Shown here: positions 1 to 64,000 of the stretch, in pieces
Layout: the number at the start of each line of letters is the position of its first letter
Position numbering within the stretch: the stretch's first letter is position 1
From: a virus
Taxonomy: Duplodnaviria > Caudoviricetes
Virus record (IMG/VR): IMGVR_UViG_3300037067_019204
Coordinates: 32,001 to 96,000 of that record
Direction: 5' to 3' (one strand)
DNA: 64,000 nucleotides
Translations under genes and position numbers: made by a program
Notes under the pieces: generated by a model
Told to the model about the DNA's origin: nothing
The model's database searches: none
The model's input: the letters and a program-made list of their open reading frames with translations, nothing else

Positions 1-128
1 TTATCTAAATGAGTCTTTTGTAAAATTTTCATATCTTCTTTATTAAAAGTGGATATGTAACCCTCTTCGACCAAAAACAACCAACTGATTGAACGTTGTT
101 TTATTACTTTTTTATTATCAATTTTCAT
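1..128 (-). CDS. hypothetical protein, partial (runs off left edge)
   Basis: ATG at 128 overlaps the TGA of the upstream gene (ATGA); open to the window edge (MKIDNKKVIKQRSISWLFLVEEG...). Confidence 0.55.
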   Translation of the reverse strand, partial: MKIDNKKVIKQRSISWLFLVEEGYISTFNKEDMKILQKTHLD

Positions 129-655
129 ATATCATATGCTTTAGTAAGAATAACGAAACCTATTACACACAAAATAACATAACCAAATACTACTAAAGCA
201 CAAAGCCAATCCCATGCTGGCCAAAAATTTTCAAGTGTGTAGCACCCAAAGAATATTGAGAGCATTTCATGAGCCTCACCCTGTTCTTGTGCTGTTATCT
301 GTTGTATTGCAGTTTGATACGCAAAAGACGATTCATCCATTTCACGAATAATTTCAAGCCTATCTCTAAGAGATTTTAAAGCTTTAAGATTAAAATCAAA
401 ACTAGAATTAGGAATTTTAAAAATAATAGCATCATAATCAGAATGCTTCATGTTTTCTAATGCAGAAACAAATTGATCTACATATTCCTGTTTAGCCTTA
501 ATAGTTGAACTTTTATCTGCTAAATCCCAATAACCCCGTATGTTGTTTTGATATGAATAATAATTAGAGACACAACCTTTGATATGAGCACCACAAAACA
601 CACATGCAGATATAACAATAATCCAACCAACTCTTATTAACTTAATATCATTCAT
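125..655 (-). CDS. hypothetical membrane protein
   Basis: ORF 125..694; likelier start ATG 655 after a GAGGT RBS; hydrophobic segments at both ends. Confidence 0.7.
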   Translation of the reverse strand: MNDIKLIRVGWIIVISACVFCGAHIKGCVSNYYSYQNNIRGYWDLADKSSTIKAKQEYVDQFVSALENMKHSDYDAIIFKIPNSSFDFNLKALKSLRDRLEIIREMDESSFAYQTAIQQITAQEQGEAHEMLSIFFGCYTLENFWPAWDWLCALVVFGYVILCVIGFVILTKAYDI

Positions 656-683
656 TTTTTTACCTCTTTTTAAATAAATAATT

Positions 684-854
684 TTATTTACCATGAACAG
701 ATTTAAAACTAGTAGGAACTATAATCGATGCCTTATACATTCGTTTTGCTTGTTTTCCACACTTGCATTCTACAATTTCAGGAAAATTTTCCTGTTCATA
801 TGGTTTTTTATACTCAATTATATTACCACACTCACACTTATAATCTGCTATCAT
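684..854 (-). CDS. small zinc-ribbon protein (FmdB-like), 56 aa, not in ORF track
   Basis: AAGGAG RBS then MIADYKCECGNIIEYKKPYEQENFPEIVECKCGKQAKRMYKASIIVPTSFKSVHGK*; two CxC pairs. Confidence 0.7.
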   Translation of the reverse strand: MIADYKCECGNIIEYKKPYEQENFPEIVECKCGKQAKRMYKASIIVPTSFKSVHGK

Positions 855-866
855 TTATATCTCCTT

Positions 867-2390
867 TTATGCAATATCAATCCTTATATCATGCTTTTTA
901 CAATATTTGTTGATTATGTGCCGATGATCTTTATTCTCAATACTTGTGTTTCTCTTTGCTCGTAATTGAATTACACGATTTTTTCTAATTTCCATATTGT
1001 ATAGTAATTCCCCACATTTTTTATCATATATGCCCAATAGTATGCATTCTTTAGTTCTATATCTATCTGAATAAGAAGCAATACAATTATGCATCATACT
1101 ACCCCAACTAGCTAAATCAGAGGGCTGGTGTGGAACAGTAAACTTTAATTCATCTATATCTTCTTCATATTTATGGAGATCTTCTATCTCATATGGTTTA
1201 TTCCTATCTTTCATCGTTATATAATTCTGTATTTTTGAAAAAGTATCATGCAAATGTTGTGGAGTAAAACATTTTTTTTCTTGTTTTAGTATTTCCATAT
1301 TTTTAAATTCATTATCTTTTTTTATTGTATGATACATCCTAAGTGTATCATAATTATGAGGATAATTCAAAAATGAATTAGATTTTTGTGTATATCCATA
1401 AGATATATCAGGAGACAATGATTCTCGTTTATCATCATCTCTCATTATAAAATCAGCTAATTTATTTTCTGATAATTCTTTTTTAACATCTTTAGCAAAC
1501 ACTTCAAAATGTTCTGGTAATAAAAATAAATTATTAACATGCTCATTATACTCATTACGAGCATTGTAATAATTAAGAATATGTTTTAAAACAGAGGTTT
1601 TTATATCAAGATTATCAAATTGTTTACAAATTATAGGGAGACGATAAAAATCAATTTTTTTGATTGGAGTATCTAATAAATTTCTAACAATAGATTTTTT
1701 GTATGGTAATTCCATAAAGTTAATTAAATCTTTTACAGTAGAAATTTCCATATCTTTAAATATTTCTCTGTGCTTGTCATATTTTAATGAATACAAAAAA
1801 TCAGAACTAAGTTTAAGAATGGGAAAATGATCATAAACCATATAAGCAAAAAATAAATTAACAGGTAATTCTTCCCCAAAAAGATATTCTGATATAGTTT
1901 TATAAATTCTATAGTATTGTTGTTCAAATAATTTAGCATTAGCACCTAATTTATATTTTGTGGCTTTGTATATAAAAGAAATAGGATTATCTACATCAAG
2001 ATAGTCCCAAAATTTAAAAGTTTCACTATCAGAAGATATAAAAGATTCAGGATCAAAAGAAAGAACAGAATTTTTTTCTTTTTTTTCTAGTTCATCTCCT
2101 TTAAATTTAAAGGAACTATTTTTATGAATAATAGAAGCAGATCTTTTATTATTTTCTTCATGTAATTCTAAAATTACTCTTTCAATTTGATCTGAAGCAG
2201 ATATATAAGATGTTGTATTACAATTAGAACAGGAATATAGTTTACTATTAGGAACTAATACTTCTGGAATAAAAAAAGTTTTTTGGCATTCAGTACAATA
2301 TACTGTACTTCCCAAAGAGCTACGTTTATTTCTATTTAAAATAAATAGTGGGATAACTTCTTTATTAACTGGAATAGATTCTATAAGCAT
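867..2390 (-). CDS. PcfJ-like domain protein with N-terminal zinc ribbon
   Basis: C-terminal LHD...VPHQPSDLASWGSMMHNCIASY...NMEIR...IQLRAKRN pattern of PcfJ domains; CTEC and CSNC near the N-terminus. Confidence 0.7.
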   Translation of the reverse strand: MLIESIPVNKEVIPLFILNRNKRSSLGSTVYCTECQKTFFIPEVLVPNSKLYSCSNCNTTSYISASDQIERVILELHEENNKRSASIIHKNSSFKFKGDELEKKEKNSVLSFDPESFISSDSETFKFWDYLDVDNPISFIYKATKYKLGANAKLFEQQYYRIYKTISEYLFGEELPVNLFFAYMVYDHFPILKLSSDFLYSLKYDKHREIFKDMEISTVKDLINFMELPYKKSIVRNLLDTPIKKIDFYRLPIICKQFDNLDIKTSVLKHILNYYNARNEYNEHVNNLFLLPEHFEVFAKDVKKELSENKLADFIMRDDDKRESLSPDISYGYTQKSNSFLNYPHNYDTLRMYHTIKKDNEFKNMEILKQEKKCFTPQHLHDTFSKIQNYITMKDRNKPYEIEDLHKYEEDIDELKFTVPHQPSDLASWGSMMHNCIASYSDRYRTKECILLGIYDKKCGELLYNMEIRKNRVIQLRAKRNTSIENKDHRHIINKYCKKHDIRIDIA

Positions 2391-2396
2391 GTTAAG

Positions 2397-2825
2397 TTAC
2401 ATCATTTCATTTAATAATTCACGAACCTTCATTAAACTAATACCTAATTGATTTCTACCCACACCATTAATTTTTCCCCAATAATTGTCTACTGGGCTTG
2501 CTTCTTCAAGATAAGAATCTCCAGTAGCAATCAATTGTTCGGCAATATCTTTATTTTGCGTAAATTTGCATACTAACGCAAAAAGCATTATTTTATCTTT
2601 AACTTGATCCCAATCTTTTCTTAAAGCAATAATATTACCATTTTGTCTAGATAACTTAGGTGTAGGACTTTTTCTTATAAATTCATGGTCAGATTCTGTT
2701 TTTGCTTTATATGCTTGATAAAAATGTTCTGAGGTTGGATATAATTTACCATTACATATAATTTCAGATTTATAAAAATTAGACATAAATCCAAATTGCT
2801 CATTTGTTTTATAAAATTTTATCAT
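2397..2825 (-). CDS. NADAR (YbiA-like) family protein
   Basis: FMSNFY, YPTSEHFYQAYK, RKDWDQVK..IM, KFTQN, LIATG, EASPVDNYWG, GRNQLG..LMKVR. Confidence 0.92.
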   Translation of the reverse strand: MIKFYKTNEQFGFMSNFYKSEIICNGKLYPTSEHFYQAYKAKTESDHEFIRKSPTPKLSRQNGNIIALRKDWDQVKDKIMLFALVCKFTQNKDIAEQLIATGDSYLEEASPVDNYWGKINGVGRNQLGISLMKVRELLNEMM

Positions 2826-2853
2826 GATATTTAACCCCCTATATTTTATAAAT

Positions 2854-2939
2854 AAAAAAAGAGGTAAAAAGTTTAAATCGTTGTTTTTTAGCTAATTTAG
2901 TTATAGTTGATAAACAATTTAATCCGTACCTCTTTTTTT
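2854..2939 (-). ncRNA. Y RNA-like stem-loop F (downstream of ro60; ends in U tract, may double as terminator)
   Basis: 5'-AAAAAAAGAGGUACGGAUUAAAUUGU UUAUC ...ACGAUUUAAACUUUUUACCUCUUUUUUU-3'; same GGUACGGA stem and UUAUC motif as the upstream copies. Confidence 0.75.
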
Positions 2940-2943
2940 GTTT

Positions 2944-4560
2944 TTATAGTTTTCCCATACTAAATTGACTAATTATTTGTGGTGCGGCACTATCAAATCC
3001 TACTATATCCAATGAATTTGGATCTTGAGGATCTGCTATAGAAAATTCAGACCCAACCATTCCAACAACAATCATTTTAGCATCTTTAATCCTCTGGTTT
3101 CTATACTCATGCAAGGCTTGCATAGGATGCATCTTCCCAAACCAAGTTTCATTATCTGTATATGTAACAAATACATCAAAATCAAGTTTCCTATCTTTTG
3201 CCCATATCATTGGAACAGAGCAATCAGTTCCAGCAAAAGGAAGATTTCTCATTTTTTGAAGAGTTTGTCCCAATGTCATATCTGGAGTTATGTCCAAATT
3301 AACAAAATTTGTAGAAAAACCCATTACTTCATAATTTTGTTCTTTTCTTGCTGTAACCATAGCCATACAAGCACTAGCTTCACGACAAGTTAATATCCCC
3401 TGTGCTCCAGAAATATAACTATTTGTCATTGAACCAGATACATCTAGCCCAAGAAGATAACGTTTTCCTGTAGATTCAACATTTTTAAAACTTAAATAAA
3501 ACATTTCTTCAAGAGCATCCACAATTTTTTGAACAGGAACCCAAGAAAGTTTTCCTTTAATTCCATGACCCATTGAATATGTCTTCATGGCAATCAAGAT
3601 ATTCAAAGGATGCATTCTACTTTTTTCTACATGAGAAAGATCAGTTAATTTTTTTGTAACTAAATTAATCTCATCAAACTTACCTTTTGAAAGAATTTCT
3701 AAAGAGCTTAGTTTTCCGAGATTACGAACCAAAGCTCCTAAAGGCAAATCATCCAAAGCAGAATTCCATACTTTTGCACGATTCTTTAACTCTGTTGGCC
3801 ATGCTTCATGAGGAATCTTATATTCTTTTATAAGCTTGCAAGCATCTTTTTCAGAAGCGTTTTTAAGTTCTTCTACAGCTTTCAAAAGATTAAATCCTTC
3901 AGAAATCTCACCTTTAACTGCATATTTAAACAATGAATTATGCTTATCAGACACAGGTTTTACGTGCGCAGAACGAAGCACATCACGATGTGTCCATTGG
4001 TTATTTGAACCTTCTACAGTACGACCTTGATACTTGATCATTTGATATTCAAGTTTTTCTGGGGACATGCTATACCAATTAGCTATAGCACTACGCACTG
4101 AACGACCCCAACTTCTCATTGAATCCAAGTAATGCACAAACATAAACAAGTGTGTTCCTATACGGCATACTTTAGGAAGTGCTTGAACAATTTCTTTTTT
4201 AACATCAAAATCTTTGCATTGAGTAAACAATACTGCTAACAAATAGATTGCTTGATCATTTTTAGGTGCACGGCCCTCATCAGAAATTTTAACTATTGTT
4301 TCAAGAACACGCTTTGGGTTTTCATTAATACAAGCAATACAGTTTTCTATATTAGCTTTAGTCAAATCATGTTCTGAAACATAATATGTTCCACCCTCTG
4401 AAGAAAGGATAAGAAATCTTTCCAATCTTTTCCATTTGTCAATAATGAAGGTATAACCACCTGCATTATTCATAGCCATTTCTTTTTCACGACCCGGAAT
4501 GGGCTTATATTGAGGTGTTCTCTTGTTATTAATTTGATGTTTTGTGTAATTGATAGCCAT
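2944..4560 (-). CDS. rsr: Ro60/Rsr RNA-binding protein (TROVE + vWA domains)
   Basis: NNAGGYTF...RLERFLILSSEGGTYY, CRIGTHLFMF, KYQGR...WTHRDVLRSAH, ALVRNLGKL, SRMHP; vWA MIDAS LDVSGSM, GTDCSVPM, TDNET, GFDS; AAGGAG RBS at 4568-4573. Confidence 0.96.
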   Translation of the reverse strand: MAINYTKHQINNKRTPQYKPIPGREKEMAMNNAGGYTFIIDKWKRLERFLILSSEGGTYYVSEHDLTKANIENCIACINENPKRVLETIVKISDEGRAPKNDQAIYLLAVLFTQCKDFDVKKEIVQALPKVCRIGTHLFMFVHYLDSMRSWGRSVRSAIANWYSMSPEKLEYQMIKYQGRTVEGSNNQWTHRDVLRSAHVKPVSDKHNSLFKYAVKGEISEGFNLLKAVEELKNASEKDACKLIKEYKIPHEAWPTELKNRAKVWNSALDDLPLGALVRNLGKLSSLEILSKGKFDEINLVTKKLTDLSHVEKSRMHPLNILIAMKTYSMGHGIKGKLSWVPVQKIVDALEEMFYLSFKNVESTGKRYLLGLDVSGSMTNSYISGAQGILTCREASACMAMVTARKEQNYEVMGFSTNFVNLDITPDMTLGQTLQKMRNLPFAGTDCSVPMIWAKDRKLDFDVFVTYTDNETWFGKMHPMQALHEYRNQRIKDAKMIVVGMVGSEFSIADPQDPNSLDIVGFDSAAPQIISQFSMGKL

Positions 4561-4580
4561 AGCTAATCTCCTTTTATAAA

Positions 4581-4649
4581 TTTAGGTCAAGTAGTTGTAA
4601 TGGAATTGCATCACCCAAATGTAGATAACCCATCACGTCCGTACCTAAA
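4581..4649 (-). ncRNA. Y RNA-like stem-loop E
   Basis: 5'-UUUAGGUACGGACGUGAUGGG UUAUC ...CCAUUACAACUACUUGACCUAAA-3'; ends pair; 3' CUUGAC strand as in Y RNAs; immediately upstream of the ro60 RBS. Confidence 0.85.
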
Positions 4650-4655
4650 AACCTA

Positions 4656-4783
4656 TGGCCAAAGAGTTGGACTCGAACCAACGACCCACAGTTTCCAATG
4701 ATAACCCTATTCTCCGTGCATTTCTGCCAAGTTGTTGAAAAGGGAAATACAACTGCTGCTCTACCAACTGAGCTATCTTTGAC
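4656..4783 (-). ncRNA. tRNA-shaped Y RNA D (Ro-binding stem replaces anticodon loop)
   Basis: acceptor GUCAAAGA/UCUUUGGC(CA); D arm GCUC AGUUGGUA GAGC; stem GCAGUU/AACUGU; insert CCCUUUUC AACAA CUUGGCA GAAA UGCACGGA GAAUAGGG UUAUC; T arm GUUGG UUCGAGU CCAAC. Confidence 0.85.
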
Positions 4784-4790
4784 ATGCATA

Positions 4791-4870
4791 TTTGGTAAAT
4801 TTTTTTTGATCAGAAAGTTCTTTTCAGAACAACCAATTTCATGTTGATAACTGATCAAATCCGTACCAAA
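4791..4870 (-). ncRNA. Y RNA-like stem-loop C
   Basis: 5'-UUUGGUACGGAUUUGAUCAG UUAUC ...CUGAUCAAAAAAAAUUUACCAAA-3'. Confidence 0.82.
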
Positions 4871-4873
4871 ATT

Positions 4874-4998
4874 TTCCGTGGGTTGGACTTGAACCAACGA
4901 CCCCTTCCTTACAATGGATAATCCTCTTTCATTCGTACATTACTGTCAAGTGGTGAAAAAGGAACTTTAAGTGCTCTACCAATTGAGCTACCACGGAA
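4874..4998 (-). ncRNA. tRNA-shaped Y RNA B (Ro-binding stem replaces anticodon loop)
   Basis: acceptor UUCCGUGG/CCACGGAA; D arm GCUC AAUUGGUA GAGC; insert UCCUUUUUCA CCA CUUGACA GUAA UGUACGAA UGAAAGAGGA UUAUC; T arm GUUGG UUCAAGU CCAAC. Confidence 0.85.
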
Positions 4999-5007
4999 TA
5001 TATACTA

Positions 5008-5072
5008 CAGGTAAAATTTATACTATTCGGGGGGTATCTCTTGACTTGATAACCGAATAGAATCCGTACCTG
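5008..5072 (-). ncRNA. Y RNA-like stem-loop A
   Basis: 5'-CAGGUACGGAUUCUAUUCGG UUAUC AAGUCAAGAGAUACCCC CCGAAUAGUAUAAAUUUUACCUG-3'. Confidence 0.82.
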
Positions 5073-5080
5073 ATATTTTC

Positions 5081-5109
5081 ATATAATATAAATATTAAAT
5101 ACTTGTCAA
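5081..5109 (-). promoter_or_regulatory. probable promoter of the Y RNA-ro60 operon
   Basis: TTGACA at 5109-5104 followed by AT-rich -10-like sequence (TATTAT/TATATG); spacing imperfect. Confidence 0.5.
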
Positions 5110-5130
5110 CAAAAAAATTATCAATAAAAC

Positions 5131-5165
5131 AAAAAAAGCGGTGGATTTTAAGGCCCACCGCTTTT
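5131..5165 (-). terminator. intrinsic terminator
   Basis: AAAAGCGGTGG-loop-CCACCGCTTTT with U7 on the minus strand. Confidence 0.8.
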
Positions 5166-5284
5166 AATATAAAAATTACGTATATATAAATTCTAACTTC
5201 AACCTGTACGGGAAGCTAGAAATATTCAGGAATTGTATTTAAACTTTCCTGAGTTGTAATGGGTGATGACTTTTTTAAAATCTT
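5131..5284 (-). ncRNA. candidate ~150-nt sRNA
   Basis: bounded by a near-consensus promoter and a terminator; no ATG-initiated ORF on this strand; two internal hairpins. Confidence 0.55.
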
Positions 5285-5290
5285 AATAAG

Positions 5291-5319
5291 ATTATACTAA
5301 TTATTTTTCAAAACGTCAA
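5291..5319 (-). promoter_or_regulatory. sigma70-type promoter
   Basis: TTGACG-17 bp-TATAAT. Confidence 0.75.
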
Positions 5320-5547
5320 CAAAAAATTAAATTTTTTTATCAAAATCAAAAAAATTTTTTGCTAATTTAAAAATTATACTATATGTATTACCTGTTCTAT
5401 TGGTACAATAACTAACAATATTGCCATACTGACCAATTTCATCAGCAATACGATCAACCTCTGGACCAGAACCTAAAAATTTATGGGCTGGTAATAACAC
5501 AACTGCTGTTTTTGAATTTGCGTAAAATGCTTTCATGCATACTATCC

Positions 5548-6471
5548 TTACATCGGCACATTGCCGCGAATTCCAAAGCCCAACATAGAGCTTAATGGTG
5601 TAACACCTGTTTGGCTTACTTGGTTCATAGCAAACCCAACCCATCCCATAGCTGCAAATGGGTAAGATCCAACTCCTATTCCAGCATGATTTGCGTAATT
5701 CCATTTAAGGGCCATTTTATCAGTATTATACTTTGATATAAGACTTTGCATCCATGATGCAATATGACCAACCCTATCATAGGATAAAACCAATCCAGCG
5801 TCAGAGGTTGAAAAGTTAATATCAATCTCTAATATTCCCCACGCATCTAAGCATCTTATTACAGCACCCCTAACAATCAAATCCACAAGATCATAAGGAA
5901 TGCCACAAAAAGTTCTATAGTAAGGATTCATTTGCTTATCTGTAGTAGTATCAGCAAATTGCCACCAATAAGTTGTTGCAGGTGGTTGCCAATTTATCTC
6001 TAAAAGAGAACCCTCAACCATTTGTCGAAGTTCTTCTACTGAAAATTTCTTATCCCAACCACCCGCAAAAGACACAACCCCATTTTCACCTATATAATCT
6101 GAACTAGAAATAGTTACACCCGGATTTGGAAATCTTTTTCTTATTAAATCCACTCGTGTAAGAAGCATTTGAATAATCTCATGCTCAACCCATGTCATTA
6201 TTTTAAATAATCTTGGATCAAATATGGTATAATCAGCTAATGCGGGTTCAGTTCCCGGATAAATTTTTGTATTATCTATAGTTATATTAAAAACATCTTC
6301 ATCCCCAGTAGAGGTTGTTACAGTTCTCCATGAATAATAATCATTCATGCCATAAACACCAGTACTAGTATCATACATAACATAAACAAGTGCATCTTTA
6401 TCAAGTATTTCTTCTGTAGAAAAAGTTACACCTGTTGTTGATTGAGAAACTAAACTTACTAATCGTAACAT
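5548..6471 (-). CDS. putative head completion/neck protein
   Basis: downstream of MCP; DKKFS.EEL...L.EIN..PP, LIVRGAV, FSTSDAGLVLSYDR resemble head-tail adaptor proteins. Confidence 0.5.
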   Translation of the reverse strand: MLRLVSLVSQSTTGVTFSTEEILDKDALVYVMYDTSTGVYGMNDYYSWRTVTTSTGDEDVFNITIDNTKIYPGTEPALADYTIFDPRLFKIMTWVEHEIIQMLLTRVDLIRKRFPNPGVTISSSDYIGENGVVSFAGGWDKKFSVEELRQMVEGSLLEINWQPPATTYWWQFADTTTDKQMNPYYRTFCGIPYDLVDLIVRGAVIRCLDAWGILEIDINFSTSDAGLVLSYDRVGHIASWMQSLISKYNTDKMALKWNYANHAGIGVGSYPFAAMGWVGFAMNQVSQTGVTPLSSMLGFGIRGNVPM

Positions 6472-6481
6472 TATATATAAC

Positions 6482-6853
6482 CTATATATAGTCTATACAA
6501 TAGATAACTAAACCTGCTGTAGTAGTACCAGATTCTGATTTTTGTATCAGTAAATAATCAATTGTTTCAGATTGATACTCAATATCCTGATTAAACAAAG
6601 TTTTACTTGAAAAAGAATCACCATTAGCAACACCAATTCCAATAAACACAGTTCCTGTCGAAGTTATTCTATATTCATGGATTTCATTTTTATTCAAAAA
6701 GTTAATTTCTATTGCTTTTCCAGTAGAATTTTTGAAAAAAACTTGTTGGGGAGTGGATCTTCCACCCAAAGAACTAATTACACCACAATCAATCATAATT
6801 TGATTATTAGTATCAAGTTCTGTTGTTGTAATAGTTATTTTTTTATTTTTCAA
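6482..6853 (-). CDS. hypothetical virion-region protein
   Basis: 123-aa ORF, TTG start after AGGAG. Confidence 0.6.
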   Translation of the reverse strand: MKNKKITITTTELDTNNQIMIDCGVISSLGGRSTPQQVFFKNSTGKAIEINFLNKNEIHEYRITSTGTVFIGIGVANGDSFSSKTLFNQDIEYQSETIDYLLIQKSESGTTTAGLVIYCIDYI

Positions 6854-6877
6854 GTACTATTCTCCTAAATCATAAAG

Positions 6878-7756
6878 TTATCTAATGGATTTTTTTTCCA
6901 AAAGAGCTGTCCTTATATTGTTATAATTAACAACCACAGGATTACTAATTATATAATCTAATTCTTCATTATTTAAATCTGCATTTACTGCCCAATCAAC
7001 AAATTCTTCAGATGTCCATCCCAAATGAGCATTTATTGGATCAGTGGAAAGCCTTAATTTTTCCAATTTACTCAAAATCATTGGACGAATTCGTGGAGTT
7101 TGAGGTTGCGCAACCCTTTGTTGAGTAACAGCATTCATAGTTTGAGTTGTTTGCTGTTGCTGTTGTGCTGCCATAGATGCCGCAGCCATATTCTCTCTTT
7201 CCCTTTCAATAATTTTCTTACTTTGAAGTCTTTTCTTTTTTTCTTCATAGTATTCTTCTGGAGTAAGTCGTTTCAAAAGAGGACGTTCTGAATATTCATC
7301 ACAAGCTGCTCTTAAATCTCTCAAACTTTTAAGCTCTTCAAGAGTTCGATCTTTAAGTAAATCTACACAATCTCCTACACGTATTACAATATCAGGATCA
7401 TTTTCTTTCAATCCTTTTACAGTAACATGACCATTAGAAATATTTTTTATATAAAATGTCTCATTGCCAAGATCATCATTAAAAATACCAGTTCTTTTAG
7501 GACTAGTATTAATTGCTTGAGATTCACCAAGTGCTATTTCCAATTCTTCAATTTTAGAAGAAATTCCTTGTTTGGACACAGAAATAGGAGTCATCTCTTC
7601 TCCTTGCGCATTTACTATAACAGTTTTTGGTATTGATTGTATAGGTTGTGCGGGTTGTATTGGTGGCATGATATGTTCTGTTGTATCAAAACCTGCTTTT
7701 TCATTTTGATTTTGCAATTTAGCAAAAAGTTGTTGTTGTTGTGGATTTAAATTCAT
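6878..7756 (-). CDS. hypothetical protein (Q-rich)
   Basis: 292-aa ORF with AAGGAG RBS. Confidence 0.7.
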   Translation of the reverse strand: MNLNPQQQQLFAKLQNQNEKAGFDTTEHIMPPIQPAQPIQSIPKTVIVNAQGEEMTPISVSKQGISSKIEELEIALGESQAINTSPKRTGIFNDDLGNETFYIKNISNGHVTVKGLKENDPDIVIRVGDCVDLLKDRTLEELKSLRDLRAACDEYSERPLLKRLTPEEYYEEKKKRLQSKKIIERERENMAAASMAAQQQQQTTQTMNAVTQQRVAQPQTPRIRPMILSKLEKLRLSTDPINAHLGWTSEEFVDWAVNADLNNEELDYIISNPVVVNYNNIRTALLEKKSIR

Positions 7757-7836
7757 ATTATATCTCCTTTTATATGATTAGACACTAAAATATTAGTCTT
7801 TTTTGTTAAAATTTTAAGTATTTTTTGTTTTAAAGA

Positions 7837-7858
7837 ACGATTATGGCTCCGAAATCGT
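7837..7858. repeat. 22-bp dispersed palindrome copy 1
   Basis: ACGATTATGGCTCCGAAATCGT, intergenic. Confidence 0.8.
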
Positions 7859-7911
7859 AATAATTCTATTTTTGTTATAAAATTATGTCACAAAACTCAT
7901 TCTTTGTAATG

Positions 7912-7946
7912 AAAAACTGGCTCATTTTATAATGAGCCAGTTTTTT
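7912..7946. terminator. bidirectional intrinsic terminator
   Basis: AAAAACTGGCTCATT-ttat-AATGAGCCAGTTTTT. Confidence 0.75.
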
Positions 7947-7973
7947 CTTGTTTTATTCTTTCTTTTTAAAAAT

Positions 7974-9056
7974 TTAAGCCCTATACATTGTTAAATGTAT
8001 AATTTTTCCATTAAATTCTACAGCCTCTCCCATTAATCGTTTAGTCTTATTTCTATCTTCATTTTCAGGAAGAATTTGCCTAATTTCAATAACTTTGTAT
8101 TCTTTATTATCAAATAAAGTTTTTTCTTCAAAAGTTGTATTTAATTTCTTTCCAAGGAGGGCTTTTACTTTCTCTGCTTTAAACTCAAAAAGATTAGTAT
8201 CATCTTTTTTCAGATAATTACTACCTTCTTTTTCAACAACATCATTTTTTACAGCTTTCCAAGAATCTGGAAGATCATATACATCTAAACCCTTTATCTC
8301 ATTTTCATAAAGAAAAATAGCACCAATTTGGTTTTCAATAGGTGGTATTTTTTTAAGCATTTTTTGAATCATATCTGACATTTCATCAAGTGTTCCAACA
8401 AGATCATCACAATACAATGATCTTACATTAACATCTCCAAGAGTATCATTTCCTGAAATATCTAAATGAGTATGAGATGCTGAATATATTTCAGCAGGAA
8501 GTACCATACTAGTAGTTGTTATTTCAGGATCATAGAATCTACGAGCTGGATTTCTAAGTATATTTTTGTCAGTGCTTTTTAAGTTTGATGTGGTTGCATA
8601 TTGAGTATTAAAGTTACTAACAGTACTCCAAGTGCGAGACTGACTGGAAAGATCTACATCATAAGGTGCATATCCTCCAAATTTCATCTCAGCTCCCTTT
8701 GAAATACCTTTTGTTTGGTGGATACAACGAACAGAAACTTTTTGACCTCTCCCTGCTCCTATAATGTATCCATGAATTGCAGCTCTTTCTTGGGTTTTAC
8801 CTTTAAAGATTTCACCACGACTAATAAACAGTGGTTTATCTTCATTATTTTTTACATACACAGAATCAACAGCCCCTGTGTCTTCTACTTTTACATCTTG
8901 AGCTTCTGCAAAAGTAATGTAATCTCTTTTCAAGTCACTGTCTCTTTTAACAGGAACAATAACTGAAAGACTTCCTTCATCCAATCTCCAAGCCTCATCG
9001 AGCTGGAATCCATTGGTCTCCTCTACGATAGACTTGATAAAATTTTGTGCTGACAT
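7974..9056 (-). CDS. ARPP-1 (DUF6569)-like domain protein carrying a portal-like peptide
   Basis: VYVKNNEDKPLFISRGEIFKG.TQER...VSVRCIHQ, SSQSRTWS.V, QIGAI, LDVY resemble the ARPP-1 family; internal ILRNPARRFYDPEITTT. Confidence 0.65.
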   Translation of the reverse strand: MSAQNFIKSIVEETNGFQLDEAWRLDEGSLSVIVPVKRDSDLKRDYITFAEAQDVKVEDTGAVDSVYVKNNEDKPLFISRGEIFKGKTQERAAIHGYIIGAGRGQKVSVRCIHQTKGISKGAEMKFGGYAPYDVDLSSQSRTWSTVSNFNTQYATTSNLKSTDKNILRNPARRFYDPEITTTSMVLPAEIYSASHTHLDISGNDTLGDVNVRSLYCDDLVGTLDEMSDMIQKMLKKIPPIENQIGAIFLYENEIKGLDVYDLPDSWKAVKNDVVEKEGSNYLKKDDTNLFEFKAEKVKALLGKKLNTTFEEKTLFDNKEYKVIEIRQILPENEDRNKTKRLMGEAVEFNGKIIHLTMYRA

Positions 9057-9102
9057 TTTAAATGTCTCCTTTTTAATATATTTTAAACTATAAATAGTTT
9101 AA

Positions 9103-9222
9103 TTACTTATTTTCCTCCATAATGATTTGTTTGAATTTGTCACAAAAAGCACACGGATTAGATATAAATCCATAGGTTGAATTATTATAATAACTTCCGA
9201 TAGAACATTGGCAGGACTTCAT
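9103..9222 (-). CDS. small Cys-containing protein, 39 aa (not in ORF track)
   Basis: MKSCQCSIGSYYNNSTYGFISNPCAFCDKFKQIIMEENK*; AGGT RBS inside the upstream palindrome. Confidence 0.4.
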   Translation of the reverse strand: MKSCQCSIGSYYNNSTYGFISNPCAFCDKFKQIIMEENK

Positions 9223-9260
9223 ATATTTTACCTATATTACTGTAATATAGGTAAAATATA
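9222..9260. repeat. perfect 19-bp inverted repeat, 1-nt spacer
   Basis: TATATTTTACCTATATTAC-T-GTAATATAGGTAAAATATA; overlaps the -10 of a TTGACT-17-TATATT promoter (9272-9244, minus). Confidence 0.75.
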
Positions 9261-9294
9261 GTAAAAAGTCAAGTATTTTTTAGATTGTTTTTAT

Positions 9295-9405
9295 CTAGTC
9301 TCCCCCCTCATTCGGATCAATACTTCTCCTAATTGGATAGGTTTTAGGGGGTGTTACTGGTTGTTTTGGTTGTTCATTGGGTGTTGGGTTTTTTATAGTC
9401 CCCAT
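9295..9405 (-). CDS. small Pro-rich protein, 36 aa (not in ORF track)
   Basis: AAGGA RBS; MGTIKNPTPNEQPKQPVTPPKTYPIRRSIDPNEGGD*. Confidence 0.4.
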   Translation of the reverse strand: MGTIKNPTPNEQPKQPVTPPKTYPIRRSIDPNEGGD

Positions 9406-9442
9406 TATATTTTATCCTTTTATTTTACTTTTATAACTTATA

Positions 9443-10063
9443 TTATATAAACTCTGAAAAATATAAAAGACTATGAGAATATTTTTTTTCAAATCCTTCA
9501 TAAAATAGAATGTCTTTATTTATTTTTCTTTTCTTCTGAATAAGAGATTTAATAACTTCTTCGTGAAAAATTTCTTTAAATTTTTCATCATTTGGTTCCA
9601 TATATTTTTCAAAAGATTTAATTCCTAAAGTACAAAATCCTCCCGGAAGTAAAGCTTTTGAATCTATAAATCCATTTGGATAATCATTATTTACTATAAT
9701 ATCTAATGCATCTATATCTTTTAAAAGTAAGTAAAACATAGATTTAAAACCACATCCATATTTACCCCCTAGTTGCATAAAATATGGAATTCTTATAACC
9801 TCTGTTCCAAATTTACTTAACCAATATTCATCTTTTTTATGATCACGAATTATTGTTTTAGGGTCATTAAAATGTCTATAACCATCAAATTCTATTAAAT
9901 ATTTATTTTTATATGTATCAACAACTATATCACCAATCAAACCATTTTCTAATTTTTTATTTGATTTTAATTCAAATTTTCTTTCTTTATTTAATTGAAC
10001 AAACAAATCAAATAATTTTTGTTCTGTTAAATAATCTTTGTATTCTAATATAATATTATTCAT
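9443..10063 (-). CDS. PD-(D/E)xK / Vsr-like (DUF559-type) endonuclease
   Basis: GDIVV...LIEFDGYRHF...RDHKKD...VIRIPYF; has its own promoter. Confidence 0.7.
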   Translation of the reverse strand: MNNIILEYKDYLTEQKLFDLFVQLNKERKFELKSNKKLENGLIGDIVVDTYKNKYLIEFDGYRHFNDPKTIIRDHKKDEYWLSKFGTEVIRIPYFMQLGGKYGCGFKSMFYLLLKDIDALDIIVNNDYPNGFIDSKALLPGGFCTLGIKSFEKYMEPNDEKFKEIFHEEVIKSLIQKKRKINKDILFYEGFEKKYSHSLLYFSEFI

Positions 10064-10098
10064 AATAACTAATCCTTTATAATTTATTTTAAAAATAC

Positions 10099-10127
10099 AT
10101 TATAATAAATGTAATTATAATTGTCAA
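10099..10127 (-). promoter_or_regulatory. consensus sigma70 promoter
   Basis: TTGACA-17 bp-TATAAT. Confidence 0.8.
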
Positions 10128-10150
10128 TTATTTTTTTAATATTTTTAGAC

Positions 10151-10178
10151 AAAAAAATAGCCCCTTTCGGGGCTATTT
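10151..10178 (-). terminator. intrinsic terminator after MCP
   Basis: AAAUAGCCCC GAAA GGGGCUAUUUUUUU. Confidence 0.85.
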
Positions 10179-10199
10179 AAAAATTCAAAATTTAAAATC

Positions 10200-11363
10200 T
10201 TATGCAGAGATCCAAGAAGGAACTGTTGCACTTGATTTAACCGCGCAAGCAACTGCTCTTGGGTTAACAACGACTTGACTGATTTGTTCAAGGAATAACC
10301 ATCCATATGCTGGTTGATTAAACACAAACATATCAGCAGGAAGTACAGTAAGCTCAACCCTTATAGGCATTGCACCCAAGTATCTCCCTTCGGTAACTGC
10401 GAAGATCATTCCCTCAGGCACAGACACGTTCTCAAGCCCTTGTTCATCAACCCCAGCGGTCACGAAAATGTTAACTCCCCAAATGCTTCCAAAGATACCT
10501 GTAAGAAGAAGGTCTCTGGAAGTAATAGGATCGTAATCGATTGCGTTTATATTCTTTTTCAAGTCACCAAGCTCGGCACGATTCATGATAAATTTATCGA
10601 CCAACAGCCTGTGTCTCTCAACTTCGTACTGTAATGTTTCAAGAACGCTCTTAGAAACAGTTGAAGTTACATTAATCAAAGAGTTTTCCAAAGTAGCTGA
10701 TTGATAGAGTTCACGGAGTCCGTTGCGGTCTTCTTTCAACATAATCTGGAAAGTGGTCTTGTCGTGAGTACGGTCTACTATGTCATACTGTCTTTGAGCG
10801 ATCTCAGAGATAGTAATGATCGGGCGAGAAGTTACTAAGTACTCAGGTGGGAAAATCCTGTTTCCTTTAACAACTGTTTCGACTGTTTGACCGTCTTCTT
10901 GAATAACAAGAGCCGTTACGTTTACGTCTTTTTCATATGAGTTAATCTGTCCTTGCGCTAATTGGTGAGTTCTGAATACCTGACGGATGAAACCTTCATA
11001 GTCTAGACGATCTAGAATAAGGGGTATCATTTCAGCACCGAAACGGAGTCTTTCCATTTCGTCGCCAGCAAATACTGATTCAACTATTCTTTGTTTCTCT
11101 TCTGGTGTGTAGAAAGATGCTTGTTTTCCGGGTCTTTGATATAAAGCACGGCGTTCAGCAAATTTCATTTGTTGGGTAATCGCGTCTTTTTTGTCCCATG
11201 CATTAAGTTCATTATTTGCACCGAACATGTGGCCACTCGCTTCGATCTCTCTTCCGTTGGATTTAATTCCACCAAAAGGTTTAGGATCTAACAGCCTTTC
11301 ATCATACTTCGCAGCAACTGCTGCTGTTCTAACTTCTTTCTTTTCTATTCCATCTGCCCACAT
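10200..11363 (-). CDS. major capsid protein (HK97 fold)
   Basis: PLILDRLDYEGFIRQVF...LAQGQINSYEKD, G..GSIWGVNI, VPEGMIF, C-terminal VVNPRAV; higher-GC codon usage, strong RBS and terminator; follows scaffold and decoration genes. Confidence 0.85.
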   Translation of the reverse strand: MWADGIEKKEVRTAAVAAKYDERLLDPKPFGGIKSNGREIEASGHMFGANNELNAWDKKDAITQQMKFAERRALYQRPGKQASFYTPEEKQRIVESVFAGDEMERLRFGAEMIPLILDRLDYEGFIRQVFRTHQLAQGQINSYEKDVNVTALVIQEDGQTVETVVKGNRIFPPEYLVTSRPIITISEIAQRQYDIVDRTHDKTTFQIMLKEDRNGLRELYQSATLENSLINVTSTVSKSVLETLQYEVERHRLLVDKFIMNRAELGDLKKNINAIDYDPITSRDLLLTGIFGSIWGVNIFVTAGVDEQGLENVSVPEGMIFAVTEGRYLGAMPIRVELTVLPADMFVFNQPAYGWLFLEQISQVVVNPRAVACAVKSSATVPSWISA

Positions 11364-11374
11364 AACTTATCTCC

Positions 11375-12094
11375 TTATGCTAATCTCATTTGGAATTGAA
11401 GTTCTGGATTACTTGCTGTAGGAACCTTTGTAACGAAGCCAATTGCTTGTCCACTACCACCAATTGTCGGAAGCCCATTTGAGCTTACTGTAACAGCGGT
11501 ATTTAGTGCCCATGCCACATTAATTTCATAACAAAGAGTTGCGATTTCACCATTACCTTCAATAACTGAAGCACACCCAGACCCCAACGTCTGGTCTATA
11601 CCCGAAAGATTCGGATCTAGATATCTGTAATTCACACCAACAGTCTCGGTTGTACCAATAGTTGTACCACCGTTAAGAGTCAACGTACCATTAGTTGTAC
11701 TAATAGTATAGTCTGTACTACTTGAATAAGCAGTACCAGTACTTGTGTTATAAACTCTGTATTCAGATGTTTGTAAATTTGAGTGCGCCAAATTAACAGT
11801 TGACGCAGCACCTGTAAAAGTCACCAATTCCCCAGCGACGGGGCGATAAAAACTTGTGGTTTTATGGCAGTTAAATAGACCCAAGATCTTCCCAGAAATA
11901 TATCTGCTGGATGTTGAATCTGCTACAACCAAATTTCCACTAGAATCTAGGCAAGCAACATAACCAGCGATAAAACTTGCAGACGCATCCACAGGTCTCC
12001 ATCCAGTTACGATATTGCCACTTAGCTTACGAACAGAATTAACAATCCCATTTCTACCAATGGGAGGCATTGAACCAATACTAGGTATTGTCAT
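11375..12094 (-). CDS. head decoration/cement protein
   Basis: directly upstream of MCP; FIAGYVACL...IDQTLGSG...IGFVTKVP; T/S-rich beta insert. Confidence 0.6.
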   Translation of the reverse strand: MTIPSIGSMPPIGRNGIVNSVRKLSGNIVTGWRPVDASASFIAGYVACLDSSGNLVVADSTSSRYISGKILGLFNCHKTTSFYRPVAGELVTFTGAASTVNLAHSNLQTSEYRVYNTSTGTAYSSSTDYTISTTNGTLTLNGGTTIGTTETVGVNYRYLDPNLSGIDQTLGSGCASVIEGNGEIATLCYEINVAWALNTAVTVSSNGLPTIGGSGQAIGFVTKVPTASNPELQFQMRLA

Positions 12095-12117
12095 AATTGC
12101 TAATCCTCCTTAAAATT

Positions 12118-14385
12118 TTAGTATCCACGTTTCCTATTATAGGTATCATCACGGGATACATCTTCCCAATAATTCCTATAGTCCTCTCTACGATCTTTAC
12201 TTGCTTGAGTACCTCTAAGAGGAGTTTCTTTAACACTCGCAGTCTTCTCCCTTGTAACTTCTTGAGAAGCAGTTACAGTCTCGGAAGACTCCTGAGAACC
12301 TTCTTTCACTTTAAATTCTTTTGTATATTTTGCAACTTTTATGAAATCATTAACATCTTTTCCCATAAAAGTATCAAAAGCTTCTTTCATCACTTCTTTT
12401 TGAGATTGCTCATACCCATCAACAAATGAGTTATGTGCTATATCTTCAGCAGCTTCTTTATTAATACCACTATTAACCATATTTGCAACAAAAGCTTCTT
12501 TCAAAGGATTAGGAATAAGTCCTTTCAATTGCTGTTGTGAAGCAAGTTCAACTGCAAGACGAGCTTTAGAAATTTCGTTTTGCACAGTTGATTGTCTTAT
12601 TCTTTCAGCAACTTCAACACTTACTTTGCCTTTTTCAGAACATTTACCTTTTTCTGGTGTTCTTGCAGTTTCACTGATAGATTTAGGAGCAATACTTTGT
12701 GCTCTTTCTCCTTCAGGATGTTTTCCACCAGAGATTTCACTATTAATAGTGGAAGCTTGTTGTTTAGCTGTTGTAGCATTAATATTGTCAACTTTTTGTT
12801 TATTCAGGTCTTTAAATGGGTAGAGTTGTGCTTCTTTTGTCATTGCGAGCCTCTCTTTTATAACAGAGACAATAGATTGTGCAGAAATAGATGCAGATTT
12901 ATCGGCTTCTTCTTCTTCCTTTTTTTCGTCACCAACACCTTCTTCACTAGCTTCACTACCTTCTTCACTACCATCGTCAGCTTTTTTAGTTTTGTCGTCG
13001 TCTTTTTTCTCTTCTTTTTTATCTTCTTTCTTATCGTCTTTCTTGTCTTCTTTCTTTTTCTCTGGTCCTACTTTACCCATTGCTACATCCATAGCTTTTT
13101 GGCTATCTTTTGCAGCTTCTTTTGTAAGTTCTTCTGATCCCGCAGCCACTTCTTTCTTTTCTGGTGCAGGTCCACCAAAAGGTTTTGGTTCTTCTTTCTT
13201 TGGGCCACCAAAAGGCTTAACATCACCTTTTGCAACAGGAAGAGCTTTATCCATAGTTGCTTTCCCTTTCCCCATTTCGCCTTCTAGATCATCAAAATCT
13301 TTTTTAGGAATGGTTTCATCTTTCTTTAATGCTGAACCTTTTCCTAAGAAATCAGCAAGGGCTTGAATAGCATCTTTAAGTTTACCTATAATTGCGTCTA
13401 ATCCACCAGCTCCCGGAGCCATTGGGCCAGCACCCATTCCTCCACCCGGCATTCCCATTCCACCCGGCATTCCAAGCTCACCTTGTTTAATAAGAGCTTC
13501 AATACCAGCTTGCTTAATAAAACCTTCTTGAACTTCTTCAAGAAGAGCTTCTACTTTTCTTCTTGCGATTGAAATACCCTCGATTACATTAGAAACATCT
13601 GTTGCTTCTTTGAGTACAAGGGTTCCATCTTTTAATTCGACTTGTTTCTTCATGAGTACACTCCTGTTAAAATTTGCATCTTTATAAGATGCGGAAGTAT
13701 TGCTTTGTGCTGCTTTAGGAGGGTTTACACCCATTGTATCATTATCAGGCTTTTTTTCCATTAAAGGGGGATTTCCTTCTTTACCTGCTGGTTTTTTAGT
13801 AATAGGAGGAAGTCCCTGTAATAGTTGAGTCTGCTTTTCTTCTTTTTGTAAATTTCTCTGATTTGTTTGGATTATATCCATAACATAATCTGAAAAACTA
13901 TCAAACCCCTTCTCGTGTTGTAAATCTTGTATCCTGTATGGCTTAAATCCTTCATTAAGAAGGGAATCTGCTATTAAATCAATAAGTTCTTCTTCTTTAT
14001 CTCTAGGTAAGAGCCTTTTTTTAGCTCTATCTATCAATTCTTTTGTTTCATCATTAGTATGACGAAGTTTTTCTATTGTATCAGAAACAAGTAAATTTGC
14101 TTTGTCATTTAATTGCTTCTCTGGATCTTGTGACGGCAAAGCAGGTTTTTTTGCACCTGCTCCCATTTGTAAACCAGCCATTGTTCCAGCATCTGTTGCG
14201 GCCCCACCACCTGTAGGTGCTCCCGGTGCTCCGGCTGGTTTTACCCCACCTGCTCCTCCAATTGGAGTTGGTGGACCTAATTTATTAGGATCTGGTGGTG
14301 TTTTACTGCCTTCCCCACTTGATGGTGCAGAATGCAGACTTGGTATTTGATTAAGACTACCAGCACTATCTATTGTTTGGGGCAT
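12118..14385 (-). CDS. putative capsid scaffolding protein
   Basis: low-complexity G/P, GGM and K/D/E tracts, coiled-coil C-terminus; between protease and MCP. Confidence 0.6.
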   Translation of the reverse strand: MPQTIDSAGSLNQIPSLHSAPSSGEGSKTPPDPNKLGPPTPIGGAGGVKPAGAPGAPTGGGAATDAGTMAGLQMGAGAKKPALPSQDPEKQLNDKANLLVSDTIEKLRHTNDETKELIDRAKKRLLPRDKEEELIDLIADSLLNEGFKPYRIQDLQHEKGFDSFSDYVMDIIQTNQRNLQKEEKQTQLLQGLPPITKKPAGKEGNPPLMEKKPDNDTMGVNPPKAAQSNTSASYKDANFNRSVLMKKQVELKDGTLVLKEATDVSNVIEGISIARRKVEALLEEVQEGFIKQAGIEALIKQGELGMPGGMGMPGGGMGAGPMAPGAGGLDAIIGKLKDAIQALADFLGKGSALKKDETIPKKDFDDLEGEMGKGKATMDKALPVAKGDVKPFGGPKKEEPKPFGGPAPEKKEVAAGSEELTKEAAKDSQKAMDVAMGKVGPEKKKEDKKDDKKEDKKEEKKDDDKTKKADDGSEEGSEASEEGVGDEKKEEEEADKSASISAQSIVSVIKERLAMTKEAQLYPFKDLNKQKVDNINATTAKQQASTINSEISGGKHPEGERAQSIAPKSISETARTPEKGKCSEKGKVSVEVAERIRQSTVQNEISKARLAVELASQQQLKGLIPNPLKEAFVANMVNSGINKEAAEDIAHNSFVDGYEQSQKEVMKEAFDTFMGKDVNDFIKVAKYTKEFKVKEGSQESSETVTASQEVTREKTASVKETPLRGTQASKDRREDYRNYWEDVSRDDTYNRKRGY

Positions 14386-14469
14386 AGTAACACCACATCT
14401 ATATTTGATATAAAATATAATATTTGTTTATAAAAATTTAAGGAATCTGTACAAAAAAACATATTTGGT

Positions 14470-14994
14470 TTATATATGTACCAATTGTTCAAGGCTACCA
14501 ACTAAAGGTAAATCTTTTTTACCCTCTGGTGTCATTTCACCAGCAGGTTTAGGTGCTTCTTTTGGTTCTGGAGAAGCCATAGATGATGGGGCTGTTCCCA
14601 AATCTTTCATAGGTTCAGTTGGTTTAGGTGTCTCCATAAGTTCTGGAGAAGGATTTATTGGAGTCATTGGTGGTTTTGTAATAGATGAATCTTCTATTGG
14701 AGTAGTTAAATTATTATTTTCACCAATTTCTCCTTGTGAATATAATTGTCTTAATAATTTTGTTAAATCATCTGGGTTTCCACTAAAAGAAACATCTGCT
14801 GTTTTTATACCAAAAGCATTATTAATATCTTCATGGATACTAGCCCACACATGAAAAAAATCAGATATAGTGATGTCAGCTTTTTCAGCCCAATCCACAA
14901 AAACATCTTCTATATCAGCGATTCCTTCTGTGCGACTAGCATATTTCCAGAAATCTTTAGTATGATTTTTAACTTTTTCTGTTAATGTCATCAA
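14470..14994 (-). CDS. head-associated hypothetical protein
   Basis: shares the DFWKYAS...VF..W.EK.D.TI module with the neighbouring gene. Confidence 0.65.
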   Translation of the reverse strand: MMTLTEKVKNHTKDFWKYASRTEGIADIEDVFVDWAEKADITISDFFHVWASIHEDINNAFGIKTADVSFSGNPDDLTKLLRQLYSQGEIGENNNLTTPIEDSSITKPPMTPINPSPELMETPKPTEPMKDLGTAPSSMASPEPKEAPKPAGEMTPEGKKDLPLVGSLEQLVHI

Positions 14995-15018
14995 AATGCT
15001 CCTGTATAAAATCTTATA

Positions 15019-16863
15019 TTAAATGAAAGTGTTAAATTGCTCTTGTAAAAAATTCTTTAAATCTGTAGCTATAAAATAATTTGCAGATCTTTTTGTTTCA
15101 TCATCATAAGCTGGAGAAATATTTATATTTTCTTGTACTATTTCTGCTAATCTTGTTGCTATATTTATTGTTAGATTTGAGGGACCAGCAACTCCTCCCA
15201 CCCCATAATTCTCTGCTATAAAATTATTAAATTCTTGTTCAGAAATAGAATCTATATTAGAATTTAATCTTGCAGTTTGAAAATCTGTACCACCAGAAAA
15301 GATCATATCTACAATATTATACAAAGTTCTTATAGTATTAGAAAATACGCTTGCAAAATCAACTTGATCTATATTAATTTGAGATTCTTTATTTAAATTA
15401 AAAGCTTTTTTAACATCATTAGTAACTTCTTCCCAAGCATGAACTAATTCATTTATTGTAAGATCACTTTTTTCAACCCAACTTGCAAAAACTTCTTCTA
15501 GTGTATAATCTCCTCTTGTTTGAGAAGCATATTTCCAAAAATCAGATGATACACTACCCTCTTTCTTAACTCCCATTGTTTCTTCTAGCCAATGTTTTGC
15601 CGCAGATTCTGACTCATTTAGATCACCTTTTTTAACTAAAAGATCATGCAATTGTTCTGCAACTTCTTTTTTCTTTATTTCTAAATCTGTCGCAATATTG
15701 TCTATAGTTTTAGTATCACCAACTGTTTGTATCTGTTTTGTAAATTCTGATAATTTGTTTTTTAAGTATTCACTATGCAAAAAATCTTTTGTTATTAATT
15801 CTGCTGTTTTATTATTAGTAATTTGTTCTTTAGCAGAAACAGAGGAAGAATTATCAGGTTGTTCTTCTTTTTTTGATTTTTCTGGATCACCCCCAAGTAA
15901 TCCACCTTCTTCTGCTTCTCCCGGTTTTCCTATATTTTTAGTTCCCACATTGTATATAGCATCAGCCACTTCTTGACTAACTTGTTCACCAGTATTTTGG
16001 CTAATTAAAGCAGGGTCTTTTGATAAAAGAATTTTTTTAGTATCATTTGTAATATCTGCAATATCTTGTGCATTGAAAATATTATTGATTTGATTAAATT
16101 CTTCTATTTTTCTTGCTAATGCACCATACCACTTTCTTAAAGGATTAAATAGATTACTTTCTTCAGCAAACTTTGCTTTGTTTGTATCTTTTGCTCCTAC
16201 AAAGGATGGCTCTTGTTCTGCCCCACCCATTCCCTCTATATTCTCTTTAACAAAATCCACAAATTTTTTAATAATCTCATTTGATATAAAACGTTTAACA
16301 CTTTCTTTATCCATTTGTTGATTATCTGAAGAGGTTTCTTGTGTTTGTGTTGGGTTTGCAGGAGCTGCAAAATCTTCACCTTGGCGTATTTTTAACGGCA
16401 ATTTTGGGTCAATTAATCTTTGTAAGACTTCTTGTAACCTATTGGCTTTCTTTAGAAGGATATCATCTATACCTGCCATAACGGGTTCACCTCTTTCAGT
16501 TTTATGCTTAAATGTAATATGTAATTGTATCTCATTTTGAAATGCACGGTCAGTATTATATTTTTCTTTAAATTTTCTAACTAATTCCACCACTTTTTGT
16601 TTGGTAGAAAGTTCTATTGAATCTCTTTTTATACCTTGTTCATAAATATCAACTATATAACCACTACCAACAACAGCTCCCGGCTTTTTTTTCCTTACAA
16701 ATATATCGGTTCCAACACCAAGAGTTACTTTTTCTTCTTGTTCTTTTTTCTTTTTTTCTGCTACCTCTGCTGGTTCAGCTTCTTCAACATTACCCGGATC
16801 AAGTTGTTGGAAAACATTCGGGTTTTGAGGTTGATTTTGTTGATATAAATATTCATTTGCCAT
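15019..16863 (-). CDS. head-associated hypothetical protein
   Basis: 614-aa ORF with many KxA motifs and the DFWKYAS module. Confidence 0.7.
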   Translation of the reverse strand: MANEYLYQQNQPQNPNVFQQLDPGNVEEAEPAEVAEKKKKEQEEKVTLGVGTDIFVRKKKPGAVVGSGYIVDIYEQGIKRDSIELSTKQKVVELVRKFKEKYNTDRAFQNEIQLHITFKHKTERGEPVMAGIDDILLKKANRLQEVLQRLIDPKLPLKIRQGEDFAAPANPTQTQETSSDNQQMDKESVKRFISNEIIKKFVDFVKENIEGMGGAEQEPSFVGAKDTNKAKFAEESNLFNPLRKWYGALARKIEEFNQINNIFNAQDIADITNDTKKILLSKDPALISQNTGEQVSQEVADAIYNVGTKNIGKPGEAEEGGLLGGDPEKSKKEEQPDNSSSVSAKEQITNNKTAELITKDFLHSEYLKNKLSEFTKQIQTVGDTKTIDNIATDLEIKKKEVAEQLHDLLVKKGDLNESESAAKHWLEETMGVKKEGSVSSDFWKYASQTRGDYTLEEVFASWVEKSDLTINELVHAWEEVTNDVKKAFNLNKESQINIDQVDFASVFSNTIRTLYNIVDMIFSGGTDFQTARLNSNIDSISEQEFNNFIAENYGVGGVAGPSNLTINIATRLAEIVQENINISPAYDDETKRSANYFIATDLKNFLQEQFNTFI

Positions 16864-16878
16864 AACATAATAAACTAT

Positions 16879-17757
16879 TTAAGCAATACACTCCAATCTA
16901 TAAATTAATTGGTCTAATTGATTGGCTAAACGTTTTTTGTCCTGTATTGAAGAAGAATCTGTTATCATACGATGCACAGTATTCATAATATTAATAATTT
17001 CTTGTCCTTGATAAGTTTCATTCGCAACTTTTAATAATCTTCCCGGTAAAATTTCACTTACAGTATCAATAACATATGCAGTTGTACATGCTGGGCTAGA
17101 AACAACAGAAAGCTCATAAAAATCAACACCTTTTAAAATTTCTGCTATTTTTACACCATTATGTCTACCACCTCTATTATACTTCAAGTGGTTGCATATA
17201 TCGGCTTCTTTAACTATTTTTTTACCACAACAAGTAGATATACTATGTTTAATAGAACATCCCATACTAACAGGAACACGATCAGCATATTTTTGCATCG
17301 TTCTGGCAATATTTGGGGCTTTCTTAATATCCAATCCAAAAAGACAAGTAACATGACCGTCTTCATAAGGCTCAGGAATCAAAACAGAATCAAAAATCAA
17401 TCCTATAGCATTTTCAAAAGATTTACTTTGGTGATCTTTATACAACGCCGCAGTTCTAAAAGTTAGATATCTAGGAATATTCTTATCAGGATGAATCTCT
17501 TCCAATTCTGATCTATCAAAATAATCTGCATTTTTATTTACTTTTGCTTCCCAAAAACCTTTACCATATTTCCCATAATAATCACCAAAATCTAAAGCTC
17601 TTGTTGTTCCATAAATATAATCTTCAACGACAGGAGAAAGCCAATGGGCCTTTCTTTTTATGTCGATAACCTCAGCTATCTTCTCCCTGTCTTTACTACT
17701 GAATTCTTTAAATTCTTTGCAAGTATTTTCTTGACCAGATATGTAATGAACAGCCAT
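16879..17757 (-). CDS. prohead maturation protease
   Basis: NKNADYF...EL, DH, VSMGC, C.H, FYELSVVSSPA motifs typical of phage prohead serine proteases. Confidence 0.75.
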   Translation of the reverse strand: MAVHYISGQENTCKEFKEFSSKDREKIAEVIDIKRKAHWLSPVVEDYIYGTTRALDFGDYYGKYGKGFWEAKVNKNADYFDRSELEEIHPDKNIPRYLTFRTAALYKDHQSKSFENAIGLIFDSVLIPEPYEDGHVTCLFGLDIKKAPNIARTMQKYADRVPVSMGCSIKHSISTCCGKKIVKEADICNHLKYNRGGRHNGVKIAEILKGVDFYELSVVSSPACTTAYVIDTVSEILPGRLLKVANETYQGQEIINIMNTVHRMITDSSSIQDKKRLANQLDQLIYRLECIA

Positions 17758-17789
17758 GTTTATTTTCCTATCGTTTATAAAAACAAATC

Positions 17790-18224
17790 TTAGTAAGTTG
17801 TAGGTGCTGGACTAAAACTTCCTGCTTGCCACAAAGCTTCTGTTTCACCTTGTTTTTGTGCAATAGCAGCGTTGACTCTTCCTATGTAACTATTGTCCTC
17901 ACCTTTCCCACCACCAGTAACATTTATTTGAGGATTCTGAAGATCTGCTAATAAAGAATTAAGTTCTTCAATATTTAATTGATTAGGATCTTCTTGAAAT
18001 CTTCCAATTAAATTTTGAGATGGTGCCATTGTTACAGCAGGAAGCTGCGCTTCTTTTTTAATTTCAAAAGAAACAACACCATCTTCTTTTGTAAGAGAAA
18101 TAGATGCTGTCTTGACATTATTAATTTTGTTTTCTTCTGCTATCTTTTTAAGAATACTTTCAATTTGATCAAACTCAGATGATCCTTTTTCAATTACTAT
18201 TGTACTGCTATTAATTTTCATCAT
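17790..18224 (-). CDS. head-associated hypothetical protein
   Basis: ORF with RBS; KIAE/KTAS/KEAQ motifs. Confidence 0.6.
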   Translation of the reverse strand: MMKINSSTIVIEKGSSEFDQIESILKKIAEENKINNVKTASISLTKEDGVVSFEIKKEAQLPAVTMAPSQNLIGRFQEDPNQLNIEELNSLLADLQNPQINVTGGGKGEDNSYIGRVNAAIAQKQGETEALWQAGSFSPAPTTY

Positions 18225-18241
18225 TTAATCCTCACTTTTAA

Positions 18242-18682
18242 TTATATTAACCCAAAATTACGATCAATACTTGATATTTCAGCATTAGGAACATTTTCTA
18301 AATATTCTTTTAATTGTTGATATGCTGTATCTCTATCTAATTCATCGTTACCAGTATCATCAACAAAAACTTTAATTAAAACAACAGCATCATAACGTTT
18401 TTCTGCTGCTGATCTCTTAATAAGATCATCAATATTATTTGAATTTTTGAATTTTAACATAGTTTCACTTCCCAGCTCATTTTCTCTAGGATAATCAACA
18501 ATTGTTTCTTCTTCTTCTGATATTGGTTGCTGCCCTCTAATATTTTCATTTATTAAATACCAAATATCAACAGCATCATAAACTTCAATATCAAAACCCT
18601 CTTTTTCTGCCCTACTCATGCTTTCGTAGAAACTGTTTTGTTGCTCTGGGGTTAGAGTATCCCAATATTGTTCTTTTGTCAT
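18242..18682 (-). CDS. head-associated hypothetical protein
   Basis: ORF with RBS; IDDLIKRSA motif. Confidence 0.6.
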   Translation of the reverse strand: MTKEQYWDTLTPEQQNSFYESMSRAEKEGFDIEVYDAVDIWYLINENIRGQQPISEEEETIVDYPRENELGSETMLKFKNSNNIDDLIKRSAAEKRYDAVVLIKVFVDDTGNDELDRDTAYQQLKEYLENVPNAEISSIDRNFGLI

Positions 18683-18717
18683 ATTTTCCCCTCTTTTTTT
18701 AAAAGAATAAAATTATT

Positions 18718-18739
18718 ACGATTTTGGACCCATAAACGT
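18718..18739. repeat. 22-bp dispersed palindrome copy 2
   Basis: ACGATTTTGGACCCATAAACGT, intergenic. Confidence 0.7.
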
Positions 18740-18808
18740 ATTAATTTTACAATAAAAAACACAATATACAAAAAAATATATGATTTTTCTTAAAAATCTT
18801 AAGCAAAG

Positions 18809-19219
18809 TCATATAACTTTTCGAACTTCTAATAATTCCTTAATATAATTAATAAAAATATCTTTTGATTCATCATCAATATCATTTTGATTCAAAAATG
18901 GAGCATGTTCATTTAAAAGAATAGCAAAAGCAGCATTAACAATCTTATCTTGCTTTTCTTTTGGTAAAATTTTTTCAAGAGAATCTGCTATTTCTTCTTC
19001 TTCGGAATCTAATCCATCTGGATATGCTTCATAATATAATTTTTCAGCATCATTGTTTGAAATATGAAATTTATCAATAATTATCTCTTTAATTTGATCT
19101 TTGTCTAACCCTTCTTGCTGACGAATCCAAACAATAATTTCAATTCGTTTTTGGTTGGGGAAGCGTTGATAAGAAAGACCAATTGCTGGACTATTTATTA
19201 TTGACGGGTTAGATTGCAT
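18809..19219 (-). CDS. hypothetical protein
   Basis: ORF 18809..19339; the upstream part overlaps the previous gene, likelier start ATG 19219. Confidence 0.55.
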   Translation of the reverse strand: MQSNPSIINSPAIGLSYQRFPNQKRIEIIVWIRQQEGLDKDQIKEIIIDKFHISNNDAEKLYYEAYPDGLDSEEEEIADSLEKILPKEKQDKIVNAAFAILLNEHAPFLNQNDIDDESKDIFINYIKELLEVRKVI

Positions 19220-19259
19220 TATATATGCAAGCTTTCGTTTTATAAGCTGTCGATACAAT

Positions 19260-19859
19260 TTATTTTTCTTCTTCTTTTGATTCTTCTTCTGGTTCTTTTT
19301 CATCTTCAGATGGTTTTTCGTCCTCAGATGATTTCTCATCTTTGCCTACTTCTTTCTTTCCTTCTTCCAATTCAGTTACTTGTTCTTTATCAATTTCAAG
19401 AAGAAGAGCTTGAAGTTCACCAACATGTGTTTTCTCTTCCTTGGATATATCTAATAGTATCTCTTTTATTCTATCACTACTTGTGACTTCTGACATTTGT
19501 TCATATAAATTAATTGCATCAAGTTCAGCAATAATAGCAAGTCTTAATATTTCTGAATCTTCTAAATTACTATCATTATCTTTTGTATCAACTGGATTTT
19601 TTGCTCTTTCTTTGGGAGTAGGTAGATCTTCTGCAATTTTAATAAGATCGTCAATAGATCCTATCTTTCTAAATTCAACAGATACTCCAGAATGTGCATG
19701 CATATCTTGAAGATGTTTTCGGGCCTTTGATTCGGAAGAATGAGAAGATAATATTTTACCCGTTTCATGACTTACAATTACATAAGGAGCTGATTCTCCT
19801 TTGCTATTCTTATGTCCCGGCATATGTTTTACAAAAGATTCTTTTATTCTAGTTTCCAT
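19260..19859 (-). CDS. ferritin-like (rubrerythrin/encapsulated ferritin-type) domain protein
   Basis: ILRLAIIAELDAINLYEQM...ILLDISKEEKTHVGEL..LL di-iron helix pair with ExxH. Confidence 0.8.
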   Translation of the reverse strand: METRIKESFVKHMPGHKNSKGESAPYVIVSHETGKILSSHSSESKARKHLQDMHAHSGVSVEFRKIGSIDDLIKIAEDLPTPKERAKNPVDTKDNDSNLEDSEILRLAIIAELDAINLYEQMSEVTSSDRIKEILLDISKEEKTHVGELQALLLEIDKEQVTELEEGKKEVGKDEKSSEDEKPSEDEKEPEEESKEEEK

Positions 19860-19871
19860 AATTAACCTCTT

Positions 19872-20186
19872 TTAAAGAACTGCAGAATATTTATAATTAA
19901 TATAATCAGCTAAATCTTTCGGTGTTTTGCTAGGATGGAACTCTTTTAGTTGTCTGGTTATTAAAGTATGAAGATAATTAATTATTTCAAGTAATTTAGG
20001 CAAATCATCATTACTACTATTTTGTAGATACAATCTATCATATTCCTTTTCTGCGGATTGACTTTGTTCTATAAGATAATTAAGTTCTTGATCTTCTTCT
20101 AACTCATAAAAATCTATATCTGATTTTTTTATAAGTTCATCCACATCTGAAACTTTACTAAAATCCATAAAATTACTCTTTTTCAA
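19872..20186 (-). CDS. hypothetical protein
   Basis: ORF; VDELIKKSD motif. Confidence 0.55.
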   Translation of the reverse strand: MKKSNFMDFSKVSDVDELIKKSDIDFYELEEDQELNYLIEQSQSAEKEYDRLYLQNSSNDDLPKLLEIINYLHTLITRQLKEFHPSKTPKDLADYINYKYSAVL

Positions 20187-21117
20187 ATTTGATTGTCATA
20201 AAATCTTTATTCACTTCAATTTCTATAGATTTAGTATTATCAATAGAATTATCTGTTGCAATTTTTCTTAAAACTTGTTCCACATCAAAGTAATTATCAT
20301 TACTTAATTTCATAACGTTTTTTCCTAAAATAATATTTTGAAAATAATTGTACCCATAACAAACATCCCCAGCATAAGCATAAACAGCAACATCTACTGT
20401 TCCATCAGAATATCTACCGTTACAATACTCCCACTTGCTTCCTAATAATTCAAAAGGAACTTCATCTCCTCTTGATCCAACATATTCAACATACATGTCA
20501 TCCTTTTCAGATGCTTTTTTTCTTGATTCAGACAGTGGGCCTGATTTTTCAGGGCCATGCGCCTTTGTTGGCTTATCTAAATATTGTTTTGGAATTTTAT
20601 CTAAAATGGTTCTCATTATATATTCTTTACTTTTTCCTTGTTCTTTTCCAGATTGTTCTATTGCTTTTATTTTATCTATAACACTTTGGGGTGCACCTTT
20701 AGATTTTAATCTTTTTACCCATTGGGTTACAGAAAGACCTGCTTGTTTTTCCATCACATTACCCCTGTTTTCATTATGAAATATTTTTTTATTGTCAATA
20801 GGTTGAAATTGTGTTTTTTCGTTTGGTTCTTGTTCCTCTTCTGTATAAAAAGGATCATATGGTTCAGAACCTGATTCATAACTTTCTCTTAATAAATCAA
20901 TATAGCGGAAGTATCGTCCGGGGGTATGGTATTTAGAACCAAAAGCATTTCCCATCATTTTAAACTCATCTAATCCTAATACAAAAGGATTTGTACCTTC
21001 ATTAATTAAATGATCATAAAAATTAATTTCTTCTTTCCAGTTTGGTCTGTTCCCAAACACACTTTCAAGAAGCTCTTCTGTTATAGTAAAATATTGAGAA
21101 TCTGCTTTTCTATGCAT
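20173..21117 (-). CDS. head-associated modular hypothetical protein
   Basis: coupled to the portal stop; short modules separated by RKA/KQA/KKA/KIA. Confidence 0.65.
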   Translation of the reverse strand: MHRKADSQYFTITEELLESVFGNRPNWKEEINFYDHLINEGTNPFVLGLDEFKMMGNAFGSKYHTPGRYFRYIDLLRESYESGSEPYDPFYTEEEQEPNEKTQFQPIDNKKIFHNENRGNVMEKQAGLSVTQWVKRLKSKGAPQSVIDKIKAIEQSGKEQGKSKEYIMRTILDKIPKQYLDKPTKAHGPEKSGPLSESRKKASEKDDMYVEYVGSRGDEVPFELLGSKWEYCNGRYSDGTVDVAVYAYAGDVCYGYNYFQNIILGKNVMKLSNDNYFDVEQVLRKIATDNSIDNTKSIEIEVNKDFMTIKFEKE

Positions 21118-24100
21118 TATAGTTCCTCAAATGAATCACGAATGCTTTTATCAAGAAAATGAGGATAATCTACCCACATTCTTACATTTCCTCTAAAAAT
21201 CTGCATTTGATCGGTTTCATTTGAGTTAATACATTTACCTTCTGAATCCCACATCTTACCTGTTCTTAATTTATAATCTAGATCTTGGTTTTTACTAGTT
21301 ATTTCACTAATTTTATAACCCCTTGGATTATCTATATCAGAAGATATAGGTTCAATATAGCTAAATATTTTATAAGTTTGTAATTCTTCAGCCGTTAAAT
21401 CACAATTAACTTGTTTAAAAGCTTTTTTAATAGATTTTTCTATATCACTATCTACAAGATTTATGTAACGAAGAAGACTTTCAGTTATAGAGTTATCTTC
21501 CATTCCAATCCAATTAGAAATATAAAGTTTTTTATTTTCCTCAAAAACAGGAACTTTACCACGTTTTTGTATCTTTTCATAATCTAAGGAATTTTTAACC
21601 AACATACTTTGTGATTCTTTTGGAGAAACATCAGCATATTTCTTTTTTAATCGTTCCATTTCGCTTGTTTCCCATTCTGGGAGATCTATAATATCTTTTA
21701 TAAAAACTATGTCTGAATATTTCTTTTTTAGTACTTTACCAAGTTTTGTTAAAAAACGAAAAACATGATCTGAATATTCTACAGGACAATTAGATACATT
21801 AATACCATTAACTGAATAATTAGAATAACGTTGAATATGAGGATCAACATTATTACCAAATTCCTCATCATCAAATCCTTCTATACAAGGATAGAAAATT
21901 GCTATCTCATCTTTAGGAGAAATAAGTGGATTTAAATTTCTACCTTTACTCAATAAATCGATTACACTATATTGAATACCATCATTTGAAATAACATTAC
22001 TCACTTTAACAGTATAAATACCCTGTTCTTGAAAACCTTTTAATTGACCGTAATCAAAACAAGTACTTCCTAAATTTCGTATATGTTTAAATATGGATTT
22101 TTTATCTAAATCTTGAATGGTTACAAAAGACTTCATCCAATCATCAAATTCTTTTGTAAGAATTAAATCTGAATAATCTGTTATATTATCATTAGATGCA
22201 AAGTATTCTCTATAAACAGGATAGAAATTAGTTGTATTGTAAGAAAATAATTTTCCTTGTTTATATAAATCATTAAGAAGTTTATTTAAATTATCTGATT
22301 CTTCATTTATGCCAGCTACAAAATTACCATTATATTTTTTATCAATAGCACTTAATTTATTATTAAGATTGATAAGGGTTAATCTAACCTCAGAAGGTAT
22401 AAAAGATGATTCAATATTTTTAAACCATGTATTATCATCTACAGGATTAATCATTTTTGAAACTGAATTATAATATTCATTTTCATTAGGATATAAATCT
22501 TCTGGTTTTATTTTTTGTGCCTGATGTGCAGGATCAAGTTCTTCAGCACCTGCTTTAACAAATTCTTGTGCTTCTGGATTATCTATAGTTGTTTCTTCTT
22601 TTTTAACTTCTTGTGGTATTTCTGCATTTTTACCAAACTTAAATTTGTCTTTTATCTTTGCAGTAATACCAGCGGCTCCACTGGAGGGGGCAGGACCCGG
22701 AGAAGATAAAACTGGATGAATATATTCACCTATTTTTTGTTCTAACTCTTTTCCTTTTCTTTTATTCTCTAACTCTTCTTCCAAACTCATTCCACAAAAC
22801 TGAAGTAAAGAAATAGCAGAAATTGGTCCTTTTCCTTGTGCATAAACATTATTCATAAAAGCAATAAAAGCTTGATCATCCCTCATCATAAATTTTTTAT
22901 GCCAAACTATCTTTGGCATAATTAATCGTTCTTCTTGTTCTTTTCCAGTTCTTTTTACTCTAAACTGACCAACTAATTCTCTCTTATCTCTTTTATACCA
23001 TTCATTGCGCTCTGCCATAACTCTAAAGAATTTATCTCTTAAAAAGATAGATTCATAAAGATCACGTTTAAACTTATATCGAGCTAATTGCATTTGAAGA
23101 GCAACATTAGCTGAATTGTATGTACCAATATTATTAACTAGGTAGCTATGTGTATCTTCAATAGTTAAATTATATACTTTTTCTGTATTTTCTATTTTAG
23201 TAATAGACTTTACCATTATATATACATAATTGTCATCTACCCACGCTTTTTGCCCTAGAAATTTTTTTGTATCATCAAATACTAGTTTTGAATCCTTTCC
23301 CCAAATTATTTTTGCCAAATCAAAAGCAAATTTTCCATGTATATTAAAACGATATAATGTTTTTCTACCTCTTTTTGAACAATCTTGTATTGTCCAATTA
23401 ACAGGAAAACCTAATTGAGCCAAAATAAGTTCTAATTGATATGCTAAAACTTCAGATGTTGTTGTATAATGAACAGCAAACTGTGAGTGCGGATTTTTAT
23501 TATTTATTCTTTGACAACCATCACCCCTAAACATTCCTTTAATAAGTTCTTGTTTAAGATCAAGAGGCCAAGACATAACTTCTTCTGATAATTGTTTTTT
23601 ATTAGAATATTCTCCTGCATTCTTTTTAAACCATAAAACAATATCTTTAAATTCATTTCTATTAGCTGAACGTAAACGTAATGAATTTGTTTTTTCTTCA
23701 ATTTGTATTATAGGAAGTCCAATTTTATCACATAAATATACTGCTTCTTTTACCAATGTATCTCTTTCTTTAATACCAAAAGTTAAATTTATTCCTGTAA
23801 TTTCTTTTGTAGTATGATGTTTCGAAAAATTACCTTCTGCAACAAAATACCCCAAAAGCAATGCTTGCTCTTTAGTAACTTCTGTTTTAATTTCATTAAA
23901 TTTCCTTGGAATCATTAAATAATCCCAAGGTTTAATTCTGTCTGCAGGTAATCTTAATAAAGGATCATAACCAATAGGAGCACCTTTAGGTTCTTTTGTT
24001 CTTATTGTTGATCTACCACATTCTAGTTTTTGTAATTTTATATCTTTACAATGTTTTGTTGGATGAGCAAAAGATCTTCCTGACTCAATAGGTTTACCAC

Positions 24101-25475
24101 AACCACAAGCACATTCTCTGGGCCATGTCCAAACAGGCCATTGATGGTTTGGAGTACAAATAAACTCTTTTCCACCCCATAATTTTATTTTTAATAAGCT
24201 GTGTGGTTTTCCACTACTCCAATTATCTATAACTTTTTGTGACTTACCATTTTTATCTATAACAATATCATTTTTTTCTAAATCTTCTATTTTTTTATAA
24301 CCAACGGGGGTTGTTACTTTTGTTCCTTTAGAGAAACATGCATAACCCTGCTCCCCTGTCAAAAAACCTTTCCCCACCCCAAGTGCAACCATTTTTCTCT
24401 CATCAATAATTGAAAACTCTTTATCAAGTTTCATTACTTTATCTGCAACAGTAACTGTTTCAACATTTAACCCATAGTGATAAATCAAACTGAAGTTTGG
24501 ATCAAATGTTGCTTGTTGAAGCATTTGAGCCAATGCACGTTGATGTGTTTCATTAGGAATCCAACCTTTTTGTGGATCACCAAGTTTAAAAATTCTTAAT
24601 GGATATACGAAATTATCGGCAATTGTTATTTGACTTTCCCTCAGTTTATCCTCATACATTAAAGTCCTAAACAATCTCTGAATAATACTTGTTCCACGTA
24701 CATCAGTAGGATTACTTCTACGGGCAATATGTACAACTTCATCAGGATTAAGACTAATATTCTTACCAGTTAAAACACGTCTAAATATATGATCAGGTAA
24801 TCTGCTTTTTAATTGTTGGTCTTCTGGTTTTGTAGAATGAACAAGTTTTTTTAATTCATCATCTGGAACCAATTCAATTGAACATTCTTGGTCTGCAAAA
24901 GGTGTAAATCGTACTTCTACAAAATCAGGATTATGAATAACAATGTGATTCCACATTCCTAAATTACTATCCCAGTTAAGGTTAACAATAACTTCACCTA
25001 TTTTTAAAAACTCCAAATCTATTTGGGATAGTCTTGTAAATAAATGTGTTCTATCAATACAATCATGTATTTGTCTACGAATATAAGGATCATCAACAAA
25101 AAATTCTGCTTTTGAGTGAGCTAATTCAACATGCGCATCAAGGACAGCACCAATAAGCTCATCATGATCATAAAACCAACGACACCATCTATTTTTTTGT
25201 TTTGTTGTTCGTGGGAGGTATATTGCTGTGGTAGTTATTTCAGGATCATAAAATCTTCGGGATGGATTTCTAAGTATACTATTACTAGCACCTGTTTGTG
25301 ATATTTGTTGCATTAAAGCATTTCCGGTTAATCCTAATGAATTAATCCCGGATACACCTGTAAAAGTAGCACCTTTTCTATCTAAAAACTCAGGATTTGC
25401 CTCAAATGAAACAGATCGAGGAAGCACATCATAAAAATTACTTCCCGGTGAAGCAGGGCTGAAAATATCATCCAT
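21117..25475 (-). CDS. portal protein with intein and long C-terminal extension
   Basis: WCRWFY...IGAVLD, EFLKIGEV, HIAR..P.DVRGTSII.RLFR.L, LGVGKGFL.GE.GYA/SANVAL; position at the start of the head module. Confidence 0.75.
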   Translation of the reverse strand: MDDIFSPASPGSNFYDVLPRSVSFEANPEFLDRKGATFTGVSGINSLGLTGNALMQQISQTGASNSILRNPSRRFYDPEITTTAIYLPRTTKQKNRWCRWFYDHDELIGAVLDAHVELAHSKAEFFVDDPYIRRQIHDCIDRTHLFTRLSQIDLEFLKIGEVIVNLNWDSNLGMWNHIVIHNPDFVEVRFTPFADQECSIELVPDDELKKLVHSTKPEDQQLKSRLPDHIFRRVLTGKNISLNPDEVVHIARRSNPTDVRGTSIIQRLFRTLMYEDKLRESQITIADNFVYPLRIFKLGDPQKGWIPNETHQRALAQMLQQATFDPNFSLIYHYGLNVETVTVADKVMKLDKEFSIIDERKMVALGVGKGFLTGEQGYACFSKGTKVTTPVGYKKIEDLEKNDIVIDKNGKSQKVIDNWSSGKPHSLLKIKLWGGKEFICTPNHQWPVWTWPRECACGCGKPIESGRSFAHPTKHCKDIKLQKLECGRSTIRTKEPKGAPIGYDPLLRLPADRIKPWDYLMIPRKFNEIKTEVTKEQALLLGYFVAEGNFSKHHTTKEITGINLTFGIKERDTLVKEAVYLCDKIGLPIIQIEEKTNSLRLRSANRNEFKDIVLWFKKNAGEYSNKKQLSEEVMSWPLDLKQELIKGMFRGDGCQRINNKNPHSQFAVHYTTTSEVLAYQLELILAQLGFPVNWTIQDCSKRGRKTLYRFNIHGKFAFDLAKIIWGKDSKLVFDDTKKFLGQKAWVDDNYVYIMVKSITKIENTEKVYNLTIEDTHSYLVNNIGTYNSANVALQMQLARYKFKRDLYESIFLRDKFFRVMAERNEWYKRDKRELVGQFRVKRTGKEQEERLIMPKIVWHKKFMMRDDQAFIAFMNNVYAQGKGPISAISLLQFCGMSLEEELENKRKGKELEQKIGEYIHPVLSSPGPAPSSGAAGITAKIKDKFKFGKNAEIPQEVKKEETTIDNPEAQEFVKAGAEELDPAHQAQKIKPEDLYPNENEYYNSVSKMINPVDDNTWFKNIESSFIPSEVRLTLINLNNKLSAIDKKYNGNFVAGINEESDNLNKLLNDLYKQGKLFSYNTTNFYPVYREYFASNDNITDYSDLILTKEFDDWMKSFVTIQDLDKKSIFKHIRNLGSTCFDYGQLKGFQEQGIYTVKVSNVISNDGIQYSVIDLLSKGRNLNPLISPKDEIAIFYPCIEGFDDEEFGNNVDPHIQRYSNYSVNGINVSNCPVEYSDHVFRFLTKLGKVLKKKYSDIVFIKDIIDLPEWETSEMERLKKKYADVSPKESQSMLVKNSLDYEKIQKRGKVPVFEENKKLYISNWIGMEDNSITESLLRYINLVDSDIEKSIKKAFKQVNCDLTAEELQTYKIFSYIEPISSDIDNPRGYKISEITSKNQDLDYKLRTGKMWDSEGKCINSNETDQMQIFRGNVRMWVDYPHFLDKSIRDSFEEL
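23115..24338 (-). mobile_element. intein (408 aa) with LAGLIDADG homing endonuclease
   Basis: N-terminal CFSKGTKV, block B CTPNHQW, LLGYFVAEG and LIKGMFRGDG, C-terminal VYNLTIEDTHSYLVNNIGTYN followed by Ser+1. Confidence 0.93.
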
Positions 25476-25493
25476 TTAATTAATAAACCTCTA

Positions 25494-26642
25494 TTATACT
25501 TTATGTAACACTGTACCAAATTTGTCCAGCATTTTTTTTGTACCAGATAATGTTATTTCTATATCTGACCTTTGACCAGTAAAAGATAAGGAATCTTCCC
25601 CAACATCTCTTGAAAACAAAAGATATGTATAATATGACATATAAATAAGTGCATTTAAATTATCTAATACATCAAAGTTTATACCTGCAAAATTCTGTAA
25701 AGAAAGTACTTGTCCAAATTCATTTTTATTTGTTCCTACATACCCAGAAAATAAGTTTTGCCTATTTGAGCCACCTGTAGTTCCTAATGAACTTTTTAAT
25801 AAACTTATAAAATTACGACCTTGTGATAAATCATTAATAGCCACTTGAATTCTTGCTGCCCCACGTTCAGTTTTAACATAAAGTCCTTTAAATAAAGAAC
25901 TACCACTACCTTTTCCTTTTAAACTTTTAGATAAAGTTTTCATAGATGTTCCTTGCTCTCTTTGCTTACTACCAACATCTGTCATCCAACCACCTGACTC
26001 ACCTTTACCTAAAGGAGGTATTGAAGATTCATTATAATCAGGATTCCACCCCGATAATACTCTCGAATATATTTCTATCTTATTATCATATTCTGTTTTA
26101 AGAATAGACACTCTTTGTGAAGAAAGTCTCTGTTCTTGTCCATAATATTTAGTAACCTTATCAATAAAATCATTTCTTTGTTCTGGGGAAGCATTTTCCA
26201 TTGTGGCTGCTTCTTCTTTAATTCTTTGAGCCATAGTATAAACTCTATCATAAGCATAATCCACAACAGAAGAATCATCTATAGGAGCAGAGGTTTCGGT
26301 TATGTCCTCTAATACAGCAGCCTCTTCTTCTGTAAGAGGAGCACTCCCCTCTTCTAATTCAGGTTCCGTACTTAATTCTTCAGTAGGAGATTCTGTGATA
26401 GTTTCCTGTGGAGTAATCTGGTTCTGTTCTTCTTCAAGAATGGCAAATTTCTTTAAAAGTACAGAAATATTAGCACAAGTACCCTCTCTTGATCTTAAGA
26501 TAACAATTGGCTTAAGAGGATTTTCAGAAACACTAACATCTAACCCTATTTCTTCCCCTATTTCTGCAATTTTATATAAATCAGAAGCATCTTCTACTGT
26601 AATTATAGAATTATTTGTATCTACAGCAATATGTTCAAACAT
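25494..26642 (-). CDS. hypothetical protein
   Basis: 382 aa; N-terminal module paralogous to 26693..27064. Confidence 0.7.
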   Translation of the reverse strand: MFEHIAVDTNNSIITVEDASDLYKIAEIGEEIGLDVSVSENPLKPIVILRSREGTCANISVLLKKFAILEEEQNQITPQETITESPTEELSTEPELEEGSAPLTEEEAAVLEDITETSAPIDDSSVVDYAYDRVYTMAQRIKEEAATMENASPEQRNDFIDKVTKYYGQEQRLSSQRVSILKTEYDNKIEIYSRVLSGWNPDYNESSIPPLGKGESGGWMTDVGSKQREQGTSMKTLSKSLKGKGSGSSLFKGLYVKTERGAARIQVAINDLSQGRNFISLLKSSLGTTGGSNRQNLFSGYVGTNKNEFGQVLSLQNFAGINFDVLDNLNALIYMSYYTYLLFSRDVGEDSLSFTGQRSDIEITLSGTKKMLDKFGTVLHKV

Positions 26643-26664
26643 AATAAAAACCTCTTTTAAAATA

Positions 26665-26686
26665 ACGATTTCGGAGCCATAAACGT
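26665..26686. repeat. 22-bp dispersed palindrome copy 3
   Basis: ACGATTTCGGAGCCATAAACGT, intergenic. Confidence 0.8.
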
Positions 26687-26692
26687 TTTCTA

Positions 26693-27064
26693 TTACTGGA
26701 TAACGTTTTTGCTTTGTTGAATTTTTTCAAATCTTTCAAATTCTTCTGGAGTAAGAACATCTCTGGCAGTAAGACGAGATTGATTAGGCTGTGGTTTAAT
26801 TACAGGTTCAACATCACCAAGTTCTTCAAAACCTTCTGCTCCACCTTTTTCTTCACCAAAGTCATCATCTTCCATAATTGCAAATTTAACAATATCTTTT
26901 CCTTCTGCTGATTTAAAAGTTAGAAATGTATAACCAAGTTCATCTTCAATGATATAATTATCACCTATATATGAATCTATACCTGCTTTTGCTATTTTAT
27001 AAATATCATCCAACTTATCAACAACAATCAAACCACCGTCTTTACTTAATGCTTCAATACGCAT
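26693..27064 (-). CDS. hypothetical protein
   Basis: GAGGT RBS; DDIYKIAK...SAEG...KFAI module. Confidence 0.65.
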   Translation of the reverse strand: MRIEALSKDGGLIVVDKLDDIYKIAKAGIDSYIGDNYIIEDELGYTFLTFKSAEGKDIVKFAIMEDDDFGEEKGGAEGFEELGDVEPVIKPQPNQSRLTARDVLTPEEFERFEKIQQSKNVIQ

Positions 27065-27091
27065 AATAATACCTCTTTATTTAATTATCTA

Positions 27092-27427
27092 TTAAGATTT
27101 TAACATCTTATCTAAAATTTCAGCCTCTTTTATAAGCTGTATATTTTCAACATCTTGAGATAAATGCGCAAAAATATCATCTATTGGCTCAGATGTATCA
27201 ATTTTACTAATAGTTTTTGAATCAAAATCAAAAATATCATTTCCTATTTTTACTTTAACTAGATCATCTTTATCTACAGATATAATTTCTCCTAAAACGG
27301 AGGAACTCATAATATGAACCGTGTCAGAAACATCTTGTGTTGTGTCTAAAACAAATACAATATCACCTTTTTTCAAACTCCGTGAGGAAATATCTACTAT
27401 TTCTTTTTGTATATTACTATTTTTCAT
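27092..27427 (-). CDS. hypothetical protein (SH3/KOW-like)
   Basis: LKKGDIVFV...GEIISV...VKVK. Confidence 0.55.
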   Translation of the reverse strand: MKNSNIQKEIVDISSRSLKKGDIVFVLDTTQDVSDTVHIMSSSVLGEIISVDKDDLVKVKIGNDIFDFDSKTISKIDTSEPIDDIFAHLSQDVENIQLIKEAEILDKMLKS

Positions 27428-27451
27428 AAGAAATACCTCTAAAAAAGAATA

Positions 27452-27799
27452 CTATCCTTTAGTTTGTTCTGGTTTATTAAATACTGCCTTATCAGGATGT
27501 TTAGCATAAAAATCATCAGAAACATCTTGAGATATACGAAGTAAAACATCCACACTATAATCTCCTTCCCCATTTTTCTTAATCATGCATTTTTCAGCAA
27601 TTTTAATTTGATCACTAGGGTATTTTTCCTTAAATATAAAAGATGCAACAGTTTCAAAGGGATGATCAGTTAATAAACCAAACTTACCAATTCCCTTAGA
27701 GGATGTTCTTATATATCTTATAAGATTATTTTCAATAAGATCATTTTGATTTAATGTAACTAGACCTTTTTTGGAATTTATTTTAACAACACTAGACAT
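27452..27799 (-). CDS. hypothetical protein
   Basis: AAGGAG RBS, 115 aa. Confidence 0.6.
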   Translation of the reverse strand: MSSVVKINSKKGLVTLNQNDLIENNLIRYIRTSSKGIGKFGLLTDHPFETVASFIFKEKYPSDQIKIAEKCMIKKNGEGDYSVDVLLRISQDVSDDFYAKHPDKAVFNKPEQTKG

Positions 27800-27887
27800 A
27801 AATAGCTCCTTAAGAGTAAATTATAAAATAAATGATATATACTTTTAAAGGTTTTTTAAGTAAATTTGATATAAAATTTAATAAGTT

Positions 27888-28427
27888 TTATTCTTGTTCA
27901 CTTAAGTTAAGTGGGATATTGCTATATAATTTATTGGTGTGTAGATTTTCTATTTTATTTTTTATAACGTCCTTTTCATAAGGATCTACAGATTTTTTAT
28001 AATCATTTAAAAGATTATATAATCTTTTTCGTCTTATTAGTTTAATAAGAGTTGACACAAGAGTTGAATCAGGTAAAGGTTGAATAATAACAACATAAGT
28101 GTTATGTTTATAGGCTTTTCTCTTAACTCGTAGCAATCGAGTTTCTTTTAATGAGTTTATTCTATTTCTTTGGGTTCTAATTGTGGTTCCTAAAGCATCA
28201 GCAATAAAATCTAAAGAAACAGATACCTCATTAGTTCTATTTTTCCCCATTAATGCCATATTTTGAAGGAAATAGTATGTTTCTTTATCTTGTGGGGTCA
28301 AATTTTTATAGCCAAGAAGCATAAAAGAGCTTTTATTTGTTAATTCTACCAATAAAATCTCATCCAAAAGTCTATTAAATTTTTTAGACTGGCTTTTTGT
28401 TGTTAGCACAAACCAAGGTATTTTCAT
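27888..28427 (-). CDS. winged-helix (Rep/initiator-like) DNA-binding protein, paralog 1
   Basis: LT..DKETYYFL...VSLDFIADALGTTIRTQRNRINSLKETRLL...NTYVV; next to iteron-like repeats. Confidence 0.6.
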   Translation of the reverse strand: MKIPWFVLTTKSQSKKFNRLLDEILLVELTNKSSFMLLGYKNLTPQDKETYYFLQNMALMGKNRTNEVSVSLDFIADALGTTIRTQRNRINSLKETRLLRVKRKAYKHNTYVVIIQPLPDSTLVSTLIKLIRRKRLYNLLNDYKKSVDPYEKDVIKNKIENLHTNKLYSNIPLNLSEQE

Positions 28428-28488
28428 AAATCATATATACATTTATAGGTTATGAGTGTCAATAAAAAAATTATGAATAATATAAAAA

Positions 28489-28691
28489 GGAAATGGATTT
28501 CCGAATATAGAGAAGTGCCACTTTGCCATATGCGGAAATCCATTTCCCTCAAAAGTGCCATTTTAGAAGTGCCACTTTGCCATATGCGGAAATCCATTTC
28601 CCCCTATATATATCTGTAATATAAAGAATATATATATATGTATTATCTGGGGCACTTTTCAAGTATACAAATTAAGATAGTATCTTAATTT
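28489..28691. repeat. iteron-like repeats, putative replication origin
   Basis: identical 38-bp direct repeats 28511-28548 and 28565-28602; inverted 15-mer 28489-28503; AAGTGCC sub-repeats including an inverted copy at 28651-28659; palindrome 28669-28691; AT-rich flank; gene strand switch. Confidence 0.7.
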
Positions 28692-28901
28692 ATTTAACTA
28701 TTCTAATAAGTCTATATAATACCTCTTTTGAGTAATTTATTTTGTATATTATAATAAATATATAGATAATAATTATTTTATATAATAAAATAATTAATTT
28801 ACTGATTTTTATTTTTTTATTAATTATAAAAAATTGTTCTTGACTAAGATACCTTTTTCTTAGTATTCTTTGTTATTATATATTATAATAGGAGAAAAAG
28901 T

Positions 28902-29840
28902 ATGGATAGACAAGATATCTCTCTTTCCCAATTGGTTATTGATAAAAATCAACCTCGTAAAATTTTTGATGATAATGCAATGCAATCATTAGAAGATTCT
29001 ATTAAATTCAATGGCGTTGATATACCACTCATTGTTCGTCAAAATTTTGGTGAAAAAACTTATACTATTGTGGATGGTGAAAGGCGTTTTCGTGCAGCTA
29101 CTAATCTTAAACTAAAAGATCTTCCATGTCTTATAGAAGATACTGATAAAGCTGATGAGATTGTTATATTTGAGAAACAACTTCGTATAGATTTTCAAAA
29201 AGAAAAATTATCACCAGATGAGCTGGATGAGGCAATTTTTAAATACTGGGAAATGTTAAATAATCTTCCTGAAGAGGAAGTCTCTCGCTTAATGCCTAAA
29301 TCTGGTGATTGGAAAATTCCATATATGTCTCGTAATACTGGAATGTCTTATACTAGAATAGATATGGCTTTGAAAAGAAAAGATTTTAAAGAGCGTAATA
29401 AAGATTTTCATGAAAGATTGAAAAATACAATTGAAAAATCAAATGATCCTTCAAAAGAAAAAAGATATAATCGTATTATAGAGGAAACAGCTAGAATACC
29501 TAAATTAAAAGATGATGATGAAACACGAAAAAAGATTGTGGATAAATATGTTAAAGAAAACATAGATTCTGATAATACCTCTTTAAGAAAAAAACTTGAT
29601 CGTATTTCTAAACTAGAAAAACCAACCAATAAAGATATTAATAAAATATTGGGGGTTGATCTTCTTGGTGATAAAAAAGACAGTGATGGTGTTAAAGAAT
29701 TTAAACGAATTATGTCTAATGTTCGAGATAATCTTTGTGAAATTAAGGATTTTAAAGAATATTTTGGATTAAATGAAGTACCAAAAGAATTAATTAATGA
29801 ATTCAAATCTCTTCTTAAAGAGATTTCTAGTGAGCTATGA
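28902..29840 (+). CDS. parB: ParB/Spo0J-family protein
   Basis: NQPRKIFD...L.DSIK..GV..PLIVR...YTIVDGERRFRAA (GxRR motif). Confidence 0.85.
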   Translation: MDRQDISLSQLVIDKNQPRKIFDDNAMQSLEDSIKFNGVDIPLIVRQNFGEKTYTIVDGERRFRAATNLKLKDLPCLIEDTDKADEIVIFEKQLRIDFQKEKLSPDELDEAIFKYWEMLNNLPEEEVSRLMPKSGDWKIPYMSRNTGMSYTRIDMALKRKDFKERNKDFHERLKNTIEKSNDPSKEKRYNRIIEETARIPKLKDDDETRKKIVDKYVKENIDSDNTSLRKKLDRISKLEKPTNKDINKILGVDLLGDKKDSDGVKEFKRIMSNVRDNLCEIKDFKEYFGLNEVPKELINEFKSLLKEISSEL

Positions 29841-30364
29841 TATCCTTTCAGAAAAAATCAACACCATATAAAGAAAAATGTTTAGATAAATTTTCATCTA
29901 TTTTAGATGCTGATTTTGTATTAGAATTAGCTGATTTTTATAAGAATAAACTTTATTTTGGTGGTTCTAAACATGGTAATCTATCTTTATCAGATAGACG
30001 TATTAGGCATATGGATACTGTTATTAAAGAATTTGATAGTAATAGAATAAAAGTGGCTATGATGGTAGTATCTGATAATATTAAATATGGGAAAACAGAT
30101 AGTACAACAGTACACCCTAATTATTTTGAAAAAGTTCTTAGAAATCCATCTGTTGATGTTTTAGATAAATTAAATGGGGATAAACAAACAGACTTTATAA
30201 ACTCTATACCTATTCCTAAAGAACGTATTTATAATAATTATGAATTTGAATTTTTAAATTGGGTTTATAATTGCCCTAAATGCAAAGAAGTAGTTGATGG
30301 TTGGACTAAAAAATGTCCTAAATGTAGTATTGTTTTTAATTGGAAGGATATTAAAATAAAATGA
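29837..30364 (+). CDS. hypothetical protein with C-terminal zinc ribbon
   Basis: CPKC...CPKC; coupled to parB. Confidence 0.65.
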   Translation: MISFQKKSTPYKEKCLDKFSSILDADFVLELADFYKNKLYFGGSKHGNLSLSDRRIRHMDTVIKEFDSNRIKVAMMVVSDNIKYGKTDSTTVHPNYFEKVLRNPSVDVLDKLNGDKQTDFINSIPIPKERIYNNYEFEFLNWVYNCPKCKEVVDGWTKKCPKCSIVFNWKDIKIK

Positions 30365-31527
30365 TTGAAGTTTCAAATAAAAAAATTCTTGGCTTTGCAG
30401 ATGTACACTTAGGAATAAAAACACATAGTACTCAGCAATCTTCTGGCCTTTTTGATGCAGAAATTGAGGCTCGTATAGCATTAAATGAGATACTAAAACG
30501 TTTTTCGGAAGATGATATAGAAATAGCTATCTGTGCAGGTGATATGTTTCATACGTCTCATCCTACAACTCAAAACAATGAATTTATTACAAGTTGGATT
30601 GAACAGATGGATTTGGTTGGGAAACCTTTTTTAATTATTCCGGGGAATCATTGTGTTAGCACACATTCCCATTCTTTAGAATTTATCTCAGAAATGAAGA
30701 AGTTAGAAAATATTTTTATATATGATGCTTTATCTTATAGAAATATGCCAAAATTTAAATTTTATGATTGGAATATTGTTGTGGTTCCATATATTCAAAA
30801 TTATAATAATAGAGATAAAGATAAATTAACATTTAGTGCTATTAAAGAATCTATAAACAATATACATGATAAAACAATCTTTGTTTCACATATACAAGAA
30901 TCTTCTTGTACTGTTGGTAGTGAATCTACTATGATATCAAAATATGTGGAAACTATAGATTTTAATTCAATTTCTCAAAAAAATATAATAGCCTTAACAG
31001 GGCATATTCATAAGCACCAAATTTATGAAAAAAGAAATGGTACGGTTGTTGTATATCCCGGTTCTTTGTTTTATTTAGACAAAACAGATGCAAATCAAAA
31101 AAAAGGATATGTATTAATAAATAAAGATGGTAAAATTAATTTTGAAGAAATAAAAGGTATAAGAAGGTTTGTATATTATCAAATTCCACCCTTAGTGCAA
31201 CCAATTGAATATCTTAAAAAGATTAGATTTTTAAGAAATCAAGTTGTTTTTCTTTCTGTATCTTTAGATGAAAAAATAGACTCTAATATTATTAGAGAGT
31301 TTTTAAAAATTAAAGGATGCTTACTTGGGAGTATAGAAAACGTTTTTAGTAAAGAACGAAAGTTTAATATTGCAGAAATTTCTTTAGAAAAGAAAAATAA
31401 ATTTTCTGTATTTAAAGATACAGTTCAAATGCTATTAAAAGAAAATAAAATAGATTATGTAGAGGATGTTTTATCAGAAGGAATTTTATTATTAGAAGAG
31501 GTACTTAAAGATGTTGACACAAAGTGA
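30361..31527 (+). CDS. sbcD: SbcD/Mre11-like nuclease
   Basis: ADVHLG, AGDMFH, PGNHC, SH, LTGHIHKHQ, YPGS. Confidence 0.9.
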   Translation: MIEVSNKKILGFADVHLGIKTHSTQQSSGLFDAEIEARIALNEILKRFSEDDIEIAICAGDMFHTSHPTTQNNEFITSWIEQMDLVGKPFLIIPGNHCVSTHSHSLEFISEMKKLENIFIYDALSYRNMPKFKFYDWNIVVVPYIQNYNNRDKDKLTFSAIKESINNIHDKTIFVSHIQESSCTVGSESTMISKYVETIDFNSISQKNIIALTGHIHKHQIYEKRNGTVVVYPGSLFYLDKTDANQKKGYVLINKDGKINFEEIKGIRRFVYYQIPPLVQPIEYLKKIRFLRNQVVFLSVSLDEKIDSNIIREFLKIKGCLLGSIENVFSKERKFNIAEISLEKKNKFSVFKDTVQMLLKENKIDYVEDVLSEGILLLEEVLKDVDTK

Positions 31528-33136
31528 AGTTAATATAAAATTAATAAAAGCAATAAAAGATAATAATGCACCAGATTTAAGGGGCCTACTTGCAGGTAAT
31601 TATTTAAATATTGGTGATCCACCAGCTGATCCTAACTCAAGAGATTTTGATGGTAAAACAGCATTAATGGTATCTGCTTGTGTAAATACCAGTAGTCCAG
31701 CTCAAATTACAATTACAACATATCTTATTAATAATGGTGCTAACCCAAATTTAATAAATGAATCTGATAGAGGTGCTACAGCTTTAATATATGCTGCAGA
31801 AAATGATAAGTTGTCTATATTAGATGCATTAATTACAGGAGGTGCTAGTTATAAACCAATAACTACAGATAATGGATTTACAGCATTACTATGGGCAGTA
31901 TATAGAAATAATAAAAATGCATCATTGTTTCTTGCTGGTTTAAATGGGTTGAAAAATATTAAAGGTAATGCAAAATGGTTAGATTCTGCAGAAAAAATAC
32001 AATATGGTACATGGTGGGATGCTTTGAATTTTGCTATTTATTTACAAAATCTTGATGCTTTAGATGGTTTAATTTGTTCTAATGTGTTTGATGTTAATCA
32101 AAGAGATTCAAATAATCATTCAAAAACAGCTTTAATGTTTGCTATTGAAAATAAAAAATATGAATCAGTTAATCGTTTGATTGAGTTGGGTGCTAACACA
32201 GCATCTCGTGATGATTTGGGTAGAACACCACTTTATTTTGCATCAGAATTAGGTGATTTAGAAACAGTATTTATGTTATTGGGGTCCAATGTTTCAATAA
32301 TAGATAAACCAGATGTTCTTGGTAAAACACCTCTTATGGTTGCTTCTGAAAAGGGATTTAGTACTATAGTTGATTTTTTAATTAAAAATGGGGCATCAGT
32401 GTCTTTAAAAGATATTTCTGGTAAGAATGCTTTAATGTTTGCTTCTAAAAATGGAAATTTAGAGGTTGTTAAACTACTTGTGGAAGCTGGGATTCCTATA
32501 GAAGCTAAAGATTTTTCTGGAAACACAGCATTAATTCTTGCAGCACCTATGACTTCTGGTGGCTATAAAGATATTGTTGAATATTTTATTGATAATAATG
32601 CTAATATTAATTCTAAAAATAATCAATACCAAACTATTTTAATGTGGGCAGCAAAAAAAGATTATACAGATTTATTGGAAAAATTGCTTGCTAAAGGAGC
32701 AAGTTTTGACTTAAAAGATGCAAATACTTGGATGGCTATTGATTGGGCAATAGAGTGGGGTAATACTAAATCTGTTGATATATTAAGAGCTTATTCAAAC
32801 CCAAATCCAGAAATAGATATAGATTCTTCAGGATTAGAAATTATTAATGGGAAAACAATTTTTTCTTTTGTTGATAAAGAAAAAGATACTCCTATTAAAT
32901 TTACAATAAAAAACAATGGTTATAGGGATTTAGTTATAAAAAGTATAACTTCAGATAATTATTCTTTTGTTATTAATTCAACAAATACAATTAATCTTCT
33001 TGAAAAACACAAAAGTACAACTTTTACTGTTAAATTTGTTCCTACTGAAACAGGAACAGTTGTGGGGAATATTTCTATAATAAATAATGACCCTGATGAA
33101 TCTAATTTTACTTTTGGGTGTGTTGGGATGGCATAA
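31511..33136 (+). CDS. ankyrin-repeat protein with C-terminal Ig-like (ASH/choice-of-anchor-D-like) domain
   Basis: about ten G.T(A/P)L..A repeats; C-terminal FTIKNNG..DLVI...FTVKFVPT..G...G.ISI.NNDPDE..FTF. Confidence 0.88.
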   Translation: MLTQSEVNIKLIKAIKDNNAPDLRGLLAGNYLNIGDPPADPNSRDFDGKTALMVSACVNTSSPAQITITTYLINNGANPNLINESDRGATALIYAAENDKLSILDALITGGASYKPITTDNGFTALLWAVYRNNKNASLFLAGLNGLKNIKGNAKWLDSAEKIQYGTWWDALNFAIYLQNLDALDGLICSNVFDVNQRDSNNHSKTALMFAIENKKYESVNRLIELGANTASRDDLGRTPLYFASELGDLETVFMLLGSNVSIIDKPDVLGKTPLMVASEKGFSTIVDFLIKNGASVSLKDISGKNALMFASKNGNLEVVKLLVEAGIPIEAKDFSGNTALILAAPMTSGGYKDIVEYFIDNNANINSKNNQYQTILMWAAKKDYTDLLEKLLAKGASFDLKDANTWMAIDWAIEWGNTKSVDILRAYSNPNPEIDIDSSGLEIINGKTIFSFVDKEKDTPIKFTIKNNGYRDLVIKSITSDNYSFVINSTNTINLLEKHKSTTFTVKFVPTETGTVVGNISIINNDPDESNFTFGCVGMA

Positions 33137-35235
33137 TGGGTATTAATATAATTGAATTACAGGGATTTGGATCATATAGATATTATACTAAAATAAATTT
33201 TCCTCCTTCTGGATTAATTGGTATAATAGGCGCATATGATTCTAATCCATTAAAAAGCAATGGGAGTGGTAAAACCACTCTTATTTCATCTATTTTATAT
33301 GCTTTTTTTGGAGAGGGTGAATTTTCTAGAAAAGATGAGCTTGTAAATGATTTTCTTTTTAATGAAGATATGTTTGTTAAAATTCATTCTACTTTTTCTG
33401 GAAATAATTACGTTATAGAACGTGGTATTAAAACTAGTGGTAGTTCTTATTTAGAATTTAAAGAAAATGGAGTTTCAAAAGGAAAAAGCATACAAGAATG
33501 TAATAAAGCTATAATAGATGTTTTGGGACGAGATTATGATATGCTTACAGCTTCTTGTTTTTTTGAACAAGGAAATATAGATAAATTTATAAATATTAGT
33601 CCTGAACCAAGACGACAATATATTGATAAAATTTTGGGTTTAGAAGAATGGAGAAGAATTCTTAAATTAACTATTAAGAAATATAAAAATTCTGAGGTTG
33701 CAGTTACAAACATAAAAAAAATAATTGATGGTCTTCAAACGGAACATTCTTTAGTAGAATCACGGTTATTACTAAAAAATGATGCAGAAAACAAAGTTTT
33801 CTTTTTTAAAAAAGAATTAGAAGATAAAAGAAATGTATTACAGTCTTTGGAGAAATCAATCAATTATATTAATGATTTAACTAGAATTGAGAAAGAAATA
33901 AAAACAAAATCAGAACATATAGAAAATAAAATAAAAGATTTTAATATCTATCAAAATGACATAAGTTCTTTATCTACTGAAATTGATAATGTGACTGAAA
34001 ATATTATTATGTGTTCTGCTAATAAAGAACATATAGATAAATTACAAAATGATGTTCTCTTATTAGAGAATAGTATAAAAGAATTAGAGACAAAAAATGA
34101 TACTATCACAAATAAAATTACTTTCTATAAAGTTGAGGAATCAAGAATAAAACAGATAATACTTAATCATGAGAAAATGAAAAAAAATTTAATAGAAGGT
34201 ATTTGCCCAACTTGTAAACAAAATATAACAAATGTATATGTTTCTGAAAAACATTCAGAATATGATTTAATTATAAAAAATAATAAAATTATTATTGACA
34301 ATAATAACAAAGAGTTAGAAACTCTAATCAAAGAACAGGAAAAGACTAATTTAGATAAAAGTATTAATAAAGATCTTATTAAAGATTTACAAGAAAAAAT
34401 TAGATTAAAAGAATCTAAAAAAGGAATTCTTGAAAATAATAGAATAAAACTTCTTACTGAATTTAATTTAAAAACAGAGGAAATAGATAAATTAAGTAAT
34501 GAAATTAATTTTATTAATACTGAAATAAAAAATTTGATTTTAGAAAAAGAGGATATAAAAAATAAAATACCAGAGGGTGTTCATACACAAATTTTAGAAA
34601 TAAAAAAAGATATCTTTGAAAAAGAAAAATTATTAGAGGATTGTACTATACAATTAGGACAATTTGTTGAATTAGAAAATTCATTTAAATGTTTAAGTAA
34701 CACACTTGATGATACAAAAGAATCCTTAAAAAAGGGAGAAAAATCATTATATATTTATAATACTTTATCTAATATTTTTCAAGAAATTATAAGTTCTATT
34801 TTTGAACAATCAATTGATGATATTAAAACTGTATCTAATAATATAATACATCAGATTATACCAGATGTTTCTGTTAATATATATGAGGATGGTTCTAAAC
34901 AAAATAAACTTATTATTGATTTTGATGTTAATGGAAAATCAAGAAGTTATAAAAGACTTTCTGGTGGTCAACAAACAATAGTAAACATTGGTCTTCGTTT
35001 AGGATTTTCTAAAGTTATAAAAGAATGGGCAAACACTGATGTTGGGTTTGTTGTCTTAGATGAGCCTTTTGGTTCTTTAGATAAAGAAAATAGAGAATTG
35101 GTTAAAAGATTATTAACAAATATGTTAGATTGGTTTGAACAAGTATTTGTAATTTCTCATGTTGAAAGTATAGATGAGTTTCCTAATGTTGTATTAGTGA
35201 GAATGTCACCTGAAGGGTTTAGTTATATTGAATAA
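33136..35235 (+). CDS. sbcC: SbcC/Rad50-like ATPase
   Basis: NGSGKTT, Q-loop FEQG, CPTC zinc hook, LSGG, LDEPFGSLD, VISH; ATG 33136 overlaps the upstream TAA. Confidence 0.92.
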   Translation: MGINIIELQGFGSYRYYTKINFPPSGLIGIIGAYDSNPLKSNGSGKTTLISSILYAFFGEGEFSRKDELVNDFLFNEDMFVKIHSTFSGNNYVIERGIKTSGSSYLEFKENGVSKGKSIQECNKAIIDVLGRDYDMLTASCFFEQGNIDKFINISPEPRRQYIDKILGLEEWRRILKLTIKKYKNSEVAVTNIKKIIDGLQTEHSLVESRLLLKNDAENKVFFFKKELEDKRNVLQSLEKSINYINDLTRIEKEIKTKSEHIENKIKDFNIYQNDISSLSTEIDNVTENIIMCSANKEHIDKLQNDVLLLENSIKELETKNDTITNKITFYKVEESRIKQIILNHEKMKKNLIEGICPTCKQNITNVYVSEKHSEYDLIIKNNKIIIDNNNKELETLIKEQEKTNLDKSINKDLIKDLQEKIRLKESKKGILENNRIKLLTEFNLKTEEIDKLSNEINFINTEIKNLILEKEDIKNKIPEGVHTQILEIKKDIFEKEKLLEDCTIQLGQFVELENSFKCLSNTLDDTKESLKKGEKSLYIYNTLSNIFQEIISSIFEQSIDDIKTVSNNIIHQIIPDVSVNIYEDGSKQNKLIIDFDVNGKSRSYKRLSGGQQTIVNIGLRLGFSKVIKEWANTDVGFVVLDEPFGSLDKENRELVKRLLTNMLDWFEQVFVISHVESIDEFPNVVLVRMSPEGFSYIE

Positions 35236-35237
35236 TA

Positions 35238-35259
35238 ACGATTTCGGAGCCATAAACGT
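35238..35259. repeat. 22-bp dispersed palindrome copy 4
   Basis: ACGATTTCGGAGCCATAAACGT, identical to copy 3. Confidence 0.8.
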
Positions 35260-35288
35260 TTTTGTTATAAGTAAAAAAGGAGGATTAT

Positions 35289-36767
35289 ATGATATTAACT
35301 AAAATTTATGAAGAATTTGTTGAAACAACATCATTACGAGATGGTTTATATAAAACTGTTTTTTCCAGAATTTGGGAAGTTTTAGATAAAATAAAAGATA
35401 TTAAATGGATAAAATTAAAATATACAATTGATGATAAAGAATATATTACTGATTTTACCACAACAAGAACTGTCCCTCTTTACATTGTAGAGATTATACA
35501 AAATTTAATAGATAAATCATATTCTTTTCCAGAAAATAGTACTGTATTTCTAGATGTAGAATACAAAGGAATTCCTTATATAATAAAATGTATTAATGAT
35601 AAAATACTTATTCCTGAAGAATTAGAATTTATAAGAGAGATGAACATTTTTAGATTTTTTTTGGTTACTAAAAAAGTCTTTGATGTTTTTTCAGAGTTTG
35701 ATGATATTTTTAGCTTTGTTAATAATTTTAAAACAAAAATAAATAGTGTGTATATACCCCTTCAAAAACAATTTGATAAAAAATTGGCAAAGGAACGAAT
35801 AGACTTGGGAGAAATTTCTACAGAGAAGGTTGCATCTACTCAATCATTAGTTGAGAATCTTAAGAACAGTAGGAAAGATGTATTATCTAATATAGAATCT
35901 TTAAGAGAGTCCAAAGAAAGATTAATTTCTGATAAAAATAATATATCTAAAGCTGTTAGATCTAGAAGGGGTTTGGAAGCAGAACGTGATTCTTTAAAAC
36001 TTGAACATGAAAGTCTTAAAGAAATATATACAGATTACAAAACAAAATTTGATAAAACAGTAGATTTAATTTCTGAAGTTGATGTTGAACTTGAGGGACT
36101 TGTTTATTTAAAGACAAACAATTCCAATGAATATAATGAAGAGTTTCATAATTTTCTTTTGGATAGGAAAGAGTTAATTGTAAAAGATAAAAATTTGTTA
36201 ATATCTATGGCTACTGATACTAAAGGATTAATGGATTCTATTTCGGTTAGATTAATCTCTTTAGGAAATATGATAAGAAAAATAGAAAATTATTCTGAGG
36301 CTGATATAATATCTCTTACAGATAAAATAGAGGAGAAAGAAAAAAAATTAAATGATTCTTTTATTGCTCTAACATCAATGGATAATGAAATAAAACATCA
36401 AACAAGTAAATCAATTTCTGAAAGAATAGAAGTTGAATCTACTCGTACTGAAAAAAATATGCACACTTATTCAGTTGGAATAGATGATATAGAAAAGAAA
36501 GATATTACTGATCATTTATTTACTTCGCTTCAACCAACATCAGTTACAGTTGTTATGAATTATTTGAGATATTATTTTGCGTATCATACTACTAAAATTG
36601 CGGCAGGGTTGGTTGATACTTATCCAAAACTTGATTCTTCAATATTGCAAGCTATAGCATGCAAGTTAGTTTTAGCAAAAAATTTTGGGATATCATATAG
36701 TAATATTTTTTCTTATGTAAATTTTGTAGATAGTCGTATTGATAAACTTATTCTCATTAAGGATTAA
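35289..36767 (+). CDS. coiled-coil hypothetical protein
   Basis: AGGAGG RBS; heptad-rich central region. Confidence 0.7.
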   Translation: MILTKIYEEFVETTSLRDGLYKTVFSRIWEVLDKIKDIKWIKLKYTIDDKEYITDFTTTRTVPLYIVEIIQNLIDKSYSFPENSTVFLDVEYKGIPYIIKCINDKILIPEELEFIREMNIFRFFLVTKKVFDVFSEFDDIFSFVNNFKTKINSVYIPLQKQFDKKLAKERIDLGEISTEKVASTQSLVENLKNSRKDVLSNIESLRESKERLISDKNNISKAVRSRRGLEAERDSLKLEHESLKEIYTDYKTKFDKTVDLISEVDVELEGLVYLKTNNSNEYNEEFHNFLLDRKELIVKDKNLLISMATDTKGLMDSISVRLISLGNMIRKIENYSEADIISLTDKIEEKEKKLNDSFIALTSMDNEIKHQTSKSISERIEVESTRTEKNMHTYSVGIDDIEKKDITDHLFTSLQPTSVTVVMNYLRYYFAYHTTKIAAGLVDTYPKLDSSILQAIACKLVLAKNFGISYSNIFSYVNFVDSRIDKLILIKD

Positions 36768-36771
36768 TAAT

Positions 36772-37170
36772 ATGATTCCTTTTTTTAGAAAATTATTTAA
36801 TAGGAAAGAACGATCTACAAAAAATTTTGTTAAAAATATTACCAAAATGTCTTCTTTATCAGAAGAAATAAAAATTAGGGCAAATGAATTGAATACTATT
36901 GAATATAATATACTATTGGAAGATAAGGATAATGTTTATATATCGTTATCTGATTTTATTGATATAACTAAAGTATCTAATATTAAAATAGAAGATGTTA
37001 TATTAAAATTTAAACATATTACTGAATTAAAAACAGAAAATTCTTCTACAATAGAAATATATGCTATACCAGAAGATGGTCATATTGTTTTATGTCCAGA
37101 TATAAAAGAATGTGAACGCCATAAAGATTATAAAGGCGAAAAAACAAAAATAACAAGTATACGGAGATAA
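36772..37170 (+). CDS. hypothetical protein
   Basis: ORF 36739..37170; likelier ATG 36772. Confidence 0.55.
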   Translation: MIPFFRKLFNRKERSTKNFVKNITKMSSLSEEIKIRANELNTIEYNILLEDKDNVYISLSDFIDITKVSNIKIEDVILKFKHITELKTENSSTIEIYAIPEDGHIVLCPDIKECERHKDYKGEKTKITSIRR

Positions 37171-37172
37171 TA

Positions 37173-37964
37173 GTGGATTCCAGTACAGGCCCAATTGTAT
37201 TATATGATAACAATAATCAAGTTTCTGTTGGGGAAACAGAGGGTTATGGGCATACACTAAGACATGGCACTCTTTGTCTTATTTGTCAAAGACCTGATCT
37301 AAATGAAGTAAATCTTATGAGGGCAAGAGATTTAATGACTTATAAGCAAATATCTGATATAAAAAAAATTAGTGTAGATACTTTAGATTTACATTTTAGA
37401 AATCATTTTATTGTTAGAGAAAGTCGCCAGAAATTTTTAGATATAAAAGAACATGGTAATCCAAATGCAATTAGTCTAATTGCAAAGATATTTGAAGGTG
37501 AACTTGATATTAATGCTGGGGCAAGAGGAGTCCTTGAATCTAAAGCAGAGCGTCTTACTTATATAAGAAGTAGGATGCATGTTTTAACAGATAGACAAGA
37601 GATATCAGAACCAGATGAAGTTGCTATAGAAGAATTGCGTGATTTAAACAGGTTAGCGGAAGATATAGAAAATTCTATTTTAAAAGCATGGCAAATAGTT
37701 GATAAAAAAATGTTTCCATTTAAAAAAGAAGTATTGCAGGATGCTATTATAGAATATAAGCTAGATGTTGCAGTTAAAACTTTAGAAAAAGTACAATTAG
37801 CACTTATGGGTATTGAAATAGAGGAGCCAGACTCTCGTGATTTAATATTTAAAATTAGAAAGCGTCTTGCATCTTTATTTAATCAAATAGAAGAAGAAAT
37901 ATTAAAAACTGGTGGTGTTATTACACCAAAAGTAGTAAATCATAATGATACTGATTATAAGTAA
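37173..37964 (+). CDS. Zn-finger/HTH protein, possible terminase small subunit
   Basis: CLIC...MTYKQIS...LDLHFRNH followed by a helical region. Confidence 0.4.
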   Translation: MDSSTGPIVLYDNNNQVSVGETEGYGHTLRHGTLCLICQRPDLNEVNLMRARDLMTYKQISDIKKISVDTLDLHFRNHFIVRESRQKFLDIKEHGNPNAISLIAKIFEGELDINAGARGVLESKAERLTYIRSRMHVLTDRQEISEPDEVAIEELRDLNRLAEDIENSILKAWQIVDKKMFPFKKEVLQDAIIEYKLDVAVKTLEKVQLALMGIEIEEPDSRDLIFKIRKRLASLFNQIEEEILKTGGVITPKVVNHNDTDYK

Positions 37965-38015
37965 TACAATACTATTCAAATGAAACCAATTTTAGAATAA
38001 AAGGATTCAGGAGTA

Positions 38016-38900
38016 GTGGAAATGTCAAGAAGAAATAATAAATTGTTGTATATAGATGATATGAACGTAACAAATAGAACAAAAAAGAAACGTTCAGGAG
38101 ATATTCTTATGCCACAACCAAAAACAAAATACGTACCTCCACCGGAGATTGCTTATAAGGGCAATAATATAATATTAAAAACCATAGTTCTTATTCTTTA
38201 TAAAATAAGAATTTCCTCTATTTACTATAAAATAAATAAAGTTATTAATTTTCTTTCTTTAAAACAAGTAAGTTGGTTATCTTTTGTTGTTTTTATATTA
38301 ATAACTGCGGGAGCAGCAACTTTTGCTTATAATAACACTGGATTAAACAGAATATATATTAAACCTCATGCATTCTCAGCATCTCAAAAAATTGATAAAT
38401 TATATCAATCTTGGTTTTATTACAATCATTTAATGACAAAAAAAGAGTTTATGGAAGTGTGGATTGATTTATTTGCTGATTCTAAATATATGCATGGTGC
38501 AAATCTTCCAAAAGGAAGATATGATTGTATTGGTGCAGTAGCAACAGCTTTACAATATTTTGGTGCAAATATTCAAAAAATGAGCATACCTTCATTAGTA
38601 TCTTTGTGTGAGAATTATAGACAAAAAAAAGAATTGGATAAAAGAACCAATTACAATAAAGTTAAACTTGGTGATATTATTATTATCCAAACACAACCAA
38701 ATTCTCCTTCGCATGTTGGTTTGGTTTGGGGAACTAATAATGGGTGGGTAGAATATGTAGATGAAAATGTGAGACCTATGGGAATGGGGTTTGAACATGA
38801 ACGATGGGGTAGTGGAAGAATATATGCAATATATGAACTTTCATTTCCTTTATGGGCTGGAAATATTTTAAAAGAATGTGGTGAGAGACCTGTTAGATAA
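38016..38900 (+). CDS. membrane-anchored NlpC/P60/CHAP-like hydrolase
   Basis: TM segment, YDCIGAV (Cys), GDIII, SHVGLV (His). Confidence 0.6.
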   Translation: MEMSRRNNKLLYIDDMNVTNRTKKKRSGDILMPQPKTKYVPPPEIAYKGNNIILKTIVLILYKIRISSIYYKINKVINFLSLKQVSWLSFVVFILITAGAATFAYNNTGLNRIYIKPHAFSASQKIDKLYQSWFYYNHLMTKKEFMEVWIDLFADSKYMHGANLPKGRYDCIGAVATALQYFGANIQKMSIPSLVSLCENYRQKKELDKRTNYNKVKLGDIIIIQTQPNSPSHVGLVWGTNNGWVEYVDENVRPMGMGFEHERWGSGRIYAIYELSFPLWAGNILKECGERPVR

Positions 38901-38968
38901 TATGATACAGATATGTAAAGGCATATTTATATAATCATATATAAATTAGTAATAAAAAGGAGTTTTTA

Positions 38969-40888
38969 ATGCAAACACAGAGAATAAATAATCTATTTAG
39001 AGAATTTATACGAATTAAAAATTATTCAAAATGGGTTGATGAGAAAAATTGTAGAGAAACTTGGGAAGATACTGTTAATAGGTACTTTTCTTATATACAA
39101 AAAAATATAAAAACTGGAATAACAGAAAAAGAATACAAAGAATGTTATGAGTATGTATTAACTTATAAAGTTATGCCTAGTATGAGGGCTTTATGGAGTT
39201 CTGGACCTGCCGCAGATGCAGATAATTTGGCATTTTATAATTGTTCTTTTACAACAATAGAGTCTTTAAGGGATATGTCTGAAATATTATATATATTGAT
39301 GAATGGTTGTGGGGCAGGGTTTTCTGTAGAAAAAAAATATGTTAATAATATACCTGCTATTTGTGAGACACTAAAGAATACACAAGAAATACAAATAATA
39401 TTTGAAGATAGTAAATTAGGATGGGCAGAAGGATTTGAAAAAGTATTAAATTGTTTGTGGGAAGGAATTCCTTTTAAATGTGATTATAGTAAGCTTAGAC
39501 CTAGAGGTTCTATTTTAAAAACTTTTGGAGGCAGAGCTAGTGGTCCAGAGCCTTTAATAGACTTGGTTAAGTTTACAACAGAAATAGTGCAAAAAAATCG
39601 TGGTTTACAATTACAGCCAATAGATGTACATGATATTATATGTAAAATAGCAGAAATTGTAGTAGTTGGTGGAGTTAGAAGAAGTGCTCTTATTTCCCTT
39701 TCTGATTTGACAGATAAACAATTAGCTACAGCTAAATCAGGAGAATTTGCAAGGTTATATCCGCAACGACAACTTGCAAACAATAGTGTTGCTTATACAA
39801 GAATACCTGATATGGTATCTTTTTTAGAAGAATGGAAACATTTATATCAATCTAAAAGTGGTGAAAGGGGTATATTTAGTAGGGTAGCCGCGCAAACGAA
39901 AGGATTTGAAAATGATAGAAGAGATGGTTCTAAGATAATAGGTACAAATCCTTGCGGGGAAGTTTTATTACGATCAAAGCAATTGTGTAATTTAACAGAA
40001 GTTATAGTTAGACCGGAAGATACATTTGAAACTTTAAAAAGTAAAGTAAAAGTAGCTGCCACTTTAGGAACATGGCAAGCCTCTTTTACTAAATTTAATT
40101 ATGTTAGTACTACATGGGAAAAAAATTGTAAAGAAGAAGCTTTGCTTGGTGTATCTTTAACAGGACTTAGGGATCATCCTATACTTGGGCAGGTTAATGA
40201 TACAGCTAAAAAATGGTTGGCAGATTTAAAGCATATTGCTATACATACAAATAAAAAAGTAGCTACAAAAATAAATATTAATAGAGCTGCTGCAATTACA
40301 TGTGTTAAACCTTCTGGTACAGTTTCTTTATTAGTAGATAGTTCTGCTGGTGCACATGTGAGGCAAACAAAAACTGGATATTATTTACGAAGAGTTAGAC
40401 TATCATCTACTGATCCTATTTTTAAATTATTGAAAGATCAAGGAATGGAATTTAAATGTGAAATTGGGCAATCTCCTGATTCTTGTACCACATGGGTAGT
40501 AGAGTTTCCTTGTAAAGCACCTGTAAATGTAAGAACAAAATCTATTGAAACTGCTAAGGAACAATTGGAGTATTGGCAAATGTTAAGAAATTTTTGGTGT
40601 GAACACAATCCATCAATTACTATTACTGTTAAAGAGGATGAATGGTTGTACTCTGCGGCATGGGTTTATGAAAATTTTCAAGAAATAGGGGGGCTAACAT
40701 TTTTTCCTTCTTCTGAGCACACATATCAATTGGCACCATTTGAGGATATAGATAAAAAAACATATGAAATGCTTGTTTCCAAATTTCCTGATATAAATTT
40801 TTCAAAACTTTCAGAATATGAAAAAGATGATTTAACAGAAGGGTCTAAAGAATATGCCTGTGTAAGTGGAAGTTGTGAATTGAGGTAA
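38969..40888 (+). CDS. nrdJ: class II (AdoCbl-dependent) ribonucleotide reductase
   Basis: ETWEDTV.R, PSMRAL, NCSF, GGRASGP, GGVRRSA, GTNPCGE, LCNLTE, TCVKPSGT, C-terminal ACVSGSCE. Confidence 0.93.
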   Translation: MQTQRINNLFREFIRIKNYSKWVDEKNCRETWEDTVNRYFSYIQKNIKTGITEKEYKECYEYVLTYKVMPSMRALWSSGPAADADNLAFYNCSFTTIESLRDMSEILYILMNGCGAGFSVEKKYVNNIPAICETLKNTQEIQIIFEDSKLGWAEGFEKVLNCLWEGIPFKCDYSKLRPRGSILKTFGGRASGPEPLIDLVKFTTEIVQKNRGLQLQPIDVHDIICKIAEIVVVGGVRRSALISLSDLTDKQLATAKSGEFARLYPQRQLANNSVAYTRIPDMVSFLEEWKHLYQSKSGERGIFSRVAAQTKGFENDRRDGSKIIGTNPCGEVLLRSKQLCNLTEVIVRPEDTFETLKSKVKVAATLGTWQASFTKFNYVSTTWEKNCKEEALLGVSLTGLRDHPILGQVNDTAKKWLADLKHIAIHTNKKVATKININRAAAITCVKPSGTVSLLVDSSAGAHVRQTKTGYYLRRVRLSSTDPIFKLLKDQGMEFKCEIGQSPDSCTTWVVEFPCKAPVNVRTKSIETAKEQLEYWQMLRNFWCEHNPSITITVKEDEWLYSAAWVYENFQEIGGLTFFPSSEHTYQLAPFEDIDKKTYEMLVSKFPDINFSKLSEYEKDDLTEGSKEYACVSGSCELR

Positions 40889-40890
40889 AA

Positions 40891-41952
40891 ATGTATTCTG
40901 ATAAATTAGGTATTATTTATAAAGTAACAAATAGACTTAATAAAAAAGTTTATATTGGACAAACTGTGAAAAGTTTAGAAAAAAGAAAACTTGAGCATAT
41001 AAATACCTCTTATAGAGGAAGGGGGTTTTATTTTCATAGAGCTTTGCGGAAGTATTCATCTTCTGCCTTTATATGGGAAATTTTAGGAGAGGGTTTAACA
41101 AAAGATGAACGAGATTCTTGTGAAAAAACCTGTATAGAATTTTTTGATTCCACAAACCCTATTTATGGATATAATGTACATATAGGTGGGACAGGTGGAG
41201 ACACAATAACAAAAAATATTAACAAAGAAGAAATTAGAAAAAAAATATCCATATCTTGTAAAAATTTATCAAATGATAAAAAATTACATAGAAAAGAGGC
41301 TAGGGAAAAGTCTTATGAAAGAAATAATTCTAAAATTAATGCTGTATTAAAATTAAAAGAAACATTGTTAAATAACCCGGAAATAAAAATTAATGCAGAG
41401 AAAAAAAGACTTTTTACTATAAAAAATAAATATGATGATTTCTATACATACATTACAAAGAAACGTATGCAAACCGAAAAAGCTCATCCAGAGATTCAAG
41501 AAAAGAGAACTTTAAGTTATAAAACAACTTTAAAAAAGAATCCTGAAATAACTATAAAAAAAGTATTTTCTTTTAAAGAAACTCTATCTAAAAATCCTGA
41601 TATTATGAAAAAGTTAATTAAAAAAAGAGAAAAATTTTTAGAGCAAAATCCTAACTTTTTAAAAAAAGTTAATGATAAAAGATTGGAGTATGAAAGGCAA
41701 CATCCAGAGATTCAAAAGAAACGAACAGAATCTTATAAAAGGACACTTATTAATAACCCAGAAATAGCAAAAAATAGAGGAGAGAAGTATAAAAAAGATT
41801 GTGCTTTAAGGAATGATATTAAAAGTAGATGCGAAATGTTAATTAAAAATAATTCTAATATTGTTGTTAGTATTAATCCCCCATCAAATCATAAAGGAAG
41901 TAAAGTATGGGAAGATTTTGAGAAAACACTCATTTTAATGTTAAAATCTTAA
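40891..41952 (+). CDS. GIY-YIG homing endonuclease with ~18-aa helical repeats
   Basis: IIYKVTN..NKKVYIGQT...R..EH...GYN...GG; repeated (N/H)PEI..K units. Confidence 0.85.
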   Translation: MYSDKLGIIYKVTNRLNKKVYIGQTVKSLEKRKLEHINTSYRGRGFYFHRALRKYSSSAFIWEILGEGLTKDERDSCEKTCIEFFDSTNPIYGYNVHIGGTGGDTITKNINKEEIRKKISISCKNLSNDKKLHRKEAREKSYERNNSKINAVLKLKETLLNNPEIKINAEKKRLFTIKNKYDDFYTYITKKRMQTEKAHPEIQEKRTLSYKTTLKKNPEITIKKVFSFKETLSKNPDIMKKLIKKREKFLEQNPNFLKKVNDKRLEYERQHPEIQKKRTESYKRTLINNPEIAKNRGEKYKKDCALRNDIKSRCEMLIKNNSNIVVSINPPSNHKGSKVWEDFEKTLILMLKS

Positions 41953-41966
41953 TAGGTTAAATATAA

Positions 41967-42017
41967 AAATGCTCAAATCCTGAATGTGGTTTTTCTAAAT
42001 GTGGGTATATTATCTAA
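41967..42017 (+). pseudogene. relic C-terminal zinc-ribbon fragment of a different NrdJ-type gene
   Basis: startless frame KCSNPECGFSKCGYII* right after the homing endonuclease. Confidence 0.5.
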
Positions 42018-42083
42018 ATATAGGTAAAAATACTTAATTATTTGATTAAATTTTCTAGTTTTTATATTAGTTAAAGAGGAAAA

Positions 42084-42350
42084 ATGATAACATATACTGA
42101 AATGCAATTTCATATTAATGAAATATATAGATATTGTAATGAAATTATTGATAATTTAGATGGTGTAAAAAATATCAACAAAAAAAAGGATATATCTGCT
42201 TTTTTAGATAGAATAAGTGAATGCTCAATTAATATTCAAGGATGTGCTGAAATAGTTGGTCTATCTATTCATGAAATCTTTGATATAAATCAAAGAATGG
42301 TTAGTAAGTTTAAGGAAATAGAATCAGACATAGACGATATGGACGAATAG
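42084..42350 (+). CDS. hypothetical protein
   Basis: GAGGA RBS, 88 aa. Confidence 0.6.
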   Translation: MITYTEMQFHINEIYRYCNEIIDNLDGVKNINKKKDISAFLDRISECSINIQGCAEIVGLSIHEIFDINQRMVSKFKEIESDIDDMDE

Positions 42351-42387
42351 TTGTAATAATACAATATTAAACATGGAGAACAAATAA

Positions 42388-42618
42388 ATGAGAATAGTAG
42401 AAAAGCCAGCTAATGATAGTATTGATTATTCTAAAGTAGTATTTCCTTTTTCATTTGTATCTTACAACCCAAATTTATTATTAAATGAATTTATGGGATT
42501 AATTTGGTTGGAATCAATTTCATCAAAGTCTCAAAAAAGGAATGGATTTAATAATATCCATGATTGTGAAGGAGATTGTAATAATTGCCTCAATTGCGGA
42601 GATGAAGATGGTGAATAA
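42388..42618 (+). CDS. small protein with Cys-rich C-terminus
   Basis: GGAG RBS; CEGDCNNCLNC. Confidence 0.6.
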   Translation: MRIVEKPANDSIDYSKVVFPFSFVSYNPNLLLNEFMGLIWLESISSKSQKRNGFNNIHDCEGDCNNCLNCGDEDGE

Positions 42619-42635
42619 CATAGGGGATTTAAAAA

Positions 42636-43319
42636 ATGGATATACTATTTGATATAAGTGAACTAAAATGTAATAGAATTTTAGTTGTTGGTGAATTAAA
42701 TGGGGATTATGATGCTCTTATACGGTTATTATATCAACAAAGATTTACACACGCTGATGTTTTAATTTCCATAGGAAATTTTATTAATTTAGATGATTCT
42801 CCAGAAAAATCAATGGAATTAACTACTTTTTTGAGAAATTCTGTTAATTGTTTTTCTGTACGAGGATATTTGGAAAATAAATTTCTTAAAGATATACAAA
42901 ATCCAGAAAAAGTATTAGAAATAAACAAAAAACTTGGTTCTAAAATAAATGATCAAATTGTGAATTATGTACAGGAATTACCTCTTGTTATAAAATATAG
43001 AGATTATCTTATTATGAATGCTGGTCTTGTCCCATCTAAATCTTTTGATGAGCAAGATCCTGAAGTTTTTTATTCTATAGGAGAATATGATAAAGATAGT
43101 CGTTTTTATAAAGATTCAAAGGATGAATCTTCTTGGTACAACACTGAATATATTATGAAAGGCAAACATACAAAAATATGCTTTGGGAATATATATTTAT
43201 CTAATATTGAGGTTCCTGCTGGGTATAACCTTGGAAGAATAAAAAACCCACCATCTGAATTAAGATCCTTAGTTATTGAAAAAACATTACCACAACCAAT
43301 TATAGTCACAACCCAATAA
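42636..43319 (+). CDS. PPP/ApaH-like metallophosphoesterase fold, degenerate active site
   Basis: VVGELNG, SIGNFIN, VRGYLE, MNAG, CFGN at the positions of GDxHG, GDxxDRG, RGNHE, HAG, GH. Confidence 0.7.
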   Translation: MDILFDISELKCNRILVVGELNGDYDALIRLLYQQRFTHADVLISIGNFINLDDSPEKSMELTTFLRNSVNCFSVRGYLENKFLKDIQNPEKVLEINKKLGSKINDQIVNYVQELPLVIKYRDYLIMNAGLVPSKSFDEQDPEVFYSIGEYDKDSRFYKDSKDESSWYNTEYIMKGKHTKICFGNIYLSNIEVPAGYNLGRIKNPPSELRSLVIEKTLPQPIIVTTQ

Positions 43320-43333
43320 AAAGGAGATTTTAT

Positions 43334-43525
43334 ATGAGTCAAAAAATAAAAATAACTATCGAAATTGAGAAAGAAAATGATATAATACCTCAAATATTAT
43401 ATGTTCCTCCGTATCCATATTATAATTGGCCATCTCCATATCCATATTGTCCATCTACTGTTCCATATAATACTCTTTATGAATATTATAATACGTGCGG
43501 GCCTTCTTTTTCCTATTTGGTATAA
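43334..43525 (+). CDS. small Pro/Tyr-rich protein
   Basis: AAGGAG RBS, 63 aa. Confidence 0.5.
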   Translation: MSQKIKITIEIEKENDIIPQILYVPPYPYYNWPSPYPYCPSTVPYNTLYEYYNTCGPSFSYLV

Positions 43526-43601
43526 AATAGTGTAAAATAACTTAATTTTGTTAATAAAAAGCTTATTATTTTGATAATATTGTTTAGGAGGCTTTATACA
43601 A

Positions 43602-44072
43602 ATGAGTAGAGAACAAAAAAGATGGACAGGTCCAGACGCTGAATATATAGTTCCGTTGTATAGATTGGCTATGTCGCATAATGTTGATAATGAACGTATT
43701 GCTGAATGGATGGCCATAAATGGCCTTAGATATTCTAATCAAATGGTTAAAAGAACTTTGAAAATGGCAAAAAGAGAAGATCTTATTGATTATTTAATTA
43801 AAGAAGAAGATATAAAAATAGGTGATACTGTAAAGTCTAGAATGACAGGTCGAATAGGAGATGTTTCTCAAATACGTCCTGATGGTGATACAATTGTAGT
43901 TAGATGGGATACTGGTGGGTCACAACCTTTATCAAAAGAAAGTGTTTTTAAATTAAAGTCTAAAGAGTCCGAAATAACAGACAATAAAGACTTTAAAAAA
44001 GTGCATAATCATTCTGATGATACTTATAAAGTGATGAATGAAAAAAAGCTTTTTGAAAGAAAACCTGAATAA
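43602..44072 (+). CDS. hypothetical protein with SH3-like barrel
   Basis: AGGAGG RBS; IKIGDTVKS..TGRIGDV...IVVRWD. Confidence 0.65.
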   Translation: MSREQKRWTGPDAEYIVPLYRLAMSHNVDNERIAEWMAINGLRYSNQMVKRTLKMAKREDLIDYLIKEEDIKIGDTVKSRMTGRIGDVSQIRPDGDTIVVRWDTGGSQPLSKESVFKLKSKESEITDNKDFKKVHNHSDDTYKVMNEKKLFERKPE

Positions 44073-44092
44073 AAAATATTAGGAGATATAAT

Positions 44093-44251
44093 ATGAAAGA
44101 TAAAAAAGACAATGTTAAAAAACTTATTGAAGATATGATTACACGAGTATTTGGTGGTGCTGTTCCTGAAACAGTAATACGTCCCCTTGTTGACAAAATA
44201 GACGCAGTTTACTCTGTAGTAAAAGAAGAGAAAAAATCAACCAGAAAATAG
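44093..44251 (+). CDS. small hypothetical protein, 52 aa (not in ORF track)
   Basis: AGGAG RBS; MKDKKDNVKKLIEDMITRVFGGAVPETVIRPLVDKIDAVYSVVKEEKKSTRK*. Confidence 0.6.
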   Translation: MKDKKDNVKKLIEDMITRVFGGAVPETVIRPLVDKIDAVYSVVKEEKKSTRK

Positions 44252-44257
44252 TGATTT

Positions 44258-45187
44258 GTGAGTATACTTGATTATCAAAAAAAAGAACTCGCCCCTGAAA
44301 TATGGCGCGATGGTGGTGAATTAAGACGGGGGGTTAAAGAATTTATAATCTCCTGCGTTCGTGGTTTTTTTGATAGTTATAACATTGCTGGTTATGATTC
44401 TTTTATTAAAAGATTGTTTATTGGGTCTTCTTTAGCAACATTCTTTTATACTGAAATATCTGATTTAGATGTAAAAATTGTTATTGATACTGAAGAATTT
44501 AAAAAATATAATGCCCAATATTCTAATCCATCTGATGACGAGATATTAACATATCTTTTAAAAGAAGGTAGAAAAAGTTTTTGGTTAACAGCCGCTGTTC
44601 CCGGAACAATGCATACATTGGATTTTTATTTTGTTTCTCTAAAAGAAACAAAGCATATTAATCTATTAAAGTATGATAGCCTCTATGATGTTACAAACAA
44701 TAGATGGATTAAAGAACCTCAACAATTACCTGAGGGATATTCCCCTTCTTTAATTTTAAACTACGCAAAAGAGAAATCTCAGTCTTACTTAAGAAATATC
44801 ACACTTGAAATAGCTCAAACTCAATATGACACCATTGATTTAAAAATGTTGTTAGATTTTCTCAAAACAATGGATTCTGAGGATTTAAAGAATTTTGCAA
44901 GTGATATATCTAAATCTTTGCAGGAAATTAATACTGATCTTGAAAAATTAATGGAAAGTTATGAAGTTGTTAAAGAATTGAGGAAAAAAACCTTTAAAAA
45001 AGAAGAGCTTAATTCTCAATTAGAAAAAATAATGGGTTCAATTAATTACTCAGATGAAAATTTAGTATTTAAAATATTGCAAAGATATGGTTATATGAGG
45101 ATATTAAGCGAAATAAAAAACCTATTAGAAAAAGGTCATATATCTATATCAGAAATAGATGATCTTTCTGATGTGCTTGGGATTTAG
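44258..45187 (+). CDS. Pol-beta superfamily nucleotidyltransferase
   Basis: FIGSS...SDLDVKIV, LDFYF, YDV..NRWIKEP, ENLVFKILQR.GY. Confidence 0.75.
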   Translation: MSILDYQKKELAPEIWRDGGELRRGVKEFIISCVRGFFDSYNIAGYDSFIKRLFIGSSLATFFYTEISDLDVKIVIDTEEFKKYNAQYSNPSDDEILTYLLKEGRKSFWLTAAVPGTMHTLDFYFVSLKETKHINLLKYDSLYDVTNNRWIKEPQQLPEGYSPSLILNYAKEKSQSYLRNITLEIAQTQYDTIDLKMLLDFLKTMDSEDLKNFASDISKSLQEINTDLEKLMESYEVVKELRKKTFKKEELNSQLEKIMGSINYSDENLVFKILQRYGYMRILSEIKNLLEKGHISISEIDDLSDVLGI

Positions 45188-45189
45188 TA

Positions 45190-46473
45190 ATGTCTGATCA
45201 AACAAAAGAAGCCATAAGTTTAAAAGATATAAAATCTCTTTTTACTTTTTCTCCTGAAGATTTTGCTCTTACCTCAAAAGATTTAGGTGATGTTGCTCTA
45301 GATCAACAACCTCCTGTTGAACAAACAGAAGATATTACACCTATTACAAAGCAAGCACCACCACGTCCTAAAAGAGTAAAAAACCAACTATCACCCTTTT
45401 TTGATTATAGTATATCTGATTTGGATTTTCATTTAGATGAATTTGACCAAGCTGGGAATAGAAAAAAAGAATTAGAAGAACAATCTAGAGAACCAAAAAA
45501 AGAACCACCTATTGAAGAGGAAGTAACTGTTTCAGAAGTAAGGGAAGAAACAGGAGAAGCACAAGAGTATCCCTATAAATTACATTTACCCCCAGAATTA
45601 GCAACAAGAATTGGAGAACCTACTGTGGATCATTCATATTCTGCTCTTATGTATCTTCAATCTTTAGGATATAAAAAATTTGACTTTTTTGCAAATCCAG
45701 CGCATACACATAAATATGATGTTTGTGATGCTTTATCACGAATGAGTCCGTGGAGTTTAGATTATGTATTAAGAGATGCAGAAAGTCATTCACAATTAAA
45801 AGGATACCCAGTAGCACCCCTATTTCATTTTGCACATGTTAATTGTCAGGGGTATGTAGTTGTATCTCCTCCTACTACTATAGATGATATTCCTGATGAT
45901 GCTCCCGGTTTGCACATGTGGGAAGATGAATCTGAAATAAGAAGAGAAAAAGAAACTTTATTATCAAAACTTGCCCCTGTTATTGTAAATAGATTTACAT
46001 TAGCTCCTAATATGTTTGAGAAAATTCAAACAATGCAGATTCCTTCTACATCAACTGTTCGTTTACATGAATGGTATGAAACACTCCCCATTAGAAAGAA
46101 AAAAGGAAGTCAATGGAATCATAATGTAAAACCAGTGAAAGTCAAAACAACTCTTTTTATTAGAGATAAGTTGGGTTTGGTTCAACTTTTAAATAAAGAT
46201 ATGGTTGGGTTAGAAACTGAATCATACAATCAAATTTCAAAAGTATTTTTTCCATCATTGGAAATAAATGTAACTGTTCCTATTAGTGGAATAGAATCAT
46301 TACCTTTAAAAATAGCTTTAAGTGGAGATGCAAAAGAAGGTTCTTTTGTTTTGATTGAAGATGAAGATCTTGGTATTTCTTTAGGACAAGTTGGTGAAAA
46401 TTTGTATGTCTATGATCCTTCTTTTGATATGATTGTAGAGACAGATGATTGGCAATTATTAGAAACTGCTTAG
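45190..46473 (+). CDS. MuF/gp7-like head morphogenesis protein
   Basis: DVCDAL...PLFHFAHVNCQG resembles the MuF C..C...HPNCRC motif; KxA motifs. Confidence 0.45.
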   Translation: MSDQTKEAISLKDIKSLFTFSPEDFALTSKDLGDVALDQQPPVEQTEDITPITKQAPPRPKRVKNQLSPFFDYSISDLDFHLDEFDQAGNRKKELEEQSREPKKEPPIEEEVTVSEVREETGEAQEYPYKLHLPPELATRIGEPTVDHSYSALMYLQSLGYKKFDFFANPAHTHKYDVCDALSRMSPWSLDYVLRDAESHSQLKGYPVAPLFHFAHVNCQGYVVVSPPTTIDDIPDDAPGLHMWEDESEIRREKETLLSKLAPVIVNRFTLAPNMFEKIQTMQIPSTSTVRLHEWYETLPIRKKKGSQWNHNVKPVKVKTTLFIRDKLGLVQLLNKDMVGLETESYNQISKVFFPSLEINVTVPISGIESLPLKIALSGDAKEGSFVLIEDEDLGISLGQVGENLYVYDPSFDMIVETDDWQLLETA

Positions 46474-46491
46474 TTCATTCAAATTTGAATA

Positions 46492-46513
46492 ACGATTATG
46501 GAGCCATAATCGT
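46492..46513. repeat. 22-bp dispersed palindrome copy 5 (perfect)
   Basis: ACGATTATGG-AG-CCATAATCGT. Confidence 0.8.
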
Positions 46514-46585
46514 ATTAATTTTATTAGGAAGATTCATCTACCATGTGTAGAATGAGTTCTTGAATTGTTACACAATTCGTGCAGG

Positions 46586-46621
46586 AAAAACAAAGCCTAC
46601 TGAAAAGTAGGCTTTGTTTTT
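46586..46621. terminator. bidirectional terminator between convergent genes
   Basis: AAAAACAAAGCCTACT-gaaa-AGTAGGCTTTGTTTTT. Confidence 0.75.
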
Positions 46622-48269
46622 ATAGCTTCCATTTATTTTTAATGGAGACCACTAATTGTTTTTTTCCATTGGGGTATAATATTGCCGATGCTGGTAGCCA
46701 TGTTGATGAACCACCTAAATTATAATCTAATTTTAGAAATGTAGATGTTCCTACAATTATTGTATTTCTAAAAATTCCCGGTGTGTGGGCATGAGCAACA
46801 ATGCTATTGTTAAAAGCTTTCTCTAAAGAAGTAACACCTTTACTCTTTAAACTATTAGTTGATTTATGACCATGATACCCAATATGAACATTGTGTATCT
46901 TATAATCAATTCCCTCCTTTAGCCACTTTGCTTTTACAGAAGGAAATGTTTCTTTTATATATTCTTCTATTGGATTTTTTTCATCAAGTATCCACAATGC
47001 TAATTTTAAAGATAACCTATGGTTTGTTCTATCATTAATATACTCTCCCCCAACAAGGTATCTTTTTAAGAAATCATCATGATTAGAATAAACAACAAGT
47101 AACTCCTGATCAGGAAACTCAGAATTCCATAATTTAAGAGTTGACCCAATTAAATTTAATTCTTTTTCTAAAGTGGATACATTTTCTTGTCTATTTACTT
47201 GTCTTTCCATATTTCTTTTATGAAAAGGATTAATACTATGACCATCAAATAAGTCATGAAATACAATATACTTTGGATTTGTTTCTTTCACACATTCTTT
47301 CCAATTTTGTATTACAGAAGGATCTTCAAATCCCGTATGATAATCACCTAGTACAATAGCAGATGCTCTTTTCTGAACAATTTTATCTTTTATGTAATAT
47401 TTTCCTAAATCAAAAAAACCTCCCTGATCATCACTAACAGCTTGCCTTATATGGAACATTTTATTATCACGTATTTCAACAATTAATCCACCACAACAAT
47501 GATCTTGATCTGCCAAACGGCCAATTCTTGTTGTAGCATATTTTGGTGATGACACACACCCTGTACTATGTATAATATGTGGGAGTGATTCACTACTTAC
47601 AGGAGCAATACACATAAATTGTTTTGGTGAAGCTATAATTAAGGAGTATTGTCGTTGTCCAAAACGTTGCAATCCTTCCAATGGATTAATTTGTTGTGGA
47701 CTAATCATGAAATCTTTAGCAACAAGATTTGAATTAAATCTGAATTCAGTTGCAAAGTGGTCTGAATACTCTAATAATTCTTCTGGATAGTACTCATCTT
47801 CTACATTTATACCTTTCATGGGAAGTATTACTAATTCTGCCTTATTATTTTTGCAATATGTAAGTATACTATTAAAAAATGATTGATTTAATTTTGCCCC
47901 TGCTATTGCACTTGTAACAAAATAACGTCTGGGTTCTATTTTTGTTTCATCATTTTTTACTATATCAATATTAATTCTTTCTGTGTAAATAATGCTTTCT
48001 GGTTGTTGCGCATTATAATTTTTGAGGGAGGAAAAGGCGGCTTTTTTGAAATTTGAAAATGTACCAAAGAGGGAAGTCCATTCATTTTCTTTACGTATGC
48101 TCTTTGTTCTATAATAATCTCTAGTTATTGCGCCGGAAAGACCTTCTTTTTTATGTTGTTCATTTATTTTTAATAAATCTTTAATAAGTTCTTGTTTTAG
48201 TTCATTTTTTTCTTTTTGTTCATTTTCATTTTTATCTTTTTTACTCTTACTCTCTGAGGATATCAACAT
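46620..48269 (-). CDS. T5 A1-like protein with C-terminal metallophosphoesterase domain
   Basis: RYFVTSA, LGDYH, HDLFDG, SNHD, YHGH, AHAHTP, VGTS. Confidence 0.65.
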   Translation of the reverse strand: MLISSESKSKKDKNENEQKEKNELKQELIKDLLKINEQHKKEGLSGAITRDYYRTKSIRKENEWTSLFGTFSNFKKAAFSSLKNYNAQQPESIIYTERINIDIVKNDETKIEPRRYFVTSAIAGAKLNQSFFNSILTYCKNNKAELVILPMKGINVEDEYYPEELLEYSDHFATEFRFNSNLVAKDFMISPQQINPLEGLQRFGQRQYSLIIASPKQFMCIAPVSSESLPHIIHSTGCVSSPKYATTRIGRLADQDHCCGGLIVEIRDNKMFHIRQAVSDDQGGFFDLGKYYIKDKIVQKRASAIVLGDYHTGFEDPSVIQNWKECVKETNPKYIVFHDLFDGHSINPFHKRNMERQVNRQENVSTLEKELNLIGSTLKLWNSEFPDQELLVVYSNHDDFLKRYLVGGEYINDRTNHRLSLKLALWILDEKNPIEEYIKETFPSVKAKWLKEGIDYKIHNVHIGYHGHKSTNSLKSKGVTSLEKAFNNSIVAHAHTPGIFRNTIIVGTSTFLKLDYNLGGSSTWLPASAILYPNGKKQLVVSIKNKWKL

Positions 48270-48358
48270 ATTGTTTTTCTCCTGTATTTGTTGTATAAAT
48301 AATATAATACAGAAATAGAATCTGAGGTTTGTTTTACAATAAAATTATGTTTCATATG

Positions 48359-48886
48359 TTATTCATCTAACAATGTGTGGTCGATCTCATAATTTGTTGT
48401 TCCTGTATTTATAATTTTTTTTATTCTTGACATATAGTCTAGTCTCATTTTAGGATTATTACATCTTTTATATAAAGAGACTAATTTATTTAATTCTTTT
48501 CTTCTTAACAATTTTATAATTGTGTTTATAAAAGTAGAATCAGGGAAAGGGGGAGTATAAATATAATATGCTTTATTTGGTAACAATTTTATTAATTTAT
48601 ATTTTTCGAGTTTTTTTAAACGATAAATCTGAGTTGACTCATTTGTCCCTAAAGCTATAGCTAAATAATCTAAACTTGGGTTACATATAGGATCTTTGTG
48701 TTTTTTATAATTAATATCACTTAAATCCTTTAAAAGATAATATGTCTCTTTTTCTTGGGTGGATAAGACTTTATACCCCAATCTAACATAAATTAGGGGA
48801 TTGATTGGTTTTGAGATATTAAGCTCTTGTAGTAGTTCTTCTACTCGGCGTTTCCCAAAAGGAGATGTTATAATAAACCAGTTCAT
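48359..48886 (-). CDS. winged-helix (Rep/initiator-like) protein, paralog 2
   Basis: aligns end to end with 27888..28427 (WF, LGYK.L..Q.KETYY.L, SLD..A.ALGT...TQ, P.PDST...T.IKL.RRK.L). Confidence 0.65.
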   Translation of the reverse strand: MNWFIITSPFGKRRVEELLQELNISKPINPLIYVRLGYKVLSTQEKETYYLLKDLSDINYKKHKDPICNPSLDYLAIALGTNESTQIYRLKKLEKYKLIKLLPNKAYYIYTPPFPDSTFINTIIKLLRRKELNKLVSLYKRCNNPKMRLDYMSRIKKIINTGTTNYEIDHTLLDE

Positions 48887-49001
48887 ATTTACAACTATAA
48901 AAAATTATTTTTTATTTGACAAGAAAAAAATAAAAATTATTATGGATTTATCAAAAAAAATATAGTATATTGAATACATATAAAAAGGAGATTATAAGAC
49001 A

Positions 49002-49190
49002 ATGGGAAGACGAAAAATACATCCAGAAAACAAGGCTAGTGGTACATCTATTTCATTAAGCCCGAAGCATAAAAAAATGTTAGAAGAAATGTCTAAAGAA
49101 ACTGATAAAAAGAGGTCGGATATAATACAAGAACTCATTGAAAGAGAATTTGAGGCTATTTATTCTAATATAGTAGCAAAGAAGGGGTAG
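49002..49190 (+). CDS. ribbon-helix-helix (CopG-like) regulator
   Basis: TSISLS...KMLEEMSKET.KKRSDIIQELIE. Confidence 0.7.
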   Translation: MGRRKIHPENKASGTSISLSPKHKKMLEEMSKETDKKRSDIIQELIEREFEAIYSNIVAKKG

Positions 49191-49191
49191 A

Positions 49192-49764
49192 ATGCAACAA
49201 ATACGACGAGTTCCGGTTCAAAGTTATGCAAATAACACTATGGAAGAAGTGTTTGGGAAATTTGAGGAGCTTTTTAAAAGATATGATGAAACAAAATCTT
49301 ATGAAGAATGGTCTGAGGTCAAAATACTATTTGACACACATATGCTTCAAATTGAGGATACTTCTGATATAGAGTCTATAATAGATGAAATCAATAAGGT
49401 ATCATCTAGAATTTTTATGTATGGGGCTTTATGTGAGTCACAGCAACGAGTTGTACAGCAATTAGAAGATGGATTTGAAAAATGGATTGCGGAAAGGTAT
49501 GTTGTGATAGATTCTTCTCCTACTGAAGAAGAAACTGAAGGTGGAGTTGTTAAAAAAAGAAAAGTTAAACAAACTGAAACAGCAAAAGAAAATTTGTTAA
49601 AAGTTGCCTATGGTGATGAGTATTCTAAATATCAAGAAAAACTACGAAATGAAAAATATAAGCTTGGTTTGGTTAAAAGAGTAGTTGCTGGTTTGGATAG
49701 TTACTCATACAAATTACATAGTATTTTAAACTATAGACAAATAGCAATTCAAAAAGGTCTTTAA
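49192..49764 (+). CDS. helical protein, possible UvsY-like recombination mediator
   Basis: all-helical, in the replication/recombination operon; function assigned by context only. Confidence 0.35.
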   Translation: MQQIRRVPVQSYANNTMEEVFGKFEELFKRYDETKSYEEWSEVKILFDTHMLQIEDTSDIESIIDEINKVSSRIFMYGALCESQQRVVQQLEDGFEKWIAERYVVIDSSPTEEETEGGVVKKRKVKQTETAKENLLKVAYGDEYSKYQEKLRNEKYKLGLVKRVVAGLDSYSYKLHSILNYRQIAIQKGL

Positions 49765-49794
49765 TATTTAATATAATAAGGAGTATCTAATTAA

Positions 49795-50040
49795 ATGATT
49801 CAAAAAGTAGTAGATTTTTTTAATAACACATTTGGAAGTGCTGGTAAATGGGTACTTTTGGGTGTGGTGGGTGTAGCATTAATTATAGGTATAATATTGG
49901 TGGTGTTTGTTATGAAAAATCTTTGGGTAGTATTGGGCGTGGGTGCAGGTGTAGTTGCTCTAGTTGGTGCAGGTTTTGTTGTATATAATAAATTTATTAA
50001 AAAAGGTACAACAACAACTGATTCTAGCGCAGCTAATTAA
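49795..50040 (+). CDS. two-TM small membrane protein
   Basis: two hydrophobic helices; AAGGAG RBS; terminator-like hairpin at about 50049-50078. Confidence 0.7.
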   Translation: MIQKVVDFFNNTFGSAGKWVLLGVVGVALIIGIILVVFVMKNLWVVLGVGAGVVALVGAGFVVYNKFIKKGTTTTDSSAAN

Positions 50041-50125
50041 TTTTTCTTAAAAGGTCTTTTTTAAAAAAAGACCTTTTTCTTAAAAAATTATTTGAAATTT
50101 ATTAAAAATTACTATATATTAAAAT

Positions 50126-50395
50126 ATGAATAAAGAAATAACAGAAGAATCTATTTATAAAACAATTATAGAACTATTTACAGAATATCTTAAAGAATTA
50201 ACCGAAAACAAAATTGAATATAAACTTACAGGCCGAGAGAATCTTAAAGAAGATTTAGAATTTGATGATTTAGCACTTATAGAAATTACCTTAATTCTTG
50301 AGCATCTGTTTAAAATAGAAATTGATGATAATATGATGGAAGAATTTATAACTATAGATTCTATCTCTAATATTATTTGTAAAAAAATACTGTAA
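50126..50395 (+). CDS. acyl carrier protein-like, lacking the phosphopantetheine Ser
   Basis: LKEDLEFDDLALIEITLILEHLFKIEIDD...TI..I vs ACP consensus DLG.DSL...E....LE..F.I.I.D. Confidence 0.65.
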   Translation: MNKEITEESIYKTIIELFTEYLKELTENKIEYKLTGRENLKEDLEFDDLALIEITLILEHLFKIEIDDNMMEEFITIDSISNIICKKIL

Positions 50396-50484
50396 TTTAC
50401 CCCTTGTGGGTATGGATTGAAGTAACTAGCCCTTAAAAAAGTTCAATATAATTTAATTAATAAACCAAAATGGAGGCGTTGAAA

Positions 50485-51660
50485 ATGGAAGACTATTTAG
50501 ATCAGTATTATGAAGAAGTTGAAGAGGAAGAAGGTGGTTTTACTAAGGAGTATGCTGTTGAAAAAGTAATTGGTTCTGACAATAATATACTCCGACTTGT
50601 TGATCCAAAATCTGTATTTAAATATTATCGTTGTTGGCCAGTGTGCGATGATGGTAAAAAAAGACCTTTCGTTATCGCAAATGATTTAGAAGGAGATGGT
50701 ATTTTTGCTAAAATTATTGGAGACTATCATCCATATAAATGGTATGTTGGTGGTATTCTTGAAACAGAAAAAGATGAGTTTGGTGGGAAAAAGTATGTTT
50801 ATGAAACCACTGACCCAGAATTAATGCTTCAAGTTGCGTATAATAACGATAGATCCAATAATAATGGAAGTTGGAAACCAAGACGAGAGTTTGCTTTTAA
50901 TTGCATTGATCGTGATCTTGAAACAAAAGGAGATTTTATGGGGCAAAATTGGTGTAAAGTAAATAAACACACCAAAATGATACGAATGCCAGCCACTGCT
51001 TTACAAAGTTTAAAGCTAGTTCATGAACAAAATGGATCTCCTGATGAGTATGATATTGCTTATACTAAACAAGGAAGTGGTAGAAATACAAAGCACAATA
51101 TCCAAAAAGCGGGTGATAAAAAACCGGGAGTTGTTATTGGTTTTATAACCGATGAAGAATTGGCTTATGAAAGATATGATTTAAAAGAAGAGTGCAAACT
51201 TTCCCCAGCTTTGTATATTCTGAAATATCTTGAAAAGACAATTGAAAGGATAGATAAGATAATGGGAACAAACTATCTTGATCAATTTAAGGAACAAGCT
51301 GAAAAGGAAAAGAAAGCATATGAGGCTCAAAAAGGTACAGTAGCTGCACCAGCACCTGAATCTAAGCCAAAAGTAGCTACTCCAGAATCTGCTCCTCAAA
51401 GAAACGAATCTGTATCAGGAAATGGTTCCCCACAAACTGCAACAGTTCGTACAAGCTTTGTTAAAAGTAGAGTTCCACAAAATAAACCAAAAGAAGAAGT
51501 AATTCTATGCCCGTATTGCGGGACAGAAATTCCTAAATCTTCTGAAAAATGTCCACAATGTAGTGCTGATCTTTTTGCACCATGTTCAGAATGCGGCGAA
51601 AGATTTAGCATTCTTGAAACGGTATGCCCAAAATGTCATGCAGTTTATACATTGGGTTAA
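50485..51660 (+). CDS. putative ssDNA-binding protein with C-terminal double zinc ribbon
   Basis: KPRREFAFNCIDR, YDIAYTKQGSGRNTKH resemble phage gp32-like SSBs; four CxxC; GGAGG RBS before ATG 50485. Confidence 0.6.
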   Translation: MEDYLDQYYEEVEEEEGGFTKEYAVEKVIGSDNNILRLVDPKSVFKYYRCWPVCDDGKKRPFVIANDLEGDGIFAKIIGDYHPYKWYVGGILETEKDEFGGKKYVYETTDPELMLQVAYNNDRSNNNGSWKPRREFAFNCIDRDLETKGDFMGQNWCKVNKHTKMIRMPATALQSLKLVHEQNGSPDEYDIAYTKQGSGRNTKHNIQKAGDKKPGVVIGFITDEELAYERYDLKEECKLSPALYILKYLEKTIERIDKIMGTNYLDQFKEQAEKEKKAYEAQKGTVAAPAPESKPKVATPESAPQRNESVSGNGSPQTATVRTSFVKSRVPQNKPKEEVILCPYCGTEIPKSSEKCPQCSADLFAPCSECGERFSILETVCPKCHAVYTLG

Positions 51661-52224
51661 TTGGGGATGTTATTCCTTGGTTTAGACCTATCTCCCACAG
51701 CAAGTGGCGTAATTTTAATTAATGAAAATTACGAAAGAGTTAAGGAAACTGTTCTTTCCACTCCTAAAATAGGGGTGGAAAGACTTTATTTTTTAGAAAA
51801 TCAATTTAAAAACTTTATTAAAGACTATATAAAAGATATAAAACTTGTATGCGTTGAATCCCCCGCTTATGGTGTAAGTGAGGGAAATTTGGTGCTTATA
51901 GGGCAATGGTTAGGTATAGTGGAATTAAATTTATTTAAATCAAATCTTGATTTTATACCCGCTGCTCCCTCTCAAGTAAAAAAATACCTTTTAGGTATTG
52001 GAAGAGGAGAAAAAAATTTAATGCTTTTAAAAGCATATAAAACTTATGGGGAAGAGTTTGACAGTGATGATATTTGTGATGCTTATGTATTAGCTAGAAT
52101 TGCCCGTGATTATTACTTTTCTTTTATATTAAAAGATGATACTCAATATAAAAAATTTGAAAAAGAAGTTCTTGATAAAATACGTAAATCAATACTTTTA
52201 AGTATGTCTGGAACTACAATATGA
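51661..52224 (+). CDS. ruvC: RuvC-like Holliday junction resolvase
   Basis: LGLDLS..SG, VCVES, PSQVKKY..G.G..EK, DDICDA. Confidence 0.85.
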   Translation: MGMLFLGLDLSPTASGVILINENYERVKETVLSTPKIGVERLYFLENQFKNFIKDYIKDIKLVCVESPAYGVSEGNLVLIGQWLGIVELNLFKSNLDFIPAAPSQVKKYLLGIGRGEKNLMLLKAYKTYGEEFDSDDICDAYVLARIARDYYFSFILKDDTQYKKFEKEVLDKIRKSILLSMSGTTI

Positions 52225-54773
52225 ATATAGAAAAAATAAGAAGCATACCAAGAAATATTCGAGTAGATATTAGAAAAAAGCTACTTGATGAACAATTTAG
52301 TAATAAATATTGCAAAAAATGTGGATTGTATAATAAAGTTATAAATCCATATTTAGAGGGCAGAGGAAATAAAAATTCAAAATTATTAATTCTTGGGGAG
52401 GCTCCAGCAGAAAATGAAGATATACAAGGACAACCCTTTGTTGGAAGATCTGGCCAAATTCTGCAAGATAGAATAAATAAATTTAGTATAGATTGTTATA
52501 TAAGTAATGCTGTACGATGTCGTCCGACAGACACACAAGGTAAAAATAGAAAACCGACTCCGACAGAGATAAAATGTTGCTATCCGTTTACTATAAAATT
52601 AATTAAAGAAATAAAACCTAAAGTTATTTTAACTTTAGGTAATATTCCAACAAATCAAATTCTTAATAATAATCTTGGGATAACAGTTTGTCGTGGGAAG
52701 AAATTTTATCATTCAGAATTGGGGGCTTATGTAATACCAACATATCACCCATCTTATTTGGCACGAACTAATGATCATATATTATATTCCCAATTTGAAG
52801 AAGATTTAAATTTAGCAAATTCTTTAATTTATTCTACTCCTGTAAGAACAGTACAAGCAAAACCAAAATCTTTGGTAGATCCTATTGAGATAAAAGATTA
52901 TTTAACTTCTATTCTTTCTAAGACAGCAGTGGCTGTTGACTTAGAAACAACAGGGCTTGATTCTAAAGTTGATAGAATAACAGATATTTCTTTTTGTTAT
53001 GAAATAGGTAAGGGTATTCATATAAAATGGGAAAATGTTATTCCTCATATGGAGTTATTAAAAGAAGTTATGGCTTCGTCTGTTGATAAAGTAGGTCATA
53101 ATTTTACTTTTGATAAAGAATTTTTAGAATCTGTTGGGATTAAAGTTAATGGATTTAAATTTGATACTATGTTAGCAGAACATACTCTAACAATGAGTAT
53201 GGAAGGAAAAGAAATAAATGGTTTATACAAGCTTAAAACAATGGCATGGTACTATACTAATTGTGGTGGTTACGAGTCTGTTTTAGGTGAGGGTGGTATA
53301 AAAGCTATCATAAAACCAAAAGCAGCGAAAAAATCAAAAAAAGAATTAATGGAAGATGTGGAAAGTTTTATTAATCCAGAAGAAGCTGAATTGGATGATT
53401 GTTTTTCTTATATAGATTCTGAAAAAGTTAAACGTTTGAATTCTTTAGGCATAGAACCTTTGCCATATTATTCTGCTATGGATGCTGATACAACATATAA
53501 AATTTATTTAAAACAAAAACCTTTAATAGATAAAGATTATTCTTTTATTTATAATGAGATTATAATTCCATTAGCTCCTGTTTTGAATAAAATGAAAATG
53601 AATGGAATTAAGCTTGATTTAGATTATATGAATAAAGTTTTTGATGAAAATGTAAAAGAAGCATCGGAATTAGAAGCTGATATTTATAAAAAAGCAAAAA
53701 GAAAGTTTGATATAGACTCTCCTCAACAATTATCAGAGATTATTTTTAAAGTTTTTAAAGTAAAACCAAATGATGATTACAAGACACCAAAAGGTGCATA
53801 TTCTGTAGATGTAGAAGCAATTAAATTTTATAGCAAAAAAAATAAAAATCTTGAAAGAATTGTAGAGTATAGAAAACTTAATAAACAAAATTCTACTTAT
53901 ATAACGGGATTTAAGAAATTTATGGATGAGAGCACTCATAGAGTGCATGCAAGCTATCTCCAGCATTCTACAGCTACAGGTAGGCTTAGTTGTATAAATC
54001 CTCCTGTGCAAACTATTCCCAAAGATAACAAGATAAGGAATATGATTATTCCTAGTGAGGGAAATAAACTTTTAGTTTCTGACCTTTCCCAGATAGAATT
54101 AAGAATTTTAGCTATGTTGAGTAAAGATTCAAATATGATAGAAGCTTTTAACTCAGGTATGGACTTTCATTCAACAACAGCATGCAAAATGTTTAATATA
54201 GATCCAAATATATTTGATAAAAAAAATAATCCAAAACATGCTTCTGCAAGAGATGCAAGTAAAACTATAAATTTTGGGATAGTTTATGGTCAATCTGCAT
54301 ATGCATTGGCTGATTCCTTAAAAATTGATGTTAAAGAAGCTCAAGGGTTTATAGATACTTGGTTTAGAACATATCCAAATATACAAAGATGGATGAATGG
54401 TGTTATTGCATTTACAAGACGCAATGGTTATATAGAAACTTTATATGGGAGAAGACGTTGGTTGCCAATGATTCATTCTTCTGATAAGAAGATACAATCT
54501 GCGGCTGAAAGAAGGGCAATAAATACAGTTGTACAGTCTTCGGCAGGAGATATTAATAATATAGCTTTAATAAGAGCACAGAAATGGATAGACGATACAA
54601 ATAAAAAATCTATGCTTGTGGCGGCTGTTCATGATAGTATATTAATTGATGCTGTTCCTGAAGAAGTTGAAGAAATATCCATTAAAATTATGGAATTCCA
54701 AACCAAAGATATTCCTAGAATTACAGTTCCTTTGGTTTCAGATGTGCAAATATTAGACAGATGGGAAAAATAA
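52221..54773 (+). CDS. polA: family-4 uracil-DNA glycosylase fused to family A DNA polymerase
   Basis: GEAPAENED..G.PFVGRSG, CRP, YHPSY; exonuclease DLETTGL, HN..FD, YSAMDA; ATGRLS, DLSQIELR, K.INFGIVYG, VHDS. Confidence 0.93.
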   Translation: MNIEKIRSIPRNIRVDIRKKLLDEQFSNKYCKKCGLYNKVINPYLEGRGNKNSKLLILGEAPAENEDIQGQPFVGRSGQILQDRINKFSIDCYISNAVRCRPTDTQGKNRKPTPTEIKCCYPFTIKLIKEIKPKVILTLGNIPTNQILNNNLGITVCRGKKFYHSELGAYVIPTYHPSYLARTNDHILYSQFEEDLNLANSLIYSTPVRTVQAKPKSLVDPIEIKDYLTSILSKTAVAVDLETTGLDSKVDRITDISFCYEIGKGIHIKWENVIPHMELLKEVMASSVDKVGHNFTFDKEFLESVGIKVNGFKFDTMLAEHTLTMSMEGKEINGLYKLKTMAWYYTNCGGYESVLGEGGIKAIIKPKAAKKSKKELMEDVESFINPEEAELDDCFSYIDSEKVKRLNSLGIEPLPYYSAMDADTTYKIYLKQKPLIDKDYSFIYNEIIIPLAPVLNKMKMNGIKLDLDYMNKVFDENVKEASELEADIYKKAKRKFDIDSPQQLSEIIFKVFKVKPNDDYKTPKGAYSVDVEAIKFYSKKNKNLERIVEYRKLNKQNSTYITGFKKFMDESTHRVHASYLQHSTATGRLSCINPPVQTIPKDNKIRNMIIPSEGNKLLVSDLSQIELRILAMLSKDSNMIEAFNSGMDFHSTTACKMFNIDPNIFDKKNNPKHASARDASKTINFGIVYGQSAYALADSLKIDVKEAQGFIDTWFRTYPNIQRWMNGVIAFTRRNGYIETLYGRRRWLPMIHSSDKKIQSAAERRAINTVVQSSAGDINNIALIRAQKWIDDTNKKSMLVAAVHDSILIDAVPEEVEEISIKIMEFQTKDIPRITVPLVSDVQILDRWEK

Positions 54774-54790
54774 AAAATAGGAGAAACATA

Positions 54791-56161
54791 ATGAAGAACA
54801 ATGAATTGCCAGATATTGCAAAAGAGATTAATAAAAAAGCAAAAACTACAAAAATAACAACCTTGGATAGGGCTGTTTCTTTCAAGTTAAAAAGATTTTT
54901 TAGTGGGAGTTTAACTGTTGATGATTTAACCGGGGGAGGATATGCATATCGTCGTATTCATTTACTCTTTGGGCAAAAAAGTAGTGGAAAGAATGCTGAG
55001 TTAAATCAAATGATTGCATACAATCAAAGGATATGTAGGCATTGCCATAAAATTCTTCCTGAGTTTTGGGATAGTGATGAGAGACATGCAATTTTTTTGA
55101 GGCATGTGTTACAAATACCTAAGTGTAATTGTAGGGAGTCTGTTGGAAAAATATTTTTAATTGAAGATTATGAAAAGTCATTGGAGATTACTGATCCAAG
55201 AGTTGTTGTAATACGTGATTATTTTCTTAAAGAGACCAAACAAGAAATTGACGAAGAAGAATATTTTAATTTAGTTAGAGAACGTGATCGTTTAACAAAA
55301 TTGGAAAATTTAAATGATGCTGAAAAAGCTGGAATAGAAAAGATAGAAAAACAAATAGAAAATATAGAAATTTCAGAAAATGAGGTATTACAAAAACCTG
55401 TTACTGATTATTTGGTTGATTGTGGTGTTCTTATTGATAGATTGTTGGTGGCCGACCCAGAAGACACAGAGGAGGGAATTGAAATCACAAGAGATATGAT
55501 AAAAGATAAGGGGGCTGATGGTATTATTTGGGATTCAATCCAAGCTGCAATTCCGAAATATGTAAAAGCTAAGGAAGCAGACGAAGATACAATGGGAAAG
55601 GAGGCCAAGCAAAACGCTCTTTTGCTTCGTCATATTTGTAGTGCTTTTGCAGCAAAAGATCTTGAAGATGAATCAGAAGCATATAGACCTGCTGTTTTTA
55701 TTACAAGTCAAATGAGATCTAATTTGGGGTCATTTCATGCACAGGATTCATATAGTGGTGGGAATGCACTTAAACATCATACCAGTCTTGCTTTAGAGTT
55801 AAAAAGGGAACAGTTTTTAACCAGTGAAGGAGAAAAAGCTAAAACTAGTGGTAATGATAAAGATGTATTCTATGGGCAAGAAATACGCATTAGGGCAGAA
55901 AAAAATAAATTGGCTGCTCCGGGGGATTTATATACATATGATTATTATTTTAGAAAAGGAGATAAGTTTTCTATTGGTGAAATAGATCATGTAAAAGAAC
56001 TTTTCACTTTGGGAACCACCTATAATATAATAGAAAAAGCAGGAGCACACTATAAAACACTTGGTCAAGACTTTCATGGAAAAGATGCTTTATTTGAGTT
56101 TTTTAGGGCTAATCCAGAATTTATGGGAAGAGTTTATTCAAAAATAAGAGCGAGGTTCTAA
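54791..56161 (+). CDS. recA: RecA-family recombinase with insertions
   Basis: SGSLTVD..TGGG, GQKSSGKN, IIWDSI, MG.EA, SQMR, GGNALKH, KNK.A.P, AGA.Y; ATG 54791 after AGGAG. Confidence 0.85.
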   Translation: MKNNELPDIAKEINKKAKTTKITTLDRAVSFKLKRFFSGSLTVDDLTGGGYAYRRIHLLFGQKSSGKNAELNQMIAYNQRICRHCHKILPEFWDSDERHAIFLRHVLQIPKCNCRESVGKIFLIEDYEKSLEITDPRVVVIRDYFLKETKQEIDEEEYFNLVRERDRLTKLENLNDAEKAGIEKIEKQIENIEISENEVLQKPVTDYLVDCGVLIDRLLVADPEDTEEGIEITRDMIKDKGADGIIWDSIQAAIPKYVKAKEADEDTMGKEAKQNALLLRHICSAFAAKDLEDESEAYRPAVFITSQMRSNLGSFHAQDSYSGGNALKHHTSLALELKREQFLTSEGEKAKTSGNDKDVFYGQEIRIRAEKNKLAAPGDLYTYDYYFRKGDKFSIGEIDHVKELFTLGTTYNIIEKAGAHYKTLGQDFHGKDALFEFFRANPEFMGRVYSKIRARF

Positions 56162-56164
56162 AAA

Positions 56165-56386
56165 ATGATTTGTGATTGGTTTAAAGTTGAATGCGATTCA
56201 AGTTTTTGTGGTTGCAATAGAACAAGAGAAATAGAATCTCTTTTGAAGGAAGTATTTCATGAATTAAAAATAATTGCTTCATATAAAAATGATAGTAGAA
56301 TGAATTTTGGTTTAAAAACAACTGCTATTGCATATGATAAACTATGTGATAGAATAAAAGAGGTTATTAAAGTAGATGAACAATAA
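56165..56386 (+). CDS. hypothetical protein
   Basis: 73-aa ORF within the operon. Confidence 0.5.
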   Translation: MICDWFKVECDSSFCGCNRTREIESLLKEVFHELKIIASYKNDSRMNFGLKTTAIAYDKLCDRIKEVIKVDEQ

Positions 56387-56873
56387 AAAGGTATCAAAAA
56401 GAAGAGAACAATCGGCGGCTAAAGATGTGAAAGGTAGATCCCATGTGGGATCAGGAAATACATGGTTTCGAAAAGCTGATTTTTCTGATGACGATGATAT
56501 CTTATATGAGGATAAATTTGTTAATGATAAGTCATATAGACTAGCCCTTCCAATTTTAACTAAGCTTGAGTCACAGGCAAAAAAGATTGGCAAAATACCT
56601 GTACTCAGGTTTGGTTTTATGCCTTGGAATATAAATTATGCTGTTTTGAGAGAATGTGATTGTTCTCATGTTGCTGAAAAAGATTTGACACACAGGCACA
56701 TATTATTGTTAGATACAGATAAAAAAAGTATGATGTTAAAATTAGATTTTCTTAGAGAACTTTATTTATCTCCTGATTCTGGAATTTTATTATTATGTGT
56801 TTCCTTTGGTGAAAAGGGATATTATGTTTTACAATGGGAGTCTTTTGTAGAACATAAAAAAGAATTTTGTTGA
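56376..56873 (+). CDS. PD-(D/E)xK nuclease, phage Holliday junction resolvase-like
   Basis: REQSAAK...GSG....KAD...YEDK. Confidence 0.65.
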   Translation: MNNKKVSKRREQSAAKDVKGRSHVGSGNTWFRKADFSDDDDILYEDKFVNDKSYRLALPILTKLESQAKKIGKIPVLRFGFMPWNINYAVLRECDCSHVAEKDLTHRHILLLDTDKKSMMLKLDFLRELYLSPDSGILLLCVSFGEKGYYVLQWESFVEHKKEFC

Positions 56874-56906
56874 TAAAAAAGTAAAAAACAAAAAAGGATT
56901 ACTGTT

Positions 56907-57626
56907 ATGCCAAAATGTACAATTTGCAATGATTCTACATTTATTAGAAAAGTAGTGGATGGAGAAGAAATTTGGGTTCCCTGTGAATGTCGTAGGAAAA
57001 AAGATGCAGAAATGATTATGGAATCACGGCTTACTCATGCAAATATAAGAAAAAGTTTGCGTGGGTACACTTTTGATGATTATTTAAAACTTGCTAATAA
57101 TTTTTCCCCAACAGTTAAAGCTTTTAATGAGCCAAGAATTAATATTCTTAAATCTTTTATTAATAATCCAAAAGAATTTTTAGAAAAGAAACAAGTTATT
57201 TTGTTGTATGGAAATGAAGAAAATAGTGGTCATACAACACTTGCGGTTATTTTAGGCATTGAACTTCTTAAAATAGGTTACAAAGTTCGTTATATTGAAA
57301 TGCAACAACTAATAGATGCTTTTGTTCAATTTGACGGTAAAAATACTTATTTTGATGAACTAGCAAAATTTAATGTTTATATTATTGATGATGCATTCGA
57401 TGACACTAGAACTATAGCAAAAGGAAAATATACTCAGGTTCATTTATACCAATTTATTAATACTGCATTAAATGATGGTAAACATTTTATAATGACTTCT
57501 AATGTTCCAGTAAATCAAATTTCTTCAGAATATGAACAATGTAAACTAATATTACAACGTTCTTTATCACAAATTGAACTACATGGTTCTTTGACTACTT
57601 TATTAGAAAAGGGTGATCTAGTATAG
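56907..57626 (+). CDS. DnaC/IstB-like helicase loader, degenerate Walker A
   Basis: CTIC...PCEC, TFDDY, LLYGNEENSGHTTLA, YIIDD, IMTSN. Confidence 0.7.
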   Translation: MPKCTICNDSTFIRKVVDGEEIWVPCECRRKKDAEMIMESRLTHANIRKSLRGYTFDDYLKLANNFSPTVKAFNEPRINILKSFINNPKEFLEKKQVILLYGNEENSGHTTLAVILGIELLKIGYKVRYIEMQQLIDAFVQFDGKNTYFDELAKFNVYIIDDAFDDTRTIAKGKYTQVHLYQFINTALNDGKHFIMTSNVPVNQISSEYEQCKLILQRSLSQIELHGSLTTLLEKGDLV

Positions 57627-57679
57627 ATTATTATTATGGTTTTTAAAATTGTTGTATTAATTTTAAATTAAAAAAATAT

Positions 57680-58819
57680 ATGGCAAGAAAGACAACTCAA
57701 CAATTTATTATTGATGCTAATAAAATACACAATAATTTTTATAATTATGAGAGGGTTGTGTATATAAATAGTAAAACAAAAGTTTTAATAAAGTGTCCTA
57801 AACATGGATTATTTTCTCAAGAACCCCAATCTCATTTAGATGGAAAAGGGTGCCGACAATGTTCTATAGAAAGAACGAAGGTTAGGTGTAGACTTACTTT
57901 AGGTAAAGTAAAAGAACGTTGTAAATCCATAAATTTGGAATTTTTAGATACTCATTATATTAATAATACAACTTTATTTAAGGTGAAATGTAATATTTGT
58001 GGATGGGAAGGATTTATTGCACTTAATAGTATTTCTCGTAGGTTAGGATGTCCTAAATGTTCTCAAGGATTGGGGGAACGTATATGTCGAGAATATTTTG
58101 AGCAAATATTCAAAAAATCTTTTCCTTCATGTTTTCCAAAATGGTTAGGGGGTCTTCAATTAGATGGATACAATGAAGAATTGGGGATTGCCTTTGAGCA
58201 TCAAGGAAGACAGCATTATAAAATAGGATCTATTTTTAGCAAAAATAAAAGAATATTTAAGAATATACAAAAAAGAGACAATATAAAAAAAGATTTGTGT
58301 ATAAAAAATAATATAAAGCTTTTTATAATTCCAGAAATTCCTTTATTTACTAAAATAAATGATATTAAAGATGAAATAAAAAATCAATCAATAAATTTAG
58401 GTATTATACTTCCTTTAGATTTTAATGATATTATTATTGATACTTCAAAAGTATATAACCCCAATGATATTAGTAGATTAAATGAACAAAAAATAATAGC
58501 TCAATCTAAAAATGGAGTATGCTTGTCAAATGAATGGCTTGGTTGGTCAACTAAATTATTATATAAATGTGATAAAAACCACGAATTCTGGGCTACACCT
58601 TTTAATATAAAATTTAATAGAAAATGGTGCAGAAAATGTAGTATTAGCAAATATAGAAGAAAATCTGTTCTACAATATGATCTTCAAGGAAATTTTATAA
58701 AAAAGTACGAGTCTATTTTAGAAGCTGAAAAAAAAGTGGGTGTTGGGGGAATTACTTACTGTTGTAAAGGAGAGAGGAGAAGTGTTGGTGGATTTATTTG
58801 GAAATATTGTGTGGAATAA
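57680..58819 (+). CDS. putative homing endonuclease (DUF723-like + Vsr-like + NUMOD1)
   Basis: IKCPKHG.F.Q.P..HL.G.GC, GE...LDGYNEELGIAFEHQGRQHY, VLQYDLQGNFIKKYESI.EA...GGFIWKY. Confidence 0.8.
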   Translation: MARKTTQQFIIDANKIHNNFYNYERVVYINSKTKVLIKCPKHGLFSQEPQSHLDGKGCRQCSIERTKVRCRLTLGKVKERCKSINLEFLDTHYINNTTLFKVKCNICGWEGFIALNSISRRLGCPKCSQGLGERICREYFEQIFKKSFPSCFPKWLGGLQLDGYNEELGIAFEHQGRQHYKIGSIFSKNKRIFKNIQKRDNIKKDLCIKNNIKLFIIPEIPLFTKINDIKDEIKNQSINLGIILPLDFNDIIIDTSKVYNPNDISRLNEQKIIAQSKNGVCLSNEWLGWSTKLLYKCDKNHEFWATPFNIKFNRKWCRKCSISKYRRKSVLQYDLQGNFIKKYESILEAEKKVGVGGITYCCKGERRSVGGFIWKYCVE

Positions 58820-58838
58820 AATTTAATAGGGGTAGTGT

Positions 58839-60308
58839 ATGCCAAATCCTTTAGCACAAATTGGGGAATTAAGTATTGATAATGATAACGAAGCTTTATT
58901 AATATCTAATGCAATAAAAGATTTAAATAATAGAGAACTATTTTCTAGAAAAATTGATTATAGAGAATTTCGTTTGGATGAATTTAAAACAATAGCTTTT
59001 GCTATAAAAAATATCCATGATCAAAAACTTGATATGAACACGGATATGATTCTTTTGCAAGCAAAAAGATGCCCTGTTCGTAAAATTCCTGATTTTAAAT
59101 TTATAGAAGATATTATTAGTAATTTTAGTGTTGTTCCTCAAAATAACTTTGAAGTTCATATACAAAAATTAAAAACAGATTCTATTAGATCTTTATTAGT
59201 TGATAGAATTTTTAATTCATTATATAGGTCATTAATGGACCCAAAATGTGAGCTACGAGATATAGAATTACGTATTAATTCTTTAAAAGAAATTGTTGAT
59301 ACTGGTAAATCAGCAACTTATTGTAATTTTAAATCTATGGAAGAAGTAATGCAGGATTATATTGAAATGAGAAATAAAGGTATAAGTAAACGACTTAGTG
59401 GTTTTAATATTCTTGATAAAAAATTAACACAGGGTTTATTTGATCAACAAATATCTGTTTTAGCTGCATATCAATCTATGGGAAAGTCAAGTTTTGCATT
59501 ATCTCAAATGAATAACCTATCTCATTTAGGAATTTTTACTGCTATGTTTGCATTAGAAATGAATAATATGTCTTTGGCTCAAAAATTATTGTCTTTTAAT
59601 ACTTATTTGCCTTTAAAACAAATTACTTCTGAGTGGAATAATTTTACACCTGTAGAAAAACGAACTTATGAGTTTGAGATTGAGCGTTTAATTCGTAATA
59701 GGAATATTTATCTTAGTGATAAACCCGCAGTATCTTTAAATGAAGCCCGTGAGCAAATAATGATTCTTCAAGATAGATTACAAGAACAATATATTGTAGT
59801 ATATTTTGATTTATTTGGTAAAATAAGAGATTTTCAAAACTCTGATAATTTTGCCCGTGATTATGAAAATAGATTAAATACTGTACAAATTATGGCTAGG
59901 GAATTGGGTGTGCATATTTGTTTAGTAGCTCAAATTTTACGTTCTGTGATGAATAGAAAATTTAAACGACCAACTCTTTCTGACCTTAAAAATACTTCTG
60001 CTTTAGCCGAAGTAGCAGATTTAGTTATTGGTATACACAGACCTTTTTTTGATTTAGAAGTGGCATTAAAGGAGCAATATACTCATCAATCTTCTTCAAA
60101 TGGAGAAAATCTTATTCATGAAGATCCTGATAGAAACTTAGGAGAAATAATTATTTTAAAACAACGAATGGGAGAAGTAAACTGTGTTTTAAACTTTTTA
60201 TTTGATCCTCATACTACTCGTTTTAGTGCAATAGAAGAAAGTTATCAAAATGAACTTAATGCCACTAAGTTTATATCTGAAGATGAAGATTTTGCTGTAG
60301 AAGCATGA
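58839..60308 (+). CDS. dnaB: DnaB-like replicative helicase
   Basis: AAYQSMGKS, ALEM, VYFD, VAQI.R, RPTLSDLK.T..L.E.AD, KQRMG. Confidence 0.9.
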   Translation: MPNPLAQIGELSIDNDNEALLISNAIKDLNNRELFSRKIDYREFRLDEFKTIAFAIKNIHDQKLDMNTDMILLQAKRCPVRKIPDFKFIEDIISNFSVVPQNNFEVHIQKLKTDSIRSLLVDRIFNSLYRSLMDPKCELRDIELRINSLKEIVDTGKSATYCNFKSMEEVMQDYIEMRNKGISKRLSGFNILDKKLTQGLFDQQISVLAAYQSMGKSSFALSQMNNLSHLGIFTAMFALEMNNMSLAQKLLSFNTYLPLKQITSEWNNFTPVEKRTYEFEIERLIRNRNIYLSDKPAVSLNEAREQIMILQDRLQEQYIVVYFDLFGKIRDFQNSDNFARDYENRLNTVQIMARELGVHICLVAQILRSVMNRKFKRPTLSDLKNTSALAEVADLVIGIHRPFFDLEVALKEQYTHQSSSNGENLIHEDPDRNLGEIIILKQRMGEVNCVLNFLFDPHTTRFSAIEESYQNELNATKFISEDEDFAVEA

Positions 60309-61264
60309 TAAAAGTATCAGACATATTAAATGATATAGGGATTCCTTATAAAGAAGCTGGGAATAGCTATAAAGTAAAATGTTGGTTTCATGATGAAACT
60401 AAACCTTCTATGAGTATTCATAGAGAAATTGGTATGTATCATTGTTTTTCTTGCCATGAAAGTGGTAATATATTTAAACTTATAGATCATCATTTGAATT
60501 TAACAGGTATTGAGGCATTAAAATACTTAAGTAAACTTTCATCTGGAGGTAATTCAGATGAAGATAAATTCGAAGTAGCAAAACAAAGTTTATTAAAAAG
60601 AACATTAGTGAAAAGAGAAGAAACACCAATTGTAGAAATTCCTGCTTATTCTAAATTAGAATCTCATCCTTATTTAAGGAATAGGGGATTTTCATCAAAA
60701 GAAGTGCAAGAATGGGAAATGGGACAAGTGACTGTTTCTCCACACAAAGGATGGATTATAATACCAATATATCAAAATGGGATTTTAAGAAATTTCTTTT
60801 TAAGAAATCCTTCTGGAAGTAATAAGTTATATGGTAAATACCCAAGAAAAGATATTCTTTTTGGTATTGAATCTGCTGACGATTCTGAACAACCTATCTA
60901 CATAGTAGAAGGTATTTTTGATATGATTGCTTTGCGAAGGACTGGGGTGCAAGCAATAGCCGCACTATCTAATCGTTTATATGAATCTAAAGGAAATGAT
61001 GTATTACAAATAGAAAAATTAAAAATATATAAAAAAGTGATCATTGTTCCAGATAACGATCCTAGCCCTAATAAACCGGGATTTCAGTTAGTTAAAGATG
61101 CATTAGCTCTTATTAATTCAACAGAAGTTGGGGTTTGTCAAGTTCCTAATCATCGTAAAGACACAGCAGATTGTACATTAGATGAATTGAAACAAACAAT
61201 AGGTAATGAAATGAATATTATTGATTTTATAATAAAAGAAAGAGGTAAGTGTAATGGAACTTAG
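60305..61264 (+). CDS. dnaG: DNA primase (CHC2 zinc finger + TOPRIM)
   Basis: CWFHDETKPS...YHCFSC; IVEGIFD, PDND, KD. Confidence 0.9.
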   Translation: MIKVSDILNDIGIPYKEAGNSYKVKCWFHDETKPSMSIHREIGMYHCFSCHESGNIFKLIDHHLNLTGIEALKYLSKLSSGGNSDEDKFEVAKQSLLKRTLVKREETPIVEIPAYSKLESHPYLRNRGFSSKEVQEWEMGQVTVSPHKGWIIIPIYQNGILRNFFLRNPSGSNKLYGKYPRKDILFGIESADDSEQPIYIVEGIFDMIALRRTGVQAIAALSNRLYESKGNDVLQIEKLKIYKKVIIVPDNDPSPNKPGFQLVKDALALINSTEVGVCQVPNHRKDTADCTLDELKQTIGNEMNIIDFIIKERGKCNGT

Positions 61265-61466
61265 AGCCATGAAGTCAACAAATATTGCCCAAGTTGGGTA
61301 TGATGAAAGTACAAAAGTTCTTAGAGTTATATTTAATAGCGGTTCTATGTATGATTATTTTGATGTAGACCCACAAACATATAGGTTTTTACTTCAATCA
61401 CCTTCAAAAGGTGGGTTTTTTCATAAATATATTAAAAATAACTTTAGATGCGAAAAAGTTGAATAA
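61254..61466 (+). CDS. KTSC domain protein
   Basis: STNIAQVGYD...L.V.F.SG..Y.Y..V....Y..LL.SPSKG.FF. Confidence 0.88.
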   Translation: MELRAMKSTNIAQVGYDESTKVLRVIFNSGSMYDYFDVDPQTYRFLLQSPSKGGFFHKYIKNNFRCEKVE

Positions 61467-61535
61467 TATATAAAATATTATTGACAATTATATTACATAT
61501 ATTAATATATCCTTAGATTGTAATGGGATACAAAA

Positions 61536-61961
61536 ATGAAGATAAAAATAAAAGTAGATGAGTTAGAACCAACATTAGATTCCTTAATTAAAGAAGAACT
61601 GGCAAGAATGGGATTGCCCACTTGTTTTGGTAATATGGTTCCTCCAATTTTAAAACGTATTATTGATGTTGATATAGAAAGTGTTTTTGAGGAAAGAGAA
61701 CTCACACCGCAAGAACAAATAAAACAGAATGATGTTTTATCATTTGTTGCGGGGGATTCATTTGTTGCAAGAGAAAAAGTCTTGACTCAAAAAGGAATAG
61801 ATTTCATAAATGCATACAAAAAAGAAAGAATGAATACATATGTGCAACAACTGGCAAAGTGTGCATCTTGTGAATTTCAAAATGTATGTTATAGGCTAAC
61901 AGATAACTATTTAAAAGTTATATCAAGATTAGATGATAGTGATAAAAAGAAAAGGGGGTAA
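61536..61961 (+). CDS. hypothetical protein
   Basis: PTCFG...CASC...C; TTGACA promoter-like site upstream at 61481. Confidence 0.6.
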   Translation: MKIKIKVDELEPTLDSLIKEELARMGLPTCFGNMVPPILKRIIDVDIESVFEERELTPQEQIKQNDVLSFVAGDSFVAREKVLTQKGIDFINAYKKERMNTYVQQLAKCASCEFQNVCYRLTDNYLKVISRLDDSDKKKRG

Positions 61962-61963
61962 CT

Positions 61964-63085
61964 ATGATGTTATTTAGACCAAAAGAGGAGTTGCATTCTG
62001 CAATGAAAGATGCTATTCAGATTATTAGTATTGGGCAATGTGGTTGCAGAATTGGCAAGGGGTTTGAAAGTTTAGGAATTCCAGTAATGTATATAAACTC
62101 TGATGAAGTTGACTTTAGAAACTTCGGAGTTTCTTCTGATAAAATGTTGCTTATTGAGGGATCTGGAACAGGTGGTTCTCCTACGAAAGGAGCCAAAATC
62201 TTTAAAAGATATAAAGAGCAAATTCTAGAATTTGTTCTTACCCGTTTGGATGATGATAAGATGGTGTGGGTAATCTTTGGGGGAGGTGGTGGTACAGGTA
62301 ATTCTATTGGTCCACTTCTTATAGACTATCTACTATCACATAAATATCCAACAGGATGTATATCTACTCTTCCTTCTTCTAGATATAATATTTTGGCAGC
62401 AGACAATGCCCTTAAAACTCTACGTATTTTAAAAGATATGCCATTAAATATGTTTGTACTGGCTGATAATGATCTTCTTGAAGAAAAAATTGGATTAGGC
62501 CAAAGCAATTGGTGGCAAAAAGTAAACCAGCATATTATATTGCACATTTCTTCTATATTTGATATTTTGCGTGAAGGAAAAATGACACAAACAGGATTGG
62601 GGTCTGTGGATAGGGGAGAAATAATGCGTATTCTCCAATATGGTAATGGAATGGCAGATGTTCGTACTACTTATTTGACACTTGATGAATTTAATCAGGA
62701 TGATACAACTATAACCAATAAATTGTTTTCTCCTTCTTTAATTGAGGGATACTCATATAAAACTACTAAAGCATACCTTGTCAGTGTTGATGTTCCTATA
62801 ATGGGTGGTTACACCGACCATGCTAAAAAGATTTTTGATTTAACAAAAGAAGTAGCTGGGACTGCTGTATCAAGACTTGGAATGTTTGTTGATCCACTTC
62901 TTACTAATTCAATAAAGGTAACATTAATTAATGCAGGTCTTTCTTTTCCAAAAACAATTCAACTTAGGATTAATAATCTTCAAAGGGATGAAGGAAGATT
63001 TATAGAGAAAAAAAATAGAAAAGATTCAATGGATTTTTCAAATATAGAAAATAAGTTCATTGATGATGATAATTTTACAATATAA
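61964..63085 (+). CDS. tubulin/FtsZ-family GTPase (TubZ/PhuZ-like)
   Basis: IGQCGCRI, INSD..D, GTGG, GGGGGTGNS, ADND, VD.GE. Confidence 0.88.
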   Translation: MMLFRPKEELHSAMKDAIQIISIGQCGCRIGKGFESLGIPVMYINSDEVDFRNFGVSSDKMLLIEGSGTGGSPTKGAKIFKRYKEQILEFVLTRLDDDKMVWVIFGGGGGTGNSIGPLLIDYLLSHKYPTGCISTLPSSRYNILAADNALKTLRILKDMPLNMFVLADNDLLEEKIGLGQSNWWQKVNQHIILHISSIFDILREGKMTQTGLGSVDRGEIMRILQYGNGMADVRTTYLTLDEFNQDDTTITNKLFSPSLIEGYSYKTTKAYLVSVDVPIMGGYTDHAKKIFDLTKEVAGTAVSRLGMFVDPLLTNSIKVTLINAGLSFPKTIQLRINNLQRDEGRFIEKKNRKDSMDFSNIENKFIDDDNFTI

Positions 63086-63142
63086 AAAGTCTAATAATAA
63101 GGACAGTCGAAGATAAAAACACAGAACTGTGGGGAGTTATGC

Positions 63143-63493
63143 ATGGAACACAAAAGCATATTTAATGATGAAATTGCTCTTTTCAAGGAAAAAGATACCG
63201 AAGAGTTTACTCAATTTTTTGGTATGGAATTGAGTACACTTTTGGGTGTTGAATCATTTTTTGTAGATGAACTCGATAAACATTTTGAAACAGCAGAAAC
63301 CATATCTGCGAAGGATTCTATAAAAATTATTTTTGATAAGATAAAAACAATTTCTGATAATGATGATTTAGACCGCATATATAAAATATTTGCTTTTGAA
63401 CTACTTGGTAAAGTAATACGAGGGGTGGAAGAGATTAATGAAGAACAAGACGGTTCAGATAAAGAAGAAGGGATAACTCGTGTCATTAACTAA
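63143..63493 (+). CDS. acidic hypothetical protein
   Basis: GGAG RBS, 116 aa. Confidence 0.6.
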   Translation: MEHKSIFNDEIALFKEKDTEEFTQFFGMELSTLLGVESFFVDELDKHFETAETISAKDSIKIIFDKIKTISDNDDLDRIYKIFAFELLGKVIRGVEEINEEQDGSDKEEGITRVIN

Positions 63494-63719
63494 TAATAGA
63501 AAAATAACATTATATGTTAAAGATCCAAAAGAGTTTCATCAAATAAGCTATAAAATCAAAGAATTATGGTATCGTAAATTTGGTGTTTCCCTTAGTAAAG
63601 GGAACATTCTTAGTACAGCATTACAATTTACAGTTGACAAATTAGAGGATGATACATCTAATGTTTTACAAGAAGAACGAGATTCTATTTTAGATAGATA
63701 TGCAAGAGTAAGTTCATAA
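63480..63719 (+). CDS. small protein, possibly RHH-like
   Basis: KITLYV...helix...LSKGNILSTAL. Confidence 0.4.
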   Translation: MSLTNNRKITLYVKDPKEFHQISYKIKELWYRKFGVSLSKGNILSTALQFTVDKLEDDTSNVLQEERDSILDRYARVSS

Positions 63720-63728
63720 TGGTAAAAC

Positions 63729-64000
63729 ATGATCATTTCTGATAAAATATACATTAATGTTTCTGAAATAGAGAATTATGTCGCAGAAATATGCAGACTT
63801 TTTACATATAAGAACCCTGATTATTATAGAAAGAAAAGATTAAAGCTTTCTGTTAAGAATATCAGTCCCTCTCTTTATAATTATAAGCTTGAAAATATGA
63901 ATGGTATTAAATATTTAATACTACCCCGTGGATGTTTATCTAGATTAAAAGAATATTTTACTCGTAATAATGTTAGAATACGAACTCTTGATAAACGATT
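63729..64000 (+). CDS. probable SF2 helicase N-terminus, partial
   Basis: MIISDKIYI...FTYKNPDYYRKKRL...LILPRG; runs off the right edge; helicase motifs not visible. Confidence 0.45.
   Translation, partial: MIISDKIYINVSEIENYVAEICRLFTYKNPDYYRKKRLKLSVKNISPSLYNYKLENMNGIKYLILPRGCLSRLKEYFTRNNVRIRTLDKR

What the first reader, a model, noticed from the sequence alone, without database searches (positions are those of the whole stretch)
2854..5109. Phage Ro60 locus with a six-member Y RNA array in strict simple-Y / tRNA-Y alternation
Seen: on the minus strand the order is promoter, Y-A (5072-5008), tRNA-Y B (4998-4874), Y-C (4870-4791), tRNA-Y D (4783-4656), Y-E (4649-4581), RBS, ro60, Y-F (2939-2854), NADAR, PcfJ. 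The upstream units are 3-9 nt apart. All six share a (G/U)G(U/C)ACG(G/A)A strand, an upper helix and UUAUC directly after it. The helix sequences differ between copies but stay paired, i.e. covariation within one genome. Established: Ro60 binds a bulged Y RNA stem, and bacterial and phage rsr genes usually have one or a few adjacent Y RNAs. Inference: this is a polycistronic cassette in which tRNA-shaped members act as punctuation, so RNase P and 3' tRNA-processing nucleases would release the simple Y RNAs. One Ro60 would then have several interchangeable RNA adaptors with different loops.
Basis: partly seen in the sequence, partly recalled or inferred. Interest (0 to 1): 0.93.

Follow-up and report, generated by a model that had tools for sequence, protein, structure and literature searches.

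The report
Phage Ro60 operon, six Y RNAs
A large uncultured phage carries the gene for the RNA-binding ring protein Ro60 with six partner "Y RNA" genes; two of them are built like true tRNAs whose anticodon arm is replaced by the Ro60-binding hairpin, a widespread arrangement I could not find described.

Summary
All six units exist at the stated coordinates on the ro60 strand. They share the handle (G/U)G(U/C)ACG(G/A)A, an upper helix and UUAUC: 6 matches against 0.05 expected by chance.

Four units are simple hairpin Y RNAs. Two are tRNA-shaped, with a 7-bp acceptor stem, D arm and T arm. Their anticodon arm carries the same Ro handle, capped by a GNRA loop. This reverses the topology of published YrlA, whose ends lie in the Ro stem and whose acceptor stem is closed.

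An 88%-identical Ro60 relative has the same six units, with compensatory changes. A 68% relative has Y, tY, tY, Y, ro60, Y, so strict alternation is not conserved.

With strict criteria I found 84 tRNA-topology Y RNAs in 47 of 245 Ro60 loci from phages, metagenomes and bacterial MAGs. I found no paper describing them, and Rfam's YrlA model does not reach them.

The "tRNA punctuation" idea is plausible, but it is neither new nor general. Deinococcus makes a Yrn2-tRNA-Yrn1 precursor, Mycobacterium YrlA is cut by RNase P, and many arrays lack tRNA-shaped spacers.

Earlier notes of this scan reported similar Ro60-linked RNA arrays on other DNA.

Verdict: a real Ro60/Y RNA system, and a new variant of a known kind.

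The parts
5134..5165 (-). Intrinsic terminator of the upstream small transcription unit; it marks the 5' boundary of the Y RNA operon
   Evidence: Terminator scan: 12-bp stem, 6 GC pairs, followed by a T run. Identical in L081.
5083..5109 (-). Promoter-like site, TTGACA-15 nt-TATTAT (inferred)
   Evidence: Read. The same hexamers and spacing are in L081. The consensus scan did not list it because of the 15-nt spacer.
5006..5074 (-). Y-A, simple hairpin Y RNA: lower stem CAGGUA/UACCUG, upper helix CUAUUCGG/CCGAAUAG, then UUAUC
   Evidence: R1 62.9 bits. Fold z-score -3.0. Compensatory change in L081.
4874..4997 (-). tRNA-Y B: acceptor stem, D arm, then upper-helix 3' strand, CCAC, UUGACA, GUAA loop, UGUACGAA, upper-helix 5' strand, UUAUC, then variable region, T arm and acceptor stem; discriminator A, no CCA
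   Evidence: Rfam tRNA 48.3 bits with a 62-nt insert. R2 124 bits. The minimum-energy fold equals this structure. ARAGORN finds it only when introns are allowed.
4790..4871 (-). Y-C, simple Y RNA with a longer, branched loop
   Evidence: R1 42.5 bits, E 5e-8, not in the training set. Rfam sbRNA RF01656 25.8 bits, below threshold. Compensatory change in L081.
4658..4782 (-). tRNA-Y D: same build as B, with a GAAA loop, UGCACGGA and a 5-bp anticodon-stem remnant; discriminator C
   Evidence: Rfam tRNA 44.2 bits with a 58-nt insert. R2 117.8 bits.
4581..4649 (-). Y-E, simple Y RNA with both strands of the metazoan-type Ro helix (GGUACGG / UUGACC); it lies 20 nt upstream of the ro60 start codon
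   Evidence: R1 71.4 bits. sbRNA RF01656 24.7 bits. A simple Y is the last element before Ro60 in 83 of 165 loci.
4568..4573 (-). Ribosome-binding site AAGGAG
   Evidence: Read.
2944..4560 (-). ro60 (538 aa; TROVE ring plus vWA domain)
   Evidence: Pfam vWA_Ro60 1.8e-65 and TROVE 3.5e-35. Full-length matches to solved RO60 9nen (4.6e-113), Rsr 2nvo and Xenopus Ro60 1yvp. phrog_850.
2854..2934 (-). Y-F, simple Y RNA in the ro60 3' UTR. Its lower stem (GAGGUA/UACCUC) is followed by a U run, so it probably also serves as the ro60 terminator
   Evidence: R1 38.2 bits, not in the training set. Fold z-score -5.4. The same element with two double compensatory changes follows ro60 in L081, and one follows ro60 in L001.
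2397..2825 (-). NADAR-domain protein (downstream neighbour; link to the system not shown)
   Evidence: Pfam NADAR 1.7e-30. Also follows Y-F in L081.
867..2390 (-). PcfJ-like protein (downstream neighbour; link to the system not shown)
   Evidence: Pfam PcfJ 1.4e-14.

Best explanation
This is a phage Ro60/Y RNA operon. One transcript probably starts at the promoter-like site near 5083-5109. It would carry Y-A, tRNA-Y B, Y-C, tRNA-Y D, Y-E and ro60, and end at Y-F, whose stem plus U run acts as the terminator.

All six RNAs carry the same Ro60-binding handle:
- a bulged lower helix, GGU-A-CGG paired with UUG-ACC;
- a covarying upper helix;
- UUAUC.
So each can load onto the phage Ro60 ring (inferred from homology, not shown).

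B and D are the functional counterparts of YrlA: a Ro handle joined to a tRNA body. Here the RNA has true tRNA topology. The free ends lie in a 7-bp acceptor stem, and the Ro handle is a GNRA-capped hairpin in place of the anticodon loop.

Because of this topology they should be matured like the phage's own CCA-less tRNAs: RNase P at the 5' end, RNase Z or exonucleases plus the CCA-adding enzyme at the 3' end (inferred). As a by-product these cuts would separate Y-A, Y-C and the Y-E-ro60 part of the precursor.

The different distal parts, four different loops and two tRNA bodies, would let one Ro60 form several RNPs with different partners. This is as proposed for bacterial and animal Y RNAs. 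The partners themselves are unknown.
For: - Ro60 identity.
- Six units with a shared handle, 6 observed against 0.05 expected.
- Independent recovery of Y-C and Y-F by a model not trained on them.
- All 176 R1 matches in 164 other Ro60 loci lie on the Ro60 strand next to the gene.
- Covariation of the simple-Y structure: 94.0% of cells paired against 69.6% in shuffles, and 15 of 18 pairs with changes on both sides.
- Covariation of the tRNA-Y structure: 90.7% against 63.9%, and 31 of 32 pairs. Acceptor, T, upper and lower helices all covary among the 8 seed sequences.
- Rfam's tRNA model spans B and D end to end with a 58-62-nt insert. G18, G19 and the T-loop UUC...A are invariant.
- The same six units occur in L081 (88% Ro60) and five in L001 (68%), there directly after tRNA-Gln inside a tRNA operon.
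- None of the 20 phage tRNAs, nor B or D, encodes CCA.
Against: - There are no expression, end-mapping or binding data.
- The promoter is only promoter-like, with a 15-nt spacer.
- Thermodynamic support is modest for D (z-score -0.14) and for the whole precursor (z-score -1.1). In the whole-precursor fold, D's acceptor stem and part of Y-C mispair.
- L081's unit B has one uncompensated mismatch in its lower helix.
- Y-E and Y-F cannot get their 3' and 5' ends from tRNA enzymes.
- Models R1 and R2 were seeded from this clade. Alignments fitted to a model lean towards its structure.
Confidence: 0.72

Rival explanations
1. Punctuation model. The tRNA-shaped units exist mainly as processing signals that release the simple Y RNAs, which are the true Ro60 adaptors. 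Alternation is the design principle.
For: In the window and in L081 each tRNA-shaped unit sits 3-10 nt from a simple Y on both sides. tRNA punctuation of a Y RNA precursor is known in D. radiodurans.
Against: B and D carry the complete, covarying Ro handle themselves. The order varies among relatives: Y-tY-tY-Y, tY-tY-tY-Y, Y-Y-Y. Only 19 of 167 simple Y RNAs have a tRNA-shaped unit within 30 nt downstream, and 18 abut another simple Y. Y-E and Y-F lack a downstream tRNA-shaped unit.
Confidence: 0.12
2. B and D act independently of Ro60 as tRNA decoys or substitutes. For example, they might soak up host tRNA-targeting defence nucleases or tRNA-binding enzymes, with the insert merely making them uncleavable.
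For: Large phages carry tRNA arrays. B and D keep tRNA tertiary-contact nucleotides and lie about 5 kb from the phage's 20-tRNA region.
Against: The insert is not arbitrary. It is the same handle as in the neighbouring simple Y RNAs, in permuted order, down to the CAAC..UUGAC 3' strand and UUAUC. All 84 strict examples came from loci chosen only for encoding Ro60. Of the 84, 80 lie on the Ro60 strand and four, in L174, on the opposite strand.
Confidence: 0.08
3. B and D are decaying or intron-containing tRNA genes, and the resemblance of their inserts to Y RNAs is incidental.
For: Rfam tRNA scores exceed the gathering threshold.
Against: No 7-nt anticodon loop can be formed after removing the insert. 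The insert has no group I intron features. The structure is conserved with compensatory changes across Ro60 loci of 40-88% identity. B and D resemble each other more than any of the 20 phage tRNAs.
Confidence: 0.03

Closest known systems
YrlA-type bacterial and mycobacteriophage Y RNAs with Rsr/Ro60 (Chen et al. 2014, PMC4201824; Rfam RF02553; structure preprint 10.1101/312249)
   Same: Encoded next to ro60 on the same strand. A Ro-binding 5' motif is joined to a tRNA-like D arm, T arm and acceptor stem. There is at least one tRNA-like and one simple hairpin Y RNA per genome. They are processed from a common precursor.
   Different: In YrlA the order is Ro 5' strand, V, T, closed acceptor stem-loop, D, Ro 3' strand, with the ends in the Ro stem: a 'circularly permuted tRNA'. 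B and D have the ordinary tRNA order. The ends lie in a 7-bp acceptor stem, and the Ro helix is closed by a GNRA loop in the anticodon position. RF02553 scores at most 15.8 bits here (cut-off 69). Both strands of the Ro helix and UUAUC are kept, whereas only the 5' strand is recognisable in Salmonella and Mycobacterium YrlA.
Mycobacterium smegmatis YrlA/YrlB (PMC4201824)
   Same: A 7-bp acceptor stem, cleavage by RNase P and CCA addition. Two Y RNAs are made from one precursor upstream of rsr.
   Different: There, the cut opens a closed acceptor loop and leaves a two-piece RNA. Here, the acceptor ends are the natural transcript ends and the RNA would remain one piece.
Deinococcus radiodurans Yrn2-tRNAAsp-Yrn1 precursor (PMC4201824)
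   Same: A polycistronic Y RNA transcript in which a tRNA lies between two Y RNAs. Both strands of the metazoan-type Ro helix are kept.
   Different: The intervening tRNA is an ordinary decoding tRNA without a Ro handle. There are two Y RNAs, not six.
Vertebrate Y RNAs and nematode sbRNAs (Rfam RF01656; Kowalski and Krude 2015, PMC4726728)
   Same: A GGU(C/A)CG(A/G) / UUGAC(C/U) bulged lower helix, an upper stem, and UUAUC at the start of the loop. RF01656 gives sub-threshold matches to Y-C and Y-E. It gives above-threshold matches to simple Y RNAs in L026, L054 and L170.
   Different: Phage-encoded, transcribed by a bacterial-type polymerase, in an operon with ro60. Some members carry a tRNA body, which animal Y RNAs lack.
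Thermus phage phiLo phiRo60 with Yrl1 and Yrl2 (PMC12135203)
   Same: A phage Ro60 with Y RNA-like genes just upstream. Binding, and a ternary complex with host PNPase, were shown there.
   Different: Two simple Yrl RNAs defined by a CGAA motif. No tRNA-topology members and no array of six.

Membership tests
Ro60/Rsr protein (TROVE ring plus vWA) | TROVE HEAT-repeat domain followed by a Ro60-type vWA domain, full length | tested here: met
   Pfam PF05731 3.5e-35 and PF25045 1.8e-65. Alignment over residues 15-537 to solved RO60, Rsr and Xenopus Ro60, E 1e-106 to 5e-113.
Y RNA (Ro60-bound non-coding RNA) | Encoded close to ro60, on the same strand | tested here: met
   All six units lie within 520 nt of ro60 on its strand. 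All 176 R1 matches in the other loci are on the Ro60 strand.
Y RNA (Ro60-bound non-coding RNA) | Bulged helix with a conserved 5' strand (GGUCCGA / GNCGAA type), supported by covariation | tested here: met
   KGYACGRA in all six units. Lower and upper helices are 94% paired with changes on both sides. Helix 5 of the tRNA-Y model is 90.5% paired.
Y RNA (Ro60-bound non-coding RNA) | Physically bound and stabilised by Ro60; accumulates as a discrete small RNA | not testable with these tools
   Needs co-immunoprecipitation or EMSA, and RNA-seq or Northern blots.
YrlA (Rfam RF02553; Chen et al. 2014) | tRNA-like D arm, T arm and acceptor stem joined to the Ro motif | tested here: met
   The Rfam tRNA model aligns B and D over positions 1-71. 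G18, G19 and T-loop nucleotides are invariant.
YrlA (Rfam RF02553; Chen et al. 2014) | Order is Ro 5' strand, V, T arm, closed acceptor stem-loop, D arm, Ro 3' strand; RNA ends in the Ro stem | tested here: not met
   The order in B and D is acceptor, D arm, Ro 3' strand, GNRA loop, Ro 5' strand, T arm, acceptor. A cross-unit 'canonical' reading fails: B's 3' acceptor strand pairs 3 of 7 with D's 5' strand, against 7 of 7 with its own (read).
YrlA (Rfam RF02553; Chen et al. 2014) | Score at or above the Rfam gathering threshold (69 bits) | tested here: not met
   The best match in the whole genome is 15.8 bits, on a true tRNA. The match at window 4581-4707 (3' part of D plus Y-E) is 12 bits. 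The model also missed the Ro60 loci of four named phages, so it is narrow.
tRNA (Rfam RF00005) | Cloverleaf with 7-bp acceptor stem, D arm and T arm | tested here: met
   48.3 and 44.2 bits, against a threshold of 29.
tRNA (Rfam RF00005) | Anticodon stem with a 7-nt loop bearing an anticodon | tested here: not met
   The loop is replaced by a 58-62-nt structured insert. ARAGORN in default mode finds no tRNA in the window.
Nematode sbRNA / metazoan Y RNA (Rfam RF01656) | Score at or above the gathering threshold (38 bits) | tested here: not met
   Y-C 25.8 bits and Y-E 24.7 bits. Related simple Y RNAs in L026, L054 and L170 do pass, at 38.4-43 bits.

The most novel reading that the evidence does not exclude
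The tRNA-topology Y RNAs are a distinct, widespread and undescribed class. They would be matured exactly like tRNAs (RNase P, RNase Z, CCA addition). The product is a one-piece Ro60-bound RNA with a free, possibly chargeable CCA end, which could dock Ro60 onto tRNA-binding machinery. Tandem copies, as in L001, L043, L066 and L177, would be the evolutionary intermediate from which the circularly permuted YrlA arose, by reading from one Ro 5' strand to the next Ro 3' strand. This is the 'dimeric tRNA' origin suggested in preprint 10.1101/312249. In addition, conservation of the animal-type handle including UUAUC would mean that UUAUC belongs to an ancient Ro60-related module, not to an animal-specific DNA-replication motif.
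Probability: 0.25. Interest if true: 0.8.

Novelty: new variant of a known kind. Interest (0 to 1): 0.6.

Why it matters
What the tRNA-like module of bacterial Y RNAs does is an open question; the authors of PMC4201824 say they do not know its partners.

A natural version with ordinary tRNA topology and free acceptor ends is a clean substrate. It can be used to ask whether RNase P, RNase Z, the CCA-adding enzyme, modification enzymes, synthetases or EF-Tu act on Ro60-bound RNA.

Six handles on one operon give a compact system for testing whether one Ro60 swaps RNA adaptors.

The class is common: 84 strict examples in 47 Ro60 loci. Current annotation either misses these RNAs or calls them odd tRNAs, so a dedicated covariance model would improve the annotation of phage and bacterial genomes.

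The animal-like handle with UUAUC in phages and bacteria also bears on whether prokaryotic and animal Y RNAs are homologous. A 2015 review (PMC4726728) denied this.

Tried and rejected
- A blastn search of the locus against 50,697 phage records found nothing.
- A single-protein locus search in IMG/VR found nothing. An alignment-based search was needed.
- Rfam YrlA RF02553 gave no useful match in the genome or in 20 Ro60 loci including four named phages. The model is narrow, so this is weak evidence on its own.
- The R2 match in Streptomyces phage Beuffert (L162:137-277) looked like a tRNA-topology Y RNA in a cultured phage. Reading the sequence showed two adjacent canonical YrlA-type units (T arm, closed acceptor hairpin CCACG/CGUGG, D arm). 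The match was a chimera across their junction.
- After that I tightened the criteria: acceptor 7 of 7 with at least 5 Watson-Crick pairs, T stem 5 of 5, and a Ro hairpin loop of at most 12 nt. I discarded about 100 looser matches, many of them Verrucomicrobia-type tandem canonical units.
- I tested the same alternative reading for the window itself, a giant canonical YrlA spanning B to D, and rejected it on acceptor pairing.
- Two review articles (PMC10870794, PMC6047535) and the supplements of PMC4201824 are not held. My statement that the tRNA-topology form is undescribed therefore rests on an incomplete literature search.
- One search was wasted on a mistyped threshold. One search timed out and was redone.
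- No host could be assigned.
Full report
**What is there**

The window is part of a single 161,311-bp, 30.8% G+C virus contig. That contig carries 20 tRNA genes just upstream of the window.

On the minus strand, reading 5' to 3', I find the following.
- An intrinsic terminator at 5165-5134.
- A promoter-like TTGACA-15 nt-TATTAT at 5109-5083.
- Five tightly packed structured units between 5074 and 4581.
- An AAGGAG ribosome-binding site.
- A 538-codon gene at 4560-2944.
- A sixth structured unit at 2934-2859, ending in a U run.
- Genes with NADAR and PcfJ domains.

The 538-aa protein is an unambiguous Ro60. It matches Pfam TROVE and the Ro60-type vWA domain. It aligns over its whole length to solved RO60, Deinococcus Rsr and Xenopus Ro60, with E-values of 1e-106 to 5e-113.

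**The six units**

The pattern KGYACGRA-N6-14-TTATC occurs six times in the window. Simulated sequence gives 0.05. The rest of the genome has one more copy, which is a CRISPR spacer.

A, C, E and F are hairpins with four parts:
- a lower stem carrying GGUACGG;
- a bulge or internal loop;
- an upper helix whose sequence differs in every copy;
- UUAUC opening the terminal loop.

A covariance model built without C and F recovered both, at 42.5 and 38.2 bits.

Rfam's tRNA model matches B and D end to end, at 48.3 and 44.2 bits, with a 62- and a 58-nt insert where the anticodon loop should be. ARAGORN sees no tRNA there unless introns are allowed.

**Topology of B and D**

Read in order, each has these elements:
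- a 7-bp acceptor stem;
- a normal D arm;
- a short anticodon-stem remnant;
- the 3' strand of an upper helix;
- CCAC or AACAAC;
- UUGACA or UUGGCA;
- a GNRA tetraloop;
- UGUACGAA or UGCACGGA;
- the 5' strand of the upper helix;
- UUAUC;
- a variable region, a normal T arm and the acceptor 3' strand.

Neither has an encoded CCA.

The insert is therefore the same Ro handle as in the simple units. Its two strands are joined at the end where a simple Y RNA has its termini. The tRNA body sits where a simple Y RNA has its loop.

Published YrlA RNAs have the opposite arrangement. Their termini lie in the Ro stem, the T arm comes before the D arm, and the acceptor stem is closed by a loop. They are described as resembling circularly permuted tRNAs (PMC4201824; preprint 10.1101/312249).

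I tested the alternative that B to D form one large canonical YrlA. B's 3' acceptor strand pairs only 3 of 7 with D's 5' strand, against 7 of 7 with its own partner. Acceptor stems also covary within each unit across relatives.

**Relatives**

The Ro60 protein has thousands of homologues. Using an alignment of the closest 30, I fetched:
- 80 IMG/VR loci;
- 80 metagenome loci;
- 80 bacterial genome (MAG) loci;
- four named phages.

L081 (88% Ro60 identity) has the same six units in the same order, with compensatory changes in the helices of A, C, F and D.

L001 (68%) has tRNA-Gln, Y, tY, tY, Y, ro60, Y inside a tRNA operon. The array is conserved but the alternation is not.

The simple-Y model R1 gave 92 and 84 matches in the two sets of loci. 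Every one lies on the Ro60 strand, just upstream or downstream of the gene. The structure is 94% paired, against 70% in shuffles, with changes on both sides in 15 of 18 pairs.

The tRNA-Y model R2 gave many matches of 118-145 nt scoring 60-89 bits, well above true tRNAs, which reach at most 54 bits. Its structure is 90.7% paired, against 63.9%.

**A false positive and the stricter count**

One R2 match, in Streptomyces phage Beuffert, turned out to be a chimera across two adjacent canonical YrlA units.

I therefore required:
- an acceptor stem paired 7 of 7, with at least 5 Watson-Crick pairs;
- a T stem paired 5 of 5;
- a D stem;
- a Ro hairpin with a loop of at most 12 nt.

Under these criteria 84 RNAs in 47 loci pass: the window, 20 viral contigs, 12 metagenome contigs and 14 MAG loci. 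Most show UUGCCC, a 4-8-nt loop, GGGCCGA and then UUAUC or UUACC.

Rfam's tRNA model independently spans many of them.

None of the four cultured phages examined has one.

**Array size and order**

By my models, among 165 loci (the window plus L001-L164; the MAG loci were not tallied) the number of confident Y-type RNAs per locus is:

| Y-type RNAs per locus | Loci |
|---|---|
| 0 | 35 |
| 1 | 70 |
| 2 | 34 |
| 3 | 12 |
| 4 | 9 |
| 5 | 3 |
| 6 | 2 |

The two loci with six are the window and L081.

The orders vary freely. The most constant feature is a simple Y RNA as the last element before ro60, seen in 83 of 165 loci.

Only a minority of simple Y RNAs have a tRNA-shaped neighbour within 30 nt. 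Eighteen directly abut another simple Y.

**How it probably works**

- **Shown:** the gene content, the shared handle, the two topologies, conservation and covariation.
- **Inferred from established knowledge of Ro60 and Y RNAs:** each RNA binds the phage Ro60 through the handle, and the different distal parts recruit different partners.
[quoted passage not shown] These cuts also free Y-A, Y-C and the Y-E-ro60 segment.
- **Inferred from Y-F's stem plus U run, conserved in L081 and L001:** Y-F probably doubles as the ro60 terminator.
- **Speculation:** Y-E lies 20 nt before the start codon. It may stay on the mRNA as a 5' leader and allow feedback by Ro60.

**Comparison with what is known**

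The system is a member of the Ro60/Y RNA kind. Multiple Y RNAs per genome, a polycistronic precursor and a tRNA inside such a precursor are all published (PMC4201824).

Three things I could not find in the papers I could search:
- the tRNA-topology form;
- an array of six;
- an animal-type two-stranded handle with UUAUC in phage and bacterial Y RNAs.

UUAUC is known from nematode sbRNAs and vertebrate Y RNAs. A 2015 review called bacterial Y RNAs not homologous to the vertebrate ones (PMC4726728). Here, Rfam's sbRNA model gives sub-threshold matches to Y-C and Y-E, and above-threshold matches to relatives.

Two key reviews were not available to me, so the novelty claim carries that caveat.

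Earlier notes of this scan describe similar Ro60-linked RNA arrays on other genomes, and the same tRNA-Y idea on this genome. I did not use them as evidence.

**Verdict**

This is a new variant of a known kind, of moderate to high interest to people who work on Ro60, tRNA mimicry and phage RNA biology.

Noticed in passing
genome 11960-12400, minus strand (outside the window; the window starts at genome 32001): A CRISPR-like array of at least 7 copies of the 32-nt repeat GTTGCAACTTATACAGGCGTATGTAATGAGAG. One spacer contains GGTACGGAGAACGTGGGTTATCTACA, which is the 5' half of a Y-E-type Y RNA gene. It is close to, but not identical with, the phage's own Y-E and that of L081. It probably targets a rival phage's Y RNA gene. 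Another agent of the scan has already followed this up (note e1-5762237).
   Followed up: partly
window 5319-5130, minus strand: A separate small transcription unit lies directly upstream of the Y array. It has a near-consensus promoter, TTGACG-17-TATAAT (5319-5291), about 125 nt of structured sequence without an ORF call, and a strong terminator (5165-5134). It is about 95% identical in L081. It gives weak sub-threshold Rfam matches to SpF39 sRNA and the L20 leader. It could be a small RNA, or a conditional terminator gating read-through into the Y RNA operon.
   Followed up: partly
L001:4709-4900: Directly after the post-ro60 Y RNA of the 68% relative, a tRNA-Leu-like 5' half (GCCCAAGTGGTGGAATTGGTAGACAC...) is followed by a long insertion. 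This may be a tRNA gene with a group I intron.
   Followed up: no
L162:66-277 (Streptomyces phage Beuffert, record positions about 66523-66734): At least one complete canonical YrlA-type Y RNA (Ro motif, T arm, closed acceptor hairpin, D arm) and the start of a second lie unannotated between tRNA-Ile and tRNA-Ser. They are about 2.2 kb upstream of the annotated Ro-like gene.
   Followed up: partly
L177:4370-6014, L185:4355-5043, L174:5446-6067: Polyangiaceae and Chloroflexia MAG loci carry four to six tRNA-topology Y RNAs in a row beside Ro60. In L174 they are on the opposite strand, on a 2.36-Mb contig. L185 and L225 are also packed with ordinary tRNA genes, so these stretches may be prophages or tRNA islands.
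   Followed up: no
window 4574-4897, minus strand: The 107-codon TTG-start ORF listed here lies entirely over units B to E. It is almost certainly not a gene. Gene callers may annotate it and hide the RNAs.
   Followed up: no

What the first reader, a model, noticed from the sequence alone, without database searches (positions are those of the whole stretch)
4581..5072. Simple Y units resemble animal Y4/sbRNA and fall into two bulge registers
Seen: Y-A reads CAGGUACGGAUUCUAUUCGGUUAUC...CCCCCCGAAUAGUAUAAAUUUUACCUG, and Y-E reads AGGUACGGACGUGAUGGGUUAUC...ACUUGACCU. From recall, human Y4 begins GGCUGGUCCGAUGGUAGUGGGUUAUC and ends CCCCCCACUGCUAAAUUUGACUGGC, and nematode sbRNAs carry a conserved UUAUC at the same loop position. 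All six copies have A in place of the first C of GUCCG. B, D and E (3' strand CUUG(A/G)C) would bulge that A, while A, C and F (3' strand UUUACC) would pair it and bulge the C. Inference: UUAUC is a deeply conserved Y-family element, and the two registers may tune Ro60 affinity.
Basis: partly seen in the sequence, partly recalled or inferred. Interest (0 to 1): 0.7.

Follow-up and report, generated by a model that had tools for sequence, protein, structure and literature searches.

The report
Phage Y RNAs beside Ro60 gene
A large low-GC phage encodes four small hairpin RNAs next to its Ro60 gene that carry the same Ro60-binding module as animal Y RNAs, so they are ordinary members of a known RNA family, and comparison with about 180 relatives shows how deeply the module's small motifs are conserved.

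Summary
On the minus strand, four simple hairpins (A 5072-5008, C 4873-4790, E 4651-4580, F 2935-2858) flank a Ro60 gene (2944-4560; TROVE + Ro60 vWA). Two more Ro-type helices (B, D) sit inside tRNA-like RNAs.

A covariance model built without A, C and F finds exactly these units in 64 kb and in the 161-kb record. It also hits 113 same-strand sites in 160 other Ro60 loci, with strong covariation. Rfam's nematode sbRNA model hits C and E below its threshold; the vertebrate Y_RNA and YrlA models do not.

A UUAUC-blind scan supports deep conservation of the motif. On the Ro60 strand 182 of 370 lower-stem candidates carry UUA(U/C/A)C, against 1 of 194 on the other strand. The motif lies 10 nt after CGR in 136 of 179 modules, the spacing of human Y4 and the sbRNA consensus. 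The closest relative uses UUAAC, and bacterial YrlA work already noted a conserved YUAY here.

The two "registers" are real. Family covariation (C:G 113, U:A 57) shows the canonical form pairs position 8 and bulges the invariant C9. A, C and F keep this form through an A-U pair seen nowhere else; B, D and E carry a clade-typical A·G. Affinity tuning is untested.

Verdict: new members of a known kind, of moderate interest. Other first-stage notes of this scan describe the same array on this same stretch of DNA.

The parts
5008..5072 (-). Y-A, a simple Y hairpin. 5' CAGGUACGGAUU..CGGUUAUC, 3' ..AAAUUUUACCUG. N8:q8 is A-U, with C9 bulged.
   Evidence: Sequence. Fold -17.1 kcal/mol, z -2.47. R1 gives 28.6 bits, E 4.5e-6, and the unit was not in the seed.
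4790..4873 (-). Y-C, a simple Y hairpin. GGUACGGAUUUGAUCAGUUAUC ... CUGAUCAAAAAAAAUUUACC. N8:q8 is A-U.
   Evidence: R1 gives 35.1 bits, E 5e-8, not in the seed. Rfam RF01656 gives 25.8 bits, E 0.0044 in the 516-nt search. Fold z -2.66.
4580..4651 (-). Y-E, a simple Y hairpin that ends 7 nt before the ro60 ribosome-binding site. GGUACGGACGUGAUGGGUUAUC ... CCAUUACAACUACUUGACC. N8 opposite q8 is A·G.
   Evidence: Rfam RF01656 gives 24.7 bits, E 0.0084. The unit is 80% identical over model columns to the ro60-proximal unit of L002. It is a seed of R1.
2858..2935 (-). Y-F, a simple Y hairpin directly after the ro60 stop codon. It is followed by a U7 run and then the NADAR ribosome-binding site. 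GGUACGGAUUAAAUUGUUUAUC ... ACGAUUUAAACUUUUUACC. N8:q8 is A-U.
   Evidence: Sequence. R1 gives 28.8 bits, E 3.9e-6. Fold z -4.28. No Rfam hit.
4874..4997 (-). tRNA-like RNA 1. A 62-nt insert in the anticodon position holds the permuted Ro-type helix Y-B: CACUUGACAG-UAAU-GUACGAAUGAAAGAGGAUUAUCC. N8 opposite q8 is A·G.
   Evidence: Rfam tRNA model 48.3 bits. ARAGORN calls no tRNA. Sequence.
4658..4782 (-). tRNA-like RNA 2. A 58-nt insert holds Y-D: CUUGGCAG-AAAU-GCACGGAGAAUAGGGUUAUC. N7:q7 has changed to C-G, and N8 opposite q8 is A·G.
   Evidence: Rfam tRNA model 44.2 bits. Sequence.
2944..4560 (-). ro60 gene, 538 aa.
   Evidence: Pfam vWA_Ro60 1.8e-65 and TROVE 3.5e-35. PDB matches: human RO60 4.6e-113, D. 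radiodurans Rsr 8.2e-109, X. laevis Ro60 1e-106.
5080..5109 (-). Promoter-like stretch ahead of Y-A. It has a perfect -35 TTGACA (5109-5104) and A/T-rich -10 candidates: TATTAT with a 15-nt spacer, or TATATG with an 18-nt spacer.
   Evidence: Read. The consensus scan does not call it, so this part is inferred.

Best explanation
Units A, C, E and F are phage-encoded Y RNAs of the simple, YrlB-like kind. Each is a hairpin whose base is the Ro60-binding module found from bacteria to humans.

The module has these elements:
- a terminal helix ending in GGU;
- position N8 paired with q8 on the 3' strand;
- an invariant bulged C9;
- G10-U and R11-U pairs;
- a multi-nucleotide bulge on the 3' strand (..ACUUG);
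- an upper stem of about 9 bp closed by two G-C pairs;
- UUA(U/C/A)C immediately after the upper stem.

**Shown here:** homology and fold of the module, its linkage to ro60, the conservation of the motifs, and the covariation.

**Inferred from known systems** (D. radiodurans, Salmonella, Thermus phage phiLo):
- The units are made from the ro60 operon transcript. The interleaved tRNA-like RNAs probably serve as processing signals.
- The units bind the phage Ro60 on its outer surface through the 5' strand and C9.
- They gate Ro60 or tether it to a host exoribonuclease such as PNPase during infection.

**The two registers.** A, C and F have the family's canonical geometry, with an A-U pair at N8:q8. 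B, D and E have A opposite G, so the free RNA probably slips to bulge A8 and pair C9 with G. If Ro60 needs C9 unpaired, the G-type units would pay roughly 2-3 kcal/mol to bind. Whether this grading of affinity is selected or is drift in a 27-35% GC genome is open.
For: **Gene context.**
- Ro60 is confirmed.

**Detection by an independent model.**
- R1 finds the three units that were not in its seed, and nothing else, in the window and in the whole record.
- In 160 other Ro60 loci, 113 of 115 R1 hits lie on the Ro60 strand, mostly just upstream of the gene.

**Fold and covariation.**
- On the 92-hit alignment, 92.3% of cells are paired, against 64.5% in shuffles and 34-45% in slid controls.
- 483 cells carry double-sided changes, against 149 +/- 9 in shuffles.

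**UUA(U/C/A)C, tested without using the motif.**
- 182 of 370 plus-strand lower-stem candidates carry it, against 1 of 194 on the minus strand.
- Spacing after CGR is 10 nt in 136 of 179 modules and 9-11 nt in 173 of 179. GG precedes the motif in 134 of 179.
- The same 10-nt spacing is seen in the sbRNA consensus shown by Rfam and in the human Y4 5' string found in papers.

**Register.**
- N8:q8 counts are C:G 113, U:A 57, A:G 7, G:C 2. In the R1-hit parse every unit located has C at position 9 (the search itself anchors on a CG dinucleotide) and G10 pairs with U in 76 of 81.
- A bulged C9 as the primary Ro60 site is documented in PMC4030889.

**Precedents.**
- Phage Yrl RNAs upstream of a phage Ro60 bind that protein and the host PNPase (PMC12135203).
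- Bacterial and phage YrlA and YrlB are described in PMC4201824.
Against: - There are no expression, processing or binding data for this phage.
- No unit reaches an Rfam gathering score, and A and F get no Rfam hit at all.
- The promoter is not called by the consensus scan.
- E lies 7 nt from the ro60 ribosome-binding site and F sits between ro60 and NADAR, so they could act in cis on the mRNA instead of, or as well as, in trans.
- The minimum-free-energy fold of E pairs G10 and G11 elsewhere, so thermodynamic prediction in this region is soft.
- R1 and alignment A4 lean towards the seed's features. The blind scan removes this bias only for UUAHC and for N8:q8.
Confidence: 0.85

Rival explanations
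1. The hairpins are mainly cis-acting elements of the ro60 mRNA. Ro60 binds E in the 5' UTR to repress its own translation. It binds F in the 3' UTR to control termination or read-through into NADAR and PcfJ. On this view they are not free Y RNAs.
For: - E ends 7 nt before the AAGGAG ribosome-binding site.
- F begins within about 9 nt of the stop codon and ends in U7 ahead of the NADAR ribosome-binding site.
- In many other loci the R1 hit ends 20-60 nt before the Ro60 start.
Against: - A and C lie far from any coding sequence and are separated by tRNA-like RNAs that would be expected to be cut out.
- Known bacterial and phage Y RNAs encoded in ro60 operons accumulate as separate RNAs (PMC4201824, PMC12135203).
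- The two roles do not exclude each other.
Confidence: 0.25
2. The A-U versus A·G split has no function. It reflects AT mutation pressure and neutral compensatory drift in duplicated units, and Ro60 binds all six equally because it reads the 5' strand and opens the helix anyway.
For: - The genome is 27-35% GC, and the change from G to U goes with that bias.
- The split is not kept by position in relatives. All units in L002, L003, L082 and L078 are of the G type.
- Ro60 mainly contacts the 5' strand and separates the helix (Stein 2005, as cited in PMC4201824 and PMC12135203).
Against: - A-U at N8:q8 occurs in three units of this one phage and in none of about 180 modules elsewhere.
- The three units are only 61-63% alike, so a single recent duplication does not obviously explain the shared U.
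Confidence: 0.5
3. The units are ordinary terminators, attenuators or a phage repeat family that resemble Y RNA only by chance.
For: - The stems are AT-rich and F is followed by a U run.
- Rfam scores are below threshold.
Against: - The units occur only at the ro60 locus in 161 kb.
- They share GGUACGG, GGUUAUC and UU(G/U)ACC at fixed spacing.
- The same module lies next to Ro60 in 96 of 160 other loci, with strand bias and covariation.
Confidence: 0.03

Closest known systems
Simple bacterial and phage Y RNAs: S. Typhimurium and M. smegmatis YrlB, and Thermus phage phiLo Yrl1 and Yrl2 (PMC4201824, PMC12135203)
   Same: - A stem-bulge-stem hairpin without a tRNA-like domain.
- Encoded next to Ro60 on the same strand.
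- A CG(A/G) motif on the 5' strand.
- Several Y genes per locus.
   Different: - This clade has A at N8 (GGUACGG), where others have GNCGAA or GGGCCGAA.
- Its N7:q7 pair is U-A, as in animals.
- Three units carry a unique A-U pair at N8:q8.
- The simple units are interleaved with tRNA-like RNAs that carry a permuted Ro helix.
Nematode stem-bulge RNAs (Rfam RF01656; PMC4450293)
   Same: - Unit E matches the consensus GGU.CGGa.....UGGGUUAUC ... CCA....A.ACUUGACC almost position for position.
- The spacing between CGG and UUAUC is the same 10 nt.
- The upper stem is closed by G-C pairs.
   Different: - Scores are 24.7-25.8 bits, against a gathering score of 38.
- The source is a phage, not a nematode, so there is no Pol III context.
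- The model also hits other phage Y modules, so the likeness is the shared Ro-binding module rather than sbRNA membership.
Vertebrate Y RNAs such as human Y4 (Rfam RF00019)
   Same: - The 5' strand GGU(C/A)CG(A/G) and the 3' strand UUGAC.
- A bulged C9.
- GGGUUAUC placed 10 nt after CGA.
- The partner protein is Ro60.
   Different: - No RF00019 hit at E<=10.
- C8 is replaced by A.
- The loops are unrelated.
- The likeness of the Y-A C6 run to the Y4 pyrimidine tract is not conserved among the units.
YrlA (Rfam RF02553; PMC4201824; bioRxiv 10.1101/312249)
   Same: - The same Ro-binding module.
- The conserved YUAY that begins the V loop of YrlA lies at the position of UUAUC. Its UA makes the kink seen in the crystal structure.
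   Different: - The simple units lack the tRNA-like domain.
- The window's tRNA-like RNAs have the opposite topology, with free acceptor ends and a closed Ro helix, and are not hit by RF02553.

Membership tests
Y RNA family in the broad sense (Ro60-associated RNAs) | Encoded beside a Ro60/Rsr gene on the same strand (the rule for bacterial and phage members) | tested here: met
   Ro60 lies at 2944-4560(-), and all six modules lie within 520 nt of it on the minus strand.
Y RNA family in the broad sense (Ro60-associated RNAs) | The 5' and 3' ends form a stem with a lower helix, a bulge region and an upper helix | tested here: met
   Folds have z from -2.2 to -4.3. On 90 distinct homologues, 92.3% of cells are paired and 483 cells carry double-sided changes, against 149 in shuffles.
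Y RNA family in the broad sense (Ro60-associated RNAs) | A conserved bulged cytidine (C9) in a GGUCCGA-like 5' strand, opposite UUGAC | tested here: met
   C9 is present in all six units. In the R1-hit parse every unit located has C at this position, though the search anchors on CG. Covariation at N8:q8 (C:G 113, U:A 57) places the bulge on C9. In B, D and E the free RNA may instead bulge A8 (computed for E only).
Y RNA family in the broad sense (Ro60-associated RNAs) | Bound by Ro60 | not testable with these tools
   This needs a gel-shift assay or co-immunoprecipitation.
Nematode sbRNA (Rfam RF01656) | Score at or above the curated gathering threshold of 38 bits | tested here: not met
   C scores 25.8 bits and E 24.7 bits. 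A and F have no hit.
Nematode sbRNA (Rfam RF01656) | UUAUC at the 5' end of the loop, directly after a G-C-clamped upper stem | tested here: met
   GGUUAUC in A and E, AGUUAUC in C, GUUUAUC in F. The motif definition comes from PMC4450293.
Vertebrate Y_RNA (Rfam RF00019) | A match to the covariance model | tested here: not met
   No hit at E<=10 in the 12-kb, 516-nt or 111-nt searches.
YrlA (Rfam RF02553) | A tRNA-like T, acceptor and D domain placed between the strands of the Ro-binding stem | tested here: not met
   The simple units have 20-45-nt loops with no T or D arms. There is no RF02553 hit in the window, whereas actinophage loci do give partial hits.

The most novel reading that the evidence does not exclude
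The top of the upper stem plus UUAUC is reported as necessary for DNA-replication initiation by vertebrate Y RNAs and nematode sbRNAs. This reading holds that it is really an ancient, fixed-spacing part of the Ro60-binding module, shared with phage and bacterial Y RNAs, so its primary role concerns the Ro60 ribonucleoprotein: a kink, or the positioning of the effector loop.

Within that module, bulge migration between A8 and C9 would let this phage keep a graded series of Ro60 ligands in one operon: pre-bulged C9 in A, C and F, and C9 paired in B, D and E.
Probability: 0.3. Interest if true: 0.65.

Novelty: new member of a known kind. Interest (0 to 1): 0.42.

Why it matters
- It adds an uncultured low-GC large phage to the phages that carry Ro60 with their own Y RNAs.
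- It supplies a broad, motif-blind data set of about 180 modules from 96 loci. The set shows that GG-UUA(U/C/A)C sits at a fixed 10-nt spacing from the CGR motif in phage and environmental (metagenome) Y modules, as it does in human Y4 and nematode sbRNAs.
- That finding questions whether UUAUC is specific to the replication function described in animals.
- Covariation at N8:q8 settles, by comparison alone, which of the two cytidines of GGUCCGA is the bulge.
- The phage's natural A-U and A·G variants are ready-made substrates for measuring how the geometry of the bulge affects Ro60 binding.

Tried and rejected
- **Protein searches for relatives.** The search for related loci with the single protein found no relatives.
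- **DNA pattern scan.** A clade-specific pattern scan of IMG/VR gave 15 stretches. Only the L002 contig was real; the other 14 have no R1 hit and no Ro60.
- **Actinophage loci.** R1 finds nothing in four cultured actinophage Ro60 loci. By eye, two of them (Gordonia phage BearBQ and Mycobacterium phage Dandelion) do hold Y modules with CGGUUA(U/C)C, but their 3' strands read A(U/C)G rather than UUG.
- **First seed alignment.** MAFFT misaligned the 3' strands of C, F and one L081 unit, so a five-sequence seed was used instead.
- **Register test on A4.** Counting the two registers on alignment A4 was inconclusive, because the alignment is fitted to R1's structure. An alignment-free parse was used instead.
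- **Paralogy of A, C and F.** I considered that these three form a recent paralogue group that would explain their shared U. Pairwise identity of 61-63% does not support this.
- **Literature.** Reviews PMC10870794 and PMC6542706 and Green 1998 (PMC1369656) are not held. I therefore could not check whether the link between YUAY and UUAUC has already been drawn.
- **Energy evaluation.** Evaluating a C·U "pair" for A and C is not meaningful, and the script stopped before F.

Full report
**What is there**

The window is part of a 161-kb IMG/VR virus record, about 65% complete and 27-35% GC around the locus. All features below lie on the minus strand. In order they are:

- a TTGACA -35 box at 5109-5104;
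- Y-A (5072-5008);
- a tRNA-like RNA (4997-4874);
- Y-C (4873-4790);
- a second tRNA-like RNA (4782-4658);
- Y-E (4651-4580);
- a ribosome-binding site;
- a 538-aa ORF (4560-2944);
- Y-F (2935-2858) with a U7 tail;
- a NADAR gene and then a PcfJ-like gene.

The ORF is Ro60. Pfam gives vWA_Ro60 at 1.8e-65 and TROVE at 3.5e-35. It is about equally similar to human RO60, D. radiodurans Rsr and X. laevis Ro60 (382, 368 and 361 bits), so it has no special affinity with animals.

The two tRNA-like RNAs score 48 and 44 bits on Rfam's tRNA model. They carry 62- and 58-nt inserts at the anticodon position, and ARAGORN calls no tRNA.

**Checking the observation**

All six copies have A where animals have the first C of GUCCG. 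B, D and E have CUUG(A/G)C on the 3' strand; A, C and F have UUUACC.

The four simple units fold better than their shuffles, with z from -2.2 to -4.3.

I built covariance model R1 from unit E plus four simple units of two related phages, L002 and L003. In the 64-kb window it finds exactly E, C, F and A, with E from 5e-8 to 4.5e-6 for the three units not in the seed, and nothing else at E<=10. In the full 161-kb record the only matches are at this locus.

**Are they Y RNAs?**

I collected 160 other Ro60 loci, 80 from IMG/VR and 80 from metagenomes. R1 gives 115 hits at E<=1. Of these, 113 lie on the Ro60 strand, and most lie directly upstream of the gene.

On the alignment of 92 hits:

| Measure | Observed | Shuffled | Slid partners |
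|---|---|---|---|
| Cells forming a standard pair | 92.3% | 64.5% | 34-45% |
| Cells with a change on both sides | 483 | 149 +/- 9 | - |

Rfam's nematode sbRNA family RF01656 is the best non-tRNA match for C (25.8 bits) and E (24.7 bits). The E-values are 0.1 and 0.2 in a 12-kb search and 0.004 and 0.008 in the 516-nt search. Both scores are below the gathering score of 38. A and F are not hit, and neither RF00019 (vertebrate Y_RNA) nor RF02553 (YrlA) matches.

The same sbRNA model also hits the Y modules of cultured Gordonia phage BearBQ at 29.3 and 28.6 bits. It therefore detects the generic Ro-binding module. Simple Y RNAs next to phage Ro60 genes are already known: YrlB, and Yrl1 and Yrl2 of Thermus phage phiLo, which bind the phage Ro60 and host PNPase (PMC4201824, PMC12135203).

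**UUAUC**

R1 contains the motif, so I tested its conservation separately with a scan that uses only the lower stem. The pattern was a 7-bp helix, N8:q8 paired or A·G, CG(A/G) on the 5' strand and UU on the 3' strand. Results:

- On the Ro60 strand, 370 distinct candidates were found. Of these, 182 carry UUA(A/C/U)C within 3-26 nt after CGR, and 142 carry the exact UUAUC.
- On the opposite strand, 194 candidates were found, and 1 carries the motif. The excess on the Ro60 strand is therefore essentially all motif-bearing.
- Among 179 distinct modules from 96 loci, the motif starts 10 nt after CGR in 136 and 9-11 nt after it in 173.
- GG precedes the motif in 134 of the 179.
- The fourth base is U in 140, C in 31 and A in 8.

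The spacing is also 10 nt in the sbRNA consensus printed by Rfam and in the human Y4 5' sequence, whose string I confirmed in papers. The window's units have spacings of 10 (C, E, F), 11 (A, B) and 9 (D).

Two qualifications apply:

- The nearest relative I could reach, L002 (Ro60 68% identical), uses UUAAC in its simple modules and in one embedded module; the second embedded module reads GGUUACC.
- Chen et al. 2014 already noted a conserved YUAY beginning the V loop of YrlA. The YrlA crystal structure shows that its UA makes a kink (PMC4201824; bioRxiv 10.1101/312249).

By eye, cultured Mycobacterium phage Dandelion and Gordonia phage BearBQ carry CGGUUA(U/C)C in both their YrlA-type and their simple modules. 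Because the motif persists in hairpins that lack any tRNA-like domain, its conservation cannot be explained by tRNA mimicry alone.

**The two registers**

An alignment-free parse of the R1 hits and the blind scan agree on position 8 and its partner q8:

| N8:q8 | Count in blind scan |
|---|---|
| C:G | 113 |
| U:A | 57 |
| A:G | 7 |
| G:C | 2 |

In the parse of the R1 hits, every unit located has C at position 9 (the parse anchors on a CG dinucleotide) and G10 pairs with U in 76 of 81. The U:A class cannot be drawn in the other register. The family's canonical geometry is therefore N8 paired and C9 bulged. This matches the literature's bulged C9, described as the primary Ro60 site (PMC4030889).

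- **A, C and F** follow the canonical geometry with an A-U pair. That pair occurs in no other module of either data set.
- **B, D and E** have A opposite G. So do all units of L002, L003, L082 and L078, which makes it the typical state of their clade.

For E, the nearest-neighbour model favours the slipped form, with A8 bulged and C9 paired to G, by 2.6 kcal/mol (-11.1 against -8.5). The unconstrained minimum-free-energy fold pairs G10 and G11 elsewhere, so prediction here is soft.

E is 80% identical over model columns to L002's ro60-proximal unit and is probably its orthologue. A, C and F are only 61-63% alike, so one recent duplication does not obviously account for their shared U. The change from G to U also goes with the genome's AT bias.

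The idea of tuned affinity remains a hypothesis. A mechanistic version is possible: Ro60 reads the 5' strand and opens the helix (Stein 2005, as cited in PMC4201824 and PMC12135203), so units with C9 already bulged should bind at lower cost than units in which C9 is paired.

**Context**

Arrays are common. The blind scan finds 1-6 modules per locus, and 114 of the 179 span under 100 nt, which makes them simple hairpins.

The consensus scan called no promoter for the array. The TTGACA box with A/T-rich -10 candidates is my reading of the sequence. Co-transcription with ro60, and processing at the tRNA-like RNAs, are inferences.

Other first-stage notes cover the array as a whole, the chimeras and possible autoregulation.

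**Verdict**

The simple units are new members of the known phage and bacterial Y RNA kind. They carry a clade-specific A8 and three unique A-U variants. The more general result is the motif-blind evidence that GG-UUAHC sits at a fixed spacing in the Ro-binding module of phage and environmental Ro60 loci, matching human Y4 and the nematode sbRNA consensus.

Noticed in passing
L003:2841-2960: A Y-like 5' strand (GGUACGGGGG..GCGUUAUC) whose only good 3' partner, CCACCCGUACC, is also the 5' arm of a terminator hairpin with a U8 tail, directly before ro60. This could be a Y-fold versus terminator switch.
   Followed up: no
L178:1230-1450 (Gordonia phage BearBQ), L177:1180-1420 (Mycobacterium phage Dandelion): These cultured actinophages carry both a YrlA-type and a simple Y module with CGGUUA(U/C)C upstream of Ro60, and none is annotated. 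Rfam's sbRNA model hits the BearBQ modules at 28.6-29.3 bits. RF02553 YrlA hits only the T/D core, below its threshold. R1 misses them because their 3' strand reads A(U/C)G rather than UUG.
   Followed up: partly
window 4658-4782 and 4874-4997: Two tRNA-like RNAs (Rfam tRNA model 44 and 48 bits, no ARAGORN call) carry a closed Ro-type helix at the anticodon position. This is the reverse topology of YrlA. L002 has two homologous chimeras (2654-2779 and about 2786-2905). Other findings of this scan cover them.
   Followed up: partly
L005:4825-5529 and L072:2205-2825: Other phage Ro60 loci carry arrays of five Y modules, lying downstream of the Ro60 gene in L005 and upstream of it in L072. The blind scan finds up to six modules per locus, so multi-copy Y arrays are common in phages.
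   Followed up: partly
window 2397-2825, 867-2390, 7974-9056: NADAR (1.7e-30) and a PcfJ-like gene (1.4e-14) follow ro60 on the same strand. An ARPP-1 domain gene (5.9e-26) lies about 3.4 kb upstream.
   Followed up: no
window 5134-5165: A strong intrinsic terminator (12 bp, 6 of them G-C, followed by a U run) ends a separate short unit just upstream of the Y array. It bounds the array's transcription unit.
   Followed up: no
L003:5770-6118; L016:6586-6803: A phage-encoded tmRNA (100.8 bits) lies near the Ro60 locus of L003, and a group I intron (89.1 bits) lies near that of L016.
   Followed up: no

What the first reader, a model, noticed from the sequence alone, without database searches (positions are those of the whole stretch)
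4656..4998. Two tRNA-Y chimeras that look circularly permuted relative to YrlA
Seen: B and D have normal tRNA topology (open acceptor stem at the ends, U8A9, GCUC/GAGC D arm with GG, GUUGG-UUC(G/A)AGU-CCAAC T arm). The anticodon loop is replaced by about 55-60 nt in which the Y 3' strand (CUUGACA / CUUGGCA) comes first, is joined by a GNRA tetraloop (GUAA / GAAA), and is followed by the Y 5' strand (UGUACGAA / UGCACGGA) and UUAUC. Established: in described YrlA RNAs the Ro stem is formed by the 5' and 3' ends and the acceptor-like stem is closed by a loop. Inference: these are the opposite permutation, with a free acceptor end that could receive CCA or be aminoacylated. D has an extra G-1:C73 pair reminiscent of tRNA-His and ends ...GGCCA. 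Possible roles are decoys for host anticodon nucleases or tRNA-modifying toxins, or tethers bringing Ro60 to tRNA machinery.
Basis: partly seen in the sequence, partly recalled or inferred. Interest (0 to 1): 0.88.

Follow-up and report, generated by a model that had tools for sequence, protein, structure and literature searches.

The report
tRNA-shaped Y RNAs beside phage Ro60
A large phage carries, just upstream of its Ro60 gene, two RNA genes built like complete tRNAs in which the anticodon loop is replaced by the hairpin that Y RNAs use to dock Ro60. This is the known bacterial Y RNA "YrlA" with its chain ends moved to the acceptor stem, a widespread layout I did not find described in print.

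Summary
On the minus strand, B (4997-4874) and D (4782-4658) pass Rfam's tRNA threshold. Each carries a 58-62 nt insert in place of the anticodon loop, made of a lower stem, a bulged UUG.../...CGR helix closed by GUAA or GAAA, then UUAUC. They alternate with three simple Y-like hairpins directly upstream of a genuine Ro60 gene (4560-2944).

A covariance model found 80 distinct confident relatives in 41 Ro60 loci from phages, metagenomes and bacterial MAGs. All six helices covary. In five whole MAGs every long hit lies at the rsr locus. A mycobacteriophage YrlA aligns with these RNAs only after in-silico circular permutation. Rfam's YrlA model does not detect B or D.

G-1:C73, the tRNA-His hallmark, occurs in 32 of the 80 relatives (26 of the 47 from phage and metagenome loci) against 3 of 157 ordinary tRNAs in those same loci. 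Ten relatives encode CCA after position 73.

Most likely these are non-decoding Ro60 partner RNAs matured like tRNAs. Processing, Ro60 binding and charging are untested.

Earlier notes of this scan report the same layout on other DNA: cyanobacteria, crAss-like and T4-like phages, and giant viruses.

Novelty: new variant of a known kind.

The parts
5134..5165 (-). Intrinsic terminator that ends the upstream unit. The Y array therefore needs its own start.
   Evidence: 12-bp stem followed by a T run.
5070..5098 (-). Possible promoter TTGACA-15 nt-TATTAT in front of the array.
   Evidence: Read. Not listed by the scan, because the 15-nt spacer is outside its 16-18 range. Inferred only.
5005..5072 (-). 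Simple Y-like hairpin A: GGUACGGA ... UUAUC ... UUUUACC.
   Evidence: -17 kcal/mol, z -2.98.
4874..4997 (-). tRNA-order Y RNA B, 124 nt, with U at -1 and A73.
   Evidence: Rfam tRNA 48.3 bits; R2 126.5 bits; fold.
4933..4949 (-). B: Ro60-type bulged helix UUGACA-GUAA-UGU(A)CGA, capped by a tetraloop.
4917..4963 (-). B: 10-bp lower stem (4963-4954 with 4931-4922) that encloses the Ro-type helix, followed by UUAUC (4921-4917).
   Evidence: All 10 pairs covary in the family.
4791..4870 (-). Simple Y-like hairpin C.
   Evidence: RF01656 (nematode Y-like sbRNA) 25.8 bits, below the gathering score. Fold.
4656..4783 (-). tRNA-order Y RNA D. The core is 4782-4658 (125 nt). G-1 at 4783 lies opposite C73 at 4658, and CA follows at 4657-4656.
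   Evidence: Rfam tRNA 44.2 bits; R2 101.9 bits; flanks.
4714..4730 (-). D: Ro60-type bulged helix UUGGCA-GAAA-UGC(A)CGG.
4581..4649 (-). Simple Y RNA E in the classical order (GGUACGGA ... ACUUGACC). It ends just before the rsr ribosome-binding site.
   Evidence: RF01656 24.7 bits.
2944..4560 (-). rsr, the Ro60 orthologue, 538 aa.
   Evidence: Pfam TROVE 3.5e-35 and vWA_Ro60 1.8e-65. PDB 1YVP 1e-106, 2NVO 8e-109.

Best explanation
B and D are non-decoding partner RNAs (Y RNAs) of the phage Ro60 protein. They are homologous to YrlA but have the chain connectivity of a real tRNA.

The acceptor, D and T arms form a tRNA-like L. The anticodon arm is prolonged by a covarying stem and ends in the bulged UUG/CGR helix that docks Ro60. 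That helix is capped by a loop instead of being formed by the RNA termini.

Inferred steps:
1. The array Y-A, B, Y-C, D, Y-E and rsr is transcribed as one unit.
2. RNase P and 3' trimming cut at the tRNA-like bodies. This also frees the simple Y RNAs, which lie only 3-10 nt away.
3. CCA is added to the 3' ends.
4. Ro60 binds the distal helix. The RNA then gates Ro60 and tethers it to proteins that recognise tRNA elbows or acceptor ends.

D-type members carry the tRNA-His mark G-1:C73, so HisRS is a candidate partner.
For: Shown:
- The tRNA body is present and the anticodon loop is replaced.
- A genuine Ro60 gene lies 20 nt downstream of the array on the same strand.
- Model R2 finds 80 distinct confident members in 41 Ro60 loci.
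- On 26 diverse members, 95% of cells pair against 37-47% in slid controls. Of 35 pairs, 31 show changes on both sides, including 10 of 10 in the lower stem and 5 of 6 in the Ro helix. RNAalifold on its own recovers the acceptor, D, lower, distal Ro and T helices.
- In five whole MAG genomes of 4-12.6 Mb, all 19 hits of 119 nt or more lie in the rsr locus. Every other hit is a 72-74 nt tRNA.
- YrlA aligns with these RNAs only after permutation.
- G-1:C73 occurs in 32 of 80 members against 3 of 157 ordinary tRNAs (Fisher 1.6e-14). CCA is encoded directly after position 73 in 10 of 80 members, against 1.6% expected by chance (p 5e-7).

Established: M. smegmatis YrlA is cut by RNase P and receives CCA in vivo (PMC4201824).
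Against: - There is no RNA-level evidence.
- B and D do not encode CCA. The promoter is weak by consensus.
- D alone does not fold better than shuffles in a thermodynamic fold (z 0.17).
- The motif in B (UACGAAUG) and D (CACGGAG) departs from the published GNCGAAN0-1G.
- The G-1:C73 counts are not phylogenetically independent. They could reflect descent from a tRNA-His ancestor and not present-day use.
Confidence: 0.75

Rival explanations
1. B and D are decoding tRNA genes interrupted by an intron that is spliced out.
For: They pass Rfam's tRNA threshold, and the insert sits in the anticodon arm. The phage has 20 ordinary tRNA genes nearby and none for His, Phe, Arg or Asn in the 161-kb record.
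Against: - The insert is a conserved, covarying structure carrying the Ro-type motif across 41 loci. That is not what a disposable intron looks like.
- At 58-62 nt it is far too short for a group I intron.
- No bulge-helix-bulge splicing enzyme is known in bacteria (Wang et al., 10.1101/312249).
- Removing it at the canonical 37/38 site would leave G at position 33 and a pyrimidine at position 37 in both B and D (read).
- ARAGORN, which allows for introns, calls nothing.
Confidence: 0.03
2. The units are ordinary YrlA genes in tandem, read out of register. The T arm of one copy and the D arm of the next would then form the real RNA.
For: Tandem arrays exist (L011, L185). The Ro motif strands of neighbouring copies are similar. 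Chen et al. warn of the converse artefact with dimeric tRNAs.
Against: - The acceptor strands pair within a unit and not between units. B's 3' strand CCACGGA cannot pair with D's 5' strand UCAAAGA.
- All 7 acceptor pairs covary within units.
- The Ro helix is closed by loops of 3-8 nt in 74 of 80 members.
- RF02553 scores 12 bits or less across the B/D region.
Confidence: 0.02
3. The tRNA bodies act mainly without Ro60. They could be RNase P/Z punctuation that releases the simple Y RNAs, or decoys that soak up host tRNA-targeting nucleases or toxins.
For: Units lie 3-10 nt apart and alternate with simple Y hairpins. Phage tRNA islands are known counter-defence loci (my own knowledge). An Acb2/Tad1-type gene lies near rsr in one relative.
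Against: - Punctuation alone would not need a conserved Ro-type helix inside each tRNA body.
- Many loci have tRNA-order units with no interleaved simple Y (L185 and L193).
- An anticodon-nuclease decoy would be expected to keep an anticodon loop.
- The units are found only at rsr loci.
Confidence: 0.12

Closest known systems
YrlA (Rfam RF02553; Chen et al. 2014, PMC4201824; structure in Wang et al. 2018, 10.1101/312249)
   Same: - Encoded beside rsr on the same strand.
- The D-arm sequence (UAGCUCAG..GGUAGAGC) and the T arm are the same.
- The Ro-type CGA(A/G) strand is followed by a stem and GUUAYC.
- The Ro helix stacks on the anticodon-stem position.
- A permuted YrlA is collinear with B and D.
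   Different: - The chain ends are at the acceptor stem, not at the Ro helix.
- The Ro helix is capped by a loop and the acceptor stem is open.
- The order is D arm then T arm, not T arm then D arm.
- RF02553 does not detect B or D.
[quoted passage not shown]
   Same: It has a 7-bp acceptor stem with a free, CCA-bearing 3' end on a Ro-bound tRNA mimic.
   Different: It is a two-piece RNA made by cutting a closed acceptor hairpin. B and D would be single chains with gene-encoded open ends.
D. radiodurans Yrn1 and metazoan Y RNAs or nematode sbRNAs (RF01656)
   Same: They share the bulged Ro-binding helix with both strands recognisable (…CUUGAC… with …G(U/C)NCGA…) and UUAUC next to it.
   Different: In those RNAs the termini form the helix. 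In Yrn1 the Ro helix takes the acceptor position. None has a complete cloverleaf.
Circularly permuted tRNA genes of red algae and an archaeon (cited in 10.1101/312249), and two-piece permuted tmRNA (my own knowledge)
   Same: They set a precedent that tRNA-like RNAs exist in both gene orders.
   Different: Those are processed back to standard function. Here both orders appear to be final, non-decoding forms.
Bacterial tRNA-His
   Same: D and 31 relatives have an encoded G-1 opposite C73. Some relatives have GUGGCNN acceptor stems and C73-CCA (L193 4695-4819, L185 4844-4968). Two have the GUGU/GCAC D stem seen in tRNA-His genes of these loci.
   Different: There is no anticodon loop and no GUG anticodon. 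Charging is untested.

Membership tests
YrlA (RF02553) | Encoded within a few kb of rsr on the same strand | tested here: met
   B and D lie 98-437 nt upstream of the rsr start on the minus strand.
YrlA (RF02553) | tRNA-like D and T arms with the conserved YrlA sequences | tested here: met
   The D arm matches that of phage Dandelion YrlA and the RF02553 consensus.
YrlA (RF02553) | GNCGAAN0-1G Ro-binding motif | tested here: inconclusive
   B has UACGAAUG and D has CACGGAG. GC-rich relatives have GGGCCGAA. The helix and bulge are conserved, but the first G is not.
YrlA (RF02553) | The 5' and 3' termini form the Ro helix, the acceptor stem is a closed hairpin, and the order is T arm, acceptor, D arm | tested here: not met
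   The Ro helix is closed by GUAA or GAAA, the acceptor is open, and the order is D arm then T arm. Compare for the canonical order.
YrlA (RF02553) | Reaches the Rfam gathering score (69 bits) | tested here: not met
   No RF02553 hit at E<=10 in 4400-5300. The best hit in the own genome is 15.8 bits, at a tRNA-tRNA junction.
YrlA (RF02553) | Bound by Rsr in vivo | not testable with these tools
   Needs a pull-down or a gel-shift assay (EMSA).
tRNA (RF00005) | Acceptor, D and T arms with U8, A14, G18G19 and the UUCRA T loop | tested here: met
   48.3 and 44.2 bits against a gathering score of 29.
tRNA (RF00005) | 5-bp anticodon stem with a 7-nt loop, U33 and purine 37 | tested here: not met
   58-62 nt replace the loop. 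ARAGORN finds none. A hypothetical spliced loop would have G33 and a pyrimidine at 37.
tRNA-His identity set | Encoded G-1 paired with C73 | tested here: met
   Met for D (4783 with 4658) but not for B (U-1, A73). Family-wide, 32 of 80 members against 3 of 157 ordinary tRNAs.
tRNA-His identity set | GUG anticodon, and charging by HisRS | not testable with these tools
   The anticodon is absent by construction. Charging needs an enzyme assay.

The most novel reading that the evidence does not exclude
The G-1:C73 members, D among them, are matured to 8-bp tRNA-His-like acceptor ends, receive CCA and are charged with histidine by HisRS. Ro60 would then ride on an aminoacylated tRNA mimic and couple RNA surveillance to HisRS, EF-Tu or the ribosome.

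Separately, tandem arrays of these tRNA-order RNAs may be the ancestors from which the published, permuted YrlA arose by duplication and trimming.
Probability: 0.15. Interest if true: 0.92.

Novelty: new variant of a known kind. Interest (0 to 1): 0.8.

Why it matters
What the tRNA-like half of bacterial Y RNAs does, and how it arose, are open questions. Chen et al. 2014 and Wang et al. 2018 both leave the partner unknown and speculate about a dimeric-tRNA origin.

A widespread, rsr-exclusive class with true tRNA connectivity bears on both questions:
- It offers a one-piece RNA with a free acceptor end that can be tested directly for RNase P cleavage, CCA addition and charging.
- The strong G-1:C73 enrichment names a concrete candidate partner, HisRS.
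- Tandem arrays give a simple route to YrlA by circular permutation.
- Current models (RF02553, tRNA finders) miss these genes, so Ro60 loci are under-annotated.

Tried and rejected
- **Motif scan.** An exact scan of viral contigs with the capped Ro helix returned only tail-fibre coding sequence (ADLAEMYE), about the number expected by chance.
- **Single-protein locus search.** It found no relatives in viral contigs. An alignment-based search was needed.
- **blastn.** The array has no match among 50,697 cultured phage records. Four cultured phage Ro60 loci (Dandelion, Beuffert, BearBQ, Phosso) have no confident tRNA-order member. Dandelion has canonical YrlA.
- **Contig look-ups.** P0002 (88% identical) was not on record and P0011 returned no DNA. 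The 88% relative was recovered as L094 instead.
- **MAFFT alignment A2.** It put the lower stem out of register, so it was not used for a model. A two-sequence seed with a hand-set structure was iterated instead.
- **U-1:A73 and U-1·G73 as a general eighth pair.** I considered this and dropped it. Ordinary tRNAs in the same loci are pairable at -1:73 in 82 of 157 cases. Only G-1:C73 is specific to the family.
- **Supplementary tables of Chen et al.** They are not held. The two Wolin-lab reviews are not held either.

Full report
**What is there.** The window is part of a 161-kb IMG/VR phage record. On the minus strand the order is as follows.
- A terminator at 5165-5134.
- A possible TTGACA-15-TATTAT promoter at 5098-5070, read. 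The scan did not list it because of the short spacer.
- A simple Y-like hairpin A (5072-5005).
- Element B (4997-4874).
- Hairpin C (4870-4791).
- Element D (4782-4658).
- Hairpin E (4649-4581).
- A ribosome-binding site and a 538-aa ORF (4560-2944).

The ORF is a Ro60 orthologue. Pfam gives TROVE 3.5e-35 and vWA_Ro60 1.8e-65. The PDB search gives 1e-106 to X. laevis Ro60 (1YVP) and 8e-109 to D. radiodurans Rsr (2NVO).

**The observation.** Rfam's tRNA model matches B at 48.3 bits and D at 44.2 bits (gathering score 29) over the whole model. It leaves 62 and 58 nt unaligned inside the anticodon arm. ARAGORN reports no tRNA in the window.

Reading, both elements have:
- a 7-bp acceptor stem, U8 A9 and a GCUC/GAGC D stem with GG in the loop;
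- a GGGUC variable loop and a GUUGG-UUC(A/G)AGU-CCAAC T arm.

Between the short anticodon stem halves lie, in order:
- an A/U-rich junction and a lower stem (10 bp in B);
- a small internal loop;
- the helix UUGACA-GUAA-UGU(A)CGA in B, or UUGGCA-GAAA-UGC(A)CGG in D;
- the returning strand of the lower stem, then UUAUC.

That helix, with its bulged base and the flanking UUAUC, is the Ro-binding signature of Y RNAs. Here the side that normally carries the RNA termini is closed by a tetraloop. D has G at -1 (4783) opposite C73 (4658), followed by CA.

**Conservation.** No cultured phage has similar DNA, and the closest cultured Ro60 proteins are 42% identical or less. Metagenomic relatives of the protein exist.
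- The contig encoding the 68% relative (L011) has a simple Y, two abutting tRNA-order units and another simple Y directly before rsr.
- The 64% relative (L012) has three tRNA-order units.
- The 88% relative (L094) repeats the A-B-C-D-E array.

I built a covariance model from B and its L094 counterpart with a hand-set structure. I searched 163 Ro60 loci from IMG/VR and metagenomes. I then rebuilt the model from the 26 best, all long, hits.

On those 26 sequences (GC 43-67%):
- 95% of cells form standard pairs, against 37-47% when partners are slid;
- 31 of 35 pairs show changes on both sides, and no shuffle reaches the observed values;
- every helix covaries, including the lower stem (10 of 10 pairs) and the Ro helix (5 of 6).

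That alignment was fitted to the model. As an independent check, RNAalifold on the same alignment recovers the acceptor, D, lower, distal Ro and T helices by itself.

**Census and association with rsr.** I searched with the second model and applied strict filters: at least 6 of 7 acceptor pairs, full D and T stems, at least 5 of 6 Ro pairs, at least 7 of 10 lower-stem pairs, and a cap of 14 nt or less. This leaves 80 distinct sequences in 41 loci.
- 47 are in 26 phage or metagenome loci.
- 33 are in 15 loci of MAGs labelled Chloroflexia, Armatimonadota, Polyangiaceae, Anaerolineales, Actinomycetota and Verrucomicrobiota.
- There are up to 8 per locus.

Apart from L182's, which are antisense to rsr, they lie on the rsr strand. 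In five whole MAG genomes (4-12.6 Mb), all 19 hits of 119 nt or more fall inside the rsr locus. Every other hit is an ordinary 72-74-nt tRNA. In the phage's own record only B and D are found.

**Relation to YrlA.** Chen et al. (PMC4201824) define YrlA by a 5' GNCGAAN0-1G motif, a T stem-loop, an acceptor-like stem-loop and a D stem-loop, in that order. Wang et al. [quoted passage not shown]
- I confirmed this order in mycobacteriophage Dandelion and in the RF02553 consensus.
- RF02553 gives no hit at E<=10 over the array and at most 15.8 bits anywhere in the phage record.
- I cut the Dandelion YrlA in its acceptor loop and joined its termini in silico. The permuted sequence aligns end to end with B, D and five relatives (z 3.9 to 11.9 against shuffles). 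The native order scores z -1.2 to 3.1, about 0 for B and D.
- The shared blocks are the D arm, the junction after it, the CGA strand, GGUUAYC, the UUGYAAG-like stretch, AGGUC and the T arm.

B and D are therefore homologues of YrlA with the other connectivity.

I found no paper describing this form. Two reviews and the supplementary tables of Chen et al. were not available. Earlier notes of this scan report the same layout in other genomes and also found no description. I treated those notes as leads only.

**The acceptor end.**
- Among the 80 members, 33 have C73 and 32 of these have G at -1. G-1:C73 occurs in 24 loci.
- Among 157 ordinary-size tRNA hits in the same phage and metagenome loci it occurs 3 times (Fisher p 1.6e-14). 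These counts are not phylogenetically independent, but they span Rsr proteins down to about 40% identity and a wide GC range.
- Some Polyangiaceae-type members have GUGGCNN acceptor stems followed by C73-CCA. Two members carry the GUGU/GCAC D stem typical of the tRNA-His genes found in these loci.
- CCA follows position 73 in 10 of 80 members, where 1.6% is expected by chance (p 5e-7). It does so in 74 of 157 ordinary tRNAs.

These two features are what one expects if the ends are made and used like tRNA ends. They make HisRS a specific candidate partner for D-type members. U-1:A73 in B is not informative, because ordinary tRNAs show it as often.

**Against a decoding tRNA.**
- The insert is conserved and covaries.
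- It is too short for a group I intron, and bacteria lack the archaeal/eukaryal tRNA splicing endonuclease (10.1101/312249).
- Removal at the canonical site would leave G33 and a pyrimidine at 37 in both B and D.

**Against a misread YrlA tandem.**
- Acceptor strands pair and covary within units. B's 3' strand cannot pair with D's 5' strand.
- The Ro helix cap is 3-8 nt in 74 of 80 members.
- The cap sequence is free: it is GNRA in only 13 of 80. It is closure and not a motif.

**Most likely mechanism.**
- Shown: the gene layout, the structure, the homology to YrlA, the exclusive linkage to rsr, and the His-like and CCA features.
- Inferred: co-transcription of the array with rsr. RNase P and 3' processing at the tRNA bodies, which would also liberate the interleaved simple Y RNAs that lie 3-10 nt away. 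CCA addition. Ro60 docking on the capped helix. Use of the tRNA body to tether or gate Ro60 at tRNA-recognising machinery.
- The phage's 20 tRNA genes lie a few kb away. In Salmonella, rsr and the Y RNAs belong to a tRNA-damage-responsive repair operon (PMC7790460). A role in tRNA surveillance during infection is therefore plausible but unproven.

**Verdict.** This is a new variant (the tRNA-order permutation) of a known kind (YrlA-type Y RNA). It is widespread and unannotated by current models. It carries a testable His-like acceptor signature.

Noticed in passing
L012:2346-2480: A Y RNA in the classical order (GGUACGGAG ... CUUGACC termini) carries a T arm (GUCGGUUCGAAUCCGAC) inside it, like YrlB. 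It sits directly before rsr in a locus that also has three tRNA-order units, so both connectivities coexist in one locus.
   Followed up: partly
window 4581-4651, 4790-4873; L012:301-366: The simple Y hairpins match the nematode Y-like sbRNA family RF01656 at 24.7 and 25.8 bits (gathering score 38). The L012 copy reaches the gathering score at 38.6 bits.
   Followed up: partly
G000:C1:2684-31223 (upstream of the window): ARAGORN finds 20 tRNA genes in the 161-kb phage record and none for His, Phe, Arg or Asn. The record is estimated to be 65% complete.
   Followed up: no
L190:1758-1940, L220:1241-1421, L179:1393-1574, L243:1797-1984: Armatimonadota-type members carry 40-90 nt extra structured sequence in place of the short cap of the Ro helix. 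This is a further variant of the module.
   Followed up: no
L120:2399-2519, L074:2005-2123: Two tRNA-order units have a GUGU/GCAC D stem instead of GCUC/GAGC. It matches the D stem of the tRNA-His genes that ARAGORN finds in many Ro60 loci (30 tRNA-His among roughly 700 tRNAs).
   Followed up: partly
contig of P0011 (no DNA returned), about 1.3-1.7 kb upstream of rsr: A gene with the Acb2/Tad1 hairpin domain (anti-CBASS/Thoeris sponge family) lies near rsr in a relative whose Rsr is 62% identical.
   Followed up: no
G000:C1:31119-31177: The best RF02553 (YrlA) hit in the phage is a 15.8-bit match across the tRNA-Lys/tRNA-Tyr junction. This is the dimeric-tRNA artefact that Chen et al. warn about.
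   Followed up: yes
window 4574-4897 (-): A 107-codon TTG-start ORF overlaps units B to E. It is most likely spurious, because the region is filled by conserved RNA structures.
   Followed up: no
window 867-2825 (-), 7974-9056 (-): NADAR and PcfJ-domain genes follow rsr on the same strand. An ARPP-1-domain gene lies about 3.4 kb upstream of the rsr start.
   Followed up: no
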